A stretch of DNA of 63,860 bases, filler included, from Klebsormidium nitens (Eukaryota > Plantae > Klebsormidiophyceae), in assembly GCA_000708835.1 (NCBI GenBank). It is 5 parts of 5 records of this genome, joined end to end, with 100 filler letters (N's around TTAATTAATTAA, not from the genome) between each part and the next. Parts side by side here need not be neighbours in the genome. Positions count along the whole stretch, not along the records: positions 36,476 to 52,039 come from DF238051.1; 4 more parts are not named here. The stretch is one strand, 5' to 3'. The position numbers were made by a program, and so were the translations under genes. Below are positions 1 through 63,860 of the stretch, in pieces; within the stretch, counting starts at the first letter, position 1; each line of letters begins with the position of its first letter. The notes beneath the pieces were generated by a model. It worked only from the letters and a program-made list of their open reading frames with translations, was not told where the DNA came from and did no database searches.

Positions 1-611
1 TTTCGTTTTCGAGTGCCCAGCTTATAGGTTCTTACGCACAGAGCGGTACATGGATTTGTTTGTTGGCCAGTCCGCATTTAGTCTGCGTCATTTTATAGGT
101 CAGGAGAACCAACAGAGGGTTGCTAGCTTTGTTAGAGAGGCGTTTAGGACTCGAGACTACATTCAGACCTTGTCTCATGAGCCACCCATGGCTCATACGG
201 GACTATAAAATAAATTGATTGATTGATTGATTGGCTGAGGTCATGGCTGTCACCGGAAAACGCGGTTAACGCAAATCGTACGACCTTTAGGTTGTACCGG
301 GTAGGGTACAAGGGCAGGACTTCCAATTTCCACCCGTACATTGACCGTACGGTTTCACTCTTGCATGATGCATCAATATCGGGGCTGAAGCCCTCAGTGC
401 TGCAAGTAGGACAAAGTACACTATTATATTAGTGTCTCCGGAAATTTCTTCAGTGTTATCACCCTCCCGTGCCGCGACCTTAAATGAGAAGCTGGCCGGT
501 AGGTACCACAAACCGGGCACTTGTTATCGCCGGCCGGGTAGCTGGACGACGGGCAAAGCTTCCAGTGTCAATCAGGTTCGAATCGTTTTAGCTACCTAAT
601 ACCGCTATCCG

Positions 612-836
612 GTGACTGTGACTGTAACTTTGAATTTATGATTGACACTGTGACTGTGGTTGAGACTGTGACTGCGACTGTGACTGGGACATTATTAAGT
701 TTTAATTGTGACCGTAAACTGTGGCGCTTCTAACCTGCCGGAAACCAATTGTGACTCAAACTGTGACTCTTGACACTGCAACTTTGATAGGTACCGACTA
801 GGTCCTAGACAGTGACTGTGACTGTGACTGTGACTT
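612..836 (+). repeat. GTGACT hexamer microsatellite-like patches
   Basis: Runs such as gtgactgtgactgtaact (612-629), gactgtgactgcgactgtgact (664-685) and gtgactgtgactgtgactgtgact (812-835), directly visible. Confidence 0.8.
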
Positions 837-2559
837 GAATGTAAAGGCAGTGACTCGGCAGTGTCACCGGGAAAGTTGAGAGGTCTCGGGGAAGTGGCTC
901 GGTACCATGCCGGTGCCCGGTCGAGGAGGACCGGAGTCCCGCATCCAAGAAAACAGATCATTCTGACACATGTCAGACCATCAACCAATGCCTGCACAGA
1001 TTGACGCCCTGTGAGAGTATTTACTCTGACAGATCGACTGGAGACACTAATATAGGTACAAGAAAAGTCAAAACTCTGTCGGGTTTAATCCTACCATGGC
1101 GTTTTGTCAGCGGCCGGTTGCCCCTCGGATAATATTGCCGGCTACGGTTTATAAGCCGGCCGGCTTTTAGTTTTAACGGGGGCTGGGCACAGCAAGTGTT
1201 TGCATGCATTTTCGATCTGCTGGCTGCATGAGCAGCCGCGGCCCCGGCGGGGTGCCTTCGGCACCGGCCGGAGGGCCTTCCCGGCCGGCCAGGTTTGCAC
1301 CAGGCTGCCGGGCCTACGTACGTACTGGATGTACCCGTAGAGACATTGGTACAGAAATACCGTACCGGTACCTACCCCGTTTTATGCCTTGTTCCTCGCG
1401 GAAAATCTGGGTAGATGTACGGTAATAAATATTCGCACCCACTTTAATACGGTATGATGTACGGTACGTAGATCTGACAAATATACCTAGTACAGCGACC
1501 TTTCAAGCATTGGTCTCCAGTGTCCACTTTCGACTCTGCACCAATGGCAATGGTTACAAACTGTCTTGAATTCCCCACCTAACCACTGTTTCAGTCCAGT
1601 CACAGCCAAGGTTTGTGCAAATGAGCTCCCACAGTCCCACTTTTGATCAACTCTGAGGAAGTCGAGCCAGTCGGGAGCCAGTCCTGCTTTAATACGGCCC
1701 GAGTCGCTGAAGTTGAAGGGCAACGGCAGAACGTATACGTAACCAGTGATCTACAATGCCCGGCGCTACAGTGGTTCCAGATTCATCAGTCCAGTGTGAC
1801 GACCGGCGGAGATCACGTTCGCAGGCGAGTACCTAGAAAGTGGTAGTAGTAGTGGTACAGTTTGGCGAGCTGCCGCGCCTACTCAACCTAGCTGGGCGTA
1901 AGTTTTGAGAACGCCGCACGGCCCTGCATGGTTGGTCGCGCGTGGCTTTGGCCAAGGAGGGCCCGCCCGCCCAGCTACCGTAATACCTCGCCAATTCATG
2001 AGATTCCTGTGTTCTGTATGTTCTGTGGCGCCCAGCAAAGTTTGGCCTGATCAGTGTCCTCGAATCTCAATAATTGCAAGGTCGAAGCAAGCAAAAGCAA
2101 CTGAGTTGTTGGCGTCCCTGGGCTTCAGTGAATGACTTTGGTCGTACCTAGCTAGGGTAGAGCCTGAGCGACCTTTCCACCACCCCTTGAGATTTTAATG
2201 TCGGCGTCGATTGGGAGAATACAATGCAAGGCTCGTTGTCACGGTGTCTGGAGAACTCATGAACTTTCAATGATGATGAAGCTAGGCCTCTATGTGATAG
2301 GCAGCCGAAAAATAGGATTCCTGCCCTCTTATCTCGGCATACCCAGGTTTAAATGAAGGCAATCTGCTGGGATCTCTTCATTTGCATACTTAGAAGTTAA
2401 CCTTGGTATTGAATCTCAGCAAGCTGTAAAGTCCTAAAAAAGCCTTTGGATCTGCCAACCTGCTAAATACAAAAAGTAGCCACGCTGTGGAGAGCACCTA
2501 GCAGCTGCCAAGCAGGGGGCTTCTATTGCTCAACTGGCACTGGGGCCCGTTTCCTGGAA

Positions 2560-5500
2560 ATGGGGACACCATACGCAACCAGTGCATGGTCAATCTGGCG
2601 TATGGCACTCCTCTTCAGCTCTGTGGGGTTAGCAGCTGCAATCTGCAACGAGTTTCCGTCAATCTACAACGAGCTTAGCTCCCAGGCAGTCGCAAGCTGC
2701 GACAGCACTGTCACCAATACTATACAGGTGAGACAGTCTTGTATAGAGCATACCATGAGAAGGTGTCAGTGAAAAACGGTTTCTTGAGCTGAGAGCCTGA
2801 GGACTTTCTTCGTAAGTAGTCCTGGAAAGTAGGTCTAGAACACGAGGCTTATGTCCGGATGAGATTGCACAGATGGTATGTGGTTGCTCCTCAAGGATTG
2901 CCTTTGCAAAGAAATTCCATGTGCGGGTCTTCTGGTGTTGTGCTTAGCCCTCCAACATTGTGGGTCTGCAAGCTGGTGGGTTGTCCTGATGGGTTGCCCA
3001 AAGAAGAGTTAGGGTGGTAACAACCTGTCTGGCATACTCACTCTCAGGAAAGCTTTCTGGAAGCTAGAAACTCATGGTAGCTAAGAGTACGTCAAGGAGG
3101 GTGTTACAAGTCGGGTGCTGCTATTAATGGAAGGCTTGGAGGTTTTCAAACAGTGTGGTTTTCCTTGTGTGGTTGCACAGCCTGGAGTCGTTAACTGCAT
3201 AGCTGACAAGGTGTAGACAATGTGGTCCTCCTCAAAGTGTCTGTTCACACACAGTCAAGGTGCTAGCCAAAATCTTACCTCTTGACTGGCCATCTCATGC
3301 AGGGGTACTTCCACAGCTCTGTTCTCAAGTACGGCATCGCTACTGTAACAAGCACCCAAGCATGCTGCCAGCGGTGCAGCCTTGACCCATTCTGCAGATA
3401 TTGGTCCATTGACACTGTAGCGGGGACGTGCATCCTATACGACATGACAGCATGCACTGCCTCCTCAAGCTTGTTCTACTCGTTCAACAAGAACAAATTT
3501 GTGACGGGTGTGGGGACCGGGACAGGCAAGCGCTACTCTGCGCTACTCTACTTCTGTTGATGAATGATCAGCATTGTGCTTACTTTGAAAATTGTGGGGT
3601 ACGCACGGGACATCCTCTCTGTATGACTTTAAGTTGCAGGGAGCGAGCAGCACTTAGACCGACCTTTTGATGGCCCTCTCCAAATTAATCCTGCTTGTGT
3701 CCATCTACTCATATCCTAAATTTAGCCTCTCCAAAATTGGCTGCGTTTACAGTCCTTCTTCTCCCTTGTTTGATAGCCAGCTTCTTGCTTTTTCAGGCGT
3801 AAGCGCAACCAAAGACCCGCACTTTGAGTTTCTCGTCCTCGATCGCACAATCAACGCAACCGTCAATTTCGGATTTGACTTCCATGGTGAAGCAGGACAG
3901 TCCTACTGCATGGTCACTGATTCCCGGCTACAGGTGAGGTATAAGCTATGTGAGGGTCAACGTGATTCGGCTTTGCTGACTTGCCACCAATGTTGCAACT
4001 GGAAGGCGCTGTCAGCTTCTGACAGGTGGACCCGTGCATCAATAGAAAGTCCATTGTCTGCTCACTGTACTGCTGCTTCGTTTTGACAGAGCAAGATGGA
4101 CAGGAGATCTCAAGAAGCCTGGTACTCATCACATCAGCTCTAATACTGTCACCGTCTTCATTTGCAGCTCAATGTTCGCATGTTCGGCCTCAGTCCGGAA
4201 GCAAAGATTATCAAGGATCTCAGCGCACAGCCAGACCCGGACCCATTCTTCCTGGGAACCTGGATGTACGCCCTTGAGATCATGTACCTGGATCAGTATG
4301 GAGAGCAGCAGGCTTTGAGTATTGTCCAAGTTGACACCAAGAAAGGAGCTGAGGACGCACTGCCGTTGCTCGTGAGCTCCCAAGGACACGTGCTTGATTT
4401 GGCAAAGGTAAGCAGGACGCCTTTCTTGCTATGGTACCTGGTCCTTCATTCCACGCTAAGAATGACGGGTTTTGTGATACTCATGGCTCATGATCAGATC
4501 GTTGCAAAGCTGACGGTTTTGTGTGAACTCCCACGCAAGATCAGATAGTATGCTGAAAATCTGAGAACTACAATGGGGCTATCAGTTTGCTCCGCAGGTT
4601 GTACACTGCAATTGCTGAATAGGGGTACAGCTCGAGCGCTCCTACTAAAGTTTGTGACAGACCATCAGGAACATCTGCGATGCTTTGGATGGGGTTCCAA
4701 AGACTAGTAGGTTCCAAAGACTAGTAGGTTCCTAAGACCTGAATCCACAGGGCAACTATCATTAATTTCGATCTATTTTAACATTTTTCGAATCCTTGCA
4801 GGCTCCGTGGACCAGCGATGACGGCCTAGCATCTGTTGCTTTAGCTAGCCACCAACACGGCAGCAAAGTGATCATCACAGTGGACGACCTGGTAAACCTC
4901 GAAGTGAAGGTGGATTACGAGACAGAGCTCATCGTCGAGCCACCCGTCCGTTTCCTCACTGTGAACCTCAGGAGCTTGTCAACGAGTACCGACGTCCATG
5001 GGGTAAGTTCCTTTTCCTCCACTCTGATCCAAGTCATCCTCTGCTCTTCTATCTGCTTGCGCATACTTCAAATTGCTTACTGCTTCAAAGTTGATGAGGG
5101 TTGAAAGATACAGGAGTGGAGACTGGCGGTGACGCCTAAACACGTTTCATCAGAGCTCAGGGAAGGTAACGAGGAGACAGAAAGTGCCGTCCGGCAACAA
5201 CTCACTCGAGGAACGTCAAGAGAAGCAACTCGAGAATCCGCAGTGACTCATGAGCTACTCATGAGCTCTGCAGAAGTTTGCTTTCCATGCTGCATGTGCT
5301 GATACGCGCTTGTCTGATTGGCATCATTCGTTGTAAGCTTTGCCAGCGCTTCGTCCGTTTTGGTTCCGGCGTCGTGACAGGGTCAGGCAAGAACACGAAC
5401 CGATGACAATGCTTATCTCAGGATTTATTGGCTGTTAAACATAGTTGCTTACGGGCTGGTTCAAAGCTGGTTGAATGTCCAATGACCAGACTAGAGCGGT

Positions 5501-6141
5501 AACCACGTTTTCAGCATGGCTATAACGTGGTTATTGGTCAAAGAACCACGTTAAATTCTGGTTATGAAACCTGGTTCGCAGCCAAACCTTCCTATGTATT
5601 GTGAGCTGTGCAGTTTTTGGGCCACATGTTCCGCCCCGGCGCAGTCGAAGAACGTCTGGCAATGGGCACGCTGGATTGCCTTGGCCATCGAGAGTATATC
5701 GAGGGGTTGGACCAAGACTACCAGACTACGAACCTCAGCACCTTCGACTGTTCGTTCAGCCGGTTTGGAAAGGTAAGCCACGACTCCGCTGGAAAGTGAC
5801 CCGGGACGTATTTTTAGTGGACGCTCAAGATGTAGTGAAGCTCGATCGCCAGGCTCCTTTCATTGCACACTCCTTGAACGGATGTTACATCAGGGTATGA
5901 CCACCACTGGTGCAGCTTTGAGTTCAGCTCTGGTTCGGCAGTATAATTCGTGAAATTACCTGTCCAACGTCAGTACCGCTCTGTGGGTTGGTGTGATCAA
6001 GGGTTCTGAGACTCAGCGGTCGCGAGCTCGTTGACCCTGATCGAATTGCGTCTTTGTTCTCCTCTGCAGATTGATATTGAATCTATCGCTGACGATGGAG
6101 TCGCGGTACTCGAAGCTGGCGGCCGTGGCATCAAGAGATGA
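2560..6141 (+). CDS. Secreted protein, ~399 aa: signal peptide + PAN/Apple-like Cys domain + Root_cap/VWD-like domain; 7 exons (2560-2727, 3303-3525, 3797-3933, 4168-4407, 4802-5002, 5614-5772, 6070-6141)
   Basis: All junctions are phase-consistent. Exon 2 has CCQRCSLDPFCRYWS..TCILY (PAN-like). Later exons read KDPH...FDFHGEAGQSYCMVTDSRLQLNVRMFG...GTWMYAL...STDVHG|FLGHMFRP...YQTTNLSTFDCSFSRF, which follows the plant Root_cap family pattern (FxFHG..F/YCxVSDxxLxINAxF; VHGVLGxTYRP; YxTxxLxxxDC). The intron 2 donor is probably GC (AG|GCAAGC at 3526). Confidence 0.75.
5428..5582. mobile_element. Intronic quasi-palindromic MITE-like element, copy 1 (AACC/GGTT-rich family)
   Basis: Ends GGCTG...CAGCC; alignable by eye to the copies at 21171 and 34889 (ttaaacatagttgcttacgggctggtt; ctggttatgaaacctggttcgcagcc). 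Confidence 0.5.
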
Positions 6142-7859
6142 AAGGCTTCTGGAAGTCTCAACAGACCTGCACGGTTCTCGTTCGAACCCCTGGCCAGTCA
6201 GTCTGGAGCGCCAGGGCACGGAAAATGGGTTTGTGTTGTATTGAATAAAATCAGAGGCGTAGTACATGTACTGGTATGGGTTTCCCAGAGTTTCTAGGGT
6301 CTTCAAGGAATAAGTGATCGCAGGTCACCTGACATGGTACTTCTGGATCCGCGATTGTTGACCTTGTAGCTTAAGCAGCTTGTACGTATGCTGATTGCAT
6401 GGCAGCAATATGATGGAGAACAGGACATGGTTATCGAGTCGGTCCCTTTGACAGCGTATAACAGCACCCTGCGCTTGCTGGTTGTACCAGAGGTTCGATC
6501 GATGAAGACAAACCTGGCAAACGTTGATCATGGAGCATTTTGGAGTAGACATCGCCCCTACAGATCGAACTTACCCGTATTGGGTACGGTACGGGCAGTC
6601 TTAAGTCCAAATGGAAGCCGTATGGAAATCCATGCTCATGCATTGATGTCGCATGAATTGATCGATGTCGCAAGGGACCCATGTTGAGTGGAATCAATAC
6701 ACAATCCATGCGGGATCGAGTCCATGCGGATGCCATCCCGGCGAACCGACGGTAGCTTATAAGATTCAGTACTAGCGGCTTATTGCAGGTTCGCCGGCGC
6801 AGCATGCTGACGTCATGCATTGCAACCAACTAGGTAATCACGTATGCAGAGCCCCATAGGAGTTCCGCCCACATATTGCAGACCACGCTCCGTCAAACGC
6901 TCCGTCAAACAATTATATCGACACGCACTTCTGAGACTTGAAGCGTCGGGATTTCTCAGTGCCAAAAGAGGCAACAACCTACAAGCTGTCCAGTAAACCT
7001 ACATCCGTCCGTGCAGTACCTGGCACCTGCCCTGTCAAACTAGTATCAACGAGCCGCTGAAACGTACACCTCGAATGCAGTGAATAGTTCGAGATCACCT
7101 CCAATTGGGTGCCCCGATCGGAAACAATCTCGGACGCATCGTTGTCAACTCTGCAAAGCAGCGCTCTAAGTAGCAGCGTCACGTCACGTCACTCCGGCTC
7201 GGCAGCTCCTTGCCGGCGCGGACAAGGCTCAGCTGCAAAAGCAACAGAGAAGCGAACGGACAGAATTAGCACTTTCCGCTTCGACGAGGAGAGCAAAGCC
7301 AAATTCTGCGGCCCTGTAATTGCGACTGGTTGAAGTCGCGCACTCGGTTGCGGTTCAAGCCAGTCGGACGGTGGGGATTGTTGAAAGCGATCCCAGGCTC
7401 GGCTCACCCGAGCACTTTCCTCACCTCCTCTTCGCTTGCGAAGGTGATTCAAGAAAAGCTTTTCTGTGACACTTACTCAGCGTTCCCGTCAACCAAAGCC
7501 GTAGGATTCAAAAGTCGGCTGTAAACTTGAATCAGCCAAAAGAGAAGCAGTGAATCACCCTACCCAGTAATGCTTTTCGCTCGACCGGCACATCCGACTC
7601 GAAGCGAGTTGCCTATTCAGAAGAGGTCGATCGCGGAAAACAGTGGTACATGCAAGAAGGGTCTTCAACGAATGAATGAAACACAGTCGTGCTCCAACCT
7701 GATCTCAGGAACTGTAGTTGTGACTTACCATGGACGATTTCGATCACTTCCCAGTATTGTAAACCCTTCACTCCAGCTGCGCGCGGCATCCGAAGCTGAC
7801 TAAAGAGCGTTACACAGGTTGCACAAAAGATCTCTTTCCAAATTCAAAGGCACGTACCT

Positions 7860-9110
7860 AAGCGTCTCCAGGAAGGACCCCGTCCTCCTCCGCCACCTCC
7901 CGGCACACGTCCTCGTCCGGCCCTTCGAAGCGGAAGGTTTGGATCAGCTTCTCGTTGCCGACTGGGGCCGGCTTCCACGGGGCACGACCTCAAACTTGTC
8001 GTTCGGCAGGTAGCCATCTAGATGCAGCTGCCAGATGTACCGGGCCGAGTCTTCGATCTTGTTGCGGTCCTGATGGAGCGTTCGTACTGCTGAGCGTCTT
8101 GTCCAAGAACCCGAGGTCGCCCTGAAAGGATGCGATTTGATGTCAGCATCAAGCCGGCAGGTAAGAGCAAAATCTCGTAGAATCGTTGAGAGAAAGAGAG
8201 ACCGGAGCCAATAATGGCCGGTCTGCTGTTGCACATGTACATCGTAATCTCGTTTTCCACTGAGCATCGATCGGCGACCTGCATAAATGTATGGTCAAGT
8301 TTGCAGGCTCGGCAGAGTTTCATTTCAGAATGTAAAACCTGGACAAGTGGGGAGAGCACGTCGACTTCTGTTTTTTATTGATGCAACATTCCTGGACGGA
8401 GAGCGGAAAAGGACCGTACGGAAAGCTTGAAAAGGATATCCAGATTGATCTTGAGAGAGAACATTGAAGCACATTGGGTACGTTCAAAAGTTGGTGTCGA
8501 ACGTTGCTGGCAGACCTGTAGGGCCTGGAGTGACCCAGACCACGCCGAAGTCTGCAAGAGAGTTTCGAGCTATCACAAGGCCAAACATGCACGGAAGTTG
8601 AGCAGCGGTGTGGATCAGGCTTTGCCGCAACCTACGTTTTGAGACTTTAAAAACCTTTTCTGAACTCGGTTCCAATTCAGCGGAGACAAATCAAATTCTT
8701 AAGTAGGAAAAAGGTACGGCCATGACAGCAAGGTCGGCAATCTGGTCTGGAAGCAGACTGTCAATCGGGTTGGAGAACAGTTCAGCCTTGAGCGGCGTGT
8801 ATCTAATAAATGGCGAATCCTACCCGTTCCTGGAAAGCATCTATCAAGAGTCTGAAATCAGGGCCTAAACCGTCCACACTCTGCCGTGTCCCCTACTGCT
8901 TTTACTTTTCCGGCTAATCTTTCAGCGAAGCTTGAAAACTCACCACGCGGGTGATGAACGCCAGGATGTCGGTCCAGACGCCGAGCGGCTCGGCGAGTTA
9001 AGCGTTCTTGCCGCTCATTGCAACAGCAACCGCCTTGTAGATGACGTCACCCTTGTAGTCGTTGGTCACGGAGTCGGAGTTTCCTTCGCCACGCAGCCAC
9101 GTTTTGCCTG
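7860..9110 (-). pseudogene. Degraded multi-exon coding remnants of unknown family, probably transposon-derived
   Basis: GC-rich exon-like blocks: DRNKIEDSARYIWQLHLDGYLPNDKFEVVP/frameshift/WKPAPVGNEKLIQTFRFEGPDEDVCREVAEEDG (7870-8072) and GEGNSDSVTNDYKGDVIYKAVAVAMSGKNA*LAEPLGVWTDILAFITRV (8945-9110), with an internal stop. Confidence 0.4.
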
Positions 9111-11854
9111 CAGAAGCCAAGAGCTTTCACCAGATTCATGTTGCCGACGACCATCGAACACATCAAGTTGGCACGTGCACGGGCTAGACCAGGAGATAGG
9201 TAAGCCGAAAGGCACTTCGAAGCTACGAACGGATTTGGTCTGATCACATACTTACATCAAGGTGACCAGACAAGAAGCTCATTGGGCCGGACGTTTACGT
9301 AGCCAGGTTTAGGTGCTTGATAGTCATGAAAACCCTCTCAAGCGCTTTTTGGATGGCAGCTTTCGGTTGAGTCTAGAGGCGTGCAGATTTAATCCATTCA
9401 GCGAACGACAAGAGACGGCTGTTAAAAATGCGGGTAGGCAGAGTTGTTTGCTGTATCCAGGTGACTGATCACAAAGCGAAAGAGATAAACTAACCGAACA
9501 GTACTGTGACTCAGGGAAAGGCTTTCAAGCACTTTTGCAAACTCACAGCGTCAGCTTATGAAGTGAGATTTTTGACGAAACGGGGGCAGGAGAGATGCTT
9601 GTCACGACTTACTTGCCACAAGCTCCGCAAGAGCTACGACTCTCGCCCGGACGTCGGCAAGGGAGGCTGTACTTGGAAAGGAGCTCTATGCTTGTCTCTT
9701 TCGCCTGCTGCATCGTCCTTGGCAGCAAAAGATTCACTATCCAAGTGCATATCAGCACGTCTGCCAATGCCAGTTCCCTTAGCCAACTTTTGCCAAACGG
9801 TTGCTTGGCTGCATATGCAGCCTTGAACAACTGCTTTGGAATGGGGCGCAGTCGTCCTTCTTTTTGCTGGCAGATAGTGGATCCATTTTCAGAGCTGGAG
9901 AGAAAGTTGGTTTGCTACAATGCTGTAACATGCTGCACCGCCTGTCAGCTCAAGGAGAAAATATGCAACACCATAAACAGAAAGAAGCAGACTACTGACC
10001 AGGTTTTGAGCTGACTGCTGCTTCTAAACAAGGAACGCCCCCCTCATTTGCTCATCAGACCTATTCTGCTGAAGGAGCGCTTCCAATGTTGCGGCATGGA
10101 AGCCTCAAAAGCTGATCAGCTAGAGAGGAGCCACGCTGACAATGCGAACGAGGATGACCCATCTTTGAAAAGTTAGCAACCTGAAGAATCTTGAGCACTG
10201 CGGAAAATCTGCTTCTGCTCTAAACTCCAAGTTAGATACATACCGTAATTGATAGATCTGCAAGTGAGTCTCCTTAGAACCGTTCTGGCATTGGCATTAG
10301 TTCTCGAATTTTCAGCACATGTTGAGCTCTTATGAACACAGCAGCCGTCAGAAGTACCGGCTTTGTAAGTTGCTCTCAACCATGTTTCCCGCTGATTTGG
10401 TCGCCGTTTCTGCCGTTTCCCTTCAAACAACAATTCGAATCTGGAGAATATATTGGATGAAGTGCATGTCCATGAACCTGCCTGAAAACTTGTCCTGAAT
10501 GGAGCAACATTTCAAATGACACAGCATCTCACCGTGCAATGCAGAGAGACGCAGGAGAGACGCCAACAATTCAAGCAGCCTTAGCAGGTACGGTTCTCAA
10601 TGCTCCGACTCAGAGTCATGGAAGAAGAAGCAGTGTGAACAACTCTTCACTTGGCACATAATTGTTTGGCAGCTTGTTGAAAATGGCAGCATCATGAGGT
10701 GCACCGGAACTATTTTTGGTTGGTTCCATTTGAATTAAGCATCACAGAAGCTGCCCCAAGATGACCCTCTCCTATTCTGACTGCGCAGCACCAGGCTTTG
10801 CAAACCGGCAAGCTCTGGGATCCCACCGAAGCAGCAAGTGCCCTGGCAAGCTCACTGGTGAATCCTTAACCCAACATAAGCGCAAGGCGTCCGCGCAGCA
10901 AAAGCTCGCTGGAGATCCAGCTTCTAGTGGTTAACGTGGACAATGTAGCGGACAAGCTTGCTAGGGTTGATCTGCCAAGAGATAGAGCCGCTCCTCCGAA
11001 AAATGCAGTTCATCTAGCAAGCTAGCCCCCAGAGAATTGACAATGCTGCAAAAGACTTCCATGATGACCCGGAGGTGATGTTGCAGATGACAATGCTGCC
11101 AACAATGTGCACCAGAGCTTTGCTGCCTTCGATATGTTCGCTGGCAAGCTCAACGTCCGGCTTGCCTGGTTGGAGCAGGTGGCGTCGCCTCTAGATCCCA
11201 ACTAGCATCCGCCAATCGCTTCCAAGTACGCGTCGCACTTATTAGCCGACCAAGAGAACGAGGTGCTGAGCTTGGCGTCCGTCCTGAGAAAGCAATTGGG
11301 GAAGGACTACGACAACATTGAGAAGGGCGTGGTGAGTGTGGCCGAAACCTGTTCGGATTCTTAGTCTGTGATTGCTTCTACCGGCTGAGTTTCAGATGCA
11401 ACATTTGCGCAGAGTTACTTGATTTGTCCTTCAGTGATGTGAGGCGTTCTATTTCCCCAAGTTACTTCCTGCCAGGGCCTGCATTGTGTTCTAAAGTTTC
11501 TGTCCATTGGATATACAAGTTACTTCCGGGAATTATATCTACTCAATCTGCCTCTGTTTTTGAAGGCGCCGCGTTTGCTGGAAGATGTCACAATCTTGAC
11601 TGTGACTGCACTTCACCGTAAAGCTTCCTTTCTCAGTAGATTGAGGTAGAGTTCTGGCTCGTACCATTAGAGGTTCAATTGGCTAGACTCTGCCGTTTCT
11701 TTGTGACGTAGCTTTCAGGAAAGAGTGATTGAATTTCCCACTGAAAACTGTACAAGGCAAACTTTCATGTTGCACTGCGCAACTCGCTCGCGCTTATAAC
11801 TCTCGCCCTATATTAACACTTTCCTGGACTTCTCTCCGACAACCTTGTGATCAG

Positions 11855-12276
11855 GTGACTGTACAGACAGCGCTCGGCCTGCCCGTCGGCGACAGCGACC
11901 CCTTCGGCAGCTGGCCGATGTACGCGCGCGCAACCACGGATCTCCACAACCGCCCGTGGTTCGACAACGTGGTGCTGCAAGGGGAGGGTCCGGACCAATC
12001 GCCGGTTGACCTGTACGCCCGGGTGCGGATGTTCCTCAGTTTCTGGCTCGTGGAAACGGTGACGAGGGCCCGGACGTGCAGCGAGGTGGCGCTCGTGCGC
12101 TACTACATGGAGTTGGGCAGTTGTGACGTCACCAAGTGCAAGCAGCTGCGGTGGGACAGGAGAGCGTGGTCAAGCTGGTGGACACCGCCGACATCCTCCG
12201 AGCGGTGCACATCGTCCCCAAAATCGACAGGAAGGGCACCTACGACCTGAAATGGATTCTCTTCCACTACTCCTAG
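11855..12276 (+). pseudogene. Frameshifted C-terminal exon of a Plavaka/CACTA-related transposase-like protein
   Basis: ARATTDLHNRPWFDNV...LYARVRMF...VALVRYY...LRWD/frameshift/LVDTADILRAVHIVP resembles the C-terminal pattern of Plavaka-like transposases, recognised from memory only. More decayed exon-like blocks lie at 9600-11330. Confidence 0.45.
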
Positions 12277-14662
12277 GGCGACTTGTCAGGTTAGTCGGAG
12301 GGCCGCTACTTTCCGTCTAGTGCGCAGCCTTGAAAGATTCTTCGTAGATGAGTTACTTGGCTCTTCTGAGTGCACCTGAAACGTCGATGTTGTTCAGTGC
12401 GGCGGAGGGTAAAAGCAGCCGACTAACATAATCGCGTCAACCGTAGAAGACAGTCGAGCACGGCCGTGCAAAGCTGAAGCTTTGATTGATGTGATTCCAA
12501 GTGCGATGCAGCTTTCTCACATTGCCCGTACTGAGACGGTTTCTCCTTTGTGACAGTAAATCTATTACTTGTGGGCGTTGGATCTTTGCCCAGGATTCTC
12601 AAGTCTGTGATGCGGGAAAACGCTCGTTGGATCTGTCTCAATGTTTGGGTAGCCCTTCATGTTTGCTGAAGAGTTGTGCCTTTCGAGGATCAAGTCCGTT
12701 ATGGTTCCATTTGATTTGAGCCAATGTTTTGGATTGTGCCAAGGCTAAAGGCGTTCAAGCTGCCCTGGTCGCACGAAGGGTCCTCATCCCCAAGACTGTG
12801 TTTGCAGGGCGGTCGGCAATGACGTCTGATCAGATCTCTCGAATCTGGTGCCAATCTCGCTCGTTCAAACGTCTCAGACCGAATTCTTTTGTTTGTGAGT
12901 CTTTCATTCTCAGGAAAGCTTTAGATTTAAAGTTTTGGCTTCTTAAGGCCCCCAAGTCAAGCGCCTTGTACCAATTCGTACTCATCCGGCCTTAGGTCTG
13001 GCAGAGCCGTCCGCCGGGTCGACTTCTTCCGCAACCAACAAGCTGCGGGTCAATGCCAACAAGCTGGGACGAGCGCAGACGGAGAGGGGCGTCCCTAAGG
13101 GTGCCACGCTGAACTGCGCCGCTGCAAGGTCAAGGTACGGAGCTGCTGCAACGACATCCCTTTCTGTTGATAGACTGAGGAGGCTCCGCGTCTTAGCCCA
13201 AAGAAACGAAAGCAATGCCCTGGTACAGTTTGTAGATTCTTCCAGAAATTCTTCGAGGGTCCGTTGATTCTGTGCGGCTTTTCAAGCCTGGCAGGTTGTC
13301 GGGTCGTCTGACGGTGTTACGCAATCCAGTTGAGAACTGTTGCTGAATTCGAGAAGCCCATCTTAGGTTGATCGAGACTTCTTCGACTGAAGACCCTTGT
13401 CACTGATTTGCGATGCAACTTCGATGTCGCTGTTCAGAAGCGGACTCTTTTAGGTCTGTAAGTTGGAGGCCGACTCAAGCTGCATTTGCTTCTATCAAAT
13501 ACAGCCCCGACCACTGGACCCTGCTCAATTTTCCGACTTGCCCGAGGCTGTCGCTTCATTGATGCTTGAAACTCAAGAACCTTTTCATCCGTTGCAGGTC
13601 CCGTGTTGTATCTGAGCATGTTGAAGTCTGCAATGCGCATTGCAGCGCTGCCGCGCCCTGCCGTCCATTACTAGTCACCAACAGCCTGACGGGCTTTAGC
13701 TGCCAATAGTTGTACAATTCCGTCGGTCAACGTTGTTTAATAGAAATTCGTGTTGTAGTACACTCGAGACACGGTTGTTACTGTATTGCACCGTGTTCAT
13801 CACATACGTTGTAGTATAGAGGCCTATCTGAAAAATTAGTAGCCTGCACAGTTGTCACGTTTTCTTGTCTGCCGAAGACAAAGTTACATGGCGTATAAGT
13901 TCAGCAGCAACGATGATGGATCTTGTCCGGTCACTCATGGTGTGCACGAGATGCAATGACTGCCAGATTGCATGTTAGTGGCACGCAGATTGTCATGCAA
14001 GCAGATTGCCTTTTCATATGCCAGCGCGGCAATCTCGAAACTTTCAATGACGTTGGTGCCACTGCTGCCTCCGTATGGATTCCAAATGGATCCATTGGCA
14101 TATATGGCGCCTATGATGGATTAACCACATGGCAACCGCCGTCGCTTCCATATGGGATTCAACGCGTCCATCCACATAGAATCATATGCATATCGGTCCA
14201 TCTTATATGACAGTACCAGATGGAGCCTAGCCGAAGGCTTGGAATCCAATGCATGATGCGGGGCCTACACATACGGATTCCACACGGCAGCCACGTGGGC
14301 AGCCACGTACGTCGAACCTAAGCTCAATGCGGTAGCCTCTCACAAGGATCTCGCATGGTTCGGCCATACGGGCCACGCCCCATGGGGGGGCAGGTTTGTG
14401 AAATTCGTGCTCGAACATAAGGTCACTGGGTGACATGCATCAGGCTGAGAGGCTGTTAAAACGGCAACTCCATAAATTCCGCTTTTGTCACGGTCTTGCT
14501 AACTTATCATTAAACTTGAAAGGGCCGTGGATTCGCTTTCTTGACTGTGTAAGTAGCAACCGACCAGATTTTTGCTTGACGTACCCAAACATACACTCCA
14601 AGATAACCAACAAAAACGTAGTGATCTACGACAATGTGTACCTGGGCTCCGAAATCGGCTGG

Positions 14663-15971
14663 CTAATTCCGAGCTGGAAAGAGCCCCGAAACAGCTATTA
14701 TGCAATTCAGGACGAGGGTGGGCTGCTCGTTTTCATGTGCTTGCTCGGCCCCTGTTGCATCTGTGAAGATACTTGTGGGCGACTCGGCAACAAAAACAGT
14801 GCCGTCATAGGGTATGTCAGGCTGGCCACTCGTTGAAAACGAGCCTCCCTTCGACACTGTAACTCTGTGCTGGTGGCTTGCCATTTCTGCTGACGTCAGT
14901 GTGTGGGCGTACGCTCCTCCCGACTCTCCCAGGCGATGAGAGGGTCCTGTCGATACAAAAAATATGGCCTCTGCTCTCGCACAAGATCAAGTCTGCAACC
15001 AAGTCCAGATCACTAATTGCTTACATACATCATACCAGGATGCCAGGATGTGCCTAGATCAATCACACTGTCCTATCCATGTTGACCCACTTAACAGAAA
15101 GTCAGGGCATGGAGATTTGCTCACCAGAGTGCAATATGGTCCTGCTCCGAATATCAGGAAGAGCGAAGTTGGTGCGGCCATCCCCTCCGTATCTGCACGT
15201 TTTCCAGATCAAGTGTTCTTCTGCTTTCGTACATGACTGCTCTTATCATCCAGTCCTCTAGATCAAGAACCTGACAGAGGACAGCAAGAACTGTCTGCTG
15301 ATGGTTTCCTGCCTGTAAGTAGACACCGGCCGGGCAGGCCAGTCGACCCAAACAGCAGAGCCCCAGAAAACACGAAGCGATCGAGGGTGCTGCAAGGGAA
15401 CGAGTCTGAAGCTGAGATGCATATGCATTGGCGGAGACTCACAAGCGAGGTGACAGGACAATGCAGAGGAGTTGAGCTAACGGAGTGGAATTACTCACGT
15501 GGTTCCAAGGAGGGCAAAGAGAGCAAAATTCGAGTTGATTGGAAGTAAAGCCCCATCACAACGCGCCCAACCTGTGGGTATAGTGTTGAAGGCTGTCCAC
15601 GAAATGGAGCCAGTGAAAGGGGCTGCACATCAACCACCACTTGCCTTTAGTCATGAATCGCAGAATCTGACTGATAGCATAGTCAAGGCACTGCTGATCA
15701 AGACCGAATCCTGCTTGAATTCACCCATGTCTTAGGCAGCAGCTAGCGATTCTCCAGAAGAAACATCCCTTTTGACGGTCCTTGGAGCTGCAAGAATGCC
15801 GAGCAATCTTAGTGCGGCACCTCGTGGGGACAGCTGCAACAAACCCAGCTCCAAAATCAGAGAGCAGTCGAGCTTAAGTCGAGGCCGAACAGAGTTACTG
15901 AGGGGGGATGAGATTTCACTGCAATAAAATCCTCCCAGTAGAAGCAATGTCGCCAGTGCTAGAAGAATCAT
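14663..15971 (-). CDS. Spliced, probably secreted homologue of the bacterial phage tail-collar / microcystin-dependent protein (MdpB-like); exons 15971-15899 (first exon tentative), 15622-15499, 15192-15125, 14946-14663
   Basis: Phase-consistent GT-AG splicing gives PFTGSISWTAFNTIPTGWARCDGALLPINSNFALFALLGT|TYGGDGRTNFALPDIRSRTILHS|GPSHRLGESGGAYAHTLTSAEMASHQH...TGAEQAHENEQPTLVLNCIIAVSGLFPARN*. This matches the Tail-collar domain (GW..CDG.LLPI....ALF.LLGTTYGGDG...FALPD.R) and the HxNxQPxLxLNxIIAxxGxFPxR C-terminus. Confidence 0.88.
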
Positions 15972-17417
15972 AGATTCTCTTCTATGATTTTGAATGCTCG
16001 ACCATCCTGCTAACATTGTGCCCGTGGGGATTAGAAAGGGCGGTGATTAGATAAAGAATAAACAAATGCCGTCGATTCCAATGGACAAGTGAATATCTGA
16101 ACTTGAACTCTTTCTTGCTGACGGTTAATTCTGTCGAAAGGAAACAAGAAGCGACAACGTCCTGAACTTGGGTAGACTTTTTGCCCGGGTCCAATCCTCA
16201 CTTGCCCTGACGGTCTGCGGTATGCACCCGAGCGCCAGCACCAGACCGAATGCCAAGAGGAGAAATCTTCGATCCGACACAGCCTTGACTGGGCCATGTC
16301 TATAGGGGTCGATGCCAGTCAAAGCCGCCATTGCCACTTCTTCTTCAGGGAGCATGCAGCTCAAAACCAGGAATAGTCTTCTATTCTCTCCTCGAGACCG
16401 GACACCCTATGTGCTGTATTAGCCAGGATGTTTAGTCTACGTTTGAGCCCCTGCCCGAGTTTTAATTGACCAGCTGCCGCAGGTCCACGTCAGATAGAAC
16501 TGCGCGCAGCGTTCTCTAGCACTAGCCAAGACAGCAGCATCAATAATGACAATACGATTGAGATTTAGCTGAGCTTTCTCAAAAGGAAGTTGGTACCCTT
16601 GCAGCAGAAAGCGGCCCCAAGTATAGCATGAAGAACCTGCAGCTAGCAGCCAGTTGGCGTAGGGCGGAGAGTGTTCGGAGGTGAGAACCTGTTCGCTCAG
16701 CTGGGCGGCCTGGGTACAGGGTCTAGGCCTGTGTCTCCAGCAGGCGCCCGGGCTCACTCAGACTTGTCTTGTGCGCGTCGGCATGCGGCGGCCGGCCTCA
16801 GATTCAGAACAGGTACGGTATTCAGAAATCTAGGTATATTAACTTTAAGGTTCACTACTGTCAGACCTGACAGGTCACCCGTGACTCAGCTCACTCTTGC
16901 GCCCAAGAATGTCGGTAGGTAGGTACGGTACTAGGTAGGTACTACCAGGTTCCAACGACTCTACACTGTACAGTGTACATACGGTATTATACGGTACATA
17001 GGTACCTACTACCTCTACTGTTGTAAAAATGGTAGTGTACACAGTCTGGTAATTTCTACCGTACCAACCGGGAACTCTACTGCGCCAGGCTAGCAGTGTG
17101 TCCTATTTTAATACCGGTAAAAGTTATGTACGGCTCAGTGTACTTAATAGTACCGTAGTGGAGAGTCACCGTACTGGAGACCGTACTACGTCGGTCGCCG
17201 CGAAAGTCACTGAGTGACGACACTGCGGGCAAACCCGCTTACATTTTTTCGTTTTCCAATTCCCAGGGCCGTACATATAGTCAGACGTCCGTACGGTTTG
17301 ATTTTCTGCAGCGATGTCGACACCCAGACGGTACCTACCTATTTGCGAATTTCCCGTACGTACAGGCTACAGNNNNNNNNNNNNNNNNNNNNNNNNNNNN
17401 NNNNNNNNNNNNNNNNT

Positions 17418-17428
17418 TAATTAATTAA
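17418..17428. other. Assembly linker TTAATTAATTAA within N gaps (also ~36420, ~52084, ~61025)
   Basis: The same 12-mer, with stops in all frames, is flanked by Ns each time; artefact. Confidence 0.9.
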
Positions 17429-18850
17429 NNNNNNNNNNNNNNNNNNNNNNNNNNNNNNNNNNNNNNNNNNNNTGAGTTCCAGCTGATGAGCCGCACGTGC
17501 AAGACGGTATTTTCCAAAAAAAAAAAAAAGGTATGGGGGTGTGGAGAATCATCATTGTAGACCTGGTGCGAGAGTAAGGCCGCGGTGGCGGCGATGGGAA
17601 CTACGAGAGCCTCATAATGATCTGTTCTGGGTATGTATTGATACCCAGAAGGGGCCTTCACTGGAGAAGGTAGCGTAGTCTTGGGCTGAAAGACCGAGTC
17701 CAATTGGGAAAGGAAAAGTCTTTGACAGTTTACCTACTGCCCTCCGGCCCAGGGCTGCTTATTTGTGTGCCAGTTTCCAAGGGAGAAGGGCAGGTAGCTA
17801 AAGTCCGCTGCAGGAGGGGCTCTGAGCTCCCACGTTCTTGTGCTGGAACTGGTCGGTGAAAGCAGCTGCGCTTACAAGCACCACTTGACGGAGCTCTATC
17901 GTATCAATCTGGCCTGGACAACATGGACAATTCAGGCCCTGTGAAGGTAAGGCTCTGAAAGTGGTGGCGCCACACTTTCAGTGGACGTAATTAACCTCCG
18001 CAATTGAATCTTTCCTGGCTCCTTTACGCTGGAAGAATCGTGTGACAGTGGAATAACCTTGCGTCAGTTTGTCTAAGTTGTGGAGAATTGTGTTTAATCA
18101 GAATGCTGTGGCGTTTTGGTTCACCTTCTCCGCTTCAGCCATGCCAAGATTGTGAATTGGTGCTTCTGCCAGGGGCCACATCAGAATAGAGTCTTCAGGC
18201 TGGTGATTGTGACCACTGTCTCATTCTGTGGGCAATCTCACAGCTGAGTGGCTTCCTAAGGATGTCATGTTGTTCAAGAACCAATGCTGCATCTCCTCAC
18301 ATCAGAAGAAAAAAGGGCAACTTGGTTGTTGATGTTTAGAGGTACAAACTTTGGGCTTACTTGGAACCCAAGAGTTTGGCGTCAAGAAACCTCGTATAGT
18401 TCCCGTGGTAGTCCAGACTTTAACAGCTGTATCTTCTGTCAAGGGCAATTGTTCAGTGGCTCTCTCCAGCACCAGCGCTCTCAATGAACTCTCGTTAGCA
18501 ACTGGCAAAATTTGGAGTACAGTGTAGATGAAGAAAGTGGATAATTTGACCAAGAAAAGTGGGACTGGCAAAAAGCGGAAGCTTCTATGAGAGCTGTACA
18601 AACAAATTTCTTCCTGATTGACAGCTGGGATTGTGGCATGAGAATACTTTAGGAACATTGTAGCTGGTAGTTGATGCAGTGAGTGTGGGGCAATAAGAAG
18701 ACAATCTTCTTCGTTCTGGGAAACTTCCAAGACAAGCCTCCCTGTGATGAAACTTACCACTGACCACAAGCTTTTCAATTGCTTTACCACGTGCAGAGCG
18801 TTCGTGTTACTTTGGGCAAGGGCCACCGATTGGTGACGAATGCTTTCTCC

Positions 18851-21800
18851 AGCTATGGTGCGCTGGCAGCTCGACGCCCGTGGTTGCTGAGTCTGTAAGT
18901 GCTGAAAAGTTTGCGAGTTCTTGTACTTTTAATGTACAGCCGGAGTCTTAGCTTTATTGCTTGGTCAGCATGTTGGCGGAAAGCGTATGGTCAGTATGCA
19001 GTCAAAAGGTGACACCTTTGGACAGTCGCTATAGCAGTGGTTGCTTTTCGAGTAGAGCACCAACAAGTTGAACCCACAACCTGGTTGCTTTCTTTTGATT
19101 GTTGAGGTGTTTGTTCAAGACAACCATCGGTGAAGTTATGCAGGGTTAAGCTTGTAAGTTCTCTGTGGTCCTGCAAATAATAACAGCATACAAGGACTCC
19201 TGGCTGATGCACCAAGTCAAAGAGTGATAAGTAGCAAGATAAAGTGTTCTTCAATCGCAGCATTGAGTGTGCCACTCCAACTTGTGCAGGCTAGGTGCCG
19301 TCATTCTGGGTGCCTCCATCTTTGGGCTCTTCAATGCCGAGACAGAGAACAGGCTTGAGGTAATTGCTTCACCTTGCGGAGAAGGCTCGATCTTCAGCTT
19401 GCCTCCATCATGCTGTAGGGGTCTCAGAGTGCGCCAACGCACAGCACAACTGAAGCAATCTTGTGACTTAAGCTTGAGAACCATTGTTGATGATGTGAGA
19501 TGTGCAAGTGTCTATTGTCGAGTTATTATGCAGCAGACAGTCCTCCCACTTGCTGACGCAAAATAATCTGTCAATGTGGGTGCGCTTATTTCTCTCTGTC
19601 TCGGTGGCCTTAGGAACTTTTTGTGAGGACGGACTCAAGGGTGGCTAAGGAGCGCGACTTCTACAACTCCAAGTAGGTGCCAAACCCTGGACATGTCAGC
19701 CATAACTACGCACTCTCGAGCGGGTGCACAAGCTGGTCATACTCTTGGCAATATGTGATGAATAATGCTGCTTTGCCAAAGCTCTGATGGTTTTTGTCAG
19801 TGGTGCTTGGAGGTCAGCAAGCCTGCTGTGCCACCTCCCTGTGATTGGGCGGCACATAAGAAGAAAAAAGGCATGGCTGAAAGTTCTGTTGTTGAGTGAT
19901 TGATCGGATTCTGTCGAGAAGGAGCGTTCTGAAAAGAAAGATATCCTGGACAGTGTCTTGCAGAGAGGTAAGATGGCAGGTAATTTGCTTTGGAGCAGAG
20001 ACTCGCTCACCGGATGTCCGATGGCGGCAGTCCTTTCAATCTAATGATGGTGATTCAATGATCTTGACAATGGGACTAGGATGTGTTCACTGCTCAACAG
20101 TACAGGTAGCAAGGGAGGTGAAGTGGTTCTTTGTACCCTCCCCATCTGCAGATTGGCTTCAGCCATCTTATTGGCTGTGCAGGAAGAAGCTAGACCACTT
20201 CTCAAGAATACCTGCTTTCCGCTCTTGGAACAGGCTCGGCACTACCCTTTCGTTCTCCCACCATCTTCCCGTTTCTGTTACATCAGTCTCACCTACTGCG
20301 ACCATATTCGCTTACGCGGAGTACGTGTCTTACACACAAATGCGCAGAAAACGGACCCTTAAACCAACTCCCGCAGGTATGGCGGCTTCATACGGAAGGA
20401 GGTGTTTTCCGTGTCGGATCCCGCAGGAAAAGCAGCCTACTCGCGCGCCAATCTTGCGGCCCTGGCGGCGGGCATGGCGCCGTTCCTTTCGGAAGACGAG
20501 GCCGCATTCAACGGCACCGTGCGCAACCCCACGCAGACGGCCATGCTGGCAAATGTCCAGGGAAGCAGCCGAAGGATGAGCGAGGTGAGGGGAAAAAGAG
20601 TGGGTCAAGGGTCTGTCAAGAGTAACTTTACGCAGAAGGAAGAAGATACATAAGCCAATATTTGTCAAAATTGAGTTGATGCAGAAGGAAGGGGAAAATC
20701 AGCAGATAGTCCGTCAAGAGTGACTTGATGCGCGCAAAGAGAGGAGGAGAGGGAGAGACAGTGCGAGACGGTCACGTGAGCCTGTTTCAGAGAGGTATCA
20801 TTTGGTGGAAATCAAAAGCCGCATAAAAACTTTCCCAGGCATCTAGTTCACGCGAGCTTCACGTGTGCTTCTGTCGACCCCAACAGCATTTCCAACCCGT
20901 CCAACAGACACGACGCTTCCCTGACGTGCGCACCACAGAGAGGCTCATCTTGATCTGTGCACGAATCTTTCAAACCCTTCACCGTCTTGAAGGAACGAAT
21001 TCCAAGGATTGTCCGCTGAGCTCTGGACGCTCTACAATAAGCCCCAAAAAGTCTTGAGTCTGCCTTTGACCCCCATGATCGACCTTGTCATCACAAAACC
21101 TTCAGCCTGCTTTGTGCGCTCACAGATCACTCACGACTGACACCCCCACCTTCCACAGGAGCTTTTGGCACTTAACCATGGATGGTTACGGGCTGATTAT
21201 GGCTAGTCAGAAAACGGTTACATGTCAAGTAACCAGACTTGTGCTTTCACCAGCCCCGGAACAAGGTTAAAGCCGGGTTACTTGTCCGATAACCTGAGAC
21301 TCAGTCAGGTAATCAGCGTGGTTAAAAGCCAAAAGTTGCTGTGTTGCAGGCCGACTTCTGTGAGCGCCCCCAGGTCCCCCCCGTCTTCGCGCCCAGCCTC
21401 CCGGGCGTCCCCTACTTTGCGCAGGGCAACTTCATATCGGTCGGCTACCAGTTCTTAACCACGTGCCTCCCCACCAAGACCGTTGCCGGGTCGCCCCTCA
21501 ACGGGCTGCCGCTCGCGACCCTACCCACAGGCTGGGGCATCGACCGTTTCCCGTGCACGAAAGTTAGCCCGCTGGACTGCTTCCAGGAGGGGGGGCTGGA
21601 TTACCCGGGGGCTCTCAGGCTGTTGGAGCAGCGCGGGGCGGGGCCGACTGTGCCGCTGTCGCTGGTGGACATCGTGTTTGCGCACCCGGGCAAGGCGGCG
21701 TGCATCCAGGACTTTGCGACCAAGGTGAGGCAGTGGGCGGATGGACAGGCGGGGTCTGCTTGGGTGCGGTGACGTTGGGACTGGCGAGAGGCGGTTTGAT

Positions 21801-24800
21801 GAGGCGGCTTGAAAGGGTGCTGTTGCTGTAAGCAGCTTGGACGGTACAGCCAGGAGCGAAAGCGCAGCGAATGGTATCTCTGGCAAGCCGGAGCTTAATT
21901 CGTCTAAATTAATTTGACATTAAGCTTGTGAGGTTTGAGCACCGGGTGTTGTCGTGACCGCTCTCTTGAGTATCGGTCTCGTGGGGTCCTTTGACTTCCG
22001 ATTCTCAGATTTGAAGCCGACACCACGCGGTAACAAGCGATTGCCGGTCGATCCGTTTCTTTGAACCAGTCCGCTTATCTGCTGTGCTTGCGTAGCTTCA
22101 CATAGACACAAACTTTTCTTTCTGCTGCCACAAAGTTCCAGTTCTCCAAAGTGCCACTTCCGTGCGGCTGAGCATTTGCGCCTTGGCCTGCAGGTCCAAA
22201 CCGACCTGACTGCGGCCTTGGGCCCGGCAGGCGCCGCGAGGGCGACCATCACGGCCGCGCAGGTCGCCAAAGCGCTGAACGACACCACGCTACTCTTCAG
22301 CTCATGGGGCTACAGGTGGCGCCCCTCGTTCCGGACCATGACGGATGCGCAGGTGAGGCGCAGTCAGAAGTTGCATTCTTTGGCCGAAGTTGCATTATCT
22401 GGCAGGAGTACCGAATTTCCAACCATTTCGCCTAAGTTCCGAACGTATCAAAGCTGAAGGATTGGGTGGTCGGCTGTGAGAGCAAGACCTGCACCGGATC
22501 TACACCTGGAAGGATCAGAGTCGAGACGGTTTTCGGAAGTGGGCCATGCGTCTGCACTGGAGAGCCTGGGAACGTGAAGGAGCTTTGCGTTGAAGCGGGA
22601 GCGCACTTCTGGAAGCGTTGACACAGCAACCGCACACTGTACTGACAACAATCTCGCTTCTCTAGATCTTGGCGCACCTGAATACTGCATACGCCAACGG
22701 CGTCGCGGGCGTGACGGTGAGCCAGTGCATCCAGGGCAACAGGCCGTGCTGCCTCGGCTGGGAAGCCACGCACCTGCCGCTCACCGTCGGACTCGGAGGC
22801 ATCAAGCGGAACGCGACAGGAGCGTTCGAGGAAGTGAGTACAGAACTCATCCCGTCAATGATCGGACGAGAATGTTGCAACCTTTTCTGCCAGCTGGACT
22901 GGCCTTCATTTTGAATCCTGGAACCTGGAATTGTAACGGAGATTTGGGCCTTGACTGCGGCTGTGTTGTGAAAAAGAAGACGGTTGTTGCCAACGTGATT
23001 GGCTTGCTTCACCCGCATTGGATTTGTTGAGTCACTTGACTGCCTAACGGCTGCCTGCCGATCTTCACGCCGGTCAGTGTATAGGGATGATGATGAGATC
23101 ACCACTTGGAGTTGACAATCCTTGTCGTCTTGGCTTTGAAAGGTGCCACGTGTGCGTTGTTGGCTGCCTATAACACTTGCATCACGCAGAAGAGAGGCTT
23201 TGGCACCGCACGCTTGCCTTTGCCGGTTTCGTTCTGGCTTGTTTACCTCGTAAGCCAAGCCGTCATTCGCGCAAGCAAAGTTGGTTTCTTGTACTCTCCG
23301 TGATAAGTACGCCGGAAAATCCCCCCCCAGATCGCGAGCATCCGTGTGGTTGCCAACAACTTCAACCCGGAGCACCCCCAGTGGATCGACCAAATGAACG
23401 CCAAGTTCGGCCGGGCTACCTCTGCCAAGGAGCGGCGCAGCCTGGTTGAGAACTGGGACGAACGGCTGGTTGACACGTGGAAGCCCATGTACGAGGGGGC
23501 GCAGGGCTCGGGCTTCGCACCCGGGGAAATTTTCAATGGGTCCACTGTGGGCTTCACAACTTGGGTGAGTAGTGGAAGACGTGAACTTGTGTTGCCGGGA
23601 TATTTCGAGTTCGGCCCTTTGCACCTGAACAGCTTTCTTCAGCAGAGTCCTGTACCACAGGTGAAGTTGGTAACCGTGTAAGCTGTTGGTAGAAAAGTAG
23701 CCACATCCTTTGGCCCAACGATTGGGATCATGCCTGACGAAGGGAGTCTCTTGTAGGGCAAGTCTTACATCCCATGCTGCACAAGAGGGTCTGAGAACGT
23801 CTTCATTGGGTGTTAATGCACGTGAAGAGCGGGTTACGGAAGCGAACCGCTCTCTTTACATGTTAGCAGATTTTGGCATACTCTGCGCATTTGTTTCTGC
23901 GGTGGAGTTCTCCGGTCAGAGCGTGACTCTGTCTCGAACCCCTTCGCTCCTCTCTTTCCGTCTACACTGCGGTTCAGAATGTGCTCAAGGACGCGTGTCC
24001 TATATGCGAAGGTTGGCATCTCATCGCGGTAGATCCCTTGAAATCACGGTCCTCAAAGGGTGACATCACCCTAAACCCCTCCACTTCTCTATTCCCGTCC
24101 CGTCCGAAGGTTCAAAAACCTGTTTAAGGACCTGGGCAAGATGATTAAAGGAGAGTCTTGTGCTGCTTGATGCGTGCTGACATAATGCTGACTCCTTGCT
24201 TTTCCCTCCAGACTGCGGTGGAGAACGTGCTCAAGGATGCGGGCCATTTGGACCCGTGGACTGTTGCGCCCGCAGTCATTCTGGTGATCCTGTACATCAT
24301 TGCGGCGACCATCAACGTCTTCCGCCCCGTGCACTCCCACGTGCACCTCGGCCTCGCGGTGAGCACGCCTGCACTGTTTTTTCCTGTTTCCCTTTTGTAG
24401 GTCCAAAGCTAAGTCTTAGGGCATGCGCCTCATTTGTTGAAGCGATAGTTGAGGCGGAGTCGTGTACTTCATAGCGGCGACAATCAACGTCTTTCGGCTG
24501 GTGCACTCTCATGTGCACCTCGGCCTTGTAGTGAGCGCGCCTGCCCTCCTTTTTGTTTCCCTTTTCTAGGTTGGATATTATAAGTCTGAAAAGACGCGCC
24601 TCGTTTTCTGGAGCAAAAGTTTGAGGCGAAGTTTTGTAGGTCATAGCGGCGACCATCAACGTCTTCCGTCCGGTGCACTCCTACGTGCACCTCGGCTTCG
24701 CAGCGAGCGCGCCTGCGCTCCGTTCTTGTGTCTTGTTTACGTTGAAAAACATTAGATGGCTGTTAGACTCTATCTTTAGGTTGAGCTCTGAGTTCTGTAC

Positions 24801-27800
24801 GGTAATCATCAACGTCTTCTCGCTCTCCTGAAGTGTCCAAGTATGTTTCAAAGAGGGCGGACGTTGGGAATGAGTGACACATGCAACCGTCTCGGCTTTC
24901 TCTGCTCCTTCATCAAATTTTAAAACCCGCAAGCGGTAGGCGTACTGGCCACGTCGCTGAATCAGTCTCACAACGTTTTTGAAGCAGAAGGCCTCAGTAG
25001 AGGAGCAACTCTGATGAGGCAAACGCTAGATGACGCCAGTGAAGCGCAAAAATGCCAAAATCTGAAATCCGCGCTTCTTTCAAACGTTTCCGTTTGGTGC
25101 CTCCGAGACTTACTTTTCTGTCGCTCTTCTCTTCTCAGGGGCTTGGTATTATCTCTGTGTCCATCATTGCGGGCGTCGGACTTACTGCCGGGTTTGGCGT
25201 GAAGCTCTCCCCCTTGGCGCAGACAGTGGCGCCTCTTCTGGCTCTTGGCATTGGTGAGTCCTGGCACCCTAACAATGAAGAGGGCAGTCTACTTTTTAGA
25301 AGATATATGCAAGTGATGTCGCAGGTTCCTCGTTTGTCAGGCCTTGCACAGAGAACTGCACACTGCAGCTTCGGTCGATGTTCAATCGATCGTGGTGATC
25401 CGTATCCAAGTAAGCTCCTTCATGTCTTCTGGAAAGCCGTCCTTTTTGTCCAAATTTGGATGTCAAACTGGTGATAGGATTTGCGAATTTCGAAATCGAA
25501 GCGATTGGAAGCTCTGCTTGCTCTGCTCAGCTGACATTGCGGCGCTAGGGTGGATCCAGGCTTCAACTGTATGTCCTTGCTGGGCAAGGCGCTCAAGAAC
25601 TGTGTTCTAGAGGTCCTCTCCCAAGTGCGATCTGAGCAAAAACACCTTTGTCCGGCTTTGCTGACGTCACTGCTCCCTCGCGCCTGCAGGGTTCAACGAC
25701 ATGTTCGTGCTGGGCAAGGCCCTCAAGAACTTCGTGCGCCAGCGCGCGGGCCGCTCCTTCGAGGACGAGATGCGCCTCACGGTCGGCCTGGCGGGGCCCT
25801 CCGTCTGCCTTACCATGCTCTCCATCGCCGCCTCCTTTGGCATCGCCGCCGCCGTAAGCCCGCACCGTTTATTTTGCCCCGCATGACTTTGGCGTTTTTA
25901 AAAGCTTCGCATCTTACCTGTCTGCTTCGAGTCTGCTGAGTTGGTTCAGTTGCATCGCTCTTCTCCTTCTCGGAAGTTTGCTTGCAGGGGCGTTGCTTCT
26001 TTCCTGAACCTGCACGCCTTGACTTTAGGATCCCATAAGGAGCTCTCTCAGAACGGTGACCGGGTCTTCGCCTGATGAGTGGACTTTGCCACTGAAACTC
26101 TGCCTCTTGGAGTCGGAACAAACTCCCTACCGTCAGTGGATAGAACGTGTCTCCTATAATCGCTTTCATCCTGGCCTTCATGCTTTCCTTCCTTGCATCC
26201 ATCCTTGACTTTCTTGAACCCCAGAAAGAGTTTGGGCTCTCAAAAGTCTTCTGGCCGCATTTGCGTTTCACTCTTCTTACAAGAGCATCTCGACGTGACT
26301 TGCGATTTTGGACTCCCTGCCTCCCGTTTCATTCCATGTATAGGAAAAATCTGCTGACGTCAGCGGCTTTGCCTCGCTGTGTGCTCTCGTGTATGGAGCA
26401 ATCCTGCTGACGTCAGCGGCTTGCGTGGCTGTGCAGTCGCCGTACCCTGGCGTGTCCTGGTTCTGCATCCAGATGTGCATCACCATCCTGCTGGAGCTGG
26501 TCGGCCTGCTGCTCCTCTTCGTGCCGCTCATGGGGCTCGACGCACGGCGAGCGAAGGTGAGCCCTTTCCCGCTGATTGCAAGTTCTGAGGCTCCACTTTC
26601 GGAAAAAGGCTTGGGGGCACTTGCCCTGCAAAAGCTCTCAGAAAATGTTACGAAGACATAAGGGCAAACGATTTGATCTAGCAGGTACATCGAGGTCTGC
26701 TGAAAGTTTCCAAAGTTCATGAAAGATTTTCTCGGCACTCAAGGTGCAGAGATTGATAGAGGTACGATATTTAAGTCCGTCGTGGAGCCCCACTTCCTGC
26801 GGCACTTCCGAAGAGAATGTTTCCGCTTAGGCTTTGCACATATGCAGAAACTGTGAAGAAAAATCTGCCGAAGTCACTCCCAACGTTTGTTGTGGTCCTG
26901 AAGAGCGGACAACTTCTCACATTAGCAGCGGGATGTACCCGCCAGATAGGGGAGTCTAGGGAGGGGAGCTAGTTGTACAATCTGCATCACCTGCGGTAGG
27001 CTAGTGTGCTGGGTTTTCGGCAGATCTTAGACCGAGTGACTGTCGCGCATAGCTGCTGACAAGAAGCCTTCACCAAAAAGACTTCAAACAAGACGCAATG
27101 CTCGCAGCTTTCCTTTGTCCTGATTATCCGGTTCGAAGACAGTGTCCTCAGTCCAAGTCGTTCTTTGGGCAGGCTGGCAAGGTGGACCCGTTCCTGCGCT
27201 TCGTTCCGCTGCACCTCCTGGTGGGCGGCGGCCGGAACTCCGCTCCGGCGGACGCGACTCCCAATGACGACCTGGAAGTAGCCAAGGGCGCGCTCGCCAA
27301 GCCCCCCAAGGCGGAAATCGACGCCGGCGGTTGGATTCCGCGCCTCGTACGAAAGACCTATGCGCCGCTGTTTGACAGCAAGCTCTTCGCTCTCGCAGTG
27401 GTGGGCTTTCTCTGCAACGTACTCTGTTTCTTTCTCTTGTTTCTGTGAGGTTCATAACTGTTGATCTGTGTTGGACTGAAAAGCGTTATCGACGCTGGCG
27501 GCTCGAATTCGCGTCTCGTGCGCAAGCGCTGATGCGCTCGCAGAGGTGGGGCCTCCTGTCACTATTGTCAGTAACTTCGTTTTCTTCGAATGGTTTGTGT
27601 GTGCTTGACAAATTCGACCTCATTGGAATTGGTGCGCCGCTGACATGCCATAAGTTTTCTGCGAGGTAAGGTTATCTACAGTGCATCTAGCTCAGTACCA
27701 CCGTTTCTGGCAATGGCAAGCGTCTGGTGGTGTCCCTTCTGAGCAGCCTCCTCGAATAGTGGATGAGTGAAAGGACTCAACTTCGCCGCAAACCACATCC

Positions 27801-30800
27801 CTCGGGCCTGTCGTACAGGAATCGTCCACCATGCTCGAATTGCTTTCAGGATTGACTCAGTGTTCCTTGTCTGTGTGCCAGGTGGCGTTCGCCGCGGCCT
27901 TCTTCGTGGCGATGGCGGTGCTGGCGTTCACGCAGTCGGAGAGCGACCTGCTGCTTACTGACGTCACGCGCCGCGGCACCTTCCAGCACGACTACGCACA
28001 CAAGTCGCACGACGACTTTGAGTCCTGGGACGTCGTAAGTGCAGCCCGGTTAAATGCGCTCGAAGTTTCTTGATTCTGAGTCTGAGAGGCTTCTGTAACT
28101 GAGATCAGGGCGGCGTGTGCTTACGATGGTTCAGATGCTTTACCAATGAAAGCTTCGAGGAAAGCTAACGCTCGTTCTCTTCCAGGAATGAGGGAACTCT
28201 TTCTGCAAATACACTCGCTCGCAGCTTTCAACCCTCATCTATTGTAATTTTGATTGACATACTTGGACAGGATCTTTCCTTACTCCCCGATTGGATTCGA
28301 GGACTCAAACAGGCATTGAGCTGGAATAAGGGCCTGATTTAGTTGCCCAGACCCATCATCAAACTCCCCCCACAAAAGTTCTCCTCGAACAACAAAACAG
28401 ACCTTCTAATTCCCTTGCTCTCAGGCGTACATCAACAAGGAGATCGACTATCCCGCACAGCAAGCCAACATTCTGGGCACCATCCAGGCATTCCAGCGCA
28501 GCCCGTGGGTGGAACAAACACTGAAAATCTTCGAGACGGCGTGGCTGGCCGCCAGTCCCAAGAGCGTTCTCTTCAACGCGCAAAACGCGGGCCTGGTACC
28601 CACCGCTTTTACCCCGCTCCCCGCGGCCGCCTTCTACCCGTTCTTCCAGCAAGACTACGTGCAGCGCGGGGCGCAGTCGATCCTGCAGTCGTACCACTGC
28701 AAGAACCTGACGACGCAGACGCACGTGGATTGTCGCCGGATGGACGCGAACACGAGGCTCGACGCCACTGCAATGACGGTGAGTATGGGAACTTACAAAG
28801 ATTGAAGGCAAGACATTATTAAGGTTACTGAGTTATTCAAACGGGTAGGGTTGGTTTGCGGGCTGTGATTCGTGTGTAGATTGGGTTTTAATACCAGTCA
28901 GAGGTTCACTTCTCCTTCTACATAGCCTTTTGAAATTTGTGAAGGGGAGCGTGAGGCGTCGACTCTGGTCCCTTGGTTGCTCAGCAAATCTGAACCATTT
29001 GCCTATTGGACTTTGATCCAACAACTTGAGCATGCGAATACCCCGGCTAAGCTTGCTTCAGACGGATGAACCATGGCGATACACCTGCTACGGGCGCTCT
29101 GCAAAGGATTGGAGAAGTTCCCCCGGAAACCGGCTTGGATTCCCCAGTCCTGCAAGTGGTAGTCGTTGGAGAGGAGAGGCGCTGATGTTGATGTACCAGG
29201 CTACTTGGGCGAGGTTGTCTACGAATGCGTTGTGTTTTGTACGCGCCAAGCCTTGGGAATGTCCGCTTCGCACATCAAGATACAACTCTGATTCTGGATC
29301 CTAAACCAAAGTTAGACTTTCTTCTTATGTTCCCGCTATGTACCGGCCTTCAAAGATGACTCAAATCCATAGCCAAACAGGGTCTCCTGGGGACCAGCTG
29401 CGCCCCTCTGACGTGGCGCGCTCTTTCTCGTCCGCAGATCTACGTGAACGGCCTGACTAGCACGGACAGGTATCGGACCGCGCTGCGCGACCTGCGCGCG
29501 ATTGCTGATGCGCGAAGCGCGCAGTCGGGCAACACCGGGGGCTTTGTGTACGGCTACATCGCCGTGCTGTATGACCAGTTCGAGCACATTGAGCGCCAGA
29601 CCTTCTTCATCGTCGGACTCACGCTCGGTCAGTTCCCTCGTCGTCTCGTGTTTTCAACGTGTGTGCTTCTTCTCTCTTCATAGAGAAGAGGGAGGAATCA
29701 TATTGGTAGAGGCGCCTCTGTTGTTCGCAGTTGTTTCTAACAGAAAGCTTTGAGTCAAAAGTATTTCTGCTTCGCAGGAATGTTCTTTTTGTAATATTTA
29801 AAGGTTGTCGGCCAACAGGTGTTGCGCTTCAAAACCCGCATTATAGTCCGTGTACTTTTCTGATCTTCCGCATGTATCATCCGGCATGCAACTTTGTCCA
29901 CTGAGACAAAAAGTGCGCGCAACTCCTCGCAGCTGCTACCTATAGCCCACCCTCCTTGCTGAAGCGCCCCCCTCAGCTTGGTTTGGTGCGTACATATTCT
30001 TGATAAGCTCGGAACTTCCGATCAAACTCTTGATACCCACGCCTTCACCTGTATCGTCCCCGTTCTCCCCCCTAACCCAAATTACCCTACCCGTCCTAAG
30101 CTGGCAATCTTGCTCTTCCCTAGAGCTTACCATCGCTGACTGTGTTTCCTGCAGTGGGCGTGTTTGTGACGAGCGTCCTGTTCCAGTGGAGCCTGCTGCT
30201 GTCGCTTCTGGTGACGGCGCTCCTGCTGGTGATCGACATCGAGTTGTACGGCTTCTTCTGGATCATGACCGGCAAGCTCAACGCGTTGACCCTCGTCAAC
30301 CTCGCCGTCGCGGTGAGCCGCCGTTCTGTGCATTTCGCCGCTTTGCTTCGCACCGCTTTAACTTTTTACAAGAAGAGTGGATTTTTGTTGTTGTTTTCTC
30401 CATGTAATGAGAATTGTGCGAGAGTACTGGAAACAAATTCGGGGGGGGGCAAACGTGGAAGCCGGATCGAAACAAAGGGAAGCATAGCTTGTATACCGTA
30501 CTCTCGCTTGAGCTGCGCTCGAATTCACTGGGCTTCTATCTGAAGCGCCCGTTGCTTTTCTCGCCCACGCCTATGTGTCTATTACTACTCTCAGCAGGTT
30601 GGCATAGTGCTGGAGTACACTCTCCCTTGTCGCGCAACTACCTGCTGTTTGAAGCGCTCTTAGCCATTACGCATGTTGACTCTCTGCAGGTCGGCCTAGC
30701 GACGGGATATGCATTCCACCTGTCTCCCGCTTTCCGTGCTCCGAATTTCCGCTTTCCGCTCATGTCTTCTTTCATAATTCTCCGCAGTTTAGCCTAGCGA

Positions 30801-32021
30801 CGGGGTCAACATCCCAACTGTCACGCAAGTACCTGAAAGTTTGCAGTGCTGGTCCCGAATCTCTGTTATCACCATCCTTTGCAGGTTGGCCGAACGACAG
30901 AATAACCGTTCCACCTGTCTCTCCGCTTTCCGCCCGTCGGCGCTCGCTTTCCGCTTCCCGCTTTCCGCTCTCCGCTCATACTGTTTTCCTCCGGTTTCCG
31001 CAGGTTGGCCTAGCGACGGAGTACACGTTCCACCTGTCGCGCAACTATTTGGTGTTTGAGGGAACCCGCCACCACCGCGTGGCCAAGGCGCTCGAGTGGA
31101 CCCTCGAGCCGCTGCTCCACGGCATGGCCGCCTTCTTCCTCGCCATCTTTGCGCTCGCCTTCGCAAAGTGAGCACACTACAAATTGTGGGGTTTAAGAAT
31201 AAAGATTTTGTCGGTCGATGGAATTTGTGCAGCTTGATGTGTTCGTTGATTCTAACATTGTTCACTTCCCGTCGCAAGGTCAGGGTTCTGTAGTTGGGGC
31301 AGGGAAGGTCATGCGGACTGAACCCATGGTCAACGAAGTGGGTCTCAACGCAAACGCAGCGGTCGAGGAGTCAGATATCATGACATCACCATCCTCGAAA
31401 ACAAGGACATTTTGTAAGGCGTCTTGATTGTTGAGATCAGCATGGCGGGATATGAATCTTGAGAGCAGCAGGACACTGTCCCTAGATTGTAGAAGTCAAC
31501 TCTGCTGCCTTTCGCATATAGAAGCAGTGCAGTGCCCACCAGTTTTGAGTTCCCGTTTACACAAAACTCCAGATTAACACTTTGCGTCCGGCAAATTTGC
31601 TCCAAACATGGCACTTTTATGTGGTCTGCTGGGACGGAGAGCGATGGTTGTCAGCCTTGCACCACGGGGAGATCCGTCGGGTCAAACCGACATCAGTGCG
31701 CTGCCTAAAGGGTCGTTCCTTGTGTACTTTCGACATTGTGACGTCATGCTCACCCCCTCCCTCCGCTCCTGTTCCAGGTACCGTGCCTTCCAGCTGTACT
31801 ACTTCGGCTTCTTCGCCGTCTTGCTCGTCATCGCCGCCTTCAACGGCTTCGTGCTCCTCCCCGTCATTCTCCGCTTCCTCGGACCGCCCTCCATCTTCAA
31901 CAACACGGCGAGCGGTATCGCGGCTTCGGCTCCGGCGGACACTGCCGACAAACCAGCCCACCTTGAGATGGAGGGGGGCCGGAAGGCAGCCCCGCCGATC
32001 GGCAGCGACCTAGAACGATGA
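18851..32021 (+). CDS. Patched-like 12-TM RND/sterol-sensing-domain protein. Exons: 18851-18894, 19290-19359, 19614-19672, 20378-~20517, 21350-21724, 22194-22352, 22666-22833, 23331-23564, 24212-24358, 25139-25253, 25690-25853, 26437-26556, 27173-~27400, 27882-28034, 28425-28778, 29438-29627, 30155-30312, 31004-31167, 31778-32021. The 5' end is unresolved
   Basis: Phase-consistent exon chain with PTCH-type motifs: ETENRLEELFVRTDSRVAKERDFY (cf. [21 protein letters not shown]), CTKVSPLDCFQEG (cf. CLIITPLDCFWEG), GGIKRNATG (cf. GGTVKNSTG), PLLALGIGFNDMFVL (TM4), SPYPGVSWFCIQ (TM6), IDYPAQQ, IYVNGL, NALTLVNLAVAVGLATEYTFHL (TM9-10), FQLYYFGFF..NGFVLLPVILRFLGP (TM12). No NPC1 N-terminal domain is seen. 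Confidence 0.9.
21171..21330. mobile_element. Intronic MITE-like element, copy 2
   Basis: Termini TTAACCA...TGGTTAA; internal inverted repeat gtcaagtaaccagactt / aagccgggttacttgtc; closely matches 34889-35050. Confidence 0.65.
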
Positions 32022-34025
32022 GCGAAAATTGAGAAGCAGTGCCGCACCGCAGTCTCGCGCAGGCTTTAGAAAGTCAAATTTGCAGATTGACAATGGGGAG
32101 AGCGAGTGGTCAAGGGGTGTCGAGGAGCAAAGGGGCATACAACTCTAAAAGTTGTTTGTGAAGTGCCCGTCAAAATGTATGCTGTGGTGGATCGACGAGG
32201 TGACCAAGAGCTTCGTGGTCAAGTGCTCACCAAGGCAGTATTCAATGCCGTTTCGTAGCGAGGCTCAACAGGTTCCCAAGTTAATAAGGCTCCTCCGAGT
32301 CCCAGATTAGCGCGGCTGCTTTGGGGTGCAACAACCTTCAGAGCGGTAATTCAGTTTGTGATTTCAGCTTGGTAGGTCCAGTCCAACTGTAGGTGCTTTA
32401 TACTAATATGTGACGATCAGATAACTCTTCGAATATAGTCAAATGTATGCTACGTAATGTTGCATTGGGCTCCTCCCTCGATTCCTCGGTAAAGGTCAGG
32501 CATCTACGACTGATCGTAAGATCTCTTTTCTGGTCACGTGTGGCTTGTACGTTTTGCCCGTTGATTGATATCCAATGATCATCTCGGTGGACATGTGCCA
32601 ACTGCACGAAGACCAGCATGTATGGCATTTCAAATGTAAGTCTTCCTTACAAAGTGTCGGAACGGGAGAAGCGTCTCAAGACGTGCATGTTGCTAACTTA
32701 CGCGTCCGCTAAGGTAAGAAGGTAACGAGGTATTGGCGATCAATACTTTGGACGGCCCACGCTAAGCAGCCCCGCAAACTGTGAAGCTACGCGGCGGCTC
32801 GTAAAGCTATCCATGATAAGCTCCGAGTCCCAGATTGTTACCAAGATTTCTTTTGGAGTCCTTGGTCTGGAGAGGACGGTGCAAACCGACTCGATGCGCA
32901 TGATCTGGAGGAATAGATTCCCTTACAGGGTGGTCCGGATGATCGTTCGGAAGAATCTTTCAGACACACTGCCGGTACTTCTGGAAATTTAGTATTTGTC
33001 TTGCTGCTTGGCCCGGTCATGGCGCGGCACGCATGTTGAAACGGACTCATGGATAACTGCATGCATGTATGCGCAAGGAAGATAATGCGACTCATCAGTG
33101 AAACAGGTTCCACACACCGTGAGCCTGGCATCGTAATGATGCATCACGTTCGGCCGTTGTTGTAAGACCCTGAGCAGGTTAGTCCGGTCAAAGGGTGGCC
33201 GGACTTATTCTTGGTTCGATCATTATGATCGGCCATCAAAACGGGGCGCCAGAAAGCTATTGCCGCGCTGTGAGAAACCTTTCGGTGCCGGCCGCACTGC
33301 GCGCATCTTCTTGTTAACTAAGGTCAGAGTCGTAGAACTTCGGTTGGGAACCTTCGGTCCATTCCAGAGCTGAGTGAGCGCTTTCAGGGCCTGCTCCAGA
33401 CGGGTGACTTGGTAACTCAGACTGCTGACTTAATGTGGGCTGCAGCCGATGCGAAGCGGTGGGCTTCTCACGCGCGCTGTGGCTTTTGCACTAGCGGTGT
33501 GGGCGTATCCGCGTATGCCCAACAGAAAATAAGTACTGAAAAGATGGAATTGATAATGGCGCTTTTGCATCGACCGCAGACATCGTTGTAGCGCAGCTGC
33601 GGCTAACCACCCCGGGCGCTTCTCTCATATTGCCCCCATATTGCGTATGTGTCATTGGCAGCATCTGTATCTCATGTCTTTTGGGCTGATACTCAACTCG
33701 AGCTCATTCCATGCAGATGCATGTCAGCATATGTGCTTGTAAGTTTTGAACGTCAGAAGAAGCTCACAGGATATCAAGAAAGTTCAAGAAGCTAACCGAA
33801 TTTCACGCAGACCATAAATTAAGTTATGATCACAATCGACTTGTGCACAAGAGAGCAGAATCTGGTGTTGTTCGCCGCAGCTTGGATTATGGAATACTAA
33901 GTAGAACTAGCTACGGTAGCAATGGCCTTCTGTACCAACGCCCGGGTGTTCAGCATCTCCGACAAGCACACGCGCCTCGCAATGTGGGATATCTCTAGCT
34001 ACTGAGAAATTGGTTACACCAAAGC

Positions 34026-35974
34026 TTATTCCTTGTTTGCGATGCTGACGTCCTCTACATAGTAAAGGAGGTACGGTTCCTGCCAAAGGGACCAGTAGGT
34101 GCCGAACTTGACCACTTTTGTGTCCGTTTCCGCTCGGACAATCATTTCAAGGGTCCACATGGACTTATAGTCGTACTCCGGCACAGGAAGCGTCCACGAA
34201 ACGTCGAACACCTGAGTCGAGGTCAGCAAACAGAAAGGTAAGCTTCGGATGGTCGCAGAAGTTGAACTCATGCAAAAGTTTGGAGGGCTGATTGCAGACG
34301 GCTTACAGTGCTGGGAATGTGCGCCACGCGCAACTGAAAGCAACGAAGTCAATTGGGGCGAGACGGATCTGGCAGCTTGACGTCAGCAATGGTATGTGGG
34401 GCCGATCCTGCTCGCCGTCGCGTAAACGCTGGCCACGTCGGATTGCCTTTCGACAAAACATGCAAGTTTTTTGAAGCGTGGCGGCAGGTCCGCCTTTTAA
34501 AAGACAAAATGCAGAAGACACCTTCGGTTTCTTTGTCTCTTTGAGCTCTGGTCCCAGAACCCTCGGCAAAATACCAGAACGGCGCACTTCTTACCTTGAC
34601 GGTTGGACTGGGCCCGTTGCCAAACTGCGACGCGAACCATTCCGCCATCGCCTCGGCCCCATTGAGTCCGGGCTGGTTGACTTCGTCCGTCAGATGCCCG
34701 GTAGGTTGGAGGTAGGACATGGCAGCGTCCGTGTCTCCGCCGGCGATTGCCGCCAGAAATTCGCTGGTAGCAGCTCGAAAGGATGGCGCCGTTCAGCTGA
34801 TGGTTGGGCTCCATCTCGAGCGCGAACGCTTCCGTCCGCGTGTCGTCCGTATTATAACCTGTGAGAAAGAAACACAGGATTTTTGTTCTTAGCCATAGAT
34901 GGTTGAGGGCTGGTTATGGGCTGGTTAGAAACCGACCTTTTTACCAACAACCAAACTTTGGCGGGAACCAGCCTTGGGACCAGATTAAAGCCGGGTTACT
35001 TGTCCAATAACCGGTAAGACACAAGTCTGGTAGTAACCTGGTTAGCAGCCATAACTTCTTGTGAAAACCACACATGGCTGTGGAAAGGCACCTTCTGAGG
35101 CTCCGAAAACACGGACAGTGGAAGCCTTACAGACTGGGCCGAGTAATGAATTTTAGATGGTAGTTTAGATTCATGACGAATCTACTGACCGTTACAAACT
35201 TCTAAGAGTGCAAAGTAGCCAGTATCGGAGCACTGGACCACACGAGCAGCTCCAAAGAGGACGCACGATCGCTGTTGCACGCTGTTTCTGCGTTCTGAAA
35301 TTGTAAGGATGTCTCAAGTTTGTTTGTTCAGGGTCTGTGGAAGCTCGTGGGTAGAGTCTACAACATCATCTATGTTTATGCGAGGCGTCAGAAAGCCCGG
35401 AAAAAACCTTAAATTCCCGGGCCAATGCAAGCATGCAGATGGTCGGAAGCAGCATAGCAGTGGAGCTGAGCATGAGATTTCGACCAGCTCATCTCCAAGA
35501 GGTTCGGAAGATCTGAGGAGATTACTGAGCTCGAGCTCATCCTAGTACTTGCACTGCACCACGAAGAGCCATTTTTCATTGTTGTTACAGAGAAAGAGAG
35601 TCAGATATGGCAAACAGCTGAGCGGCCTCACCAGGAATCAGAACGGCTCCCCACATCTCGGCCCTAGGGTACGTTTTGGCACACCGCGTAGCTCCTGCCT
35701 CGGTCCTGGTTGCCAACGGCAAGAACCCAGTCTCTGTGGGGCAAGCGTGCAAAGTTGGCAGTTGACTGGCTGTGCCGCCTAGGATCCCGACGCCCGGTCT
35801 CGCAGTGGGGCTGGCGGTCTCAAAAATCAACGACGCGGGCTTTTGTGTGGAGCTGACTGGAGTGGTTTGAACCTGCTGCAGCGTGCGCGCGGCGGACGCG
35901 GGCGCACCAAGTGAGGCGAGGGCGACCAGGATTGCGATTGTCCGAACCGTCTGGAGGGCTGGTGCTTTCTTCAT
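34026..35974 (-). CDS. Secreted protein with NTF2/SnoaL-like domain; exons 35974-35632, 34858-34595, 34211-34026; one apparent +1 frameshift at the AAA at ~34778-34780
   Basis: Signal peptide MKKAPALQTVRTIAILVALASLGAPASA. Removing one base in a homopolymer gives LNGAILRAATSEFLAAIAGGDTDAAMSYLQPTGHLTDEVNQPGLNGAEAMAEWF, a SnoaL-like 'A..xGD.daa..l......d...p.l.G.ea..eWf' pattern, and restores splice phases. The fold assignment is inference. Confidence 0.6.
34889..35050. mobile_element. Intronic MITE-like element, copy 3
   Basis: Shares ttagccatagatggttgagggctggttatgggctggttagaa and ttaaagccgggttacttgtccaataacc with the 21171 copy. Confidence 0.65.
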
Positions 35975-38900
35975 GTTGTTGGGCGCTTGCAGGACGCTGG
36001 TTGATTTGGACTGTTTGGAAAGAGAGACACGTGCGGAAGCTGAATGGAAGGCTTTTGCGGGTCTGCTGCAACTGGGCTGTGGACGGGGCTGTGGATTGGC
36101 ACTGCTGAGATCGAGAGCGCGCGGCGCAGGAAATTTGACAGGAACAGAAGGTACTGCCGAAGAAGCAAATTTTGCAGTAGTCTCTAGAGGACTGTCAGCT
36201 ACCTAAAGTCCTGAGCTCTAGAAAGGAGGAATGAGGAGGGCTTGGTGACAATGGATATATATTATATAGGTTTTGTGAGAGAACGGATCGCGTCCGGGGC
36301 ATATGTAATATTGAGAAAGTTACTACTGAATGCATGTAGGAGCTGGCGGCCCAACATGAACTTCGTAATCTCCTTNNNNNNNNNNNNNNNNNNNNNNNNN
36401 NNNNNNNNNNNNNNNNNNNTTAATTAATTAANNNNNNNNNNNNNNNNNNNNNNNNNNNNNNNNNNNNNNNNNNNNAGGCTTGCGCTGGGGGCTAGGGCGA
36501 TGGGGCGCGCGGGTCGCCCGATCATTAGTATCATATCACAGCCTCAGTAGCCTTAGACCGTCCGATGCGCACGTAGGCTGCAATCGTACGGCTTCGGGCC
36601 GGGAGGTGATCGCGACATAATTGTCCTGGCAGCTGCAGCGGTCGATGGAGAACGTGGGACTCCATCGACGGCCAAAATCCTCCAGGCTGTCGCGAGAACG
36701 GTTACTTAAAACTCTTGGCTGTAAATGGGTCGCGCGACATGGAACGGGTGGCAAACCCTAATTGGCTGGGGTAACCTAGGTACTGTATGTGAATCTTAGC
36801 CTCGGAAAGTCTGCACTCCAGATCTGCAGTCGACTCTCAACCCTCATTGGCGTGAATCTAACTTTTAAGGACAATTTCACTGTGGTTCAACTTCATTTCT
36901 CCAAATGTTACCTCTTGAGAGCTATTCCCGCCTCTAGCACTCGAGCATAGCCTCCCATGCCAATCTTGCATCGCTTCAAATGATGCCCGAAAGAGTTGAT
37001 CTTCCCATGGACTATTGGAGGGAGCTTAGACATGAGCTCATTTTGAACGGGAGCACGCGGTTCTGCCTTTGTGGCCATTGTGCATCGGCTTTGATGGAAG
37101 AGAGACTCGAGTTTGGGTGGACCTCGGATGTGGAACCGCTCGTGGACTCGGACGAGGAAGAGGAGTTGTTGAGCGAAGAGTTCATCATGTAGATGCATCA
37201 TCTCTCCCGAGCATTGAAGTTGGGTGAGATATATGAATGCCTCAATCTTTGTTGCTTTGATATAGATGTTGGTTGAGAAGTAGGTATCGGGAAATGCTTT
37301 TTTTCAAAGCAACAAATGCCATCTATGCTCGTAAATGCAACTAACCCGAAGAGGACGATGCATAAGTTGCTCGATGAAACGCTCTTTAAATGTGTTATTT
37401 GGTGAGCATTCCTAGCCAAATGTCTTGAGGATTGTTTATGAGTGAGAGGATAGGTTGATTGCGAGAGTCGTCACCTCCGAGATGCATTTTGTCCATCAAA
37501 TTGCTATGGTAAAACTGGAAAATGCAGGTTAGTTGTAACCTGATTGCTGTGTGCTGGTTAGCCTGCTGGTTTGGGATCTGGTTCTGTGGGTTAGCATAGG
37601 GGAACTGAGGTTATGAGCTGCTGGTTAGCCTAGCTCTGAATGCTGGTTAACTGCTGGTCAATGGTTCTTGAAGCAATTTTGCTCTTGTGTTGAAAGTTCG
37701 ATTGAATATGGTGGTTTCTGCCAGATGCAGGCCTGGTAGAGGGTGGAAGCTGAAGAGTAGGAGCCTCTAGTAGGTAAGAAAGCATGGGCCATATGAAAGC
37801 TTGCATGAAAACATGGTGTCTTATTGGTGGAATCTTGAATGGACCACATTGTTCAAAAAGAGCTGAGCCGTTGGTTGGCATGTTGCTTGGTAGCGTCGTT
37901 CGTTTGCATTGCCGCTGACTGGTGCTAGGGCTAGTGCCGATCAGCCTGACGATTTGCTAGCATCGTTTGCTGCTGCGGTATATTGCAGCGGTGTATTTGC
38001 AGTCATTCAAAAGCTTTGCCAACCTGCCATAGATTTAAATCAAAATCATACTTCCTTTGCAGAAGCGTTGCTCGCTGCGGGGGGTCTGGCTTGATAAGGT
38101 GAGTATTCAATGGTGCATTTTACATGCTCACAGTTTGTTTTTATTAGTTGTGACCTCTTCTCATGTGCACTAACTGGCAACTTCTCTGCTGTGACCGTTG
38201 AAGGCAACTTTGCACGCTATAACTTTCTAAGTTGCCAGCTAGCGATGCGCTGCAACCGCAAAACAATTCCGTTCTGTTATGTGACAATATATTTGTAGTT
38301 TCAAACTGCATGCTGTTCCAATTTGCAGATTGTCTGCCAGCCAACCGTCTGCAAAGCGTGCCGCCAGCCCCCAGCGATATGCCCCCAGCCAGCCCGTCAG
38401 CCAGACTGCCACCTCACCACCTCACCAGGTGGGCGACACATGTCTGCAATGCATTCTTCCTCAACAATCTGCCTCAGTCTGCCTTGCAATCTGCCTCAGC
38501 CATGCGCTTGCATCTTCTGTGCATCCTGTTCGTCTGTTCAACAATTCAACAGATAAACTTCTCTTGTGTTCGTGTTTACAAAACATGACTGTGTCTTGTT
38601 CAATTGTACTCATGTCTTTGTTTCATAGGCAACTAGACAGAATATCATGTTGCTGTGCTTTGTCTCATCATCAAATTGTTAACCAAATTATTGTTCTTTG
38701 GACAGATAGTGAGTGACTGGTTGCCACGTGCCATTCTGTCCGCCTGGTAAGCAGTGGGTCTGCAACCGTGAACGACCCCCTGCCCCCCATCGTGTCCGCT
38801 GCACCTGCAAGCCGTTTGCCCCCTGCCCCCCGCAAGCTGCCGCTCGCCCCCTGCCTGCCTGCCCCTCTGCCCCTGCCAGCTCGCCCCGCCACCCCGCCTC

Positions 38901-39519
38901 CCTGCCAGCCAGCTCGCTCGCCCCAGTGGGTTGCTAAGGTGAGCACCACTGCCCGAGGGGCCAACTCTGTCACTCACTTGCATGCTGTCAAAGGTTTTGT
39001 ATCATTGTGTACGTCACTGTTCTGTTGAGCAAGTTGAGCAAGTGTGTGTTTGCAAGTTGAGCACTCAACGTTGCTATTGTGTGACGAGTTATGAGGTGCT
39101 TGCTTTGGCCTGGAAGTAGATTTAAGAATGATCGGACTGCACAACCAACCGAACCAACTTTCTGAAAGACAAATCGTTGTTCCAGCTCGGCAGCCACCAC
39201 CCACCACCAGCAAGCGTCCCCAGCCAGCCAGCCCTCCACCTGCTATCTGCCATCTGCCACCGCTCTCCGAGGTCCCGGCCGCCAACCGCTGTTACCTATT
39301 CGTTGGCCGCCTGCCGCCACCCGCGCTGTGGATACTGTGTGTGAGGTGAGTATCAACCATTTAAGAAGGATGGTGTGTGGTTCATACAAAAGGTCTATCA
39401 CCGAAAGTCACAGTCCGTCAGGAACGGGTCAACAATCGAATCGACTTTGGATGTGTAAATGCGCTGGTTCGAAAAGAGCAAAACATGGAAGCTTTTTATC
39501 ATGCATTGAGGTCGTCGTA

Positions 39520-39601
39520 GCCCTCGGGCATGGTGCTCGAGTTTGACGGCAGGGGTGTACCCGGCAGTTGCTCGAGGATCAAAAAAAGCAGCGCAAGCTG
39601 T
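39520..39601 (+). ncRNA. Candidate structured RNA motif, copy 1
   Basis: GCC-CUCG-GGC hairpin; CUCGAGU/GCUCGAG stem around the invariant core GACGGCAGGGGUGUACCCGGCAGUUG; CAGC-GCAA-GCUG hairpin. Confidence 0.6.
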
Positions 39602-39908
39602 TGACACCTTTGTGTGGTAACTAACTTCGAAGACTTTAGAGTCGAGATCTTTCTGTCTAGAACTTTAGAGCCGGGGTGTAAAGGATTTTAACCGATCATG
39701 GGGTTAAAAGGCCTGTGGTTTTGGCTTGGGTTTGAAAACTGTGTGGCTTTGGCCTTGGCTTTTTATTCCTTAATTTGGCCTTCGACCTTTGAAAATAATG
39801 GCCTTAGACCACTGTGCGAGTTTATATGTGCCCTTCTGTGAGATGAGATTTTGTGGTAGAGCAAATACTTTGAACGGGTCACAAGTTCTGTGGACAAATG
39901 CCAACGTA

Positions 39909-39990
39909 GCCTTCGGGCACGGTGCTCCGTTCTCGACGGCAGGGGTGTACCCGGCAGTTGAACGACATCAAACAAAGCAGCGCAAGCTGT
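39909..39990 (+). ncRNA. Candidate structured RNA motif, copy 2
   Basis: GCC-UUCG-GGC; CGUUC/GAACG stem; invariant core; CAGC-GCAA-GCUG; outer stem AUGCCAAC/GUUGGCGU. Confidence 0.65.
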
Positions 39991-40108
39991 GTTGGCGTCC
40001 TGCGACTTTTGAGACTCTTTTCGTTATCGTTTTTCGTTCTTAAGTCGAGGTCTCCTAGCACACTCTTGCCCGACGCTAATAGTTGTCATTGCTGTATGTA
40101 CAGGCACG

Positions 40109-42007
40109 ATGCCTGAGAGGGCTGAGGTCGTCGCCATGCTTCTCCGCGTGCTGTGGCTCACCGTGTGTGGCGTCACGCGCCTTGTGCGCATCAACAACAA
40201 CACGACGCGCCGGAAGAAGGACGGCAACCTCATGATGCAGAAGCAGAACTCCCGCAAGGGCTCCGACCAGAGGGTCGCCGAGTTCCTGGGCTGTGACGGC
40301 GCCGTAGTGGTTGGCGTGGAGGTCGTCGGCAACCAGCTGGCGATGTTGCTCCGGAATGCGGGTGGCGAGTTCCGGGTTCTGCGGTGGAACCTGCGGCAGG
40401 GCGGGGCGCTCGACTGGTTCGAGTACGATGACGGCCGTTTCGCCGAGTACCCTGCGAGCTCTGAGCGGCGCAACGCGGCTAACTTCGAGCTCGCCGGCCT
40501 CCACCTCCCCCCCGAGTGGAAGGGCAAGGACATCCGGCTGGTCGAGGTCGATTGCACGTCAACGCCTAACCAAGCGGAGTGGGAGCTGCGCGAAACCTTC
40601 CCAAACCTCGGCAACGTCCCCTTCTCCCCTGCCCCCGGCTGGTTCGCCCGCTACCGGGGAGTCCCCAACATGCTGCTGGACCCGAACGGCTGGGTGGAGG
40701 CGGTCGTTGCCTGCGCGCTCGTCGTCGCCGCCCGCTACCCGGACCGCCCCGTCGTCGTCTGGATCGGGCGCTCGACCGTGTGGGAGGCCACCGGCTTCAA
40801 GAGCAAGGGGGACCTGCTCATCCGCAACTTCATGGCGACAGGGCGCCCGCAGTGCCTGACCATGGGGGAGCTGGTCGCCGACGGTCCGATCGCCGTGATG
40901 CACCTGTGCTGGATCGCGTACCTTTTCCTGTACGAGGAGCTGGCGTATGCCTACTGGTAAGCCATTGCACGTGTCACCTGTGGGTGGTATGGTTTCTCGT
41001 GTGGCATATGCCCTGTCGTTGTCGTGCCTTATGTGAGACAAGCCAAAGGATGTTGCCACCTTCGCACTGCTGTCCGTCAAGGCTCCTCTGACTTTGAACG
41101 TTTCGCTCTAACAATTCACGTTGTGGTTGTCGCAGGTACGATTTGACCAAGTTCAACGCCCCCAAGATCATGAACTATGCCATCAACGTCCTGCTGGTCT
41201 TCCAGAAGAAGGACTGCGTCCAGCTGTATCATGTGAGCTCACCAAGCTTCATCGAGCTTCAGCAAACATCCAATCAATGCTTGCTTTGTGTGGACTTGCG
41301 TGTGACTTTTAGGACGAACTTCGGTTTCTAATACTGCTTCGTTTCCATGTGCGCAGCCTGGCAAGTATCGGCACGACCAATTCTGGGCGCCAAAGGCCGT
41401 GCTCGAGACGGCGGAGTGGAAGCACATGGTGAAGCACTTTGGGTGGAGGGCCAAGCCCCCGTTGGGGGCCAACGCCATCGACGGCTTCTGCGCCAAGGTC
41501 GGCGTGGGCCCCCTCGCTTGGCACCAGCACATCGACGTGGTCAACATTCCAATGGCGAACCGTGCGCTGGACCTGCTCCGGGGCCTTCGCGGGGAGGGAG
41601 GGACGGTGAAGAAGCTGCCCAAGGTGGCGGACCGGCCGGCCATCATTGCTGAGCTCGGACGGGCGCGACGGGAGGAGGAGGCACGGCGGGATGCGGCCGA
41701 GGCGACGGGGGAGTCTTCCGGGGACGAGACCGCCGACGGCCGCGCTGGGTCGGAGTCGGCCGCGGGCCCGAGCGGGAGCGGGCCGAGCGTGTCCGCGGCG
41801 GCGCCGGCGGCCGGGAAGCGCAAGAGGAGGCACAAGAACCGCAAGAACTATGGCAACCGGCTAGAGAGGATCCATGCGTCGTACACGAACGGCACTTGGT
41901 GGCAGCGTGCGCTCGACATAATGAGCGCGCTAGACAGGGACGGGTTGGGTGGGATGTTGCCGGATAAGAAGTTCGAGCTAGCGTTGTCGCACATGCAGAA
42001 GAGTTGA
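40109..42007 (+). CDS. Orphan 3-exon gene, ~531 aa (40109-40956, 41136-41232, 41357-42007), with acidic/basic low-complexity C-terminal region and a possible NLS (KRKRRHK)
   Basis: Long GC3-rich open frames joined by phase-consistent GT-AG introns (TG|G and phase 0). No domain recognised. An acceptor at 40102 suggests an upstream exon. Confidence 0.75.
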
Positions 42008-42058
42008 ATAACACATTGAATTGCAACATCCTGTTATATCGTGATTGTTTCAATTCAA

Positions 42059-42141
42059 GCCCTCGGGCGCGGTACTCTAACTTCGACGGCAGGGGTGTAC
42101 CCGGCAGTTGGTTAGACTCCAAAGCATGCGGCGCGAGCTGT
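42059..42141 (+). ncRNA. Candidate structured RNA motif, copy 3 (about 50 nt after the orphan gene stop codon)
   Basis: GCC-CUCG-GGC; UCUAACU/GGUUAGA stem; invariant core; CGGC-GCGA-GCUG. Confidence 0.6.
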
Positions 42142-42223
42142 AACGTGGCCCATTGCATTCGAAAGTTCGTTGATTCGAGATAATTGTTTGAGGCTTGCTT
42201 CTCTTGATCAAATTGCCGTTGAA

Positions 42224-42306
42224 GCCTTCGGGCGCGGTGCTCCGAGTTTGACGGCAGGGGTGTACCCGGCAGTTGCTCGGCCATCAACGAAAGCAGCGGA
42301 AGCTGT
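42224..42306 (+). ncRNA. Candidate structured RNA motif, copy 4
   Basis: GCC-UUCG-GGC; CCGAGU/GCUCGG stem; invariant core; CAGC-GGAA-GCUG. Confidence 0.65.
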
Positions 42307-42583
42307 CTTGGCATTGATCTTTGAGCGGCAAACGTAGCGCTACCTAAGTGTTTCATTGTGATCAAATAGCAAAGGTATAGAGCTCGTTGAACATACACTC
42401 ATTGAGCGCTTGCAAAGCATCACATTACGCAAAAACGGCCTAGTTTTTCAATGTACAATCGCACACATATGTTCCCAATGTTAGCGACTTTTGTCTAGGC
42501 GCTCTAATAATCGTTCAGTTTCATACCCCTACTGTCTTCGCTATGCAACCAAAACCATCATTATGCGACAAATGATGCATGTC

Positions 42584-42914
42584 TTATATCGTCTTACGAC
42601 TACCAAACTTGCCACGGATAGTCGCCCACCATCTCCTGCATCCTGTGGGCTTGCCAAAGCACCAATTATATCCCTTCTTAGACGTAGCATCGTGCATCTC
42701 TATGTACGACTCCTCGACCGAATTTGCCTCCTGCTTGCTAAGCCCCTCCTGTAGGACCGTCAAATGGAAGAATTCTTTGAAAGGAGCGAATTTCTCCGCA
42801 TCCTTCCGCATCCTAAAAGGAGGACTCTTCGAGTGCGCCCTGAACCTAGCCTTAGGATCCTTGGACTGGCCGATGTACACCCGGCCGTTCACCACGTTCT
42901 TGATCATGTAGACG
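42584..42914 (-). CDS. GIY-YIG endonuclease domain (alternative terminal exon or read-through extension)
   Basis: (S/G)VYMIKNVVNGRVYIGQSKDPKARFRAH...EANSVEESYIEMHDATSKKGYN: GIY-x10-YIG motif, catalytic Arg (R..H), Glu helix and GYN motif. Confidence 0.85.
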
Positions 42915-42928
42915 CTGGTGCCATGTAG

Positions 42929-45367
42929 TCAATCCGCCTTGGACGCCTTCTTGGAGCCGGCCGCCTTCTTGCCGCCGGCCGGCTTCTTGGCGCTTCTGCA
43001 GGGAGAAACAAAGTCGTTTCAGAACTACGTCATGCGATCGAGCGTCTAATCACCAATCAGACAAAGTCCACATTTATTAATCAGGTGTTGAGATCAAACA
43101 TGTCCTGTTCAATTCGATCGGTCAACACGAAGGCCAAAAAACATCCGAAGTGTGCTCGACACAAAGTACCGCCACACGATTGCTTCACAATGGTGCCACA
43201 TGCAGAAGAGCCCGGACCGGAACTCACCCCATGGTCAGCTGGGACAGGGTCAGGTCGTCGTCGATGGGATCGTCGTCCAGCGCCGCCAGGTTCTCGGCGA
43301 CGCTCCCGCCAATGTCGAAGTCGGCCGCGTCGCCCATGTCATCAGCGAAGTAGTCCTCGTCGGGCTCGTCGTCAAAGTTCCTGCAAGCCAACAACNNNNN
43401 NNNNNNNNNNNNNNNNNNNNNNNNNNNNNNNNNNNNNNNNNNNNNNNNNNNNNNNNNNNNNNNNNNNNNNNNNNNNNNNNNNNNNNNNNNNNNNNNNNNN
43501 NNNNNNNNNNNNNNNNNNNNNNNNNNNNNNNNNNNNNNNNNNNNNNNNNNNNNNNNNNNNNNNNNNNNNNNNNNNNNNNNNNNNNNNNNNNNNNNNNNNN
43601 NNNNNNNNNNNNNNNNNNNNNNNNNNNNNNNNNNNNNNNNNNNNNNNNNNNNNNNNNNNNNNNNNNNNNNNNNNNNNNNNNNNNNNNNNNNNNNNNNNNG
43701 GGGGCCAGGGGGGCGTTGCGCTGCAAGCTCGAGAGCAAGCCGGAGCCACATGCAAGCTTGAGATCAAGCTTGAGCCACAAAACACGGTTCCATGTCCTAA
43801 CCAGTCGTCCTCACCTGGGGTCGCGGTTCGCCGGGTCCTCCTGCAGCTTCTCCAGAATGGACTCCGCCTGCTCGTTGGTGAGGTCCTTCCAGTCGTCAGG
43901 CCCGATGCTGTACTCCATGGAGAGACTTGCCGCCTGAAAGAAGAAGCAGACAAAGTTTGAGCAACTAGAAACGACCAGAGCTCAGGACCCCACCAGATTG
44001 CAGCACCTGAGATGCATGTAAGCCGCACATGACCGTTCGTGACAAGCTTGCCTTAGCGCGCGGTGTGAATGGTAGGNNNNNNNNNNNNNNNNNNNNNNNN
44101 NNNNNNNNNNNNNNNNNNNNNNNNNNNNNNNNNNNNNNNNNNNNNNNNNNNNNNNNNNNNNNNNNNNNNNNNNNNNNNNNNNNNNNNNNNNNNNNNNNNN
44201 NNNNNNNNNNNNNNNNNNNNNNNNNNNNNNNNNNNNNNNNNNNNNNNNNNNNNNNNNNNNNNNNNNNNNNNNNNNNNNNNNNNNNNNNNNNNNNNNNNNN
44301 NNNNNNNNNNNNNNNNNNNNNNNNNNNNNNNNNNNNNNNNNNNNNNNNNNNNNNNNNNNNNNNNNNNNNNNNNNNNNNNNNNNNNNNNNNNNNNNNNNNN
44401 NNNNNNNNNNNNNNNNNNNNNNNNNNNNNNNNNNNNNNNNNNNNNNNNNNNNNNNNNNNNNNNNNNNNNNNNNNNNNNNNNNNNNNNNNNNNNNNNNNNN
44501 NNNNNNNNNNNNNNNNNNNNNNNNNNNNNNNNNNNNNNNNNNNNNNNNNNNNNNNNNNNNNNNNNNNNNNNNNNNNNNNNNNNNNNNNNNNNNNNNNNNN
44601 NNNNNNNNNNNNNNNNNNNNNNNNNNNNNNNNNNNNNNNNNNNNNNNNNNNNNNNNNNNNNNNNNNNNNNNNNNNNNNNNNNNNNNNNNNNNNNNNNNNN
44701 NNNNNNNNNNNNNNNNNNNNNNNNNNNNNNNNNNNNNNNNNNNNNNNNNNNNNNNNNNNNNNNNNNNNNNNNNNNNNNNNNNNNNNNNNNNNNNNNNNNN
44801 NNNNNNNNNTTTCGACCACTCACCTGCCACACACGAATTCCGGAGGTGTGGTCGACCCACAGACGGATGGCAGCCTTCTGAGAGATGTTATGGTCGTAGG
44901 CAACGCCGAGCTGGTCCAGGAGCCACTTCAGGTCGCCTGTCGACGGAGAGATGCAATCGATGTTAAAGCGAGCCGTTGCGGGAGGGATACCACTTCACGG
45001 CTAGCGCAACAGGATACCTCGCATGTATGCAGGGCCAAGCAGAGGGATCATAGGCAATGATTCGACACATGGAGTCACTTCACTCACCGGAGGCCGGGTC
45101 CTCGTTGTGCTTGGCGTAGTAGCGCTCCCTGACCTTCTTCTGGTTGGTCAGAAAGTCGTCAACGGACCTCCACCCGCCAGTGAACTTCTTCTTGTACGTG
45201 CTCGGCTTTGCTCCGGTGAGATTTGCCAGCTTGCACTGCTTCTCGTTCAGGACAACAGGTCCGGAGGAGTCACGGCCGCGCTTGCGGTCGTTCCTGTTGG
45301 GAAGCTTCTTCTTGGCCTCCTCCTTGAGCATCGCAAAAAGATTCTTCTGCGTCATCTTGGCGGCCAT
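42929..45367 (-). CDS. Multi-exon gene of unknown function (Lys-rich N-terminus, Asp-rich segment, Lys/Ala tail); exons 45367-45088, 44936-44824, [gap], 43933-43815, 43380-43228, 42995-42929
   Basis: Canonical GTGAG donors and YAG acceptors with consistent phases. Two N gaps may hide further exons. Confidence 0.65.
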
Positions 45368-45542
45368 CTGCAGAGTATCAAAGGGGGTTTAGAACAATGG
45401 ATACATGTAAAGAACACTCCAGACGGCAAGCCCCCTATGTTGAGCCAAGTATGCAACGCACAATCTTCATAGAGCAATGGACCTTCTAGAATTTCCAATA
45501 CTTGTCTGTTCAATACGTCTTGTTCGAAAATGCTTCTATCAA

Positions 45543-45850
45543 TCAGCCGACGTCCTCAACATCGCTCTCTACAGGTCCTGCACCAGGGGCCTCCACTGCT
45601 TTGTTGCTTGCAATCGCGTACTGCAGAGCATTGTCAACGATCTCCTGAAGCTGCTCGTTCTCCCTACAAAGCGCCGCATTCTCTACCATGAGGTTCTGAA
45701 CCTTCTTCTCGCTCTTATCCAATGCCTGCTGAAGCTGGTGCCTACGACTTTCCAACTCTTGTAACAGACAAGCGGCCGTCTTAACGTCCTCCACCACTGA
45801 AAGCATATGCTCGTGAAGACACTGCCCCATTTTATCAGAGCTCCTATCCA
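45543..45850 (-). CDS. Coiled-coil protein fragment (3' part of an ORF; 5' part is in the gap)
   Basis: LQELESRRHQLQQALDKSEKKVQNLMVENAALCRENEQLQEIV heptad pattern. It is joined to the helicase ORF only through Ns. Confidence 0.45.
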
Positions 45851-46350
45851 CNNNNNNNNNNNNNNNNNNNNNNNNNNNNNNNNNNNNNNNNNNNNNNNNN
45901 NNNNNNNNNNNNNNNNNNNNNNNNNNNNNNNNNNNNNNNNNNNNNNNNNNNNNNNNNNNNNNNNNNNNNNNNNNNNNNNNNNNNNNNNNNNNNNNNNNNN
46001 NNNNNNNNNNNNNNNNNNNNNNNNNNNNNNNNNNNNNNNNNNNNNNNNNNNNNNNNNNNNNNNNNNNNNNNNNNNNNNNNNNNNNNNNNNNNNNNNNNNN
46101 NNNNNNNNNNNNNNNNNNNNNNNNNNNNNNNNNNNNNNNNNNNNNNNNNNNNNNNNNNNNNNNNNNNNNNNNNNNNNNNNNNNNNNNNNNNNNNNNNNNN
46201 NNNNNNNNNNNNNNNNNNNNNNNNNNNNNNNNNNNNNNNNNNNNNNNNNNNNNNNNNNNNNNNNNNNNNNNNNNNNNNNNNNNNNNNNNNNNNNNNNNNN
46301 NNNNNNNNNNNNNNNNNNNNNNNNNNNNNNNNNNNNNNNNNNNNNNNNNN

Positions 46351-49300
46351 NGACGGGACGGCACACGAGACAGCGCAACATACAGCAGACCGGGACAAAA
46401 CGCTTTTTTGACGTCCACGATGACCTTCCCACGAAGAGTCGCGCCCTGAGACCTGTGTGCGGTGATTGCATACCCGAGCATCAGAGGAAAAGTCGCCTTG
46501 AAATATCGCCTCTCATTGTGATAGAGGTTCTTTACTGAGGAGCGCCTGACCGCAACCTCTTTGCCGCCGTGGCAAGACATTTTCAGACGAATCTCATCCC
46601 GCATATCATTTTCAAGGCGCACAGAAGTAACCTCTGCGGTGGCCCCATTGGCAGCACCGTTTTCTAGATCGAGGTTCTGCGTAATCATCACCTTGGCACC
46701 GACCGCGACCCTTTGCAGCTGGTGAAAGTAAGAATCGGACAACCACTCTTTCAGATCGCGTTCGGCAGAGGCGTTGGTGACAACACTGACCTGCTTGAGG
46801 CGGTCGCCGTCCAAGAAAATGCAAGACGCGCAGAAGTTGTTGTAGTCGACCACTTGATCGCGATGGCTGCACAGGATTGTGGTGTCAGCGTCAAAAGTTT
46901 TCAGTGCTGTGGTCTTAGGGACGAAACACGGCCCCAAATAGTGGTTGATCTCATCTTTAGTCGGCTTGCGGTGCCGAATGATGCACAAGAATTCAAGAAG
47001 CCCTGGATCATCGTGGCGCATCGACCTAGTCAAGGCATGACACAGTGCAGAAGACCAATGGACAGATCTGCTTATGTGACACCGCTGGCAGACCTCGTCG
47101 TCGGGAAGGTCGTGCCTGCATACCGCAGGTAACTGAGCGTGGTCACCAAAAAGAATGAGCAGCTTGTTTTCCAGTGGGTCCCTCTTTCTAGTGACTTGCT
47201 GAAGGCGAAAGAAAATCAGGTCGAGTGTGGAGCAATCCATCATAGAGAACTCGTCACCGAGAAAGACATCGGCTTTGAGCAGGACATCATGCTGGAAGCT
47301 ACCAGGATACAAAGGAGAAAGGTAGGTCGACTTTGCAGGGATCGAAAAGCGGTTATGAGCAGTCACCGCACCAGAGCCTATGCGGGTTGCGGCGGATCCA
47401 GTGGTTGCAAACAAGCACACATTGAGAGACTGGGAATAAAACAGCGCGTGCAGAAACCGAAGCAGATAAGATTTCCCACAGCCAGGAGGCCCTGAGATGA
47501 CGTGCAAACCCCGAGGACGTTGCCTTATTGCCTCTACCAACGCAAGCTGCTCGACATTTAGAGTAAAGGAATCTGGAGACGGGGGAGGCTCGACGGAATC
47601 AAACAAATCAGACACGGTCTCCGGTTGAACAGCCGTGGGCCCATGAACAGAGGGCTTGACGCGAAGAAGGGGCTCGAACTCACCACTCTGGAGCGGACGC
47701 TTCTGCAGGATCTTGTTCAGGAGCTGGGCGCGTTGCTCAGAGGCGATCAGGTTCCGATCTGCATAGGATTGGAGATGCGTCTCGATGTCAGCTTCGTCCT
47801 TCACAATTCCCGCGGAGCTGGCATTCAATGAAGTAGGACCCCGAAGTGTTCTCAGGACTGAGAAGATCTGCTTCGAATCGGAACCTGACCGCACCGAGGA
47901 GGACATTGAAAAAATAGGCCTCCATCTGATGCGCCGGGTGAAAGTCACTGAATCTGACAAGGCCGCACTGGCTGCTGCGCTCGTATACAAAGTTTCCAAA
48001 GCCGTCCACACCAAGCGACTGCTTTCGGACCTTCTTATCTTTCGACAGGACAAATCCTCGAAAGTATTCGAAAAACGTGACGTTTTCAAGGGCAGAGGGA
48101 CGAGCGCAGTACTTCTCAATGGGGTGCACAATGACAGCAGATCTTGTGGAGGGGACTACAACCTTTGTTCTGAGAAACGGAGGCGCAGAGTCAATCGGAG
48201 TCACAGAGTCACTCCTGTCCACAATCGAAATCTCCATCACAGACATTGCAGCTTCGCAAGGGGAGACCGGCTGAGAAAGACAGAAGGCAGAGACAGCACG
48301 CAGCTGAGAATCTGAGAGGCCATGCAAACCCAGCGACTTGGCAGCTTGCGGATCTAGGTTGAGGGATCCAGAAGGCTCGCACTTCATTGCATACTTCAGC
48401 AGATAGTGAGACCAGGCATCGCTAGTCACTCTCTGAATGTTCAAATGTGCACCCCAGAGTAGGAGCAACACCGGGTGATACGGTACAACATATCGGTCCT
48501 GATGTCGCGGTCTGTAATAAATCCAACGCATCCGATCAGGACAGAAGGCGGCAGCGGAGCTTGGGTGCGGCTTCCATGGGAAACCGTACTTACATGGCTT
48601 GTCGTCTAGGAGGCAGAGACCAGGTCTGCAACGATGACGCTGCTTTCTCAGGACGTGCGCCTGAAGTTGGGCCTTCAGAGGGTCGTCAAAACGCTCGAAT
48701 CTTTTGGAGATCGGATCAAACTTCCCTGGAATAAAAGCGACAATCTCGTCAGTCACACGTACCACGTCTTCAGGCGCTACCCAGAGGATGATATGAGCAT
48801 GAGGGCTACCTCGTGACTGCATCTCGTAGCGCGTAACGTAGTGGAGAACCCTGCCAAGAACGCCATTTTTAGGGTCAAGAATAAATGTCTTCATGAACGT
48901 TCTCAGTCGGCTGTGAAACAACTTCAAGCACTCCACTGGAGCATCTTTCCAGGTGGCAGAGGAGTTGAAGCGGTCAAGAAATGCCTCCAAGTCATCGAAC
49001 TCCACCCAGCGCAACTCAGTCACCTCGTCTGCAGTCAAAGTCAAAAGAAACTTGGAAGGCCCCACTGATCGACCATACTGAGAAGATCTTTTAAGTTCTT
49101 CCGAAACCAGGCAGGAGAGCCAGCAACACACGAAGGTACCTTGTACTTTAAAACGTGCTTCATGACATCATCCAGAGACGCGAGAGGATTCTTCTTCTTG
49201 TAAGCAAGAATGGCGCGATCATACGCAATGGTTCTGGTCGTGTTCATCAAGACAACAGCTTTGCGAACCTGATACATCAGAAGCAAGTAAGGGAGGTAAA

Positions 49301-50411
49301 GTGTGAAAGGCGAGAAAAGAGCTTTCATGCGGGTGCGAAGGTATGTTGGCAGGGAGATCTTGGAGTCATAAGCACCAGAGCCAAAGGGGAAGAGGAAAGG
49401 GAACAAGGCGGTTTCCAAAGTGACCTTCTCATCGTCAATAGGACGCACAGGAAGCCCACACACGTTGGTGGTCAGCCGCTTCACAACATAGCCATTCCGA
49501 GTGACCAGAGACCCCGTGTCAAAAGCTGACGACTTGTTCAGTGAGGCATTCTGGGATATACCGTCAAGATTGGGGAAAGAAACCGTGTAAAGTAAACTCT
49601 GAACATCGTCTGCATCTATGCTCATGGACTGAAAAGGACCACGACCTCGGTTTGCCGACACGATGGATTCGATCGCCGACGAAGGCAAAACAGGGACACC
49701 AAATCGAGGATGCGGAGACTCAAGCATCGTAAGGTAGTTCTGAAAGAGAGAGTTCTGTTCTAGATTCAAAGCCAGCACGCTTTTCAAAAGGTCAGGGATA
49801 TCATCGAGGTTTGTGCACTCTCCGAGATTCGTGTTCCAAGCGATGAGAGGTCCGTCCAGAATGGATGAGTCTTCAAGCACACCGTGCGCATAGCCTTTGA
49901 GCTTTTTGATCATCTCCAAGCTTGCATCAACAAGGCCAAGCATTTGCAAGTGCAAAGGGTGAAGTGTGAGAAGCGACCGAACGTAAGCAGGCGAGAACAT
50001 TACTGCGTAGTTTTGCCAGGCATACGGTTTGTCCTTGCAAGCAGAACAAGCATACCACAGTCCGGCTTCGTTACGAGTGAATTCCTCCAAAAGAACGTTG
50101 CATAGAGCATATGGAGAAATTTCAGAACGAGGATTCACTGTGTGGAGCTTTGCATCAAAACCTCCAAGCGCAGTATGACCACAAAAAGCACAGCATGTTA
50201 CTCTCGTGAAAGCCTGACGGCAAAGAGCCCTCCAACCAGCCAGAGTCGTTGACAATGTGTTCCAATGTCGACAGAGCACATCTGATTCGGTGCGCTGAGG
50301 CGCAACGGCCATAACTTCCACAGAACCACAGTAGCTGAAGCGAATACATAGGAGATGGTAATGAACGAAGAGGTGAAATCTCACCTGAAGCGGAGGTTTT
50401 GATGAGGTCAA
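46351..50411 (-). mobile_element. Helitron RepHel (HUH Rep + PIF1-family SF1B helicase), interrupted by two single-base frameshifts (~49045, ~47810)
   Basis: LETALFPFLFPFG; GLPSFFLTLTAD (after frameshift repair); YEMQSRGSPHAHIILW (HUH); VVPYHPVLLLLWGAHLNIQ; YLLKYAMK; helicase GPPGCGKS, DEFSM, LFGDHAQLPAV, KVMITQNLDLENGAANG, FPLMLGYAITAHRSQGATL, GLLYVALSRV. Confidence 0.95.
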
Positions 50412-51016
50412 CGCAGATGTGGCTTCGAAGCCTGAGAAGTGCGGCAGTAGCCAAACACCAATCGGCCCGGAGAACCTCAGCGACTGTACAAGTGGGCAAG
50501 CTCAGGTTCGGCGAAGCAAAGTACAGACGCCGCGCGACCAACAACCTGCATCGGATATTGCACTGAGAGTTAGTATTCTAAGTCTGGGTTTTGTGAAAAT
50601 ATTTCAGGTCGTATCTCAGCATTCTAACGGCGGTCCGGACGAGGTATTCCTTTTTTAAAAACGTGATGCTTGAACAGAACATCCAACCAACTCTCAATGA
50701 GCAAGGCCTTTTCTTCCTTGGAATCTACGTATGACAAATCTTGAATGTAATGAAAGCATAGTGCAAGGTTGTCCACAGCTTGAAGATTGTACTGGCGGCC
50801 ATATCCAACGCAGTAAGAAACAGCGAAGAGAAGAGTACGAACAATAATCGAAGGTGAGCCAAAGGCTCCAACCTCAAAATTGCGTCTGTGCTGAGCTCGA
50901 AAGAAGTTTACATCGTGCTTGTTGGACCAAGTCAGAGCAGCGTCGAGCAATGCGGAGAACGTCTCATCTTTCACAACCGCACGTGGCAGAGCCATAGGTG
51001 TGTGAACACTCACCAA
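50377..51016 (-). pseudogene. Upstream, possibly spliced or frameshifted N-terminal coding blocks of the Helitron
   Basis: 130-aa ORF 51016-50624 and an exon-like block 50547-50377, co-oriented and abutting RepHel; could not be joined in phase. Confidence 0.35.
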
Positions 51017-51589
51017 TACACTGACCGGATGGGGATGGGGCAGGACGGGGCAGAGCTTGATGGGTCTCTGGTAAGGCTGCTGAAGGTAGCTGAGGGTGTG
51101 GGGGGTGTTGCAGGGAACTTGAGGGGAGCTCGCGATTTGCTGAAAATGTGATATGAAAAAAATGCTGGGTCAGAAAACGTATATAAGGTTTTCAATGCAC
51201 ACTGCATTGAGAGGAGCTTCTGGAAGTCTGGAAGGTTTGGAAACTTCTGCAGCCAACGCAACAAATCTTCTGGATCTGATTCAATGGCCCTCATTGCAGC
51301 TCCTAAGCAAATCTGCAGCTAAAAAGACCCCATTGGCCACCACTGGAACCAAGAGCATCTTATTGGCCAGTTTAGGAAGAGGCCAGCAAACTAAAAGATT
51401 GATTGGTCGATTTTCATGATTTTGATAAAAAAAAGTGACTCCTTTTTTTATCTACATGCAGGATTCCGATCCGCAGCCATTGAACGGCGCGCGAAATCCG
51501 GAATGAGGCGCTGCTTTTGGACCACACATGGAAACCACGGCCGGTGCCTTCATCTACATTTTACAACCTCGACTCCTAGAGTCGACACA

Positions 51590-51940
51590 ATTTTTTACCT
51601 TTGGTGCGATTCCTTTTTTGCATGTTACCAGTCGAAATGTATGGTACACCAGAGAATATATATGTGGTGCGACTCTCTGCTATGTGGCTTCAAACATAGC
51701 TTCAGTCGAACGGGTTTTAACACCGAAAATTCGATGAAGTGCAGAATTTTATAGACTGGTGCGCGACTGAAACTTTGACACCATGACGCGAAATCGGTGC
51801 GACTCTGCGCGAATTGCTTTCTGTCGAACGGAACATACATCGAAACATAGATTGGTGTAGAAATATTCTATATTAAGGTTCGACTCGGAGTTTTGACACC
51901 GTTCGGCAGTCTGCAAAAAAACGTTATTATTGACACACTA
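51590..51940. repeat. Short dispersed subterminal-type motifs (TGGTGCGAC, TTGACAC) upstream of RepHel
   Basis: tggtgcgatt 51602, tggtgcgact 51666, tggtgcgcgact 51757, cggtgcgact 51796; ttgacac 51775, 51893, 51930. Confidence 0.4.
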
Positions 51941-54561
51941 CAAGCACTCCGGGTCACTACGGAAGTCAGGCGACCCTACGGGTGCCAACGGACCAATCAG
52001 ATTGCGTAGAGCTCGAAATTGACCCACTAAGAGCCCCCTNNNNNNNNNNNNNNNNNNNNNNNNNNNNNNNNNNNNNNNNNNNNTTAATTAATTAANNNNN
52101 NNNNNNNNNNNNNNNNNNNNNNNNNNNNNNNNNNNNNNNTTTCCGCACATGGCTGCCGTATGTGTGTCTAGTTATCCTGCCAGCGCTTCGCTTAAGCTGG
52201 CCAACCGTCACACAATGGCTGCCAAAATTGCTCGCTTTGGGTGAGGACAGCAGCAGCTGTGGCGCATCAAACATCAAGGCTTTCAGAGCTTTGGAAAGCT
52301 GTGCTCAAGCCCTGCCTGACGAGACTAGGTGTAGGTTGTATTCAGCTTTCTGCAAGTATTACCCTTCTGGGGAGTTTCTCAAAGCATTTTGGTGGTGCCA
52401 GGACAGCAGCGGGACAGTGCTCAATTTGCTTCGTTGCCTGCAAAGGGGTGATTGTGAATGTAGCCAGCTCCAAGGGCACTGCAGCGATTTTTTGAGCGGC
52501 GGCCCTATTCTATCCTAGTTATGCAAGGTCTCCGCAAAGTCCAGACTCAAGAGAGAAGCTCCAGCTGATTGCAACGCAATGTGGATGGCTCGTGGATAGG
52601 AGCGTGCAGACCGTGCGCTGGCCCCAGGTCACGGCGGATGCATTGAGGATGCATTGGCAGCGGGCAGGTTCACCGCCTGGAGCAAGCATGGGTGAAGTGT
52701 GTGGATTGCATTCTAATTGTTGAATGTTGCATGGGGATGGTGTTGCTCATGTCGGTTTTAAGGTGCACTAATTGTTACCTCTCTTTCTGAGTAGCTTTTC
52801 ATGTTAGCTTGGCATTTGGTTTTGGGACCTGGTCGGATCATCTTCTTCTTTTTTGAGCCGGGCACCACCTTATTGCTTCAACCACTTCATGGCATGGATG
52901 CATCATCAAGCTGGTAAGTATTGACCTGTTACTTCACTTAGACTTTTTCTATTTGCATCTGGCGTCACCCGCGGAAAATGCCGGATCCTTCCTGCAAGGT
53001 TTCAGCTAGTAAGTAAACCCTTTGTCATTTCAGCCATCGCGGGCAATGTTCGTTCTCTTGTCTTTTGTCCCTTAACGCGGAGCTCAGTATATCCATCCAT
53101 ATTGTAGCCTCTGTCTCAAAAGCATTCAGTCTAAGTCCAAGCATCAGCGTCGCGCCTTTGCTCAAAGCCCAAAGTCAATTCGAATTGTGCCGTGGCAATG
53201 TTGCATGCTCTTTTGGCTATACCCATGCTTCTTGTATTCAAGTTGTGCCACCTTCGCTGCAATGTTGCATCTCGTGCTCCTTCAATGTAAGCCCATGCCG
53301 ATCATGCAGCTCGCGGTCTAGTGTTTGGTTTTGCAAAGCGCTGGTTCCTTTTAAGAAAAGATCCCCAAAGCTAAGAAGTACGGGGCAGGGGTTTTTTAAT
53401 GGCCCGGCGCCTTGCATTCCAACCTAGACTGCCATCAAGATGCCGCACGAGCTATCATCCTTCGACGCCTACCAGATGCTTCCTACCTGATCCGCTGTTA
53501 CGAACATCCGGGGCCTATACAATTCAGAGTCGGTTGGCAAGCACTTGTTGGTCAATGTTTTGAAGCCCTTTGAAGAAGCCTAAGCGTTTTATTGATTAGA
53601 CGGTAGGCTGCATAAATCTGGAGTTGTAGCATCGGTACGGTGTCTGGAAATAGCTGGTAGGTTGTTGTTCACCGCCATAAGCAAAAACCTCCAAACTCAA
53701 ACAATTGTATGCCATGAGAAGCCTATGGCTGCACTGGCTACGGCGTAACGAAAAGAGACCATCATTTGTGATTGTTAGGTTTGTGTTGCTAATCGGTGAT
53801 TGGTTGTAGGCTCAGCTCGTTTTTGACTCAATCTCCAGCAGCATCAGTGAGTCACGCCGGGCCTAGCCCCATGAGAACACACACAACATTAGGCAAATAA
53901 CAGGTAATAAGAAGCTTGAGAGACTTCACAAGCAACCTATGGTGGGTACCGGGAGTATCGACGCCGACGTAGGAGTTGAAGCTTCAACTTGAAAATGGCG
54001 CCTCCTTCCTCAGCAGCAGAATTCTAGGCATAGCGACTACAGGTGCATTTCTCCACCATATCACCCGCACAATAGCTCTTTAGAAAGCTCTGCTCAAGGG
54101 CTTCCCATTGATACCAGGTGCTCCCGCCCCTTCAAAGCCGGTGTTATTCAGTAACAGGGTCAGATCTGCTGCACACACTTAAGAAAGCAGTTCTGCAGCG
54201 CTTATGCACCACATGTTGCAGAAGGTAAGAACCGAGCTCTTCTCCCTAGGCTTACCTTTGCTTTGCTTCGCTTGTTACGTGCATTGCTTCTGCTCTGGCT
54301 GCCTTCGCTGCATCACATTCTACCTTGGCGGAATTACCACAGGCATTGTATGCTTTGTGCTTTTGTGCGATCCGTAGCTTGCATCCCAGGTGTAGCTCAC
54401 TCCATTCAATGATTGCCATCTGCTTGCTGTTGTTGCCTGCTGTCCCTTGCCCTTGTCCACCACCACTTCCATCACCATCCACACACGTACCGCTCTCACT
54501 GCACAAGGCGTGGATCTCACTTGCGGCCTCCCCCCCACGTTAGGAGGTGGCCCTAGCCACA

Positions 54562-54715
54562 CTCACAAAGGTGGTCTAACTACTTCCACTGAGGTAACCT
54601 TGGCCAAATTGAGACGGCCTGGTTGCATCCACAATCACAGAGGTGGTCTGACCACATTCACTGAAGTAACCCTGGCCAATTTGAGGCGGTCAGGTTGCAT
54701 TCACAATCACTGAGG
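54562..54715 (+). repeat. 72-bp tandem repeat (2 copies plus a partial) upstream of the LINE ORF
   Basis: cacaaaggtggtctaactacttccactgaggtaaccttggccaaattgagacggcctggttgcatccacaat versus cacagaggtggtctgaccacattcactgaagtaaccctggccaatttgaggcggtcaggttgcattcacaat. Confidence 0.8.
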
Positions 54716-54999
54716 TGGCATTCAGGCATTGCCACATTCACAATCACAAACCGACTGTGGTGGTCAAGCTTACAGTCACACTGAGGTGGCTGTTTCTAGA
54801 CTCACTTGCACCAAAGCAGCTTTTTCTTACACCCACAATCTGAGTGCGGTGGCCATGCCATACTCACCTTGAAGTGCTTGAGGCTACACATTTGCAAGCT
54901 GTGAGGTGACTTCTGTCACAATCAGAACTCTGAGGCGCTAACGCCATATCCAAAAGCTTGCGAAGCTTGAAGTGATCCAGATCTAAGTTGCAATGATCG

Positions 55000-57900
55000 A
55001 TGTCTTTTTTGGCCTGTTCTGGGCTCATCTATCTAATGGCTCCCTCATCGCAATCTTTCCTCAGAATTGGCTCTCTCAATTCTGCAGGCAAAGCAGCTGC
55101 AAATACCCAGGAGCTCAAGGACCTGCTCAACAACGTCTCATTTGATATCCTAGGCCTCCAGGAGTTGAGGAACAATCGAGCACTGCAAGTCCCTGGCTAT
55201 GACTGGCTTTCTGGATTAGAGCCTTTTGAACGACCAAAACACCATCTTGGGTTAGGCGTGCTGGTCAAAGCGGACATTGCAGCTGTCGTCACCATCGCCA
55301 ATGTAAATCCAGTGCACGAATTCATGTGGCTCAAATTAACTGGTAAAGCCAGCGTGCATGATACTTATGTATGCTTTCTCTATTCACCACACTCGAACCA
55401 TATAACAACCAAGAGGGAAGCCTTTTATGCAGAACTGCTTGACTCTTCCTCGGAGTATGCTGCTAAAGGGGACGTCCTTCTGCTAGGTGATTTTAACGCA
55501 CGCATTGGTGCGCATGCGGGGGACAGAACAACTAATAGAAACCGCCCGCAGCTCTTAACTTTTCTTAGGTCAGCTTTCTCGGATGGGGAGCAGGACCACT
55601 ATCGTTGGCATTGTAAATCCCAACTTTGGTGGCAGGTCCGTTCCAACATTCCAGAAGAGGGGCCAAACATCCATCATTGACTATGTGGTGACTGCTCAAG
55701 AATCTCTTGCTCGAGTCTCTAATTTTCACATCGAAACGAACACTCAAGCCCTCGGCGCGAATGCTATTGGTAGTGACCATCACCTCCTTTATGCAGATTG
55801 GCGGCTTGAAGTGGACGTCCCTGTTTTGAACACCACCAACAGGCTCATCTGGAAGAAAGAGTAACTCCAGGACCCTGAGGTCAAACAAGCCTTTCAAACA
55901 GCGCTCGCCCGCCATCTTGCCAGTGGTAAGTGGCGAGAATCTGCCTCCGTTTTCTTCGACCTTCCCGACCTGCAACAACTGCCCACTGAATTTAGTCAGC
56001 ATGGATTTGACATGGCTTACCATAATTTTATCATGGCAGTCAACCTGAGCTTAAAAGAAACAGTGCCTGTCAAGACATTCGGTCCTAATGCTCGGTCCTG
56101 TTGGGACGCAGAACTCCAAGACTTAGTTGAACTCCGCAGTGCAGCACACTCAGAGCTTAAGAGTTTCACCGAGCATAAGGAGGATGCCGAGCTAGTCAAT
56201 AATCCTGCTTACACAGAGTTGTGGAACAAATATGTTCAGTTACGCCGTCAAGTTCACACGCTTGCGGCCAATAAGAAAAAGACATTTCATCAATCGCTAC
56301 TTTCAAAGTTGGAAGCTGAATTTGTGTCAGACCGCACACATTTTTACAAAGCGATTGTCAGATTGCGCAAAAAGGGCAACACCTTCGGTGCATTGCGGAC
56401 TCTTCGAACCTCCCCTGATGCAGGAGCTGATATTACATCAGACCCAAACGAGATAAAGAACAATTTGTTCAGCTTGCACTCTTCCATGGGCCGTCATGAT
56501 CCCGACGACCACCGTTTTGATTGCCAGCACCTTGAGGAAATCGAACAAGCAGTCCAAGCTGTACCAACAAACGAACAAGGGCCCGTTTTTTGCGAGCAAG
56601 CAATCCTGTCAGATGAAGTGAAGTCTGCTCTCTCCCTCCTGCAGAACAACAAGGCCGTAGGGCTGGACACAATTTGCAACGAATCGCTTAAAGCTGGTGG
56701 CCCGGTCTTGGTAAGTGCCTTGACCTTGCTTTTCAATTTTATTTGGAACCATGCTGTCGTTCCTTCCATTTGGCACCGCTCCACAATTTGCTTGATCTTC
56801 AAAAAGAATGGGGCTGATCCTTTGGAAGCCAAATCATACCGCCCGATCTCTCTCACTTCATGCGTGGAAAAGGTGTACGAACGTGTTAAACTGAATCGGC
56901 TCAGAGAACACTTTGAAACAGCTGGACTGATTCCAGAAGAGCAGGCAGGGCTTCGGCCCAATCGTGGAACGCGCGACCAGACATACATACTTCGAGAAAA
57001 TACTGACGCTAGATCGGCTGACAAACAGAAGACAATTCTCACTTTCGTAGACCTGACAAATGCTTTTCCAAGTGCTTGGCACGACGGTATGTGGCACCGC
57101 CTCTTACAATGTGGCGTCCGTGGGAAGATGTACCGCAGCATCCGGGCCATGTACCAATCTTGCTATTCCGCTTTGCAAACCCCCTCTGGCCTAACAGACT
57201 GGTTCTCTACAAATCTTGGAACACGGCAAGGTTCTGTCTTGTCTCCCTTTTTGTTCTCCTTGTTGCTCTCCCCTCTAGCAACACACCATAAAGACAAGGG
57301 GTTTGGTTTGCCGGTAGCAGGAACGAAAATCGCTTGTCTCCTTTATGCTGATGATCTGGTGCTAGTGGCAGATTCTGAACTAGAGATGCGTGCTATGATG
57401 CAGGAAGCGACGGAATTCTTCCACAAGTGGCGGTTTAGTGTTAGCGGCAAGAAGACCCAGGTCGTGTCCTGCGGTGCTGGCGAGGCGCGCACCCTCCTCG
57501 ATCGTACCTGGTCGATTGGAGCAGAGACCATCGAAGAGGTATGCTCATACAAGTATCTTGGCATACACTTTGAAAAGAGTGGACTCTGGAAAAAGATGCT
57601 GTCTGTAAATCTAGACAAAGCGAATAAAGCCTACAAGCAGCTCTATCAGATCGGATATGGTGACTCAGGGCTCCAAATCGGACAATCAGCCGAGCTCTGG
57701 AATCTGTTTGCTCGCCCGAAATTGCTGTATGGTGCAGAGGTCTGGTCAGCCACCTCAGCAAAGCTTAGGAAACAGATTGAAAGCGCGCAGGCCCAAGCTG
57801 CAAGACGAGTTTTTGGCAAACAGGGCAATGCTTCAGTAATTAATGAAGCTCTTTTAGGGGATTTGGGTTGGATGTCAGCAAGCTCTCATATAGCAGAGGC

Positions 57901-58648
57901 GAAACTAAATTTTTATGGTCATATGTGTCGCCTTGGCGATCACTGTCTCATAAAAAGGGTGTTTTTAGCCCGCCGTCAGGACTTCTTAAACCAATGCAAT
58001 GTTGCTGGCGTTTCTTGGATTCAAAATAGATCGTGGCATTCCGAAGTTTTAAAGCTCTTTGCGGACCTCCAAATTCCGTTGTTAAGCGCCCCTGGGCATG
58101 CAGCTGGTTTTTCCAAGTACGAATGGAAAAAAGTAATCCGCGCCGCCGTCGTTAAAATGGACAGTGCGTTGTGGCTTCAAAACTTGGATCGCACAGACTC
58201 AGGCAAGCACTATAAGCTGATCAAAATTCAATACGGGCGTGAAGATTATATCTTTCAGCATGATCGCAAATCAACCAACCTTAAATTCTATCTGCGCTCT
58301 CGCTCATTTGGCCTTCGCTCGAGGATATTTCATGGACCAAACGCCGCAGCTAACAAGGTTTGCAAGTTGTGCACTGCCGGGGTTGAGGAAGATGAAGTTC
58401 ACTACCTTCTAAACTGCCCTGCTTTCACAGTTGCACGTAGGCTGTTTGCATCCGACCTAAAGAACCGCCTTGCCACGGATTCTCCTACAGAATTTTCAGA
58501 GATTGTTTTGGCCCCTCCAAGATTGCAAATGGCTTTCCTTCTAGGCAGATCTGAACCCCACTGGCACAAAGGAGCTACTGAACGAATTGACTCCTCTATC
58601 CGCCCGTTTCTGCAAACATTGGCCGTCGAAAGACAACAAATGAGTTAA
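55000..58648 (+). mobile_element. Non-LTR retrotransposon (LINE) ORF2: APE endonuclease + reverse transcriptase + C-terminal Zn motif; one frameshift (~55590) and a premature TAA (55862)
   Basis: APE: RIGSLN, DILGLQE, LLGDFNARIG, IDYV, GSDH. RT: YRPISL, FVDLTNAF, QGSVLSPFLF, YADD, YKYLG. C-terminal CKLC...EDEVHYLLNC. Confidence 0.93.
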
Positions 58649-58755
58649 GTTTCAACGGCCTTGCTGCCAGCTAACAATTCGGGCTGCACCCGTGCAATCT
58701 CTCATGTGAACCGTCCAAGCTAATCAGCTTCGCTTGCTTTCCTTTATCAGATTCT

Positions 58756-60182
58756 ATGGGCAGGCATCCGGCCAAAAATAAACGATCCAAGATCAGAAAA
58801 CCTGCGGCAACCCCTCCCAACTTTGTGATGGCCGACCAGGACGAGGACAAGCCTATACTGCCGCCAGCAACCGGCAAAAAAACGGGGGGCCGAGTCTGCG
58901 AAAGTCTCCGAGCAGATTGCAGGCAAAGAGGACGCGAGCCAACTCTCTGCTCTTCTAGAGGGAAAGCCGGTGGACCCAGAACCGAAACCACTGGGTAAAA
59001 GAGAACGCGAATCTGTGGGGTCAGGGGCAAAAGCGGACGGCGAGGGGGAGGGCTTGAGTCTGAAGAAAGTCAAACGAGCAGTGTTGAACCGGGAGTCGGT
59101 GCGCGCCATTGTGCAAGAGGAGAACGGGTTGCTGCTAGTTGGAACGGAGAACAAGATGCGGGTTGTGATTCGCGAAGAGCTCAAAGCCCTCCTCGGGATT
59201 TCGAGTCCAGGTGACACGTTGCAAGCCGCCCTCACCCGAGCCTACCAAGAAACCCTTAGAGCGGCCCTCATAGATGGCCAACCAAAACCGGAGCCATACG
59301 CTTCGTTTGTGTCAGGAACCCTTGGGCCTCGGCGCGCGGACTGGGGGGACATTGCCAAGCTGAGTGCAATAGGCTCAACGTTGGACGACGTTGAAAGGCT
59401 GGTCAAGAATAAGGCGGATGCGGATGCCGTACGCGAGCTGAAGAATATTGCGCTGGACGGGAAAGCAGTTTTGGACAGCCTCAAGTTCAACGAAACCTCT
59501 AGGGACCAGAAACTCGACCACCTTCGCAACTTGCTTGCTAGCGGTGCCGGCGCTTCTCAGGCGTCTCTCCTGCAAAATCCGTTTAGCAACCCCTGGGGAT
59601 CCCAACTCGCAACTCCCTCTAGCGGCCTTGGCGGAAGCGGGCCCCAAACGGTTCAGTCCCTGGCAGCCCTTGGGCAACCCCCCCCCTCCTTTGCGGCCGC
59701 CGTCGCTCCCGTGTTAGATCCCCGCCAGGCTCAGACCCAGTCCGCCGGTGGAACCCTCCCCGTCCGATTTGGAGGAAGCCAAGGCCGCAGAAGCTCGCGC
59801 AGCTCTCGCTGCTCGGCGGTTGGCCGACGATCGCCTCGCAGTTGCAATACGCGCAAAAATGGCACAGGGGCGTCTGATCGATGCGGAGGGACTCCCCAGG
59901 ACTGCGGACGGCATCAAGGCCCTTCTCCGCGACAGCCTGGACTTCCCGGCGGCGGCCATTGAAGCAGCATCCAAGTTCGTTATAATCAAGCCTAGAGCAG
60001 GAACGGGCGACGCAACCCGCACATGCAAGGTTAGCTTTTCAAATGACTCGCGCAGAGCAGGCTTCCTTGCTGTGGCTGCAAGTGACCACGTAGCCGGCAA
60101 GCTAGGAAGAAAGAATCTCACGATTGACGGATGGCAGTCAAAGGGAGATATGTCATGCGTGTTTGAGTCGAGCCCCAATTGA
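58756..60182 (+). pseudogene. LINE ORF1-like gene (basic N-terminus, helical region, C-terminal RRM-like segment) in three frameshifted pieces, downstream of ORF2
   Basis: Overlapping same-strand ORFs 58756-58998, 58970-59962 and 59748-60182. The last contains FVIIKPR...TRTCKVSF...RRAGFL...KLGRKNLTID, resembling the RRM-CTD of LINE ORF1. The assignment is inference. Confidence 0.5.
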
Positions 60183-60559
60183 GTCGAGGACTCTGACAAA
60201 ACGTCATCGAAATGAAACTTTAGGCCGTCCATTATGGTCGAACGTCGTGCAAGTTATGTGCAACATGCTGTACAGTGTGCATGATGTGCATCATAGGGCC
60301 TTCCCCCCCCCCTCAGGGATGAGACGGTGGCCGTCCCCGGCCACACTGTCAATCAATGCAACTACCAAGGCCGAATTAGCAGGCCCTCTCCCAACCTGTC
60401 ACTTAGTATAGGTTGAGGCATCCCAGTCCCTGCCTGAGAAGACTGAGGCATCCCAGCAGTGACCGCAGTATGCTGAGGCTTCCCAGCCCCCCTATTAGAG
60501 GGAGCGCTGAGGCTTCCCGGCTGTATCCATGCAACCGAGGGACCTGCGCACTTGCATGG

Positions 60560-60740
60560 CCCGCGTTGTCCTGCGGCTATCCCATTCAAGTTGAAGGGTG
60601 TGCCGATCATTCCGCGGCTATCCCATTGAAGGGTGTGCCGGCTCATTCCACACAAACAGTGGTCACGCGCGGCTATCCCATTTAAGGGTGTGCCGATCCG
60701 TTTATGCAAACAGAGGGCTGTCCCATTTAAGTGTAACGGC
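60560..60740 (+). repeat. Imperfect ~30-50 bp tandem repeat (GCGGCTATCCCATT..AAGGGTGTGCCG)
   Basis: Copies at about 60574, 60614 and 60669, plus a degenerate one at about 60717. Confidence 0.7.
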
Positions 60741-61080
60741 ACGACTGCGCACCGACTTCTGGCTGCGCGCCAAACTCGCGGCCGCGCATCGTCCGTTATT
60801 ATACGCTATCGACTTATTTGATATATCGAATCACTACACGACACGTGTCTGGGTTACTTGCTTCACCGCGTGACCGTCCGATAAGACCCACGTGCACCGC
60901 GTGCGAGGGAACCGTCCGATGAGCTTTCGAGACTAAGCTTATGGCCGGCCGAGCACCGAAGCTTCTAGGCTGACACTTCGNNNNNNNNNNNNNNNNNNNN
61001 NNNNNNNNNNNNNNNNNNNNNNNNTTAATTAATTAANNNNNNNNNNNNNNNNNNNNNNNNNNNNNNNNNNNNNNNNNNNN

Positions 61081-61483
61081 TTTACTCACTCCAACCACCT
61101 ATTATCGAACGGTCCACACAAATCCGGTTCTTAATCTCTCGCATCTACCTTTTCCAGATTCTTAATCTGCCAACTACTTGGGCTATTTGGCCTTAATCTG
61201 CCAAGCACACAATCCCTTCCATCTTAATCCATCACGCACTCAACTTCTTTTATCTTAATCTGCCAAGCAATCAGCTCCTCTTATCTTAATCTATCAAACA
61301 GTCAATCCTTTTCAACTTAATCTGCAAAGCCCTTGATCCCTTCTTCCTTAATCTGCCAAGTCTTCAACTTCTTTCATCTTAATCCGTCAAGCCCTCATTC
61401 TCTTTCATCTTAATCTTACAAGTACTTGTTCTCTTTGTCCTTAATGTCCACAATTTGGCCGTCAACCAACCTTAATCTTAACA
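61081..61483 (-). mobile_element. 3' LTR (partial) with internal GATTAAG repeats, preceded by a PPT
   Basis: On the minus strand, GCGTGGGAG|TGTTAAGATTAAG, a copia-type PPT followed by TG; CTTAATC recurs about every 30 bp on the plus strand. Confidence 0.7.
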
Positions 61484-61881
61484 CTCCCACGCGGACAAAT
61501 TGTCCCACTCACATTTAGCCACTTCTACCCGCTCGCTTCTTAGCCTTTGGTGTGCTCCATCCCGTCTCGCCCTTCCAAAATTCTCCCGGTGGCACTTGTG
61601 CCCGCTCCGGATATCGCTTGCCGCCCGTCGCTGGCGACATCACCTTTCCGCTCTCATCCTTGTCCAACTTCCGGTTGAACCGTGCTCCCACGCTTTCCGC
61701 TGCGCTTGCTCCCACGGCTTCCGCTGCGCTTGCTCCCACGGCTTCCGCTGCCGCTCCCACGGCTCCCATTGCGCCGTGCTTCTCCGTCTTCTTCTCCGTT
61801 GGGGACTCCGTTTCCCCAACGCTCACATCCACCGGTTGGATATCCTTCACCCCGTCGTCCGACCCGTCGTCCGACTCGTCG
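61484..61881 (-). repeat. Second, slightly diverged copy of the gag-ORF 3' end + PPT, separated from the main copy by a 20-N gap
   Basis: Near-identical to 62152-62540 with scattered substitutions (e.g. WSTPKAKK versus WITPKAKK). Confidence 0.75.
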
Positions 61882-61900
61882 NNNNNNNNNNNNNNNNNNN

Positions 61901-62151
61901 NAAGCACTCAACTTCTTTTATCTTAATCTGCCAGGCAATCAGCTCCTCTTATCATAATCTATCAAGTAGTCAATCCTTTTCAACTTAATCTGCAAAGCCC
62001 TCGATCCCTTCTTCCTTAATCTGCCAAGTCTTCAACTTCTTTCATCTTAATCCGTCAAGCCCTCATTCTCTTTCATCTTAATCTTACAAGTACTTGTTCT
62101 CTTTGTCCTTAATGTCCACAATTTGGCCGTCAACCAACCTTAATCTTAACA
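61901..62151 (-). mobile_element. 3' LTR (partial) of the gag-protease element
   Basis: Same PPT-TG junction at 62151; sequence matches 61250-61483. Confidence 0.7.
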
Positions 62152-62182
62152 CTCCCACGCGGACAAATTGTCCCACTCACAC

Positions 62183-63860
62183 CTAGCCACTTCTACCCGC
62201 TCGCTTCTTAGCCTTTGGTGTTATCCATCCCGTCTCGCCCTTCCAAAATTCTTCCGGTGGCACACGTGCCCGCTCCGGATATCGCTTGCCGCCCGTCGCT
62301 GGCGACATCACCTTTCCGCTCTCATCCCTGTCCAACTTCCGGTTGAACCGTGCTCCCACGCCTTCCGCTGCGCTTGCTCCCACGGCTTCCGCTGCGCTTG
62401 CTCCCACCGCTTCCGCTGCCACTCCCACGGCTCCCATTGCGCCGTGCTTCTCCGTCTTCTTCTCCGTTGGGGACTCCGTTTCCCCAACGCTCACATCCAC
62501 CGGTTGGATATCCTTCACCCCGTCGTCCGACTTGTCGTCCGACTCAAGGTCAACCTCAATGACCTTGACCGGCCTCACCTCCGCTTGCTTCTTTTCCACT
62601 CTCACTTCCGGCTTCGGTGCCACCTTCCCGAACCGACGCTCCGTCTTGACCGGCCCCTTGACCGCCAAGAACGCTCTCGCCTTCTTAACCGTTGCAATCT
62701 CCCACAATCCACCGCGTTGCACCGCCTCCATGCTCACCACACCTCCCATCTCAAATCGGGCAATCCCCCTTTCAAAAGAGATCCTTGCGCCCGCGTCCGT
62801 TGCTCGCCGCATTGCGAACAAGTTTGCTCTCGCTCCCGGAACGTGCCAAACCTCGTTCAAGGTCACCTTGCCCGCTCCGTTTGGCGTCTCACACTCCAAG
62901 ACCACTTTCCCAATCCCCACCGCCGTCAAGGCTTCTCCTCCAAGCCCCTCAATCTTCTCCGCACGCGCAAGCCGCTCGTAGCTTGCAAAGTGCCTCTTAT
63001 CCGGCGTAATGTGTTGAGTGCTTCCCGAGTCAACGAGCCACACATCCGCCGGCACCCGCGCCTCTTTGCGCCATACCGTAAACGCCACACCGGCAAACTC
63101 CTTCCGGTCCGGGCGGTCCTCACCGCCGCTCTTTGCACCACCCCGGGGCTTCCTACACACCGAGCTTATGTGGCCCCTCTCTCCACAATTGAAGCACTCC
63201 GCGTTCCGCTTCCGGCAATGAGCCCGGACGTGGCCCTTCTCTCCGCAAGCATAGCACGTCCTCGCGTCGGACCCCGCTTCACGCCTTACCCCTCCGTTGT
63301 AACCGCCCCGCTCACTTGACCCCTTGATAACGGTCTCATACCGTTCCCGTTTGGCAACAAATGCCTTCCCCATACTTTCCTCCTCCTTCTCCTCCGGAGC
63401 TCCTAGCTCCCCTTCCAACTTCAACTTTTGCTCCTTTTGCATGAGCTTAGGCTGAATTGTGTCCAACGTCAACTCCTCCTCACTCAACTCTAGGACCTCC
63501 ACTAGAGTTGCATACTCCTTCGGCAAACCATTCAAGGCATGGATTGCCAACTCCACCTCGGAAACGGTTTGACCCGCTGTCTCCAAATCCACCTTAATCT
63601 CGCGGAACTCTCCCACATACTCCGCAATGCTCTTCTCCCGGGTCAACGTCAAGCTTGTCAATTTCTTCCTAAGTTGGACAACCCTTGCGTTGCTTGTCTT
63701 CTCAAGGTTCTCCTCAAGCTTCTTCCAAGCTTTGGCAGCCGTGGACTCCCCAATGAACAACTTTACATAGGCATCTTGAGTGTGGAGGATCATCAAAGCC
63801 TTTGCTTGCCCCGATGCTTTTCTTCCTTCCACCGACTCCGGTTGCTCAATAGCAACATAC
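62183..63860 (-). mobile_element. Ty1/copia-derived gag-protease ORF lacking integrase, RT and RNase H (5' end beyond the window)
   Basis: UBN2/gag (TAAKAWKKLE...LNGLPKEY), two CCHC knuckles (CYACGEKGHVRAHC, CFNCGERGHISSVC), protease WLVDSGSTQH, GIGKV..VWHVPG..ANL. The ORF then runs through an Ala/Glu-rich linker and RYPERARVPP to a stop about 25 nt before the PPT. Confidence 0.9.

Follow-up and report, generated by a model that had tools for sequence, protein, structure and literature searches.

The alga Klebsormidium nitens carries what is probably (we would put it at about 0.78) a nuclear gene descended from a bacterial stand-alone tail-collar gene, of the MdpB-like (COG4675) type also named "tail fiber protein". 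The entire bacterial reading frame is present, from the conserved "PF" to the terminal GxFPxRN, with two spliceosomal introns within it and a third that joins it to a new 5' exon. Klebsormidium is a freshwater and soil green alga, a streptophyte related to land plants. The window (the whole stretch of DNA analysed, 63,860 nucleotides) consists of five parts of five records joined end to end, and the gene lies in the first of these (positions 1 to 17,372, from DF237965.1).

Read on the minus strand, the gene has four in-phase exons and three canonical GT..AG introns, all of the form GTGAG...AG, and the spliced product is predicted to be a precursor of ~201 aa, made up of a hydrophobic leader and a complete MdpB-like/phage-tail-collar module of ~157 aa. 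The sequence-only reading of this DNA had described exons that splice in phase into a complete collar protein of ~160 aa, located at 14663–16313 and ending in GxFPxRN. The in-phase splicing and the C-terminus (GLFPARN, in exon 4) are borne out, and the length agrees with that of the module. The stop at 14663 was exact, while the 5' end was 18 nt off, the ATG lying at 16331 and not at 16313.

The junctions, like the first exon, are predictions. The putative exon 1 (16202–16331, minus strand, like all parts of the gene) starts at ATG 16331, with a second in-frame ATG at 16355, and contributes 43 codons and one base encoding the leader; it has no Pfam match. Its donor (CAA/GTGAGG at 16201, phase 1) resembles the GTGAG donors of the other two introns. 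In intron 1 (15623–16201; 579 nt, phase 1), the acceptor AG at 15624–15623 is the sole AG between an in-frame stop (15631–15629) and the first conserved codon. Exon 2 (15499–15622) encodes the first part of the Collar domain, PF..GW..CDG..LL.I..N.ALF.LLGT, and an in-frame TGA follows directly 3' of its last codon. Neither the acceptor nor the donor of this exon is freely chosen, since the two in-frame stops force both. Intron 2 (15193–15498; 306 nt, GTGAGT..CAG, phase 2) lies inside the Collar domain and splits a Thr codon (AC/A), and joining the halves restores the consensus LLGTTYGGDG. Exon 3 (15125–15192) supplies the second part of the domain, YGGDGRTNFALPD.R.R, and intron 3 (14947–15124; 178 nt, GTGAGC..ACAG, phase 1) splits a Gly codon (G/GA) at a position where 93% of bacterial homologues have Gly. 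Exons 1, 2 and 3 end in phases 1, 2 and 1. Exon 4 (14663–14946) contains LGxxGG, the HxH motif (His-Gln-His, 14867–14875, both His being invariant in family alignments), a variable "head" stretch, QAHxNxQP and the C-terminal strand to GLFPARN, followed by a TAG stop codon at 14665–14663. An introner-like origin of the introns was considered and rejected, as no intron resembles another, the remainder of the 17.4-kb stretch or the two K. nitens loci that match the flanking repeat.

What does the added 5' exon encode? In the leader, a basic RR is accompanied by a hydrophobic core of 13 residues (maximum Kyte-Doolittle 9-residue window 3.04) and a small-residue V-R-A end, all before the first collar residue. 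It is likely to be a signal peptide, as the sequence-only reading had proposed, or a signal anchor; because the n-region is long (21–29 aa), the latter is possible in place of a cleaved signal peptide. Going by this leader, the algal collar protein may be secreted. There is a second in-phase candidate first exon within intron 1 (15899–16016, with an ATG at 16016 or 15971), which also encodes a hydrophobic stretch and has phase-1 GT sites at 15919 and 15898 (donors GCA/GTGAAA and TCA/GTAACT). We favour it less, since its donors match the gene's own GTGAG donors more weakly.

The assignment to the bacterial and phage tail-collar (MdpB-like) family, also made in the sequence-only reading, is upheld by matches to Pfam Collar, in HMMER searches, to PHROG and to tail-fibre structure profiles. 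With Pfam Collar (PF07484), the check that had been suggested, exon 2 (44.5 bits, E 1.6e-11, profile 1–37) and exon 3 (28.4 bits, E 1.6e-6, profile 39–57) each exceed the gathering cutoff of 24 bits singly. The profile is divided exactly at intron 2, and the one absent profile position is the codon split by that intron. Exon 4 has a weak Pfam Gp10_C match (E 0.018) and a PHROG tail protein match (E 2.6e-10). NCBIfam has no model for the family, and Rfam gave no match in the 17.4-kb stretch. By BLASTP with each exon, residues 4–43 of a 170-aa bacterial homologue correspond to exon 2, residues 45–65 to exon 3 and residues 70–170 to exon 4 (the last alignment beginning at exon 4 residue 3); the exons are collinear with such ~170-aa bacterial proteins and gap-free, only the split codons being absent. 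Exon 2 starts at the conserved "PF" that comes after the start codon of the bacterial genes, and exon 4 stops where the bacterial proteins do, at the same final residue. In an alignment of 72 bacterial sequences, 16 columns are invariant, and the algal protein retains every one of them, HxH and the C-terminal GxFPxRN included, together with 36 of the 45 columns that are at least 90% conserved. The distant third strand (~100 residues downstream; ..L.LN.II....G) is present as well, exon 4 ending in ..PTLVLNCIIAVSGLFPARN. This C-terminal strand, which we take from the Pfam family description and the gp12 structures to be part of the collar fold, matches the bacterial C-termini column for column. 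The marks of the stand-alone MdpB-like (COG4675) type are all found: a single module, LGxxGG, HxH, QAHxNxQP and a terminal GxFPxRN, unlike the ..LNYIIK with which the phage-fibre subtype ends.

Where, then, are the relatives of this protein found? An HMMER search with exon 4 gave 1284 matches at E<=1e-3 (best 8e-22), and those among the best 150 listed are 31–52% identical. A library of 1.84 billion representatives yielded no near-identical protein, and an exact look-up did not find the 73-aa exon 4 ORF. Scans of IMG/VR and the JGI metagenomes for close relatives of exon 4 were negative, and a word-index search with the exon 4 ORF gave no match, a result that carries little information in view of the length filter and the divergence. 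Ten of the top matches, when looked up, were either Paenibacillus genome entries ("tail fiber protein") or metagenome/assembly entries, which, where named, were called "microcystin-dependent protein" or PEP-CTERM repeat protein. (The names used for the family at NCBI are "tail fiber protein" and "phage tail collar domain-containing protein".) At least 554 relatives are encoded by bacteria, from many different phyla, and Bacteria make up 99–100% of the nearest Atlas clusters, in agreement with the earlier statement that the family is typical of bacteria and phages. Every relative with a checkable origin is bacterial or, more weakly, viral.

The bacterial stand-alone proteins (examples being the second module of Paenibacillus WP_238167765 / WP_308423096 and Deinococcus ficus WP_027462299) share with the algal one the module from "PF" to GxFPxRN, in 165–172 aa compared to ~157, with identities of 50–65% in exon 2, 57–82% in exon 3 and 31–47% in exon 4. 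Single modules of 157–201 aa make up 71 of 77 bacterial homologues, most of them leaderless and beginning M-S/A-E-P-F. The bacterial stand-alone genes are intronless and mostly leaderless, whereas the algal gene has three introns and an added 5' exon. Bacterial collar genes also come as two or three fused modules or as three copies in tandem, which frequently have a GNAT acetyltransferase gene next to them; the triplet arrangement is an observation at two loci and not a formal criterion of the family. In the 17.4-kb stretch around the algal locus, there is no second copy of the gene, compared to three in a row at those two bacterial loci.

An old, vertically inherited eukaryotic family would account for a collar gene in an alga without any transfer, and eukaryotic members might be found lower down among the 1284 matches, of which the best 150 were inspected and ten looked up for their source. 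However, neither those ten, nor two short matches that were traced, nor the nearest Atlas clusters included a eukaryotic source. The algal protein matches the bacterial single-module architecture from end to end, and a literature search, partly swamped by unrelated terms, found no report of collar-domain genes or proteins in eukaryotes. We consider vertical descent extremely improbable. The two traced matches belong to a set of ~100-aa HMMER matches that start at the exon 4 boundary and might have been the last exons of eukaryotic genes; both turned out to be on bacterial contigs, one lies next to a Collar ORF, as the downstream half of a gene that overlapping calls had cut in two, and the other is near a contig end. 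The phylogeny that had been suggested as a check was carried out on exon 4 only: Paenibacillus was sister to the algal sequence (SH-aLRT 97) in a quick tree of 81 rows, but this grouping was lost in a careful search with 126 rows, where there was no supported sister group, and we do not put Paenibacillus forward as the donor.

Could the gene have come from a virus instead, be it an algal giant virus or virophage, or a phage of some bacterium living with the alga? The domain is, after all, a phage tail-fibre module, relatives are found on 12 IMG/VR contigs (including a giant-virus MAG, with 38% identity over residues 8–83), and actinophage minor tail proteins match with E 3e-7. The viral matches are nevertheless fewer (12, against at least 554 in bacteria) and weaker, with a best E of 4e-12 against 2e-16, although these values are relative to each scan's own candidates and not strictly comparable. 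Most matches from isolated phages, and that from the giant virus, end before GxFPxRN, as does the ..LNYIIK tail-fibre type, whereas the algal protein is complete, with the architecture and length of the bacterial stand-alone type. Furthermore, no viral genes were found near the locus. A viral source is thus distinctly unlikely.

Bacterial-type genes in eukaryote assemblies are often contaminants, and the locus could in principle be an assembly chimera or bacterial DNA joined to that of the alga. Against this stand the in-phase GT..AG introns, which lie inside a domain and are absent from the bacterial genes, and the base composition, exon GC being 0.52–0.585 and intron GC 0.45–0.52, which fits a host value of ~0.50. 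In addition, no bacterial sequence among the HMMER matches listed exceeds 52% identity. On the same piece of DNA, a repeat of ~6.5 kb (positions 7826–14401), which ends ~260 bp from the gene's stop codon, is 67–84% identical at the DNA level to two K. nitens loci that have the same GC (0.50) as the repeat, and its TE-like ORF is 74–75% identical to K. nitens KFL_000720010 and KFL_008630045. A neighbouring ORF gave no match in a word-index protein search. With introns inside the domain (intron 2 splits Collar) and a Klebsormidium-type repeat this close to the stop codon, simple contamination is excluded, as the sequence-only reading had argued from the introns, and there is next to no chance that the locus is an artefact of this sort. 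Three in-phase GT..AG introns and a host-type flank make the gene physically part of the host genome, and the same host-type introns and flank sustain the earlier proposal of a transfer into the algal nucleus.

A gene that has been transferred need not be active. It might be a silent relic that acquired intron-like interruptions and is not expressed or no longer functional. Since no identical or near-identical protein is on record, the gene is unannotated and missing from the protein sets searched, which would suit such a relic, as would the large repeat region that it adjoins and the lack of known partner genes, compared to the triplets of bacteria. On the other hand, ~198 whole codons are free of stops and frameshifts, the three GTGAG..AG introns are each in the needed phase, and 16 of 16 invariant residues are kept in spite of ~55–60% divergence in exon 4. 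Mere intron-like insertions would not restore the consensus at every junction. We regard a silent relic as unlikely, and favour an intact gene of bacterial descent, although no orthologue from another alga, by which purifying selection might be gauged, was found among the relatives checked. After transfer, the introns and the 5' exon would have been gained, and the hydrophobic leader of that exon would route the product to the secretory pathway. The donor would be a bacterium, to which we assign no lineage.

How would such a protein work? The best solved relative is the tail fibre of cyanophage A-1(L) (8KEC), which the family profile matches with E 3.2e-13; this is a 379-aa virion fibre, and the likeness is limited to the collar/HxH and the C-terminal strand. 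The receptor-binding domain of the T4 short tail fibre gp12 (1OCY, 1H6W/5LYE, 5IV5) also aligns through its collar and HxH motifs, the HxH with the HKH of gp12, which we take from the 1OCY structure to be a metal site. This similarity is remote, with E 2–3e-3 (1ocy/5iv5) even with the family profile, and gp12 is a 527-aa part of the virion baseplate whose head domain is larger and whose N-terminal part forms a long shaft, which the algal protein lacks. An AlphaFold model of a bacterial homologue (72 sequences) was confident in the collar part only (pLDDT 78–92, compared to 51–63 in the middle); an earlier model from 13 sequences (pLDDT 52) was too poor for use. A Foldseek search with the later model gave the same top matches as the profile search (8KEC with E 2e-4; 1ocy third, with E 1.5e-3). 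The mechanism shared with gp12 would presumably, judging by 1OCY, be that of an intertwined trimer whose HxH histidines bind a metal. The mature ~157-aa protein would assemble in this way, as do tail-fibre tips such as gp12, with its C-terminal strand packed against the collar strands and a metal ion coordinated by the HxH histidines along the three-fold axis. The exposed binding surface would be the short variable stretch between HxH and QAHxNxQP, and its probable ligand a surface glycan, either of bacteria or of the wall of the alga itself. By analogy with the tail fibres, then, the algal protein may form trimers and bind glycans; it may also be the secreted trimeric adhesin or defence protein pictured in the sequence-only reading. 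The tandem triplets of its bacterial relatives suggest that these might form hetero-trimers. It is a tentative and rather doubtful further step to suppose that this streptophyte, of the lineage that led to land plants, turned the receptor-binding module of a phage tail fibre into a secreted trimeric lectin for bacterial surface polysaccharides. If true, the alga would have a pattern-recognition or adhesion protein of phage origin, with an influence on how it interacts with its community of bacteria.

Bacterial gene transfers into streptophyte algae have been considered a source of material for the colonisation of land, and the documented ones are, to our knowledge, mostly enzymes. The transfer described here, from a bacterium to an alga, is of a clear and not unprecedented kind. 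Both DNA-3-methyladenine glycosylase (PMC5570899) and Tm-1-like (PMC5028733) are of bacterial origin and were gained by streptophyte algae or by the ancestor of land plants; they too became established in the nuclear genome of a streptophyte and acquired introns. They are, however, enzymes or regulators common to land plants, whereas the collar gene is a structural/binding module of the phage-tail type and has so far been seen only in this Klebsormidium-type sequence.

Here the entire module was taken up, acquired introns and apparently came to be directed to the cell surface, in a gene absent from every protein set searched. It offers a clean example of a prokaryotic gene made eukaryotic: a leader exon was added two residues away from the former start codon, and a 57-residue domain received two introns. 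It also shows that foreign genes which are short and have several exons escape annotation in genomes of the Klebsormidium type, and it provides a simple candidate for a glycan-binding surface protein of the alga.

The collar gene is carried on the minus strand, where three-frame translation and the reverse-complement sequence reveal four coding pieces, linked by canonical introns with the phase preserved. Exon 1 (16331–16202; 43 codons plus one base, with a second in-frame ATG at 16355) is separated from exon 2 (15622–15499) by an intron of 579 nt (16201–15623; CAA/GTGAGG...TGCAG), exon 2 from exon 3 (15192–15125) by one of 306 nt (15498–15193; CAC/GTGAGT...TGCAG), and exon 3 from exon 4 (14946–14663), which is terminated by TAG, by one of 178 nt (15124–14947; CTG/GTGAGC...GACAG). 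The acceptor of exon 2 is forced: three codons before the exon the frame is closed by a stop, and just one AG separates that stop from the first conserved codon. Its donor is fixed too, because a TGA comes right after the last codon and leaves only the GT that overlaps it. As exon 2 lacks any Met, a coding exon upstream is required. The sequence-only reading, which had placed a spliced collar gene at 14663–16313, had the 3′ end exactly right, but stopped 18 nt short of the ATG at the 5′ end. No second collar copy was found in the 17.4-kb part of the window that carries the gene (positions 1–17,372). A 133-aa ATG ORF antisense to exon 4 (14435–14836, plus strand) is taken as a by-product of the opposite coding strand.

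Do these pieces make up a genuine collar protein? Each exon was queried alone, never as part of a joined protein. Two matches to Pfam Collar (PF07484, 57 positions), the search that had been proposed as a check, were found in the gene, one in exon 2 (profile positions 1–37, E 1.6e-11, 44.5 bits) and one in exon 3 (positions 39–57, E 1.6e-6, 28.4 bits), both exceeding the gathering score of 24 bits. (The sole profile position absent from these matches falls on the codon that intron 2 interrupts.) Against P0096, a bacterial homologue of 170 aa, BLASTP aligned exon 2 with residues 4–43, exon 3 with residues 45–65 and exon 4, starting at its third residue, with residues 70–170, so the three pieces are collinear and gap-free. 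Residues 44 and 67 of P0096, absent from the exon matches, correspond to the two intron-split codons, which read in the DNA as Thr and Gly, the consensus residues. The exons were also placed, one fragment apiece, into an alignment of 72 bacterial single-module proteins; exon 1, which was force-aligned, was disregarded. The algal exons keep 16 of 16 invariant columns and 36 of the 45 columns conserved at ≥90%. On these grounds, the spliced collar gene is real. Moreover, the ~198 intact whole codons, with every invariant residue kept, argue for a functional gene.

The family is predominantly bacterial in what was searched. With exon 4, HMMER gave 1284 matches at E ≤ 1e-3 (best E 8e-22; 31–52% identity) in a collection of 1.84 billion representative proteins. 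None of these representatives was near-identical to exon 4 and, since the K. nitens proteome was included in the collection, the gene is apparently unannotated, at least with exon 4. Among the ten top matches looked up, the only named-organism entries were Paenibacillus "tail fiber protein"; the others came from metagenomes or assemblies, and the three with names comprise one PEP-CTERM repeat protein and two entries called "microcystin-dependent protein". When bacterial genomes were scanned, one for each species, at least 554 relatives turned up; the 80 best are 31–47% identical and come from more than 12 phyla, mainly soil and freshwater lineages, and the closest language-model clusters in the Atlas are 99–100% Bacteria. 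Viral relatives are fewer and weaker: 12 IMG/VR contigs, including a giant-virus MAG with 38% identity from which the terminal motif is absent, and actinophage minor tail proteins matching at E 3e-7. No eukaryotic relatives were seen in the best 150 of the 1284 matches (ten looked up for source, two traced to contigs) or among the Atlas neighbours, and literature searches found no relevant report of any.

The stand-alone bacterial collar family is little studied. Single modules of 157–201 aa account for 71 of 77 bacterial homologues, most of which start M-S/A-E-P-F, without a leader. In many top matches the protein contains two or three modules; in P0001, P0003, P0005, P0006 and P0015, the modules are complete and fused in one polypeptide, and one such chain might provide the three subunits of a pseudo-trimer. 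Some of these relatives have a signal peptide or are fitted with a PEP-CTERM anchor (P0002). On contig L002, from a wood metagenome (136–1052), the collar gene that immediately follows a DUF6916 gene is annotated as two ORFs that overlap, the first of 55 aa with Collar and the second of 100 aa, indicating that the ~100-aa "proteins" of the family in databases are fragments. Three tandem collar paralogues of ~170 aa each lie beside a GNAT N-acetyltransferase gene on both Deinococcus ficus pDFI2 (L097, 4788–6335) and Paenibacillus amylolyticus pY5S7-1 (L098, 4248–5839), with no phage or injection-system genes annotated within 5 kb of either triplet. Such an arrangement hints that members of the family may form hetero-trimers and serve the cell rather than a virion.

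What might the protein do? The bacterial family profile matched the cyanophage A-1(L) tail fibre (8kec; E 3.2e-13) and the T4 short tail fibre gp12 (1ocy, 5iv5, 1pdi; E 2–3e-3), the latter with the HxH motif of the family aligned to gp12 H-K-H, whose histidines coordinate the on-axis zinc of the trimer in 1OCY. In a predicted model of a bacterial homologue, pLDDT was 78–92 in the collar part and 79 in the C-terminal strand, and weak between; Foldseek again placed 8kec and the gp12 fibres on top, and in PHROGs exon 4 falls among the tail proteins. The algal protein retains both HxH (14875–14867, minus strand) and the C-terminal strand. By analogy, the product is likely to be an intertwined trimer with its core clamped by metal, on which a variable stretch of ~45 residues would form an exposed binding surface. 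The peptide specified by exon 1 contains R-R and a hydrophobic core of 13 residues, with V-R-A abutting the first collar residue; it looks like a signal peptide or, given its long n-region, a signal anchor. Intron 1 holds a second candidate first exon, also hydrophobic, with weaker phase-1 donors; whichever is used, the product is predicted to start with a hydrophobic leader that most bacterial relatives lack. We infer from these features that the algal protein may be secreted, form trimers, and bind metal and glycans.

Could the gene simply be a bacterial contaminant? Klebsormidium belongs to the Klebsormidiophyceae, a class of streptophyte algae, and the part of the window that carries the gene (positions 1–17,372) has few genes and ~50% GC. 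A 173-aa ORF (11729–12247, plus strand) is 74–75% identical to the K. nitens hypothetical proteins KFL_000720010 and KFL_008630045. When DNA around these genes was taken from GCA_000708835.1 (L083, L084), collinear blocks of 67–84% nucleotide identity were found with window positions 7826–14401, at a GC of 0.50 in both, so the DNA belongs to Klebsormidium or a very near relative. The end of this Klebsormidium-type repeat and the collar gene's stop codon are ~260 bp apart. Such flanks, together with the introns, rule out simple bacterial contamination, which the sequence-only reading had excluded from the introns. The repeat is probably an unclassified Klebsormidium DNA transposon family; its ORF's nearest Atlas clusters in a protein-language-model search, fungal and KDZ-transposon-like with DUF6830, had a low recognition score and suggest such an affinity weakly. 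The collar exons were not found in either K. nitens repeat copy, which means that the element does not carry the gene as cargo. Elsewhere, the window contains a multi-exon gene (2467–5104, plus strand) with a possible leader exon (~2467–2769; M-A-L-L-F-S-S-V-G-L-A-A-A), a PAN/Apple exon (3267–3557; PAN_1, E 1.4e-5) and open stretches at 3658–4083, 4144–4545 and 4766–5101 with no family match, one of which had no relatives in a word-index search. There are also a (GTGACT)n hexanucleotide microsatellite (612–690, ~13 copies) and a 17-nt tandem repeat (4693–4738, 2.7 copies); Rfam gave no match at positions 1–17,372.

Trees were built from exon 4 alone (93 aa). In a quick tree of 81 rows, it grouped on a long branch with three Paenibacillus sequences (SH-aLRT 97), but a careful search with 126 rows gave no supported sister group, and Paenibacillus is not claimed as donor. 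With the family itself also dispersed over bacterial phyla, the donor is called "a bacterium" and assigned to no narrower lineage. Among the bacterial genome sequences found, exon 4 reaches identities of just 31–47%; the gene has gained three introns, and exon GC (0.52–0.585) and GC3 (0.556) are near the host value of ~0.50, which suggests that the transfer is old and settled, not recent. No resemblance was seen among the introns themselves or between them and sampled host DNA. The collar feature is thus real and its interpretation as a horizontally acquired gene is supported. That streptophyte algae acquire bacterial genes and "eukaryotise" them is already known; what is unusual about this transfer is its cargo, a phage-tail-type binding module.

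Follow-up and report, generated by a model that had tools for sequence, protein, structure and literature searches.

The hammerhead ribozymes of Penelope-like elements and retrozymes are structured RNAs of less than 100 nt that occur as direct repeats within a mobile element and combine covarying stems with a conserved core. The ENE triple-helix elements, which confer stability, and the CTE and RTE elements, which serve export, are cis-acting folded modules, often duplicated, that reside in the 3′UTRs of transposons and retroviruses and act by recognition rather than catalysis. Eukaryotic TPP riboswitches use 5′ intron and 3′UTR positions. Helitrons are DNA transposons and are thought to need DNA-level signals only. 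The Helitron2 group carries terminal hairpins with compensatory changes, with RepHel in either orientation (PMC3627910), and omega/fRNAs are made from the 3′UTR of Fanzor mRNAs in Helitron2 elements (PMC10530073). Klebsormidium nitens is a known host of such Helitron2 omega/fRNA systems (PMC10530073; PMC3627910).

The window analyzed here is a 63,860-nt stretch of K. nitens DNA in which a sequence-only reading had described four copies of a covarying RNA motif. The motif resembles the hammerheads in its compactness, its direct repetition within a mobile element and its pairing of variable stems with a fixed core. Unlike the Penelope and retrozyme hammerheads, it has no hammerhead core, no match in Rfam and no sign of cleavage in RNA contigs; its host is a Helitron, and its copies occupy an intron and the 3′UTR of a spliced mRNA rather than terminal repeats. 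The ENE, CTE and RTE elements may provide the functional analogy, and it is the one favored here; the motif differs from ENE and CTE in having no U-rich or CTE-type internal loops, in its four-way junction and in the intronic location of half of its copies. The omega/fRNA scaffolds of TnpB and Fanzor are likewise structured non-coding RNAs in the 3′UTRs of accessory genes of algal Helitrons (PMC10530073; PMC3627910), whereas the motif is far smaller, is present in four copies and comes without a Fanzor/TnpB gene or a guide segment. The eukaryotic TPP riboswitch shares with it a location close to a splice site of a 5′ intron as well as one in the 3′UTR, the invariant core, the covarying stems and a possible alternative fold, but the motif matches no TPP model, sits in a transposon gene and shows no alternative isoforms in contigs. 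The terminal hairpins of Helitrons and Helitron2 elements belong to the same element class and also show compensatory changes; they are single, short, read as DNA and located at element ends, whereas the motif is 100 nt long, multi-helix, internal, transcribed and favored in the RNA sense.

Host gene and Helitron family

The host gene (40109..42007, + strand), delimited by splice joints and the spliced ORF, encodes a 531-aa orphan protein starting MPE. It contains introns at 40957-41135 and 41233-41356, and an in-frame TGA lies just upstream of its ATG. A search of 1.8 billion representatives gave only 14 homologues of the protein. The protein is predicted to adopt an Fpg/Nei-like fold, an assignment of predicted fold only that is based on an AlphaFold model and Foldseek matches; searches with Pfam, a PDB profile and Atlas found no link to Fpg at the sequence level. 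Convergent to the host gene is a second accessory gene of the same element, marked by a GIY-YIG domain exon (42584..42907, − strand; Pfam PF01541, E 1e-8) and collinear in the related loci L011 and L012. The GIY-YIG protein is encoded behind a UGA-CUA stop, which is conserved.

The Helitron RepHel gene (approximately 46354..50995, − strand) carries Rep/Helitron_like_N and PIF1 helicase domains (Pfam PF14214, PF23343, PF05970). Its 3′ side is interrupted by a masked run of N, and it lies 4-8 kb from the motif. In L011 and L012, the host gene, the GIY-YIG gene and RepHel follow one another as in the window, with collinear homology. The host gene belongs to the accessory genes of a Helitron family with several genes, beside the GIY-YIG gene and RepHel, and the membership in a mobile element proposed earlier holds. 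No inverted repeats were found in 36476-43396, nor were element ends, and CTRR does not follow the motif consistently on either strand. The copies are internal to the transcription unit, with collinear homology continuing to RepHel, an arrangement that differs from that of Helitron terminal hairpins. Such a hairpin lies 10-30 nt from the 3′ end of its element and has CTRR after it in Helitron1 or an asymmetric terminal inverted repeat before it in Helitron2. A unit bounded by ribozymes was also considered; it was discarded because the GIY-YIG gene again shows homology to L012 and because the divergence of L006 starts at a probable Copia LTR. What looks like a unit boundary at the ends of the motif is no more than the end of constraint, together with the probable Copia insertion in L006.

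Copies of the motif

Exactly four instances of the 26-nt core, GACGGCAGGGGTGTACCCGGCAGTTG, are present, at 39545, 39935, 42085 and 42250, always on the + strand. It has no match in 100 dinucleotide shuffles, even when three mismatches are tolerated. The four window copies are ~105 nt long, and none of the 26 core columns varies among them, compared with 45 of 102 columns in the whole motif (hypergeometric P ~1e-8). The description of four copies around a shared invariant core is therefore borne out. All four are sense to the host gene.

Two copies precede the coding sequence and two follow it. Copy 1 (39506..39612, + strand; core 39545-39570) scores 104.9 bits with covariance model R1, and copy 2 (39895..40001, + strand; core 39935-39960) scores 111.6 bits. 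Both lie in the same spliced 5′-UTR intron (39346..40103, + strand; GT..AG, 758 nt), copy 2 being ~100 nt upstream of its 3′ splice site. Copy 3 (42045..42152, + strand; core 42085-42110; 104.7 bits with R1) begins ~40 nt past the stop codon of the host gene. Copy 4 (42210..42317, + strand; core 42250-42275; 116.1 bits with R1) is likewise in the 3′UTR and is the final conserved segment ahead of the convergent GIY-YIG gene.

Consensus fold and strand

The consensus fold comprises an outer stem (P1), a short hairpin with a YUCG cap (P2), a long irregular hairpin (P3), an A-rich linker and a GNRA-capped hairpin (P4) stacked on P1. In sequence, P1 on P4 forms a coaxial arm of 12-13 bp. The base of P3 covaries freely while its distal 26 nt are invariant; this invariant part consists of GAC/GUY, two single G-A mismatches around two G-C pairs, GGG/CCC and a GUGUA cap. 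The junction strands J1/2 and J3/4 vary, and the irregular hairpin does not. RNAalifold recovered the helices of the sequence-only reading, all of whose elements are present in the sequence: the differing stem pairs (CTCGAGT/GCTCGAG, CGTTC/GAACG, TCTAACT/GGTTAGA and CCGAGT/GCTCGG), the 2-nt pyrimidine bulge followed by GAC/GTT pairing, the 5′ hairpin GCC-YTCG-GGC and the 3′ hairpin with loops GCAA, GCAA, GCGA and GGAA. That reading had given an outer closing stem to copies 1, 2 and 4 only. The four-helix fold stands, and copy 3 has such a stem as well, weak in the window; the copy 3 counterparts in L006 and L012 close with CCAC/GTGG, and copy 2 closes with ATGCCAAC/GTTGGCGT. A pseudoknot between GGTGCT and GGCA, also proposed, has to be abandoned because the copy 3 types carry GGTACT or GGTCCT, which breaks the pairing. 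A better fit is a local GGUG/YAUC helix that closes the long hairpin.

Across ten copies, 85.7% of pairing cells are complementary; sliding the partners by 1-3 columns lowers this to 30-44%. Both sides have changed in nine pairs of these ten copies, a count to be read with weak covariation statistics, as the sequences are related and represent only some four independent types of stem and three lineages from outside. One stem is half-compensated in k1 and L010 (CCGTTC/GCTCGG) and fully compensated in window copy 2 (CCGTTC/GAACG). The minimum free energy fold of copy 1 is the consensus fold, at -47 kcal/mol. Single-sequence folding z scores are -3.0, -2.2, -0.4 and -0.4 for copies 1-4, a modest signal that is not significant for copies 3 and 4.

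A 12-bp hairpin formed by columns 15-28 with 33-46 competes with the consensus fold. It is pairable in 90% of cells among the ten copies, compared with 33-55% in slid controls, and the segments that it has in common with the four-way fold are invariant. Its covariation in the ten copies is not above that of shuffles, and it includes three G-U pairs in succession. In copies 2 and 4, the competing hairpin is within 1-2.5 kcal/mol of the consensus fold, or better, and in k3 and L012b it is strongly favored energetically.

Several features bear on the strand that folds. G-U cells outnumber A-C cells by 44 to 13, variation of the P4 loop is confined to GNRA, and the + strand folds of copies 1-4 are all more stable than those of the − strand. 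A cUUCGg loop and loop variation restricted to GNRA are hallmarks of RNA. The + strand, as RNA, is therefore favored, because G-U exceeds A-C and the loops are GNRA or YUCG, in agreement with the original strand assignment. The invariant helix could instead be a double-stranded DNA site.

Transcription of the motif

The splice joint 39343>40102 (cut +2) is present in all four RNA runs at mRNA depth, so that copies 1 and 2 are intronic. RNA contigs traverse copies 3 and 4 from the coding sequence, at the depth of the coding sequence (X19 record 12, X9 record 21), and no fewer than 20 RNA runs, drawn from at least seven studies, contain copy 4 whole. Contigs across the copies thus confirm that the motif is transcribed. 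No alternative splice joints occur among the RNA contigs. Intron coverage starts within copy 1 (39538-39610) in all four runs, with zero depth at 39407-39513; these contig starts coincide with repeat-induced graph breaks. Depth steps down past copy 4 in run X10. The assembled contigs, in which minor cleaved species would be invisible, hold no evidence of self-cleavage. Copies 1 and 4 have an identical stretch of 37 nt, and a joint that goes back from 42242 to 39538 (42242>39538, run X5) was considered as a circular RNA and is read as a contig chimera through this shared stretch.

Conservation in relatives

The motif occurs at matching positions in L006, L010 and L012, and the layout is retained in these three diverged relatives, of which L006 is from K. 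nitens. Copy 2 has positional counterparts at L006:3546-3653 and L010:717-824. Copy 3 corresponds to L006:5906-6013 and L012:898-1005, with 77-80% identity, and copy 4 to L006:6057-6164 and L012:1048-1149, with 84-88% identity. Overall, identity is 77-88% in the motifs and 67-70% in the coding sequence next to them, compared with 15-39% in the spacers, which are unalignable. The lineages of the window and of L012 are separated by a dS of 0.64-1.0, near saturation, with a dN/dS of 0.11-0.34; the module evolves several-fold more slowly than synonymous sites. This degree of identity amid unalignable spacers, at dS of 0.6-1.0, indicates that the motif is under strong purifying selection. The core, invariant in the window, decays in L010, where the gene is broken, its frame split into separate ORFs, and core substitutions disrupt pairs. 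In copy b of L012, the variable stem is missing its 3′ strand.

The motif has so far been found in a single genus, Klebsormidium. A covariance model search with filters off found it in none of six distant loci with host-gene homologues (L004, L005, L007, L008, L009 and L011), and a search for repeats between upstream and downstream regions of the distant loci revealed no analogue. It is also absent from the GIY-YIG contigs L014, L015 and L016 by covariance model search. The motif is not essential to the Helitron family, since the distant members L004, L005, L007 and L011 are without it.

Searches against known RNA families

With cmscan against Rfam 15, the 15.5 kb piece gave no matches at E<=1, and a 286-nt segment gave, at E<=10, a sole match of 11 bits to a bacterial sRNA, attributable to chance. 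The claim that the element is undescribed therefore stands at E<=1. The self-cleaving ribozyme models in Rfam 15 (hammerhead, HDV-like, twister, twister-sister, hatchet, pistol, hairpin, VS and hovlinc) were unmatched, as were the models of TPP and other Rfam riboswitch aptamers. The hammerhead core CUGAnGA/GAAA is absent from the sequence, as had been noted. Neither the sequence nor the consensus fold contains a U-rich internal loop of the ENE type, which is bordered by G-C stems and clamps an A-rich tract. A tRNA-like gene was rejected, as ARAGORN reported 0 genes and Rfam tRNA 0 matches; only the topology, P1 on P4, is reminiscent.

Searches with the core found nothing in IMG/VR. Three core matches in JGI metagenomes lie within bacterial coding DNA and are ascribed to chance, as is a single match of 14.9 bits to the structured pattern in 185,579 prokaryotic genomes. 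The core sequence was not found in the literature, and a search for work on Klebsormidium with ribozymes or Helitrons returned nothing relevant. The motif is transcribed, has a compensated fold specific to one strand and is conserved above neutral, which are the generic features of a conserved cis-acting structured RNA.

Possible functions of the motif

The reading that we favor, tentatively, takes the motif as a new RNA module of ~100 nt that acts in cis, for recognition or regulation, in the pre-mRNA of a Helitron accessory gene. The four-way junction would be the scaffold on which the invariant P3 hairpin is displayed; a factor from the host or the transposon would recognize this hairpin on the nascent transcript, and binding would determine how the transposon mRNA is processed, how stable it is or how it is exported. 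Such action would be nuclear because half of the copies leave with the intron, and the conserved competing 5′ hairpin suggests that the module may toggle between two folds. A recognition hairpin suits the motif better than a catalytic core does, because the junction strands vary and the irregular hairpin is invariant. Small-ribozyme active sites are usually located in junction strands, and their variability here is one of several points against a self-cleaving ribozyme of a new class, in which a cut at a fixed site would trim the intron or the 3′UTR, or promote Pol II termination between the convergent genes. This possibility is quite improbable despite the compact multi-helix fold, the invariant core, the covarying stems and the tandem copies in a mobile element. 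The start of intron coverage within copy 1 and the fall in X10 depth past copy 4 are in its favor, but the former falls on graph breaks caused by the repeat, contigs cross copies 3 and 4 undiminished, the mRNA is abundant although its 3′UTR holds two copies, and Rfam 15 has no matching ribozyme model even at E<=10, nor is the hammerhead core there. The suggestion that tandem ribozymes flank a unit finds no support either, as the copies belong to the 5′-UTR intron and 3′UTR of one mRNA. A riboswitch-like switch, in which the four-way junction and the 5′ hairpin alternate so that the intron copies control use of the nearby 3′ splice site and the 3′UTR copies control 3′-end formation, carries a similarly low probability. 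The mutually exclusive 12-bp hairpin is pairable well beyond slid controls, the two folds are close in energy in copies 2 and 4, the alternative is favored in k3 and L012b, the segments used by both are invariant, and the copies are placed as TPP riboswitches are, ~100 nt from the acceptor in the 5′ intron and in the 3′UTR. Against this, the alternative helix covaries no more than shuffles do and has three consecutive G-U pairs, the RNA contigs contain no alternative splice joints, no riboswitch model matches, no ligand candidate has emerged, and the most invariant part is the distal hairpin rather than a junction pocket. Taken as one claim, a new RNA class with an activity of its own, whether self-cleaving ribozyme or ligand-responsive switch, that controls processing of the Helitron accessory transcript is rather doubtful.

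Other explanations look beyond the transcript or to chance. C(GNNA)G loops are stable in DNA as well as in RNA, and they and the invariant 26-bp helix, readable as DNA, are compatible with a Helitron ssDNA signal, in which the + strand, once unwound in rolling-circle transposition, would fold and be recognized by RepHel or an accessory nuclease as a site of pausing, termination or loading. The motif does belong to a Helitron family with RepHel nearby, and compensated terminal hairpins have a precedent in Helitron2 (PMC3627910). Raised as the alternative by the sequence-only reading, this signal retains its Helitron context but is weakened by the internal position of the copies in a transcription unit, where neither a CTRR end nor an asymmetric terminal inverted repeat accompanies them, and by a fold that is antisense to RepHel and makes use of numerous G-U(T) pairs. 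The known signals of Helitrons are short hairpins in single copy rather than four 100-nt four-way junctions, cUUCGg and GNRA-restricted loop variation point to RNA, and distant family members are without the motif; we regard the ssDNA signal as unlikely. The module might also be excised as a small RNA with a role in trans, such as that of cofactor to an enzyme encoded by the transposon. The closed P1 stem delimits a discrete unit of ~100 nt, the P1/P4 arm of 12-13 bp is like the acceptor/T arm of tRNA, intron and UTR locations are typical of processed small RNAs, and structured RNAs derived from 3′UTRs are known from Helitron2-borne genes (PMC10530073). However, an unpaired variable guide segment, snoRNA boxes and Pol III signals are absent from the sequence, the locus has no TnpB/Fanzor domain and ARAGORN finds no tRNA-like gene, so that a released RNA is decidedly improbable. 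Least probable of all is a non-functional short repeat, miniature mobile or duplicated, that folds by chance: copy 1 resembles a duplicate of the copy 4 type through the 37-nt identical stretch and the motif is so far limited to one genus, but its high identity at orthologous positions between unalignable flanks, its compensatory changes and strict sense orientation, and an invariant core beside hypervariable stems make this very unlikely indeed.

Significance

To our knowledge, few structured non-coding RNAs are known from streptophyte algae, and the motif, present in such an alga, is a clean candidate to define a new RNA family. The host protein, with its predicted Fpg/Nei-like fold, and the GIY-YIG protein extend the known cargo of Helitrons. 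If a ligand-responsive switch proved true, it would be the first eukaryotic riboswitch class besides TPP. If a cis-acting recognition or regulatory module is the correct reading, Helitrons, like retroelements and viruses, would be equipped with control modules at the RNA level as well.

Consensus fold

The 26-nt core GACGGCAGGGGTGTACCCGGCAGTTG has four exact matches in the window, at 39545, 39935, 42085 and 42250, all on the plus strand and within copies 1 to 4 of the motif (39506-39612, 39895-40001, 42045-42152 and 42210-42317); shuffled sequences yielded no core match, even at three mismatches. A single consensus fold was obtained from the four-copy alignment and again from a later alignment of 10 copies of about four independent types, which forms the comparative set. 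The fold consists of an outer stem, P1 (e.g. ATGCCAAC/GTTGGCGT in copy 2), the GCC-YUCG-GGC hairpin P2, a long hairpin P3 with its base closed by GGUG/YAUC, an A-rich linker, and P4 (GCAGC-GNRA-GCUGU), which adjoins the 3' strand of P1. The basal stem of P3 (5-7 bp) differs in each copy type and carries a 2-nt pyrimidine bulge above it, and the invariant distal part reads GAC/GUY, then G-A, G-C, C-G and A-G, then GGG/CCC with a GUGUA cap. The core and all stems and loops of the sequence-only reading are thus borne out, with the exception of a pseudoknot between GGTGCT and GGCA, which was dropped because the copy 3 types have GGTACT or GGTCCT instead of GGTGCT.

Standard pairs occupy 85.7% of 342 cells, P1 included, compared with 30-44% when partners are slid by one to three columns, and nine pairs are altered on both sides, so the compensatory pairing proposed for the flanks holds. 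Among the window copies, variable columns number 0/26 in the core, 16/16 in P1 and 14/16 in the basal stem and bulge (hypergeometric P ~1e-8 for core invariance against the rest). Single-sequence folding gives modest z scores (-3.0, -2.2, -0.4 and -0.4), and the case therefore rests on comparative evidence. The assignment to an RNA on the plus strand agrees with 44 G-U cells in the 10 copies against 13 A-C cells, the latter being would-be G-U pairs of the opposite strand. P4 loops take only the forms GCAA, GCGA and GGAA, the best-preserved copies have cUUCGg in P2, and the RNA fold is more stable on the plus than on the minus strand in all four window copies.

Relatives and selection

The K. 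nitens gene KFL_013190010 (DF238268.1, locus L006), a homologue of the gene lying between copies 2 and 3, carries three diverged copies of the motif arranged as in the window, one ~106 nt upstream of a splice acceptor and ATG (k1) and two past the stop (k2 and k3). Two Logan contigs supply three further copies: one upstream of exon 1 in L010, and two (L012a and L012b) between exon 3 and the minus-strand GIY-YIG gene in L012. Copies are positional counterparts across loci; copy 3, k2 and L012a have the common stem TCTAAyT/GGTTAGA. In k1 and L010, CCGTTC faces GCTCGG with two mismatches, and in window copy 2 CCGTTC faces GAACG; an evolutionary intermediate is visible in the k1/L010 basal stem. 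Pair-breaking core substitutions are present in L010, whose reading frame is fragmented, and in L012a, and L012b has lost the 3' strand of its basal stem; the L012 ORFs seen are intact despite these decayed copies. The paralogous unit of K. nitens breaks off right after k3, from L006:6168 onward, where the sequence starts TG... and a Copia gag lies ~930 nt beyond, hence a probable LTR retrotransposon insertion.

The motif was not found in the distant family members L004, L005, L007 and L011 with filters off. A different tandem pair of 100-220-nt repeats occurs at L011:4182-4541, L005:10077-10507 and L007:3214-3404, just downstream of the Fpg-like gene in the equivalent 3'UTR position; these may be analogous elements.

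In a three-way 3'UTR alignment of the window, L006 and L012, copy 3 is 77-80% and copy 4 84-88% identical to its counterparts. The stretch from the stop to copy 3, the inter-copy spacer and the DNA past copy 4 are unalignable (15-39%), and the end of the coding sequence retains 67-70% identity. As dS between the window and L012 lineages is 0.64-1.0, the motif evolves several-fold more slowly than synonymous sites, and the apparent boundaries of homology at its ends are where constraint stops. The corresponding dN/dS values are 0.11 for GIY-YIG and 0.34 for exon 3.

The sequence-only reading took the motif for an undescribed RNA. Rfam 15 gave no match at E<=1 over the window piece holding the motif, and a search with 286 nt at E<=10 gave a single 11-bit chance match. 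A tRNA-like gene was rejected, as ARAGORN found none. The core is not in IMG/VR, has only chance matches in metagenomes and prokaryotic genomes, and was not found in the literature searched. The motif is a real, selected and previously undescribed structured RNA family.

Transcript and host gene

Contigs assembled from four RNA runs, which belong to four studies, define three plus-strand GT..AG introns (39346-40103, 40957-41135 and 41233-41356). The first splice joint is used at full mRNA depth, which places copies 1 and 2 within a 5'-UTR intron; the ATG at 40109 has an in-frame TGA upstream of it. Copies 3 and 4 lie in the 3'UTR, and contigs continue from the coding sequence across both (to 42418 in record 12 of run X19, and to 42500 in record 21 of run X9). 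Transcription of the motif is further documented by copy 4, which is present whole in at least 20 RNA runs under two organism labels from at least seven studies. TGTAA, the green-algal poly(A) signal, directly follows copy 3-type modules at 42141-42146, L006 ~5998-6004 and L012 ~990-996, and hints at a poly(A) site just past copy 3.

The spliced ORF (40109-42007, plus strand) encodes a 531-aa protein starting MPERAEV that is an orphan at the sequence level: a search of 1.8 billion representatives returned 14 homologues, and neither Pfam nor a PDB profile gave a match. An AlphaFold model of residues 1-283 (pLDDT 69) consistently matches Fpg/MutM/Nei/NEIL glycosylases (57 PDB matches at E<=1e-3), and the AFDB clusters matched carry the names Fpg or AP lyase; the N-terminal 283 aa are predicted to adopt the Fpg/MutM/Nei DNA-glycosylase fold. 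Homologues begin MPE, MTE or MSE, and the Met-Pro-Glu start resembles the catalytic N-terminus of the Fpg family. No report of an Fpg/Nei-like accessory gene in a Helitron was found in the literature searched. In exon 2, contigs of all four runs carry at 41193 a 5-nt CTGGT tandem duplication that is in neither the window nor L006. The resulting frameshift would truncate the protein near residue 372. Either the insertion is a strain polymorphism and the expressed allele is a pseudogene, or the window was misassembled by 5 nt.

Helitron context

The link to a mobile element is upheld by gene order. Pfam places a Helitron Rep and PIF1 helicase (RepHel) at 46355-49131 and beyond, and a GIY-YIG exon at 42584-42907, both on the minus strand. 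The window is collinear with L012 and the more distant JGI contig L011 (gene, GIY-YIG gene, three more exons, RepHel), which makes the host gene an accessory gene within a multi-gene Helitron family rather than a chance neighbour. A GIY-YIG domain was reported by HELIANO in a Helentron-type family of Sphagnum (PMC11417382).

At ~42908-42916 (minus strand), an in-frame TGA with CTA directly after it (GAT TGA CTA) stands between a Lys-rich linker and the GIY-YIG domain. It is kept in six of six diverged copies (window, L011, L012, L014, L015 and L016), including the spliced cDNA-like L014, and looks like programmed UGA-CUA stop-codon readthrough by which the nuclease would gain a fused N-terminal domain. 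Repeats resembling GGTGCGACT, four to five in number, occur together with short inverted repeats at 51603-51885 (plus strand), upstream of the RepHel start. They are possible subterminal binding sites close to the other end of the element; the whole window has six such repeats against 3.5 expected, not above chance.

Function of the module

The motif is a transcribed, sense-strand, selected and discretely folded module in the intron and 3'UTR of one transposon pre-mRNA. Small ribozymes have invariant residues lining the junction. Here the junction strands are not conserved (J1/2 is GUA, GAA, CAA or UAU; J3/4 is A-rich and variable), and what is invariant, on both strands, is a helical hairpin that has two G-A mismatches and the GUGUA loop, a pattern typical of a recognition hairpin presented on a scaffold and less so of a small ribozyme. 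Self-cleavage, one function suggested earlier, is thus unlikely, and full-depth contigs over copies 3 and 4 speak against efficient cleavage. The sole hint of cleavage comes from the intron, where coverage (4-6x in three runs) sets in within copy 1 (39538-39610) in all four runs, after zero depth at 39407-39513. An RNA whose 5' end lies at the motif, an internal start site, or an artefact of assembly or filtering could each produce this onset; the contigs begin at breaks induced by repeats, and gaps in contig coverage are no proof. A contig of run X5 joins 42242 back to 39538 (copy 4 to copy 1) through a 37-nt common stretch, most likely a de Bruijn chimera, the alternative being a circular or recombined RNA.

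A riboswitch-like switch, similarly improbable, would draw on a conserved rival hairpin in which columns 15-28 of each copy pair with 33-46 around a UGCU loop (e.g. 39909-39940, copy 2). Its 12 bp join the 5' half of P2 and J2/3 to the basal stem, bulge and GACGGC, so that neither P2 nor the base of P3 can form alongside it. Pairing is feasible in 90% of its cells (controls, 33-55%). In several copies the rival hairpin equals or betters the consensus fold in energy; it is the predicted MFE fold in copies 2 and 4, and k3 and L012b strongly favour it. However, covariation is lacking in this hairpin, and the RNA contigs show no alternative isoforms. The ssDNA signal for RepHel put forward earlier keeps a precedent in hairpins used by Helitron2 elements, and either RepHel orientation is possible, but the copies are internal, lie on the strand antisense to RepHel, contain many G-U pairs and are much more elaborate than known signals, and we consider it doubtful. 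Slightly less probable is a released small RNA or cofactor: Helitron2-borne genes give rise to Fanzor fRNAs from their 3'UTRs, and a K. nitens Fanzor is among these cases, but the motif lacks a guide segment and no Fanzor gene lies in the locus. A functionless repeat is very improbable, being contradicted by the conservation of the motif beside unalignable flanks at such dS.

Our favoured, still tentative reading is a cis-acting module in which the junction scaffold would present the invariant P3 hairpin to a protein or tertiary partner. With two of four copies removed with the intron, its action should be nuclear and co-transcriptional. Candidate roles are control of splicing at the acceptor ~100 nt downstream, 3'-end formation beside the convergent gene, and transcript stability or export. 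All 10 copies known so far come from a single Helitron family in Klebsormidium. Cis-acting folded RNA modules in transposon transcripts are known; a DNA transposon as their host is unexpected.

Follow-up and report, generated by a model that had tools for sequence, protein, structure and literature searches.

The locus described here lies on a scaffold of the green alga Klebsormidium nitens, within a window (the whole stretch of DNA that was analysed) of 63,860 nucleotides, and is read on the minus strand throughout. The gene, KFL_011020020, is annotated as encoding a protein of 243 aa. Exon 1 (45088-45367) opens with the ATG at 45367-45365, and its translation gives the N-terminus of the deposited protein (P0005). 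It is followed by exon 2 (44824-44936), whose GT/AG borders were taken from the sequence, by exon 3 (43815-43933), and by exon 4 (43228-43380), which encodes an acidic stretch and ends ...LTMG in phase 2, the ATG at 43232-43230 being followed by GG at 43229-43228. The last intron (42996-43227; 232 nt, GTGAGT...CAG) has been spliced out of the RNA contigs in both run X1 and run X2. The exon that follows the first acceptor begins at 42995 with G-SAKKPAGGKKAAGSKKASKAD, so that the coding part of exon 5 (42932-42995) supplies a Lys-rich tail, SAKKPAGGKKAAGSKKASKAD, with GAT (42934-42932) as its last codon. Together, the five exons amount to 729 nt, or 243 codons, in agreement with the deposited protein.

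Directly behind this last codon stands TGA (42931-42929) followed by CTA (42928-42926), a candidate leaky stop with its context (42926-42931). The same frame is then open from CTA for 114 codons (42587-42928), up to a final TAA (42584-42586), and this putative read-through extension encodes a complete GIY-YIG nuclease domain that is absent from the K. nitens protein set. Re-reading of the minus strand located every sequence feature named in a preliminary description of this DNA, including the in-frame relation between the stop and the nuclease ORF and the sole internal ATG (Met8, 42907-42905), which comes after the catalytic Tyr of the motif (Tyr7, TAC at 42910-42908).

A 3′ splice site, ctctgcag (AG at 45369-45368), lies immediately 5′ of the ATG of KFL_011020020. 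Upstream by 175 nt, and on the same strand, is KFL_011020025 (45543-50411, minus strand), a Helitron Rep/helicase (RepHel) gene with Helitron_like_N and PIF1 domains; this neighbour had been overlooked in the preliminary description. The RepHel ORF contains a 5′ splice site, G/GTGAGT (47678-47684, minus strand), at which an exon would end at 47684, and this site matches the junction found in L004, an intron-less, cDNA-like contig in which Rep exons are joined to the exon that bears the ATG. The window and L001, a colinear related locus, both retain the corresponding donor and acceptor, and a 47684>45367 junction would link the gene to the RepHel transcript. Rep fragments also adjoin both Volvox copies, in other orientations. 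Within the part of the K. nitens genome covered by the search, one RepHel and one copy of the accessory gene were found.

The ORF behind the TGA matches the Pfam family GIY-YIG (PF01541) with an E-value of 4.5e-11 and a score of 43.3 bits, the cut-off being 22.6. A profile of the nuclease family matches the catalytic domain of I-TevI (PDB 1mk0 and 1ln0) with an E-value of 3e-10, aligning V6-Y7 with I5-Y6 of I-TevI. The AlphaFold2 model, with a pLDDT of 87, presents a three-stranded sheet (residues 4-11, 17-22 and 54-63), and Foldseek returned I-TevI as its best match (TM 0.66/0.76), with UvrC also among the best. The catalytic set Y7, Y18, R28, H32, E72 and N88 is fully present and aligns to the I-TevI catalytic domain; Y18, G20, R28, H32, E72 and N88 are invariant in all 20 aligned family members; wherever a member covers that region, it retains the first Tyr. 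Judged by profile, model and alignment, the ORF is a genuine and intact GIY-YIG nuclease domain, as had been proposed, and may be able to cleave DNA.

I-TevI, nearest among solved structures, is thus the top match by both profile and fold, with all catalytic positions aligned. However, identity is only 21-24%, and the algal ORF belongs to a spliced nuclear mRNA and not to an intron. The algal protein also lacks the C-terminal DNA-binding module of I-TevI, and its partner domain, which is unrelated, lies on the N-terminal side. Against the family of I-TevI-type group I intron endonucleases (TIGR01453) it scored 31.6 bits, below the cut-off of 56.05. A metagenome scan added eight remote GIY-YIG relatives (28-59%), which are uninformative on the stop codon.

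The upstream part was searched as the deposited protein, separately from the nuclease ORF. No Pfam family was found for these 243 residues, no usable match in the ESM Atlas, and a word search recovered the protein's own clade alone; the AlphaFold2 model (pLDDT 42) contains helices only. Alignment of the K. nitens and Volvox upstream proteins with hhalign gave a probability of 60% and an E-value of 8.5e-5, by which homology between the two is moderately supported.

The RNA data consisted of assembled contigs from four RNA assemblies, at a depth of about 3, from which rare isoforms could escape. In the contigs of two studies, 43228>42995 is the sole junction at this donor. Record 3 of run X1 continues without mismatch across the unedited TGA to 42835, within the nuclease ORF, where contig depth (2.6-4.4) equals that of exon 4. 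The nuclease domain shares one spliced mRNA with the upstream ORF, in a gene whose expression is very low. Two other ways of removing the stop were considered, namely RNA editing and a mini-intron such as that of the Volvox gene models; in K. nitens both are contradicted by the RNA contig, which passes unbroken through an unedited TGA.

For comparison, 13 related locus types were collected from protein matches, the choice being made blind to the upstream sequence. In nine of them, including two Volvox carteri copies and the cDNA-like contig L004, a single in-frame TGA-CTA or TGA-CTG separates a basic-tailed ORF from the nuclease. TGA CTA is found in L001, L002/L003, L004, L006-L008 and the Volvox locus L005, and TGA CTG in the Volvox locus L020 as well as in L023 and L024; in L004, a 252-aa ORF is followed by TGA CTA G and then by the nuclease in frame. 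One further locus type (L021/L022) has TAG GAA at the same place, in frame between basic tail and nuclease. Not every member of the family has the device: L009 and L010 (two of the 13 locus types) have no stop and L011 (one of the 13) has TGA ATG. Little weight attaches to L001, which keeps TGA CTA, because its helicase and its exons 1 and 4 carry frameshifts; it is either a copy in decay or a contig prone to error. Across the loci compared, stop, context and shared frame recur in distant relatives, so the stop-nuclease layout is not a chance trait of one copy. The spacer between stop and Tyr measures 1, 6, 7, 9, 11 or 15 codons, and lineages differ in it by whole codons only.

The nuclease domain shows pN values of 0.08-0.19 and pS values of 0.55-0.88, a pN/pS ratio of approximately 0.15-0.2. 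Among the seven codons between stop and ATG, pN was lower than pS in all six pairs, and the first 18 post-stop codons of the two Volvox copies differ by seven synonymous changes and one non-synonymous change. By this measure of substitution, purifying selection acts on the codons behind the stop, which change in the manner of coding sequence.

Published work has established UGA CUA as an experimentally supported consensus for high read-through, derived from mammals, fungi and viruses and not from green algae (PMC4359377). The hexanucleotide at 42931-42926 matches this consensus, which bears out the preliminary description on the leakiness of the context, and G occupies position +7 in L004 and L006. 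No conserved RNA structure was found 3′ of the stop (-8.3 kcal/mol, covariation absent), and for this reason the rate of read-through may be low, at no more than about 1%.

Taken together, the conserved stop, context and frame, the purifying selection behind the stop, the continuous mRNA and the many homologues without an AUG lend comparative support to one of the two routes that had been proposed. Read-through of UGA-CUA in KFL_011020020 probably yields a nuclease fusion, and since distant algal relatives, Volvox among them, share the layout, the nuclease is probably made only by occasional read-through. The mRNA of this Helitron-linked accessory gene would then consist of two in-frame coding parts split by one leaky UGA-CUA. 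Normal termination would give an abundant 243-aa product combining a helical core with an acidic stretch and a Lys-rich tail, while occasional decoding of the UGA by a near-cognate tRNA would allow the ribosome to add 114 more codons. The resulting product, of about 358 aa, would carry at its C-terminus a complete nuclease related to I-TevI. Such an arrangement may serve to limit the nuclease to small amounts compared with the short product, and the nuclease may nick or cut DNA on behalf of the Helitron. The preliminary description suggested that a toxic endonuclease is here under self-limiting control, which is plausible.

Among the alternatives, the one that survives best, although it is unlikely, is translation of the nuclease ORF on its own, through termination-reinitiation, leaky scanning or non-AUG initiation, with ATG 42907 as the start in Klebsormidium. 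This ATG, 8 codons (24 nt) past the stop, is retained in the window, L001, L002 and L004, so a truncated product is possible in the Klebsormidium clade; moreover, L011 has TGA ATG directly, and gene callers predict ORFs of 106-107 aa. However, a start at Met8 would, in the model, delete the first catalytic Tyr together with half of strand 1, and in six other loci, of five locus types (L005, L006, L020, L021, L023 and L024), that Tyr is not preceded by an in-frame ATG. Independent starts would require neither a shared frame nor spacers that change by whole codons, and the bias towards synonymous change in the codons before the ATG would be left unexplained.

Rather less probable is that this copy makes no nuclease at all, the ORF being the decaying relic of an ancestral fusion gene struck by a nonsense mutation. 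The very low expression, the seemingly single-copy state of the element in the K. nitens assembly, the decay of the related copy L001 and the existence of stop-less relatives all fit such a history. Against it, the same stop is common to lineages near synonymous saturation (pS up to 0.88) in which the nuclease is intact, and it recurs in Volvox and three further lineages; had a nonsense mutation inactivated the domain, purifying selection of such long duration would not have followed.

The other route of the preliminary description, an alternative 3′ splice site, fared worse and is now considered very unlikely. Under this proposal, donor 43228 would sometimes join 42914, bypassing both basic tail and stop and fusing ...LTMG to VYMIKN...; the candidate acceptor CAG/C (42914-42917, minus strand; CAG at 42917-42915, exon start at 42914) has the required phase in this genome, and GG plus C would encode a Gly ahead of Val-Tyr. 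Records 5 and 6 of run X2 also end at 42914 and 42917, where the assembly graph breaks. However, record 6 is unbroken at the donor, where a real branch would require a break, record 3 of run X1 crosses the site unspliced, and the 43228>42914 joint occurs in none of the contigs of the four RNA assemblies, whose depth is about 3. The in-phase AG is a feature of this genome only: AG 42916-42915 is replaced in L001 (ATCAAC) and L002/L003 (CTCACT), in L004 and L006 the closest AG lies in another phase, and Volvox, L021, L023 and L024 keep the layout of stop plus frame without such a site. Nor is the Gly that the upstream exon was thought to contribute to the motif conserved, as the residue before Val/Ile-Tyr varies in the family among S, N, T, A, Q, H and K.

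Least probable, and extremely unlikely, is that the UGA encodes selenocysteine: Volvox and its relatives are known to make selenoproteins, but no SECIS element (Rfam) was found in the 3′ region of the window (threshold E<=1) or in eight related loci (threshold E<=10), the stop ends a low-complexity tail at a variable distance of 1-15 codons from the motif, and L021/L022 use TAG, which is unable to encode Sec. A transposon precedent is provided by the Naiad Penelope-like elements, whose UGAs replace conserved cysteines and are accompanied by SECIS elements (PMC8557442). Naiad and the algal gene are alike in that a transposon ORF has an in-frame UGA, annotated as a stop, just before the GIY-YIG motif. 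In contrast, the algal UGA has no such accompaniment and is not aligned to a conserved Cys, the stop-less relatives carrying N, S, T or Y.

Read-through of the UGA-CUA, the reading preferred here, can be set beside several known systems. In Sindbis virus, read-through of UGA-CUA at nsP3/nsP4 gives access to a catalytic domain behind the stop, and in this position of the enzyme the algal gene resembles the viral polymerases. In the Gag-Pol of gammaretroviruses (UAG in MLV) and in plant RNA viruses, an abundant non-catalytic protein is made together with a scarce enzyme fusion, in a ratio set by the ribosome; the signals there, in RNA genomes, are UAG with a pseudoknot or CAR-YYA contexts. The likeness proposed is that of a mobile element setting the ratio of product to enzyme at the ribosome, whereas the algal signal is UGA-CUR, without detected structure, in a spliced nuclear mRNA. 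Cellular UGA-CUA read-through is known from mammalian LDHB, MDH1 and AQP4 and from fungal peroxisomal isoforms (PMC4359377). These systems share with the algal gene, as it is interpreted here, the identical hexanucleotide, independence from downstream structure and a minor extended isoform that gains a new function. They differ in that the algal extension is a whole enzyme domain of 114 residues and not a short targeting signal, and that the gene is linked to a DNA transposon of green algae.

A GIY-YIG domain carried by a Helitron-like element of the green lineage has a parallel, compared here by description only, in HelenSM92, an HLE2 family of Sphagnum magellanicum whose domain was termed "captured" in the HELIANO paper (PMC11417382). 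Unlike the present case, that paper is silent on GIY-YIG expression or a stop codon (PMC11417382). For translational read-through in Helitron-linked genes, no published description was found.

Beyond the single gene, the UGA-CUR leaky stop may be an old and conserved expression device of Helitron-linked genes in chlorophyte and streptophyte algae, a proposal for which the chances appear evenly balanced. The device would set the ratio of a helical acidic/basic protein to its GIY-YIG fusion, and it would have been hidden by gene predictors, the K. nitens model being truncated and the Volvox models bearing a false 37-nt intron and a nuclease without its first strand. As this annotation error is recurrent, similar recoded genes have likely been overlooked elsewhere. 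If true, programmed translational read-through would here be described for the first time, as far as the literature was searched, in a eukaryotic DNA transposon; it would also represent a rare case of cellular read-through in the green lineage and would offer a natural, short and structure-free read-through signal for study in green algae and plants. A GIY-YIG domain hitherto just "captured" in the Helitron literature would acquire a concrete role as a regulated nuclease, and DNA transposons would join retroviruses and alphaviruses in rationing a dangerous enzyme at the ribosome.

KFL_011020020 lies on a 15,564-base scaffold piece of K. nitens, a streptophyte alga, and its element appears to be single-copy in the assembly. 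The deposited protein (P0005, 243 aa) is the translation of five minus-strand exons totalling 729 nt, read from the sequence as 45367-45088, 44936-44824, 43933-43815, 43380-43228 and, for the coding part of exon 5, 42995-42932; runs of N at 43396-43699 and 44077-44809 fall within its introns. All sequence features of the preliminary description were found where it had placed them on the minus strand of the window. Exon 4 ends in ...ACC ATG GG at 43228, followed by GTGAGT, and the exon starting at 42995 encodes a Lys-rich tail, then GAT TGA CTA, with the TGA at 42931-42929. A second CAG (42917-42915) is a potential in-phase acceptor, and the sole ATG (42907) comes after the motif tyrosine. The TGA CTA is in frame with the nuclease, 114 codons being open from CTA to the TAA at 42586-42584.

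The ORF following the TGA is a real GIY-YIG domain. Its match to the GIY-YIG Pfam family (E value 4.5e-11) exceeds the cut-off, and a profile of 20 family members matched the catalytic domain of I-TevI (E 3e-10), aligning Ile5-Tyr6 of I-TevI with Val6-Tyr7 of the nuclease, counted from the first codon after the TGA. All catalytic positions are there and are invariant across the family alignment. The AlphaFold model has a pLDDT of 87, and its top Foldseek match is I-TevI, with TM values of 0.66/0.76. In this model strand 1 spans residues 4-11, so a protein started at Met8 would be predicted to lose half of this strand together with the first catalytic tyrosine.

Four assemblies, labelled just as probable RNA, were aligned to 41900-43395, and the removal of the 232-nt intron by splicing marks them as RNA-derived. 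Two runs, from two studies, contain the 43228>42995 junction. Record 3 of run X1 passes from exon 4 through this junction, the TGA and the acceptor site at 42917-42915 as far as 42835 with zero mismatches; this continuity places the nuclease ORF on the same mRNA, with the TGA neither edited nor spliced out. Depth over the nuclease ORF (2.6-4.4) equals that of exon 4. In run X2, at a depth of about 3, one contig ends at 42914 and the next starts at 42917, which is the AG of the second acceptor; a coverage gap, a variant bubble and a graph branch are candidate causes of this break.

A word search with the nuclease part returned three close proteins (76-83% identity), and an exhaustive search gave 708 relatives at E<=0.001, most of them small (100-120 aa). 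DNA was fetched for twelve relatives, selected by protein hit alone. The TGA-CTA, whose retention in other copies had been proposed as a check, is kept in L001-L008: it reads TGA CTA C in the window, in the colinear Logan contig L001 and in L002/L003 (two runs, identical), TGA CTA G in the intron-less, cDNA-like contig L004 and in L006-L008 (identity 56% for the nuclease, 31% for the upstream protein), and TGA CTA T in L005 from Volvox carteri. TGA CTG is followed by T in the second Volvox copy (L020), by G in the Logan contig L023 and by C in the JGI metagenome contig L024. All stop-bearing loci have one stop, located between a basic-tailed upstream ORF and the nuclease, with both ORFs in the same frame. 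The spacer from stop to catalytic tyrosine measures 1, 6, 7, 9, 11 or 15 codons, so that indels have happened, in whole codons only.

Other arrangements were also observed. L021 and L022 (two runs) carry TAG GAA, then TTA or CTA, at the place equivalent to TGA CTR after a KPKKD tail (L021:741-746, L022:741-746), a different stop in a different context that is in frame and has no ATG ahead of the tyrosine. In the ENA assembly L011 the TGA is directly followed by ATG (L011:900-1040), possibly with an intron between them, and upstream coding is uncertain. No stop was seen in two further Logan and ENA contigs, L009, with an unbroken 263-aa ORF (L009:594-1385), and L010, whose basic tail is possibly in another frame (L010:279-935).

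In Volvox, the stop interrupts the motif two codons ahead of the tyrosine. It is bridged in the deposited models P0031 and P0028 by a 37-nt intron (GTGACT...GGCAG; L005:9045-9082 in GL378323.1 and L020:9115-9152 in GL378395.1), and because of this bypass the models are without GIY-YIG strand 1; such an intron is implausible, an annotation artefact due to the stop. L001 is colinear with window 48418-41353 and its nuclease ORF is intact. It has several single-base frameshifts relative to K. nitens in exon 4, exon 1 and the helicase (L001:4044-4203, 2891-3300, 1462-1640), with an exon 4 of 160 nt vs 153 and three frame changes; either the copy is decaying or the contig is error-prone, with indel errors, and L001 is to be discounted.

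Among four Klebsormidium-clade sequences, pN of the nuclease domain is 0.08-0.19 vs a pS of 0.55-0.88. Within this clade, the seven codons from stop to ATG show pN below pS in 6/6 pairs (e.g., GGC/GGT/GGA, GTC/GTT, TAC/TAT), and the Lys-rich tail ahead of the stop evolves about neutrally. The first 18 post-stop codons of the two Volvox copies differ by 7 synonymous vs 1 non-synonymous changes. Despite near-saturated synonymous sites, the window, L001, L002, L004 and L006 all carry the same GAT TGA CTA, a sign that nucleotides flanking the stop are constrained.

The published consensus for high read-through is UGA CUA, ideally followed by G at +7 (PMC4359377), and ribosomes reading through this candidate leaky stop would extend the upstream protein by the GIY-YIG nuclease. 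This half of the earlier proposal is well supported by comparative evidence, namely the single in-frame stop, TGA CTA/CTG in many relatives and coding-like codons after the stop, and read-through would account for all observations. Since no conserved RNA structure was found after the stop, the read-through rate is probably modest.

The other half, an alternative 3' splice site (43228>42914) that bypasses the stop, is not supported. The acceptor phase fits; however, the AG is missing in L001 and L002, the nearest one is out of phase in L004 and L006, and the glycine that splicing would supply to complete the motif is not conserved in the family. The junction was absent from the four RNA assemblies, low-depth contigs from which a rare isoform could escape. 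Independent initiation of the nuclease ORF cannot be general, because an in-frame ATG ahead of the catalytic tyrosine is missing from six loci (L005, L006, L020, L021, L023 and L024), and it leaves both the shared frame and the coding signature ahead of the ATG unexplained. Selenocysteine at the UGA, with a transposon precedent immediately before a GIY-YIG motif (PMC8557442), is rejected, as neither the window nor eight related loci gave a SECIS match, the stop is not aligned with any cysteine and one lineage has TAG. A dead relic is at odds with the long period of purifying selection since the stop arose.

The Helitron Rep/helicase (RepHel) gene KFL_011020025, with Helitron_like_N and PIF1 helicase domains, adjoins KFL_011020020 directly upstream on the same strand. 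In L004 (L004:240-425), Rep ORF fragments are joined to the ATG exon and the entire helicase is skipped. The matching donor (AGTG|GTGAGT, 47678-47684, minus strand, exon end 47684, within the RepHel ORF) and acceptor (ctctgcag|ATG, AG at 45369-45368, minus strand) are kept in K. nitens and L001, so the mRNA of the accessory gene may be a spliced, subgenomic-like form of the RepHel transcript. Volvox Rep fragments lie on the opposite strand in L005 and downstream in L020; the Helitron link is thus one of neighbourhood plus the L004 transcript.

On the 3' side, a convergent plus-strand transcript (41399-42488) is about 100-300 times as abundant as the nuclease gene (depth 265-800 vs 2-4) and ends at about 42450-42490, some 25 nt from the nearest nuclease mRNA contig end (42513). 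Its 202-aa ORF (41399-42007, plus strand) is conserved in L001 at 65% amino acid identity and matched no Pfam family. Repeated units of about 90 nt at 39513-39999 and 42054-42320, in and past the 3' part of this gene, match L001:5156-5391. Two short minus-strand motifs lie 3' of the final stop, GCGCCTAGA at 42494-42502, common to the window, L001 and L002, and GCCGTTTTTG at 42430-42440, common to the window, L002 and L004. The regions bearing them have diverged in relatives apart from both motifs, which may be signals located where the two converging transcripts end.

For the upstream protein, searched separately from the nuclease, neither a recognisable family nor a confident fold was found; residues 7-163 are predicted to be helical, followed by an acidic stretch and the basic tail. 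Modular GIY-YIG enzymes suggest, by analogy, that this protein may bind DNA or chromatin for the nuclease. A Sphagnum Helitron-like family with a "captured" GIY-YIG domain was described in the HELIANO paper (PMC11417382). No description of translational read-through in Helitrons came up in the literature searches; the proposed mechanism, read-through, is a known one, in an unexpected carrier.
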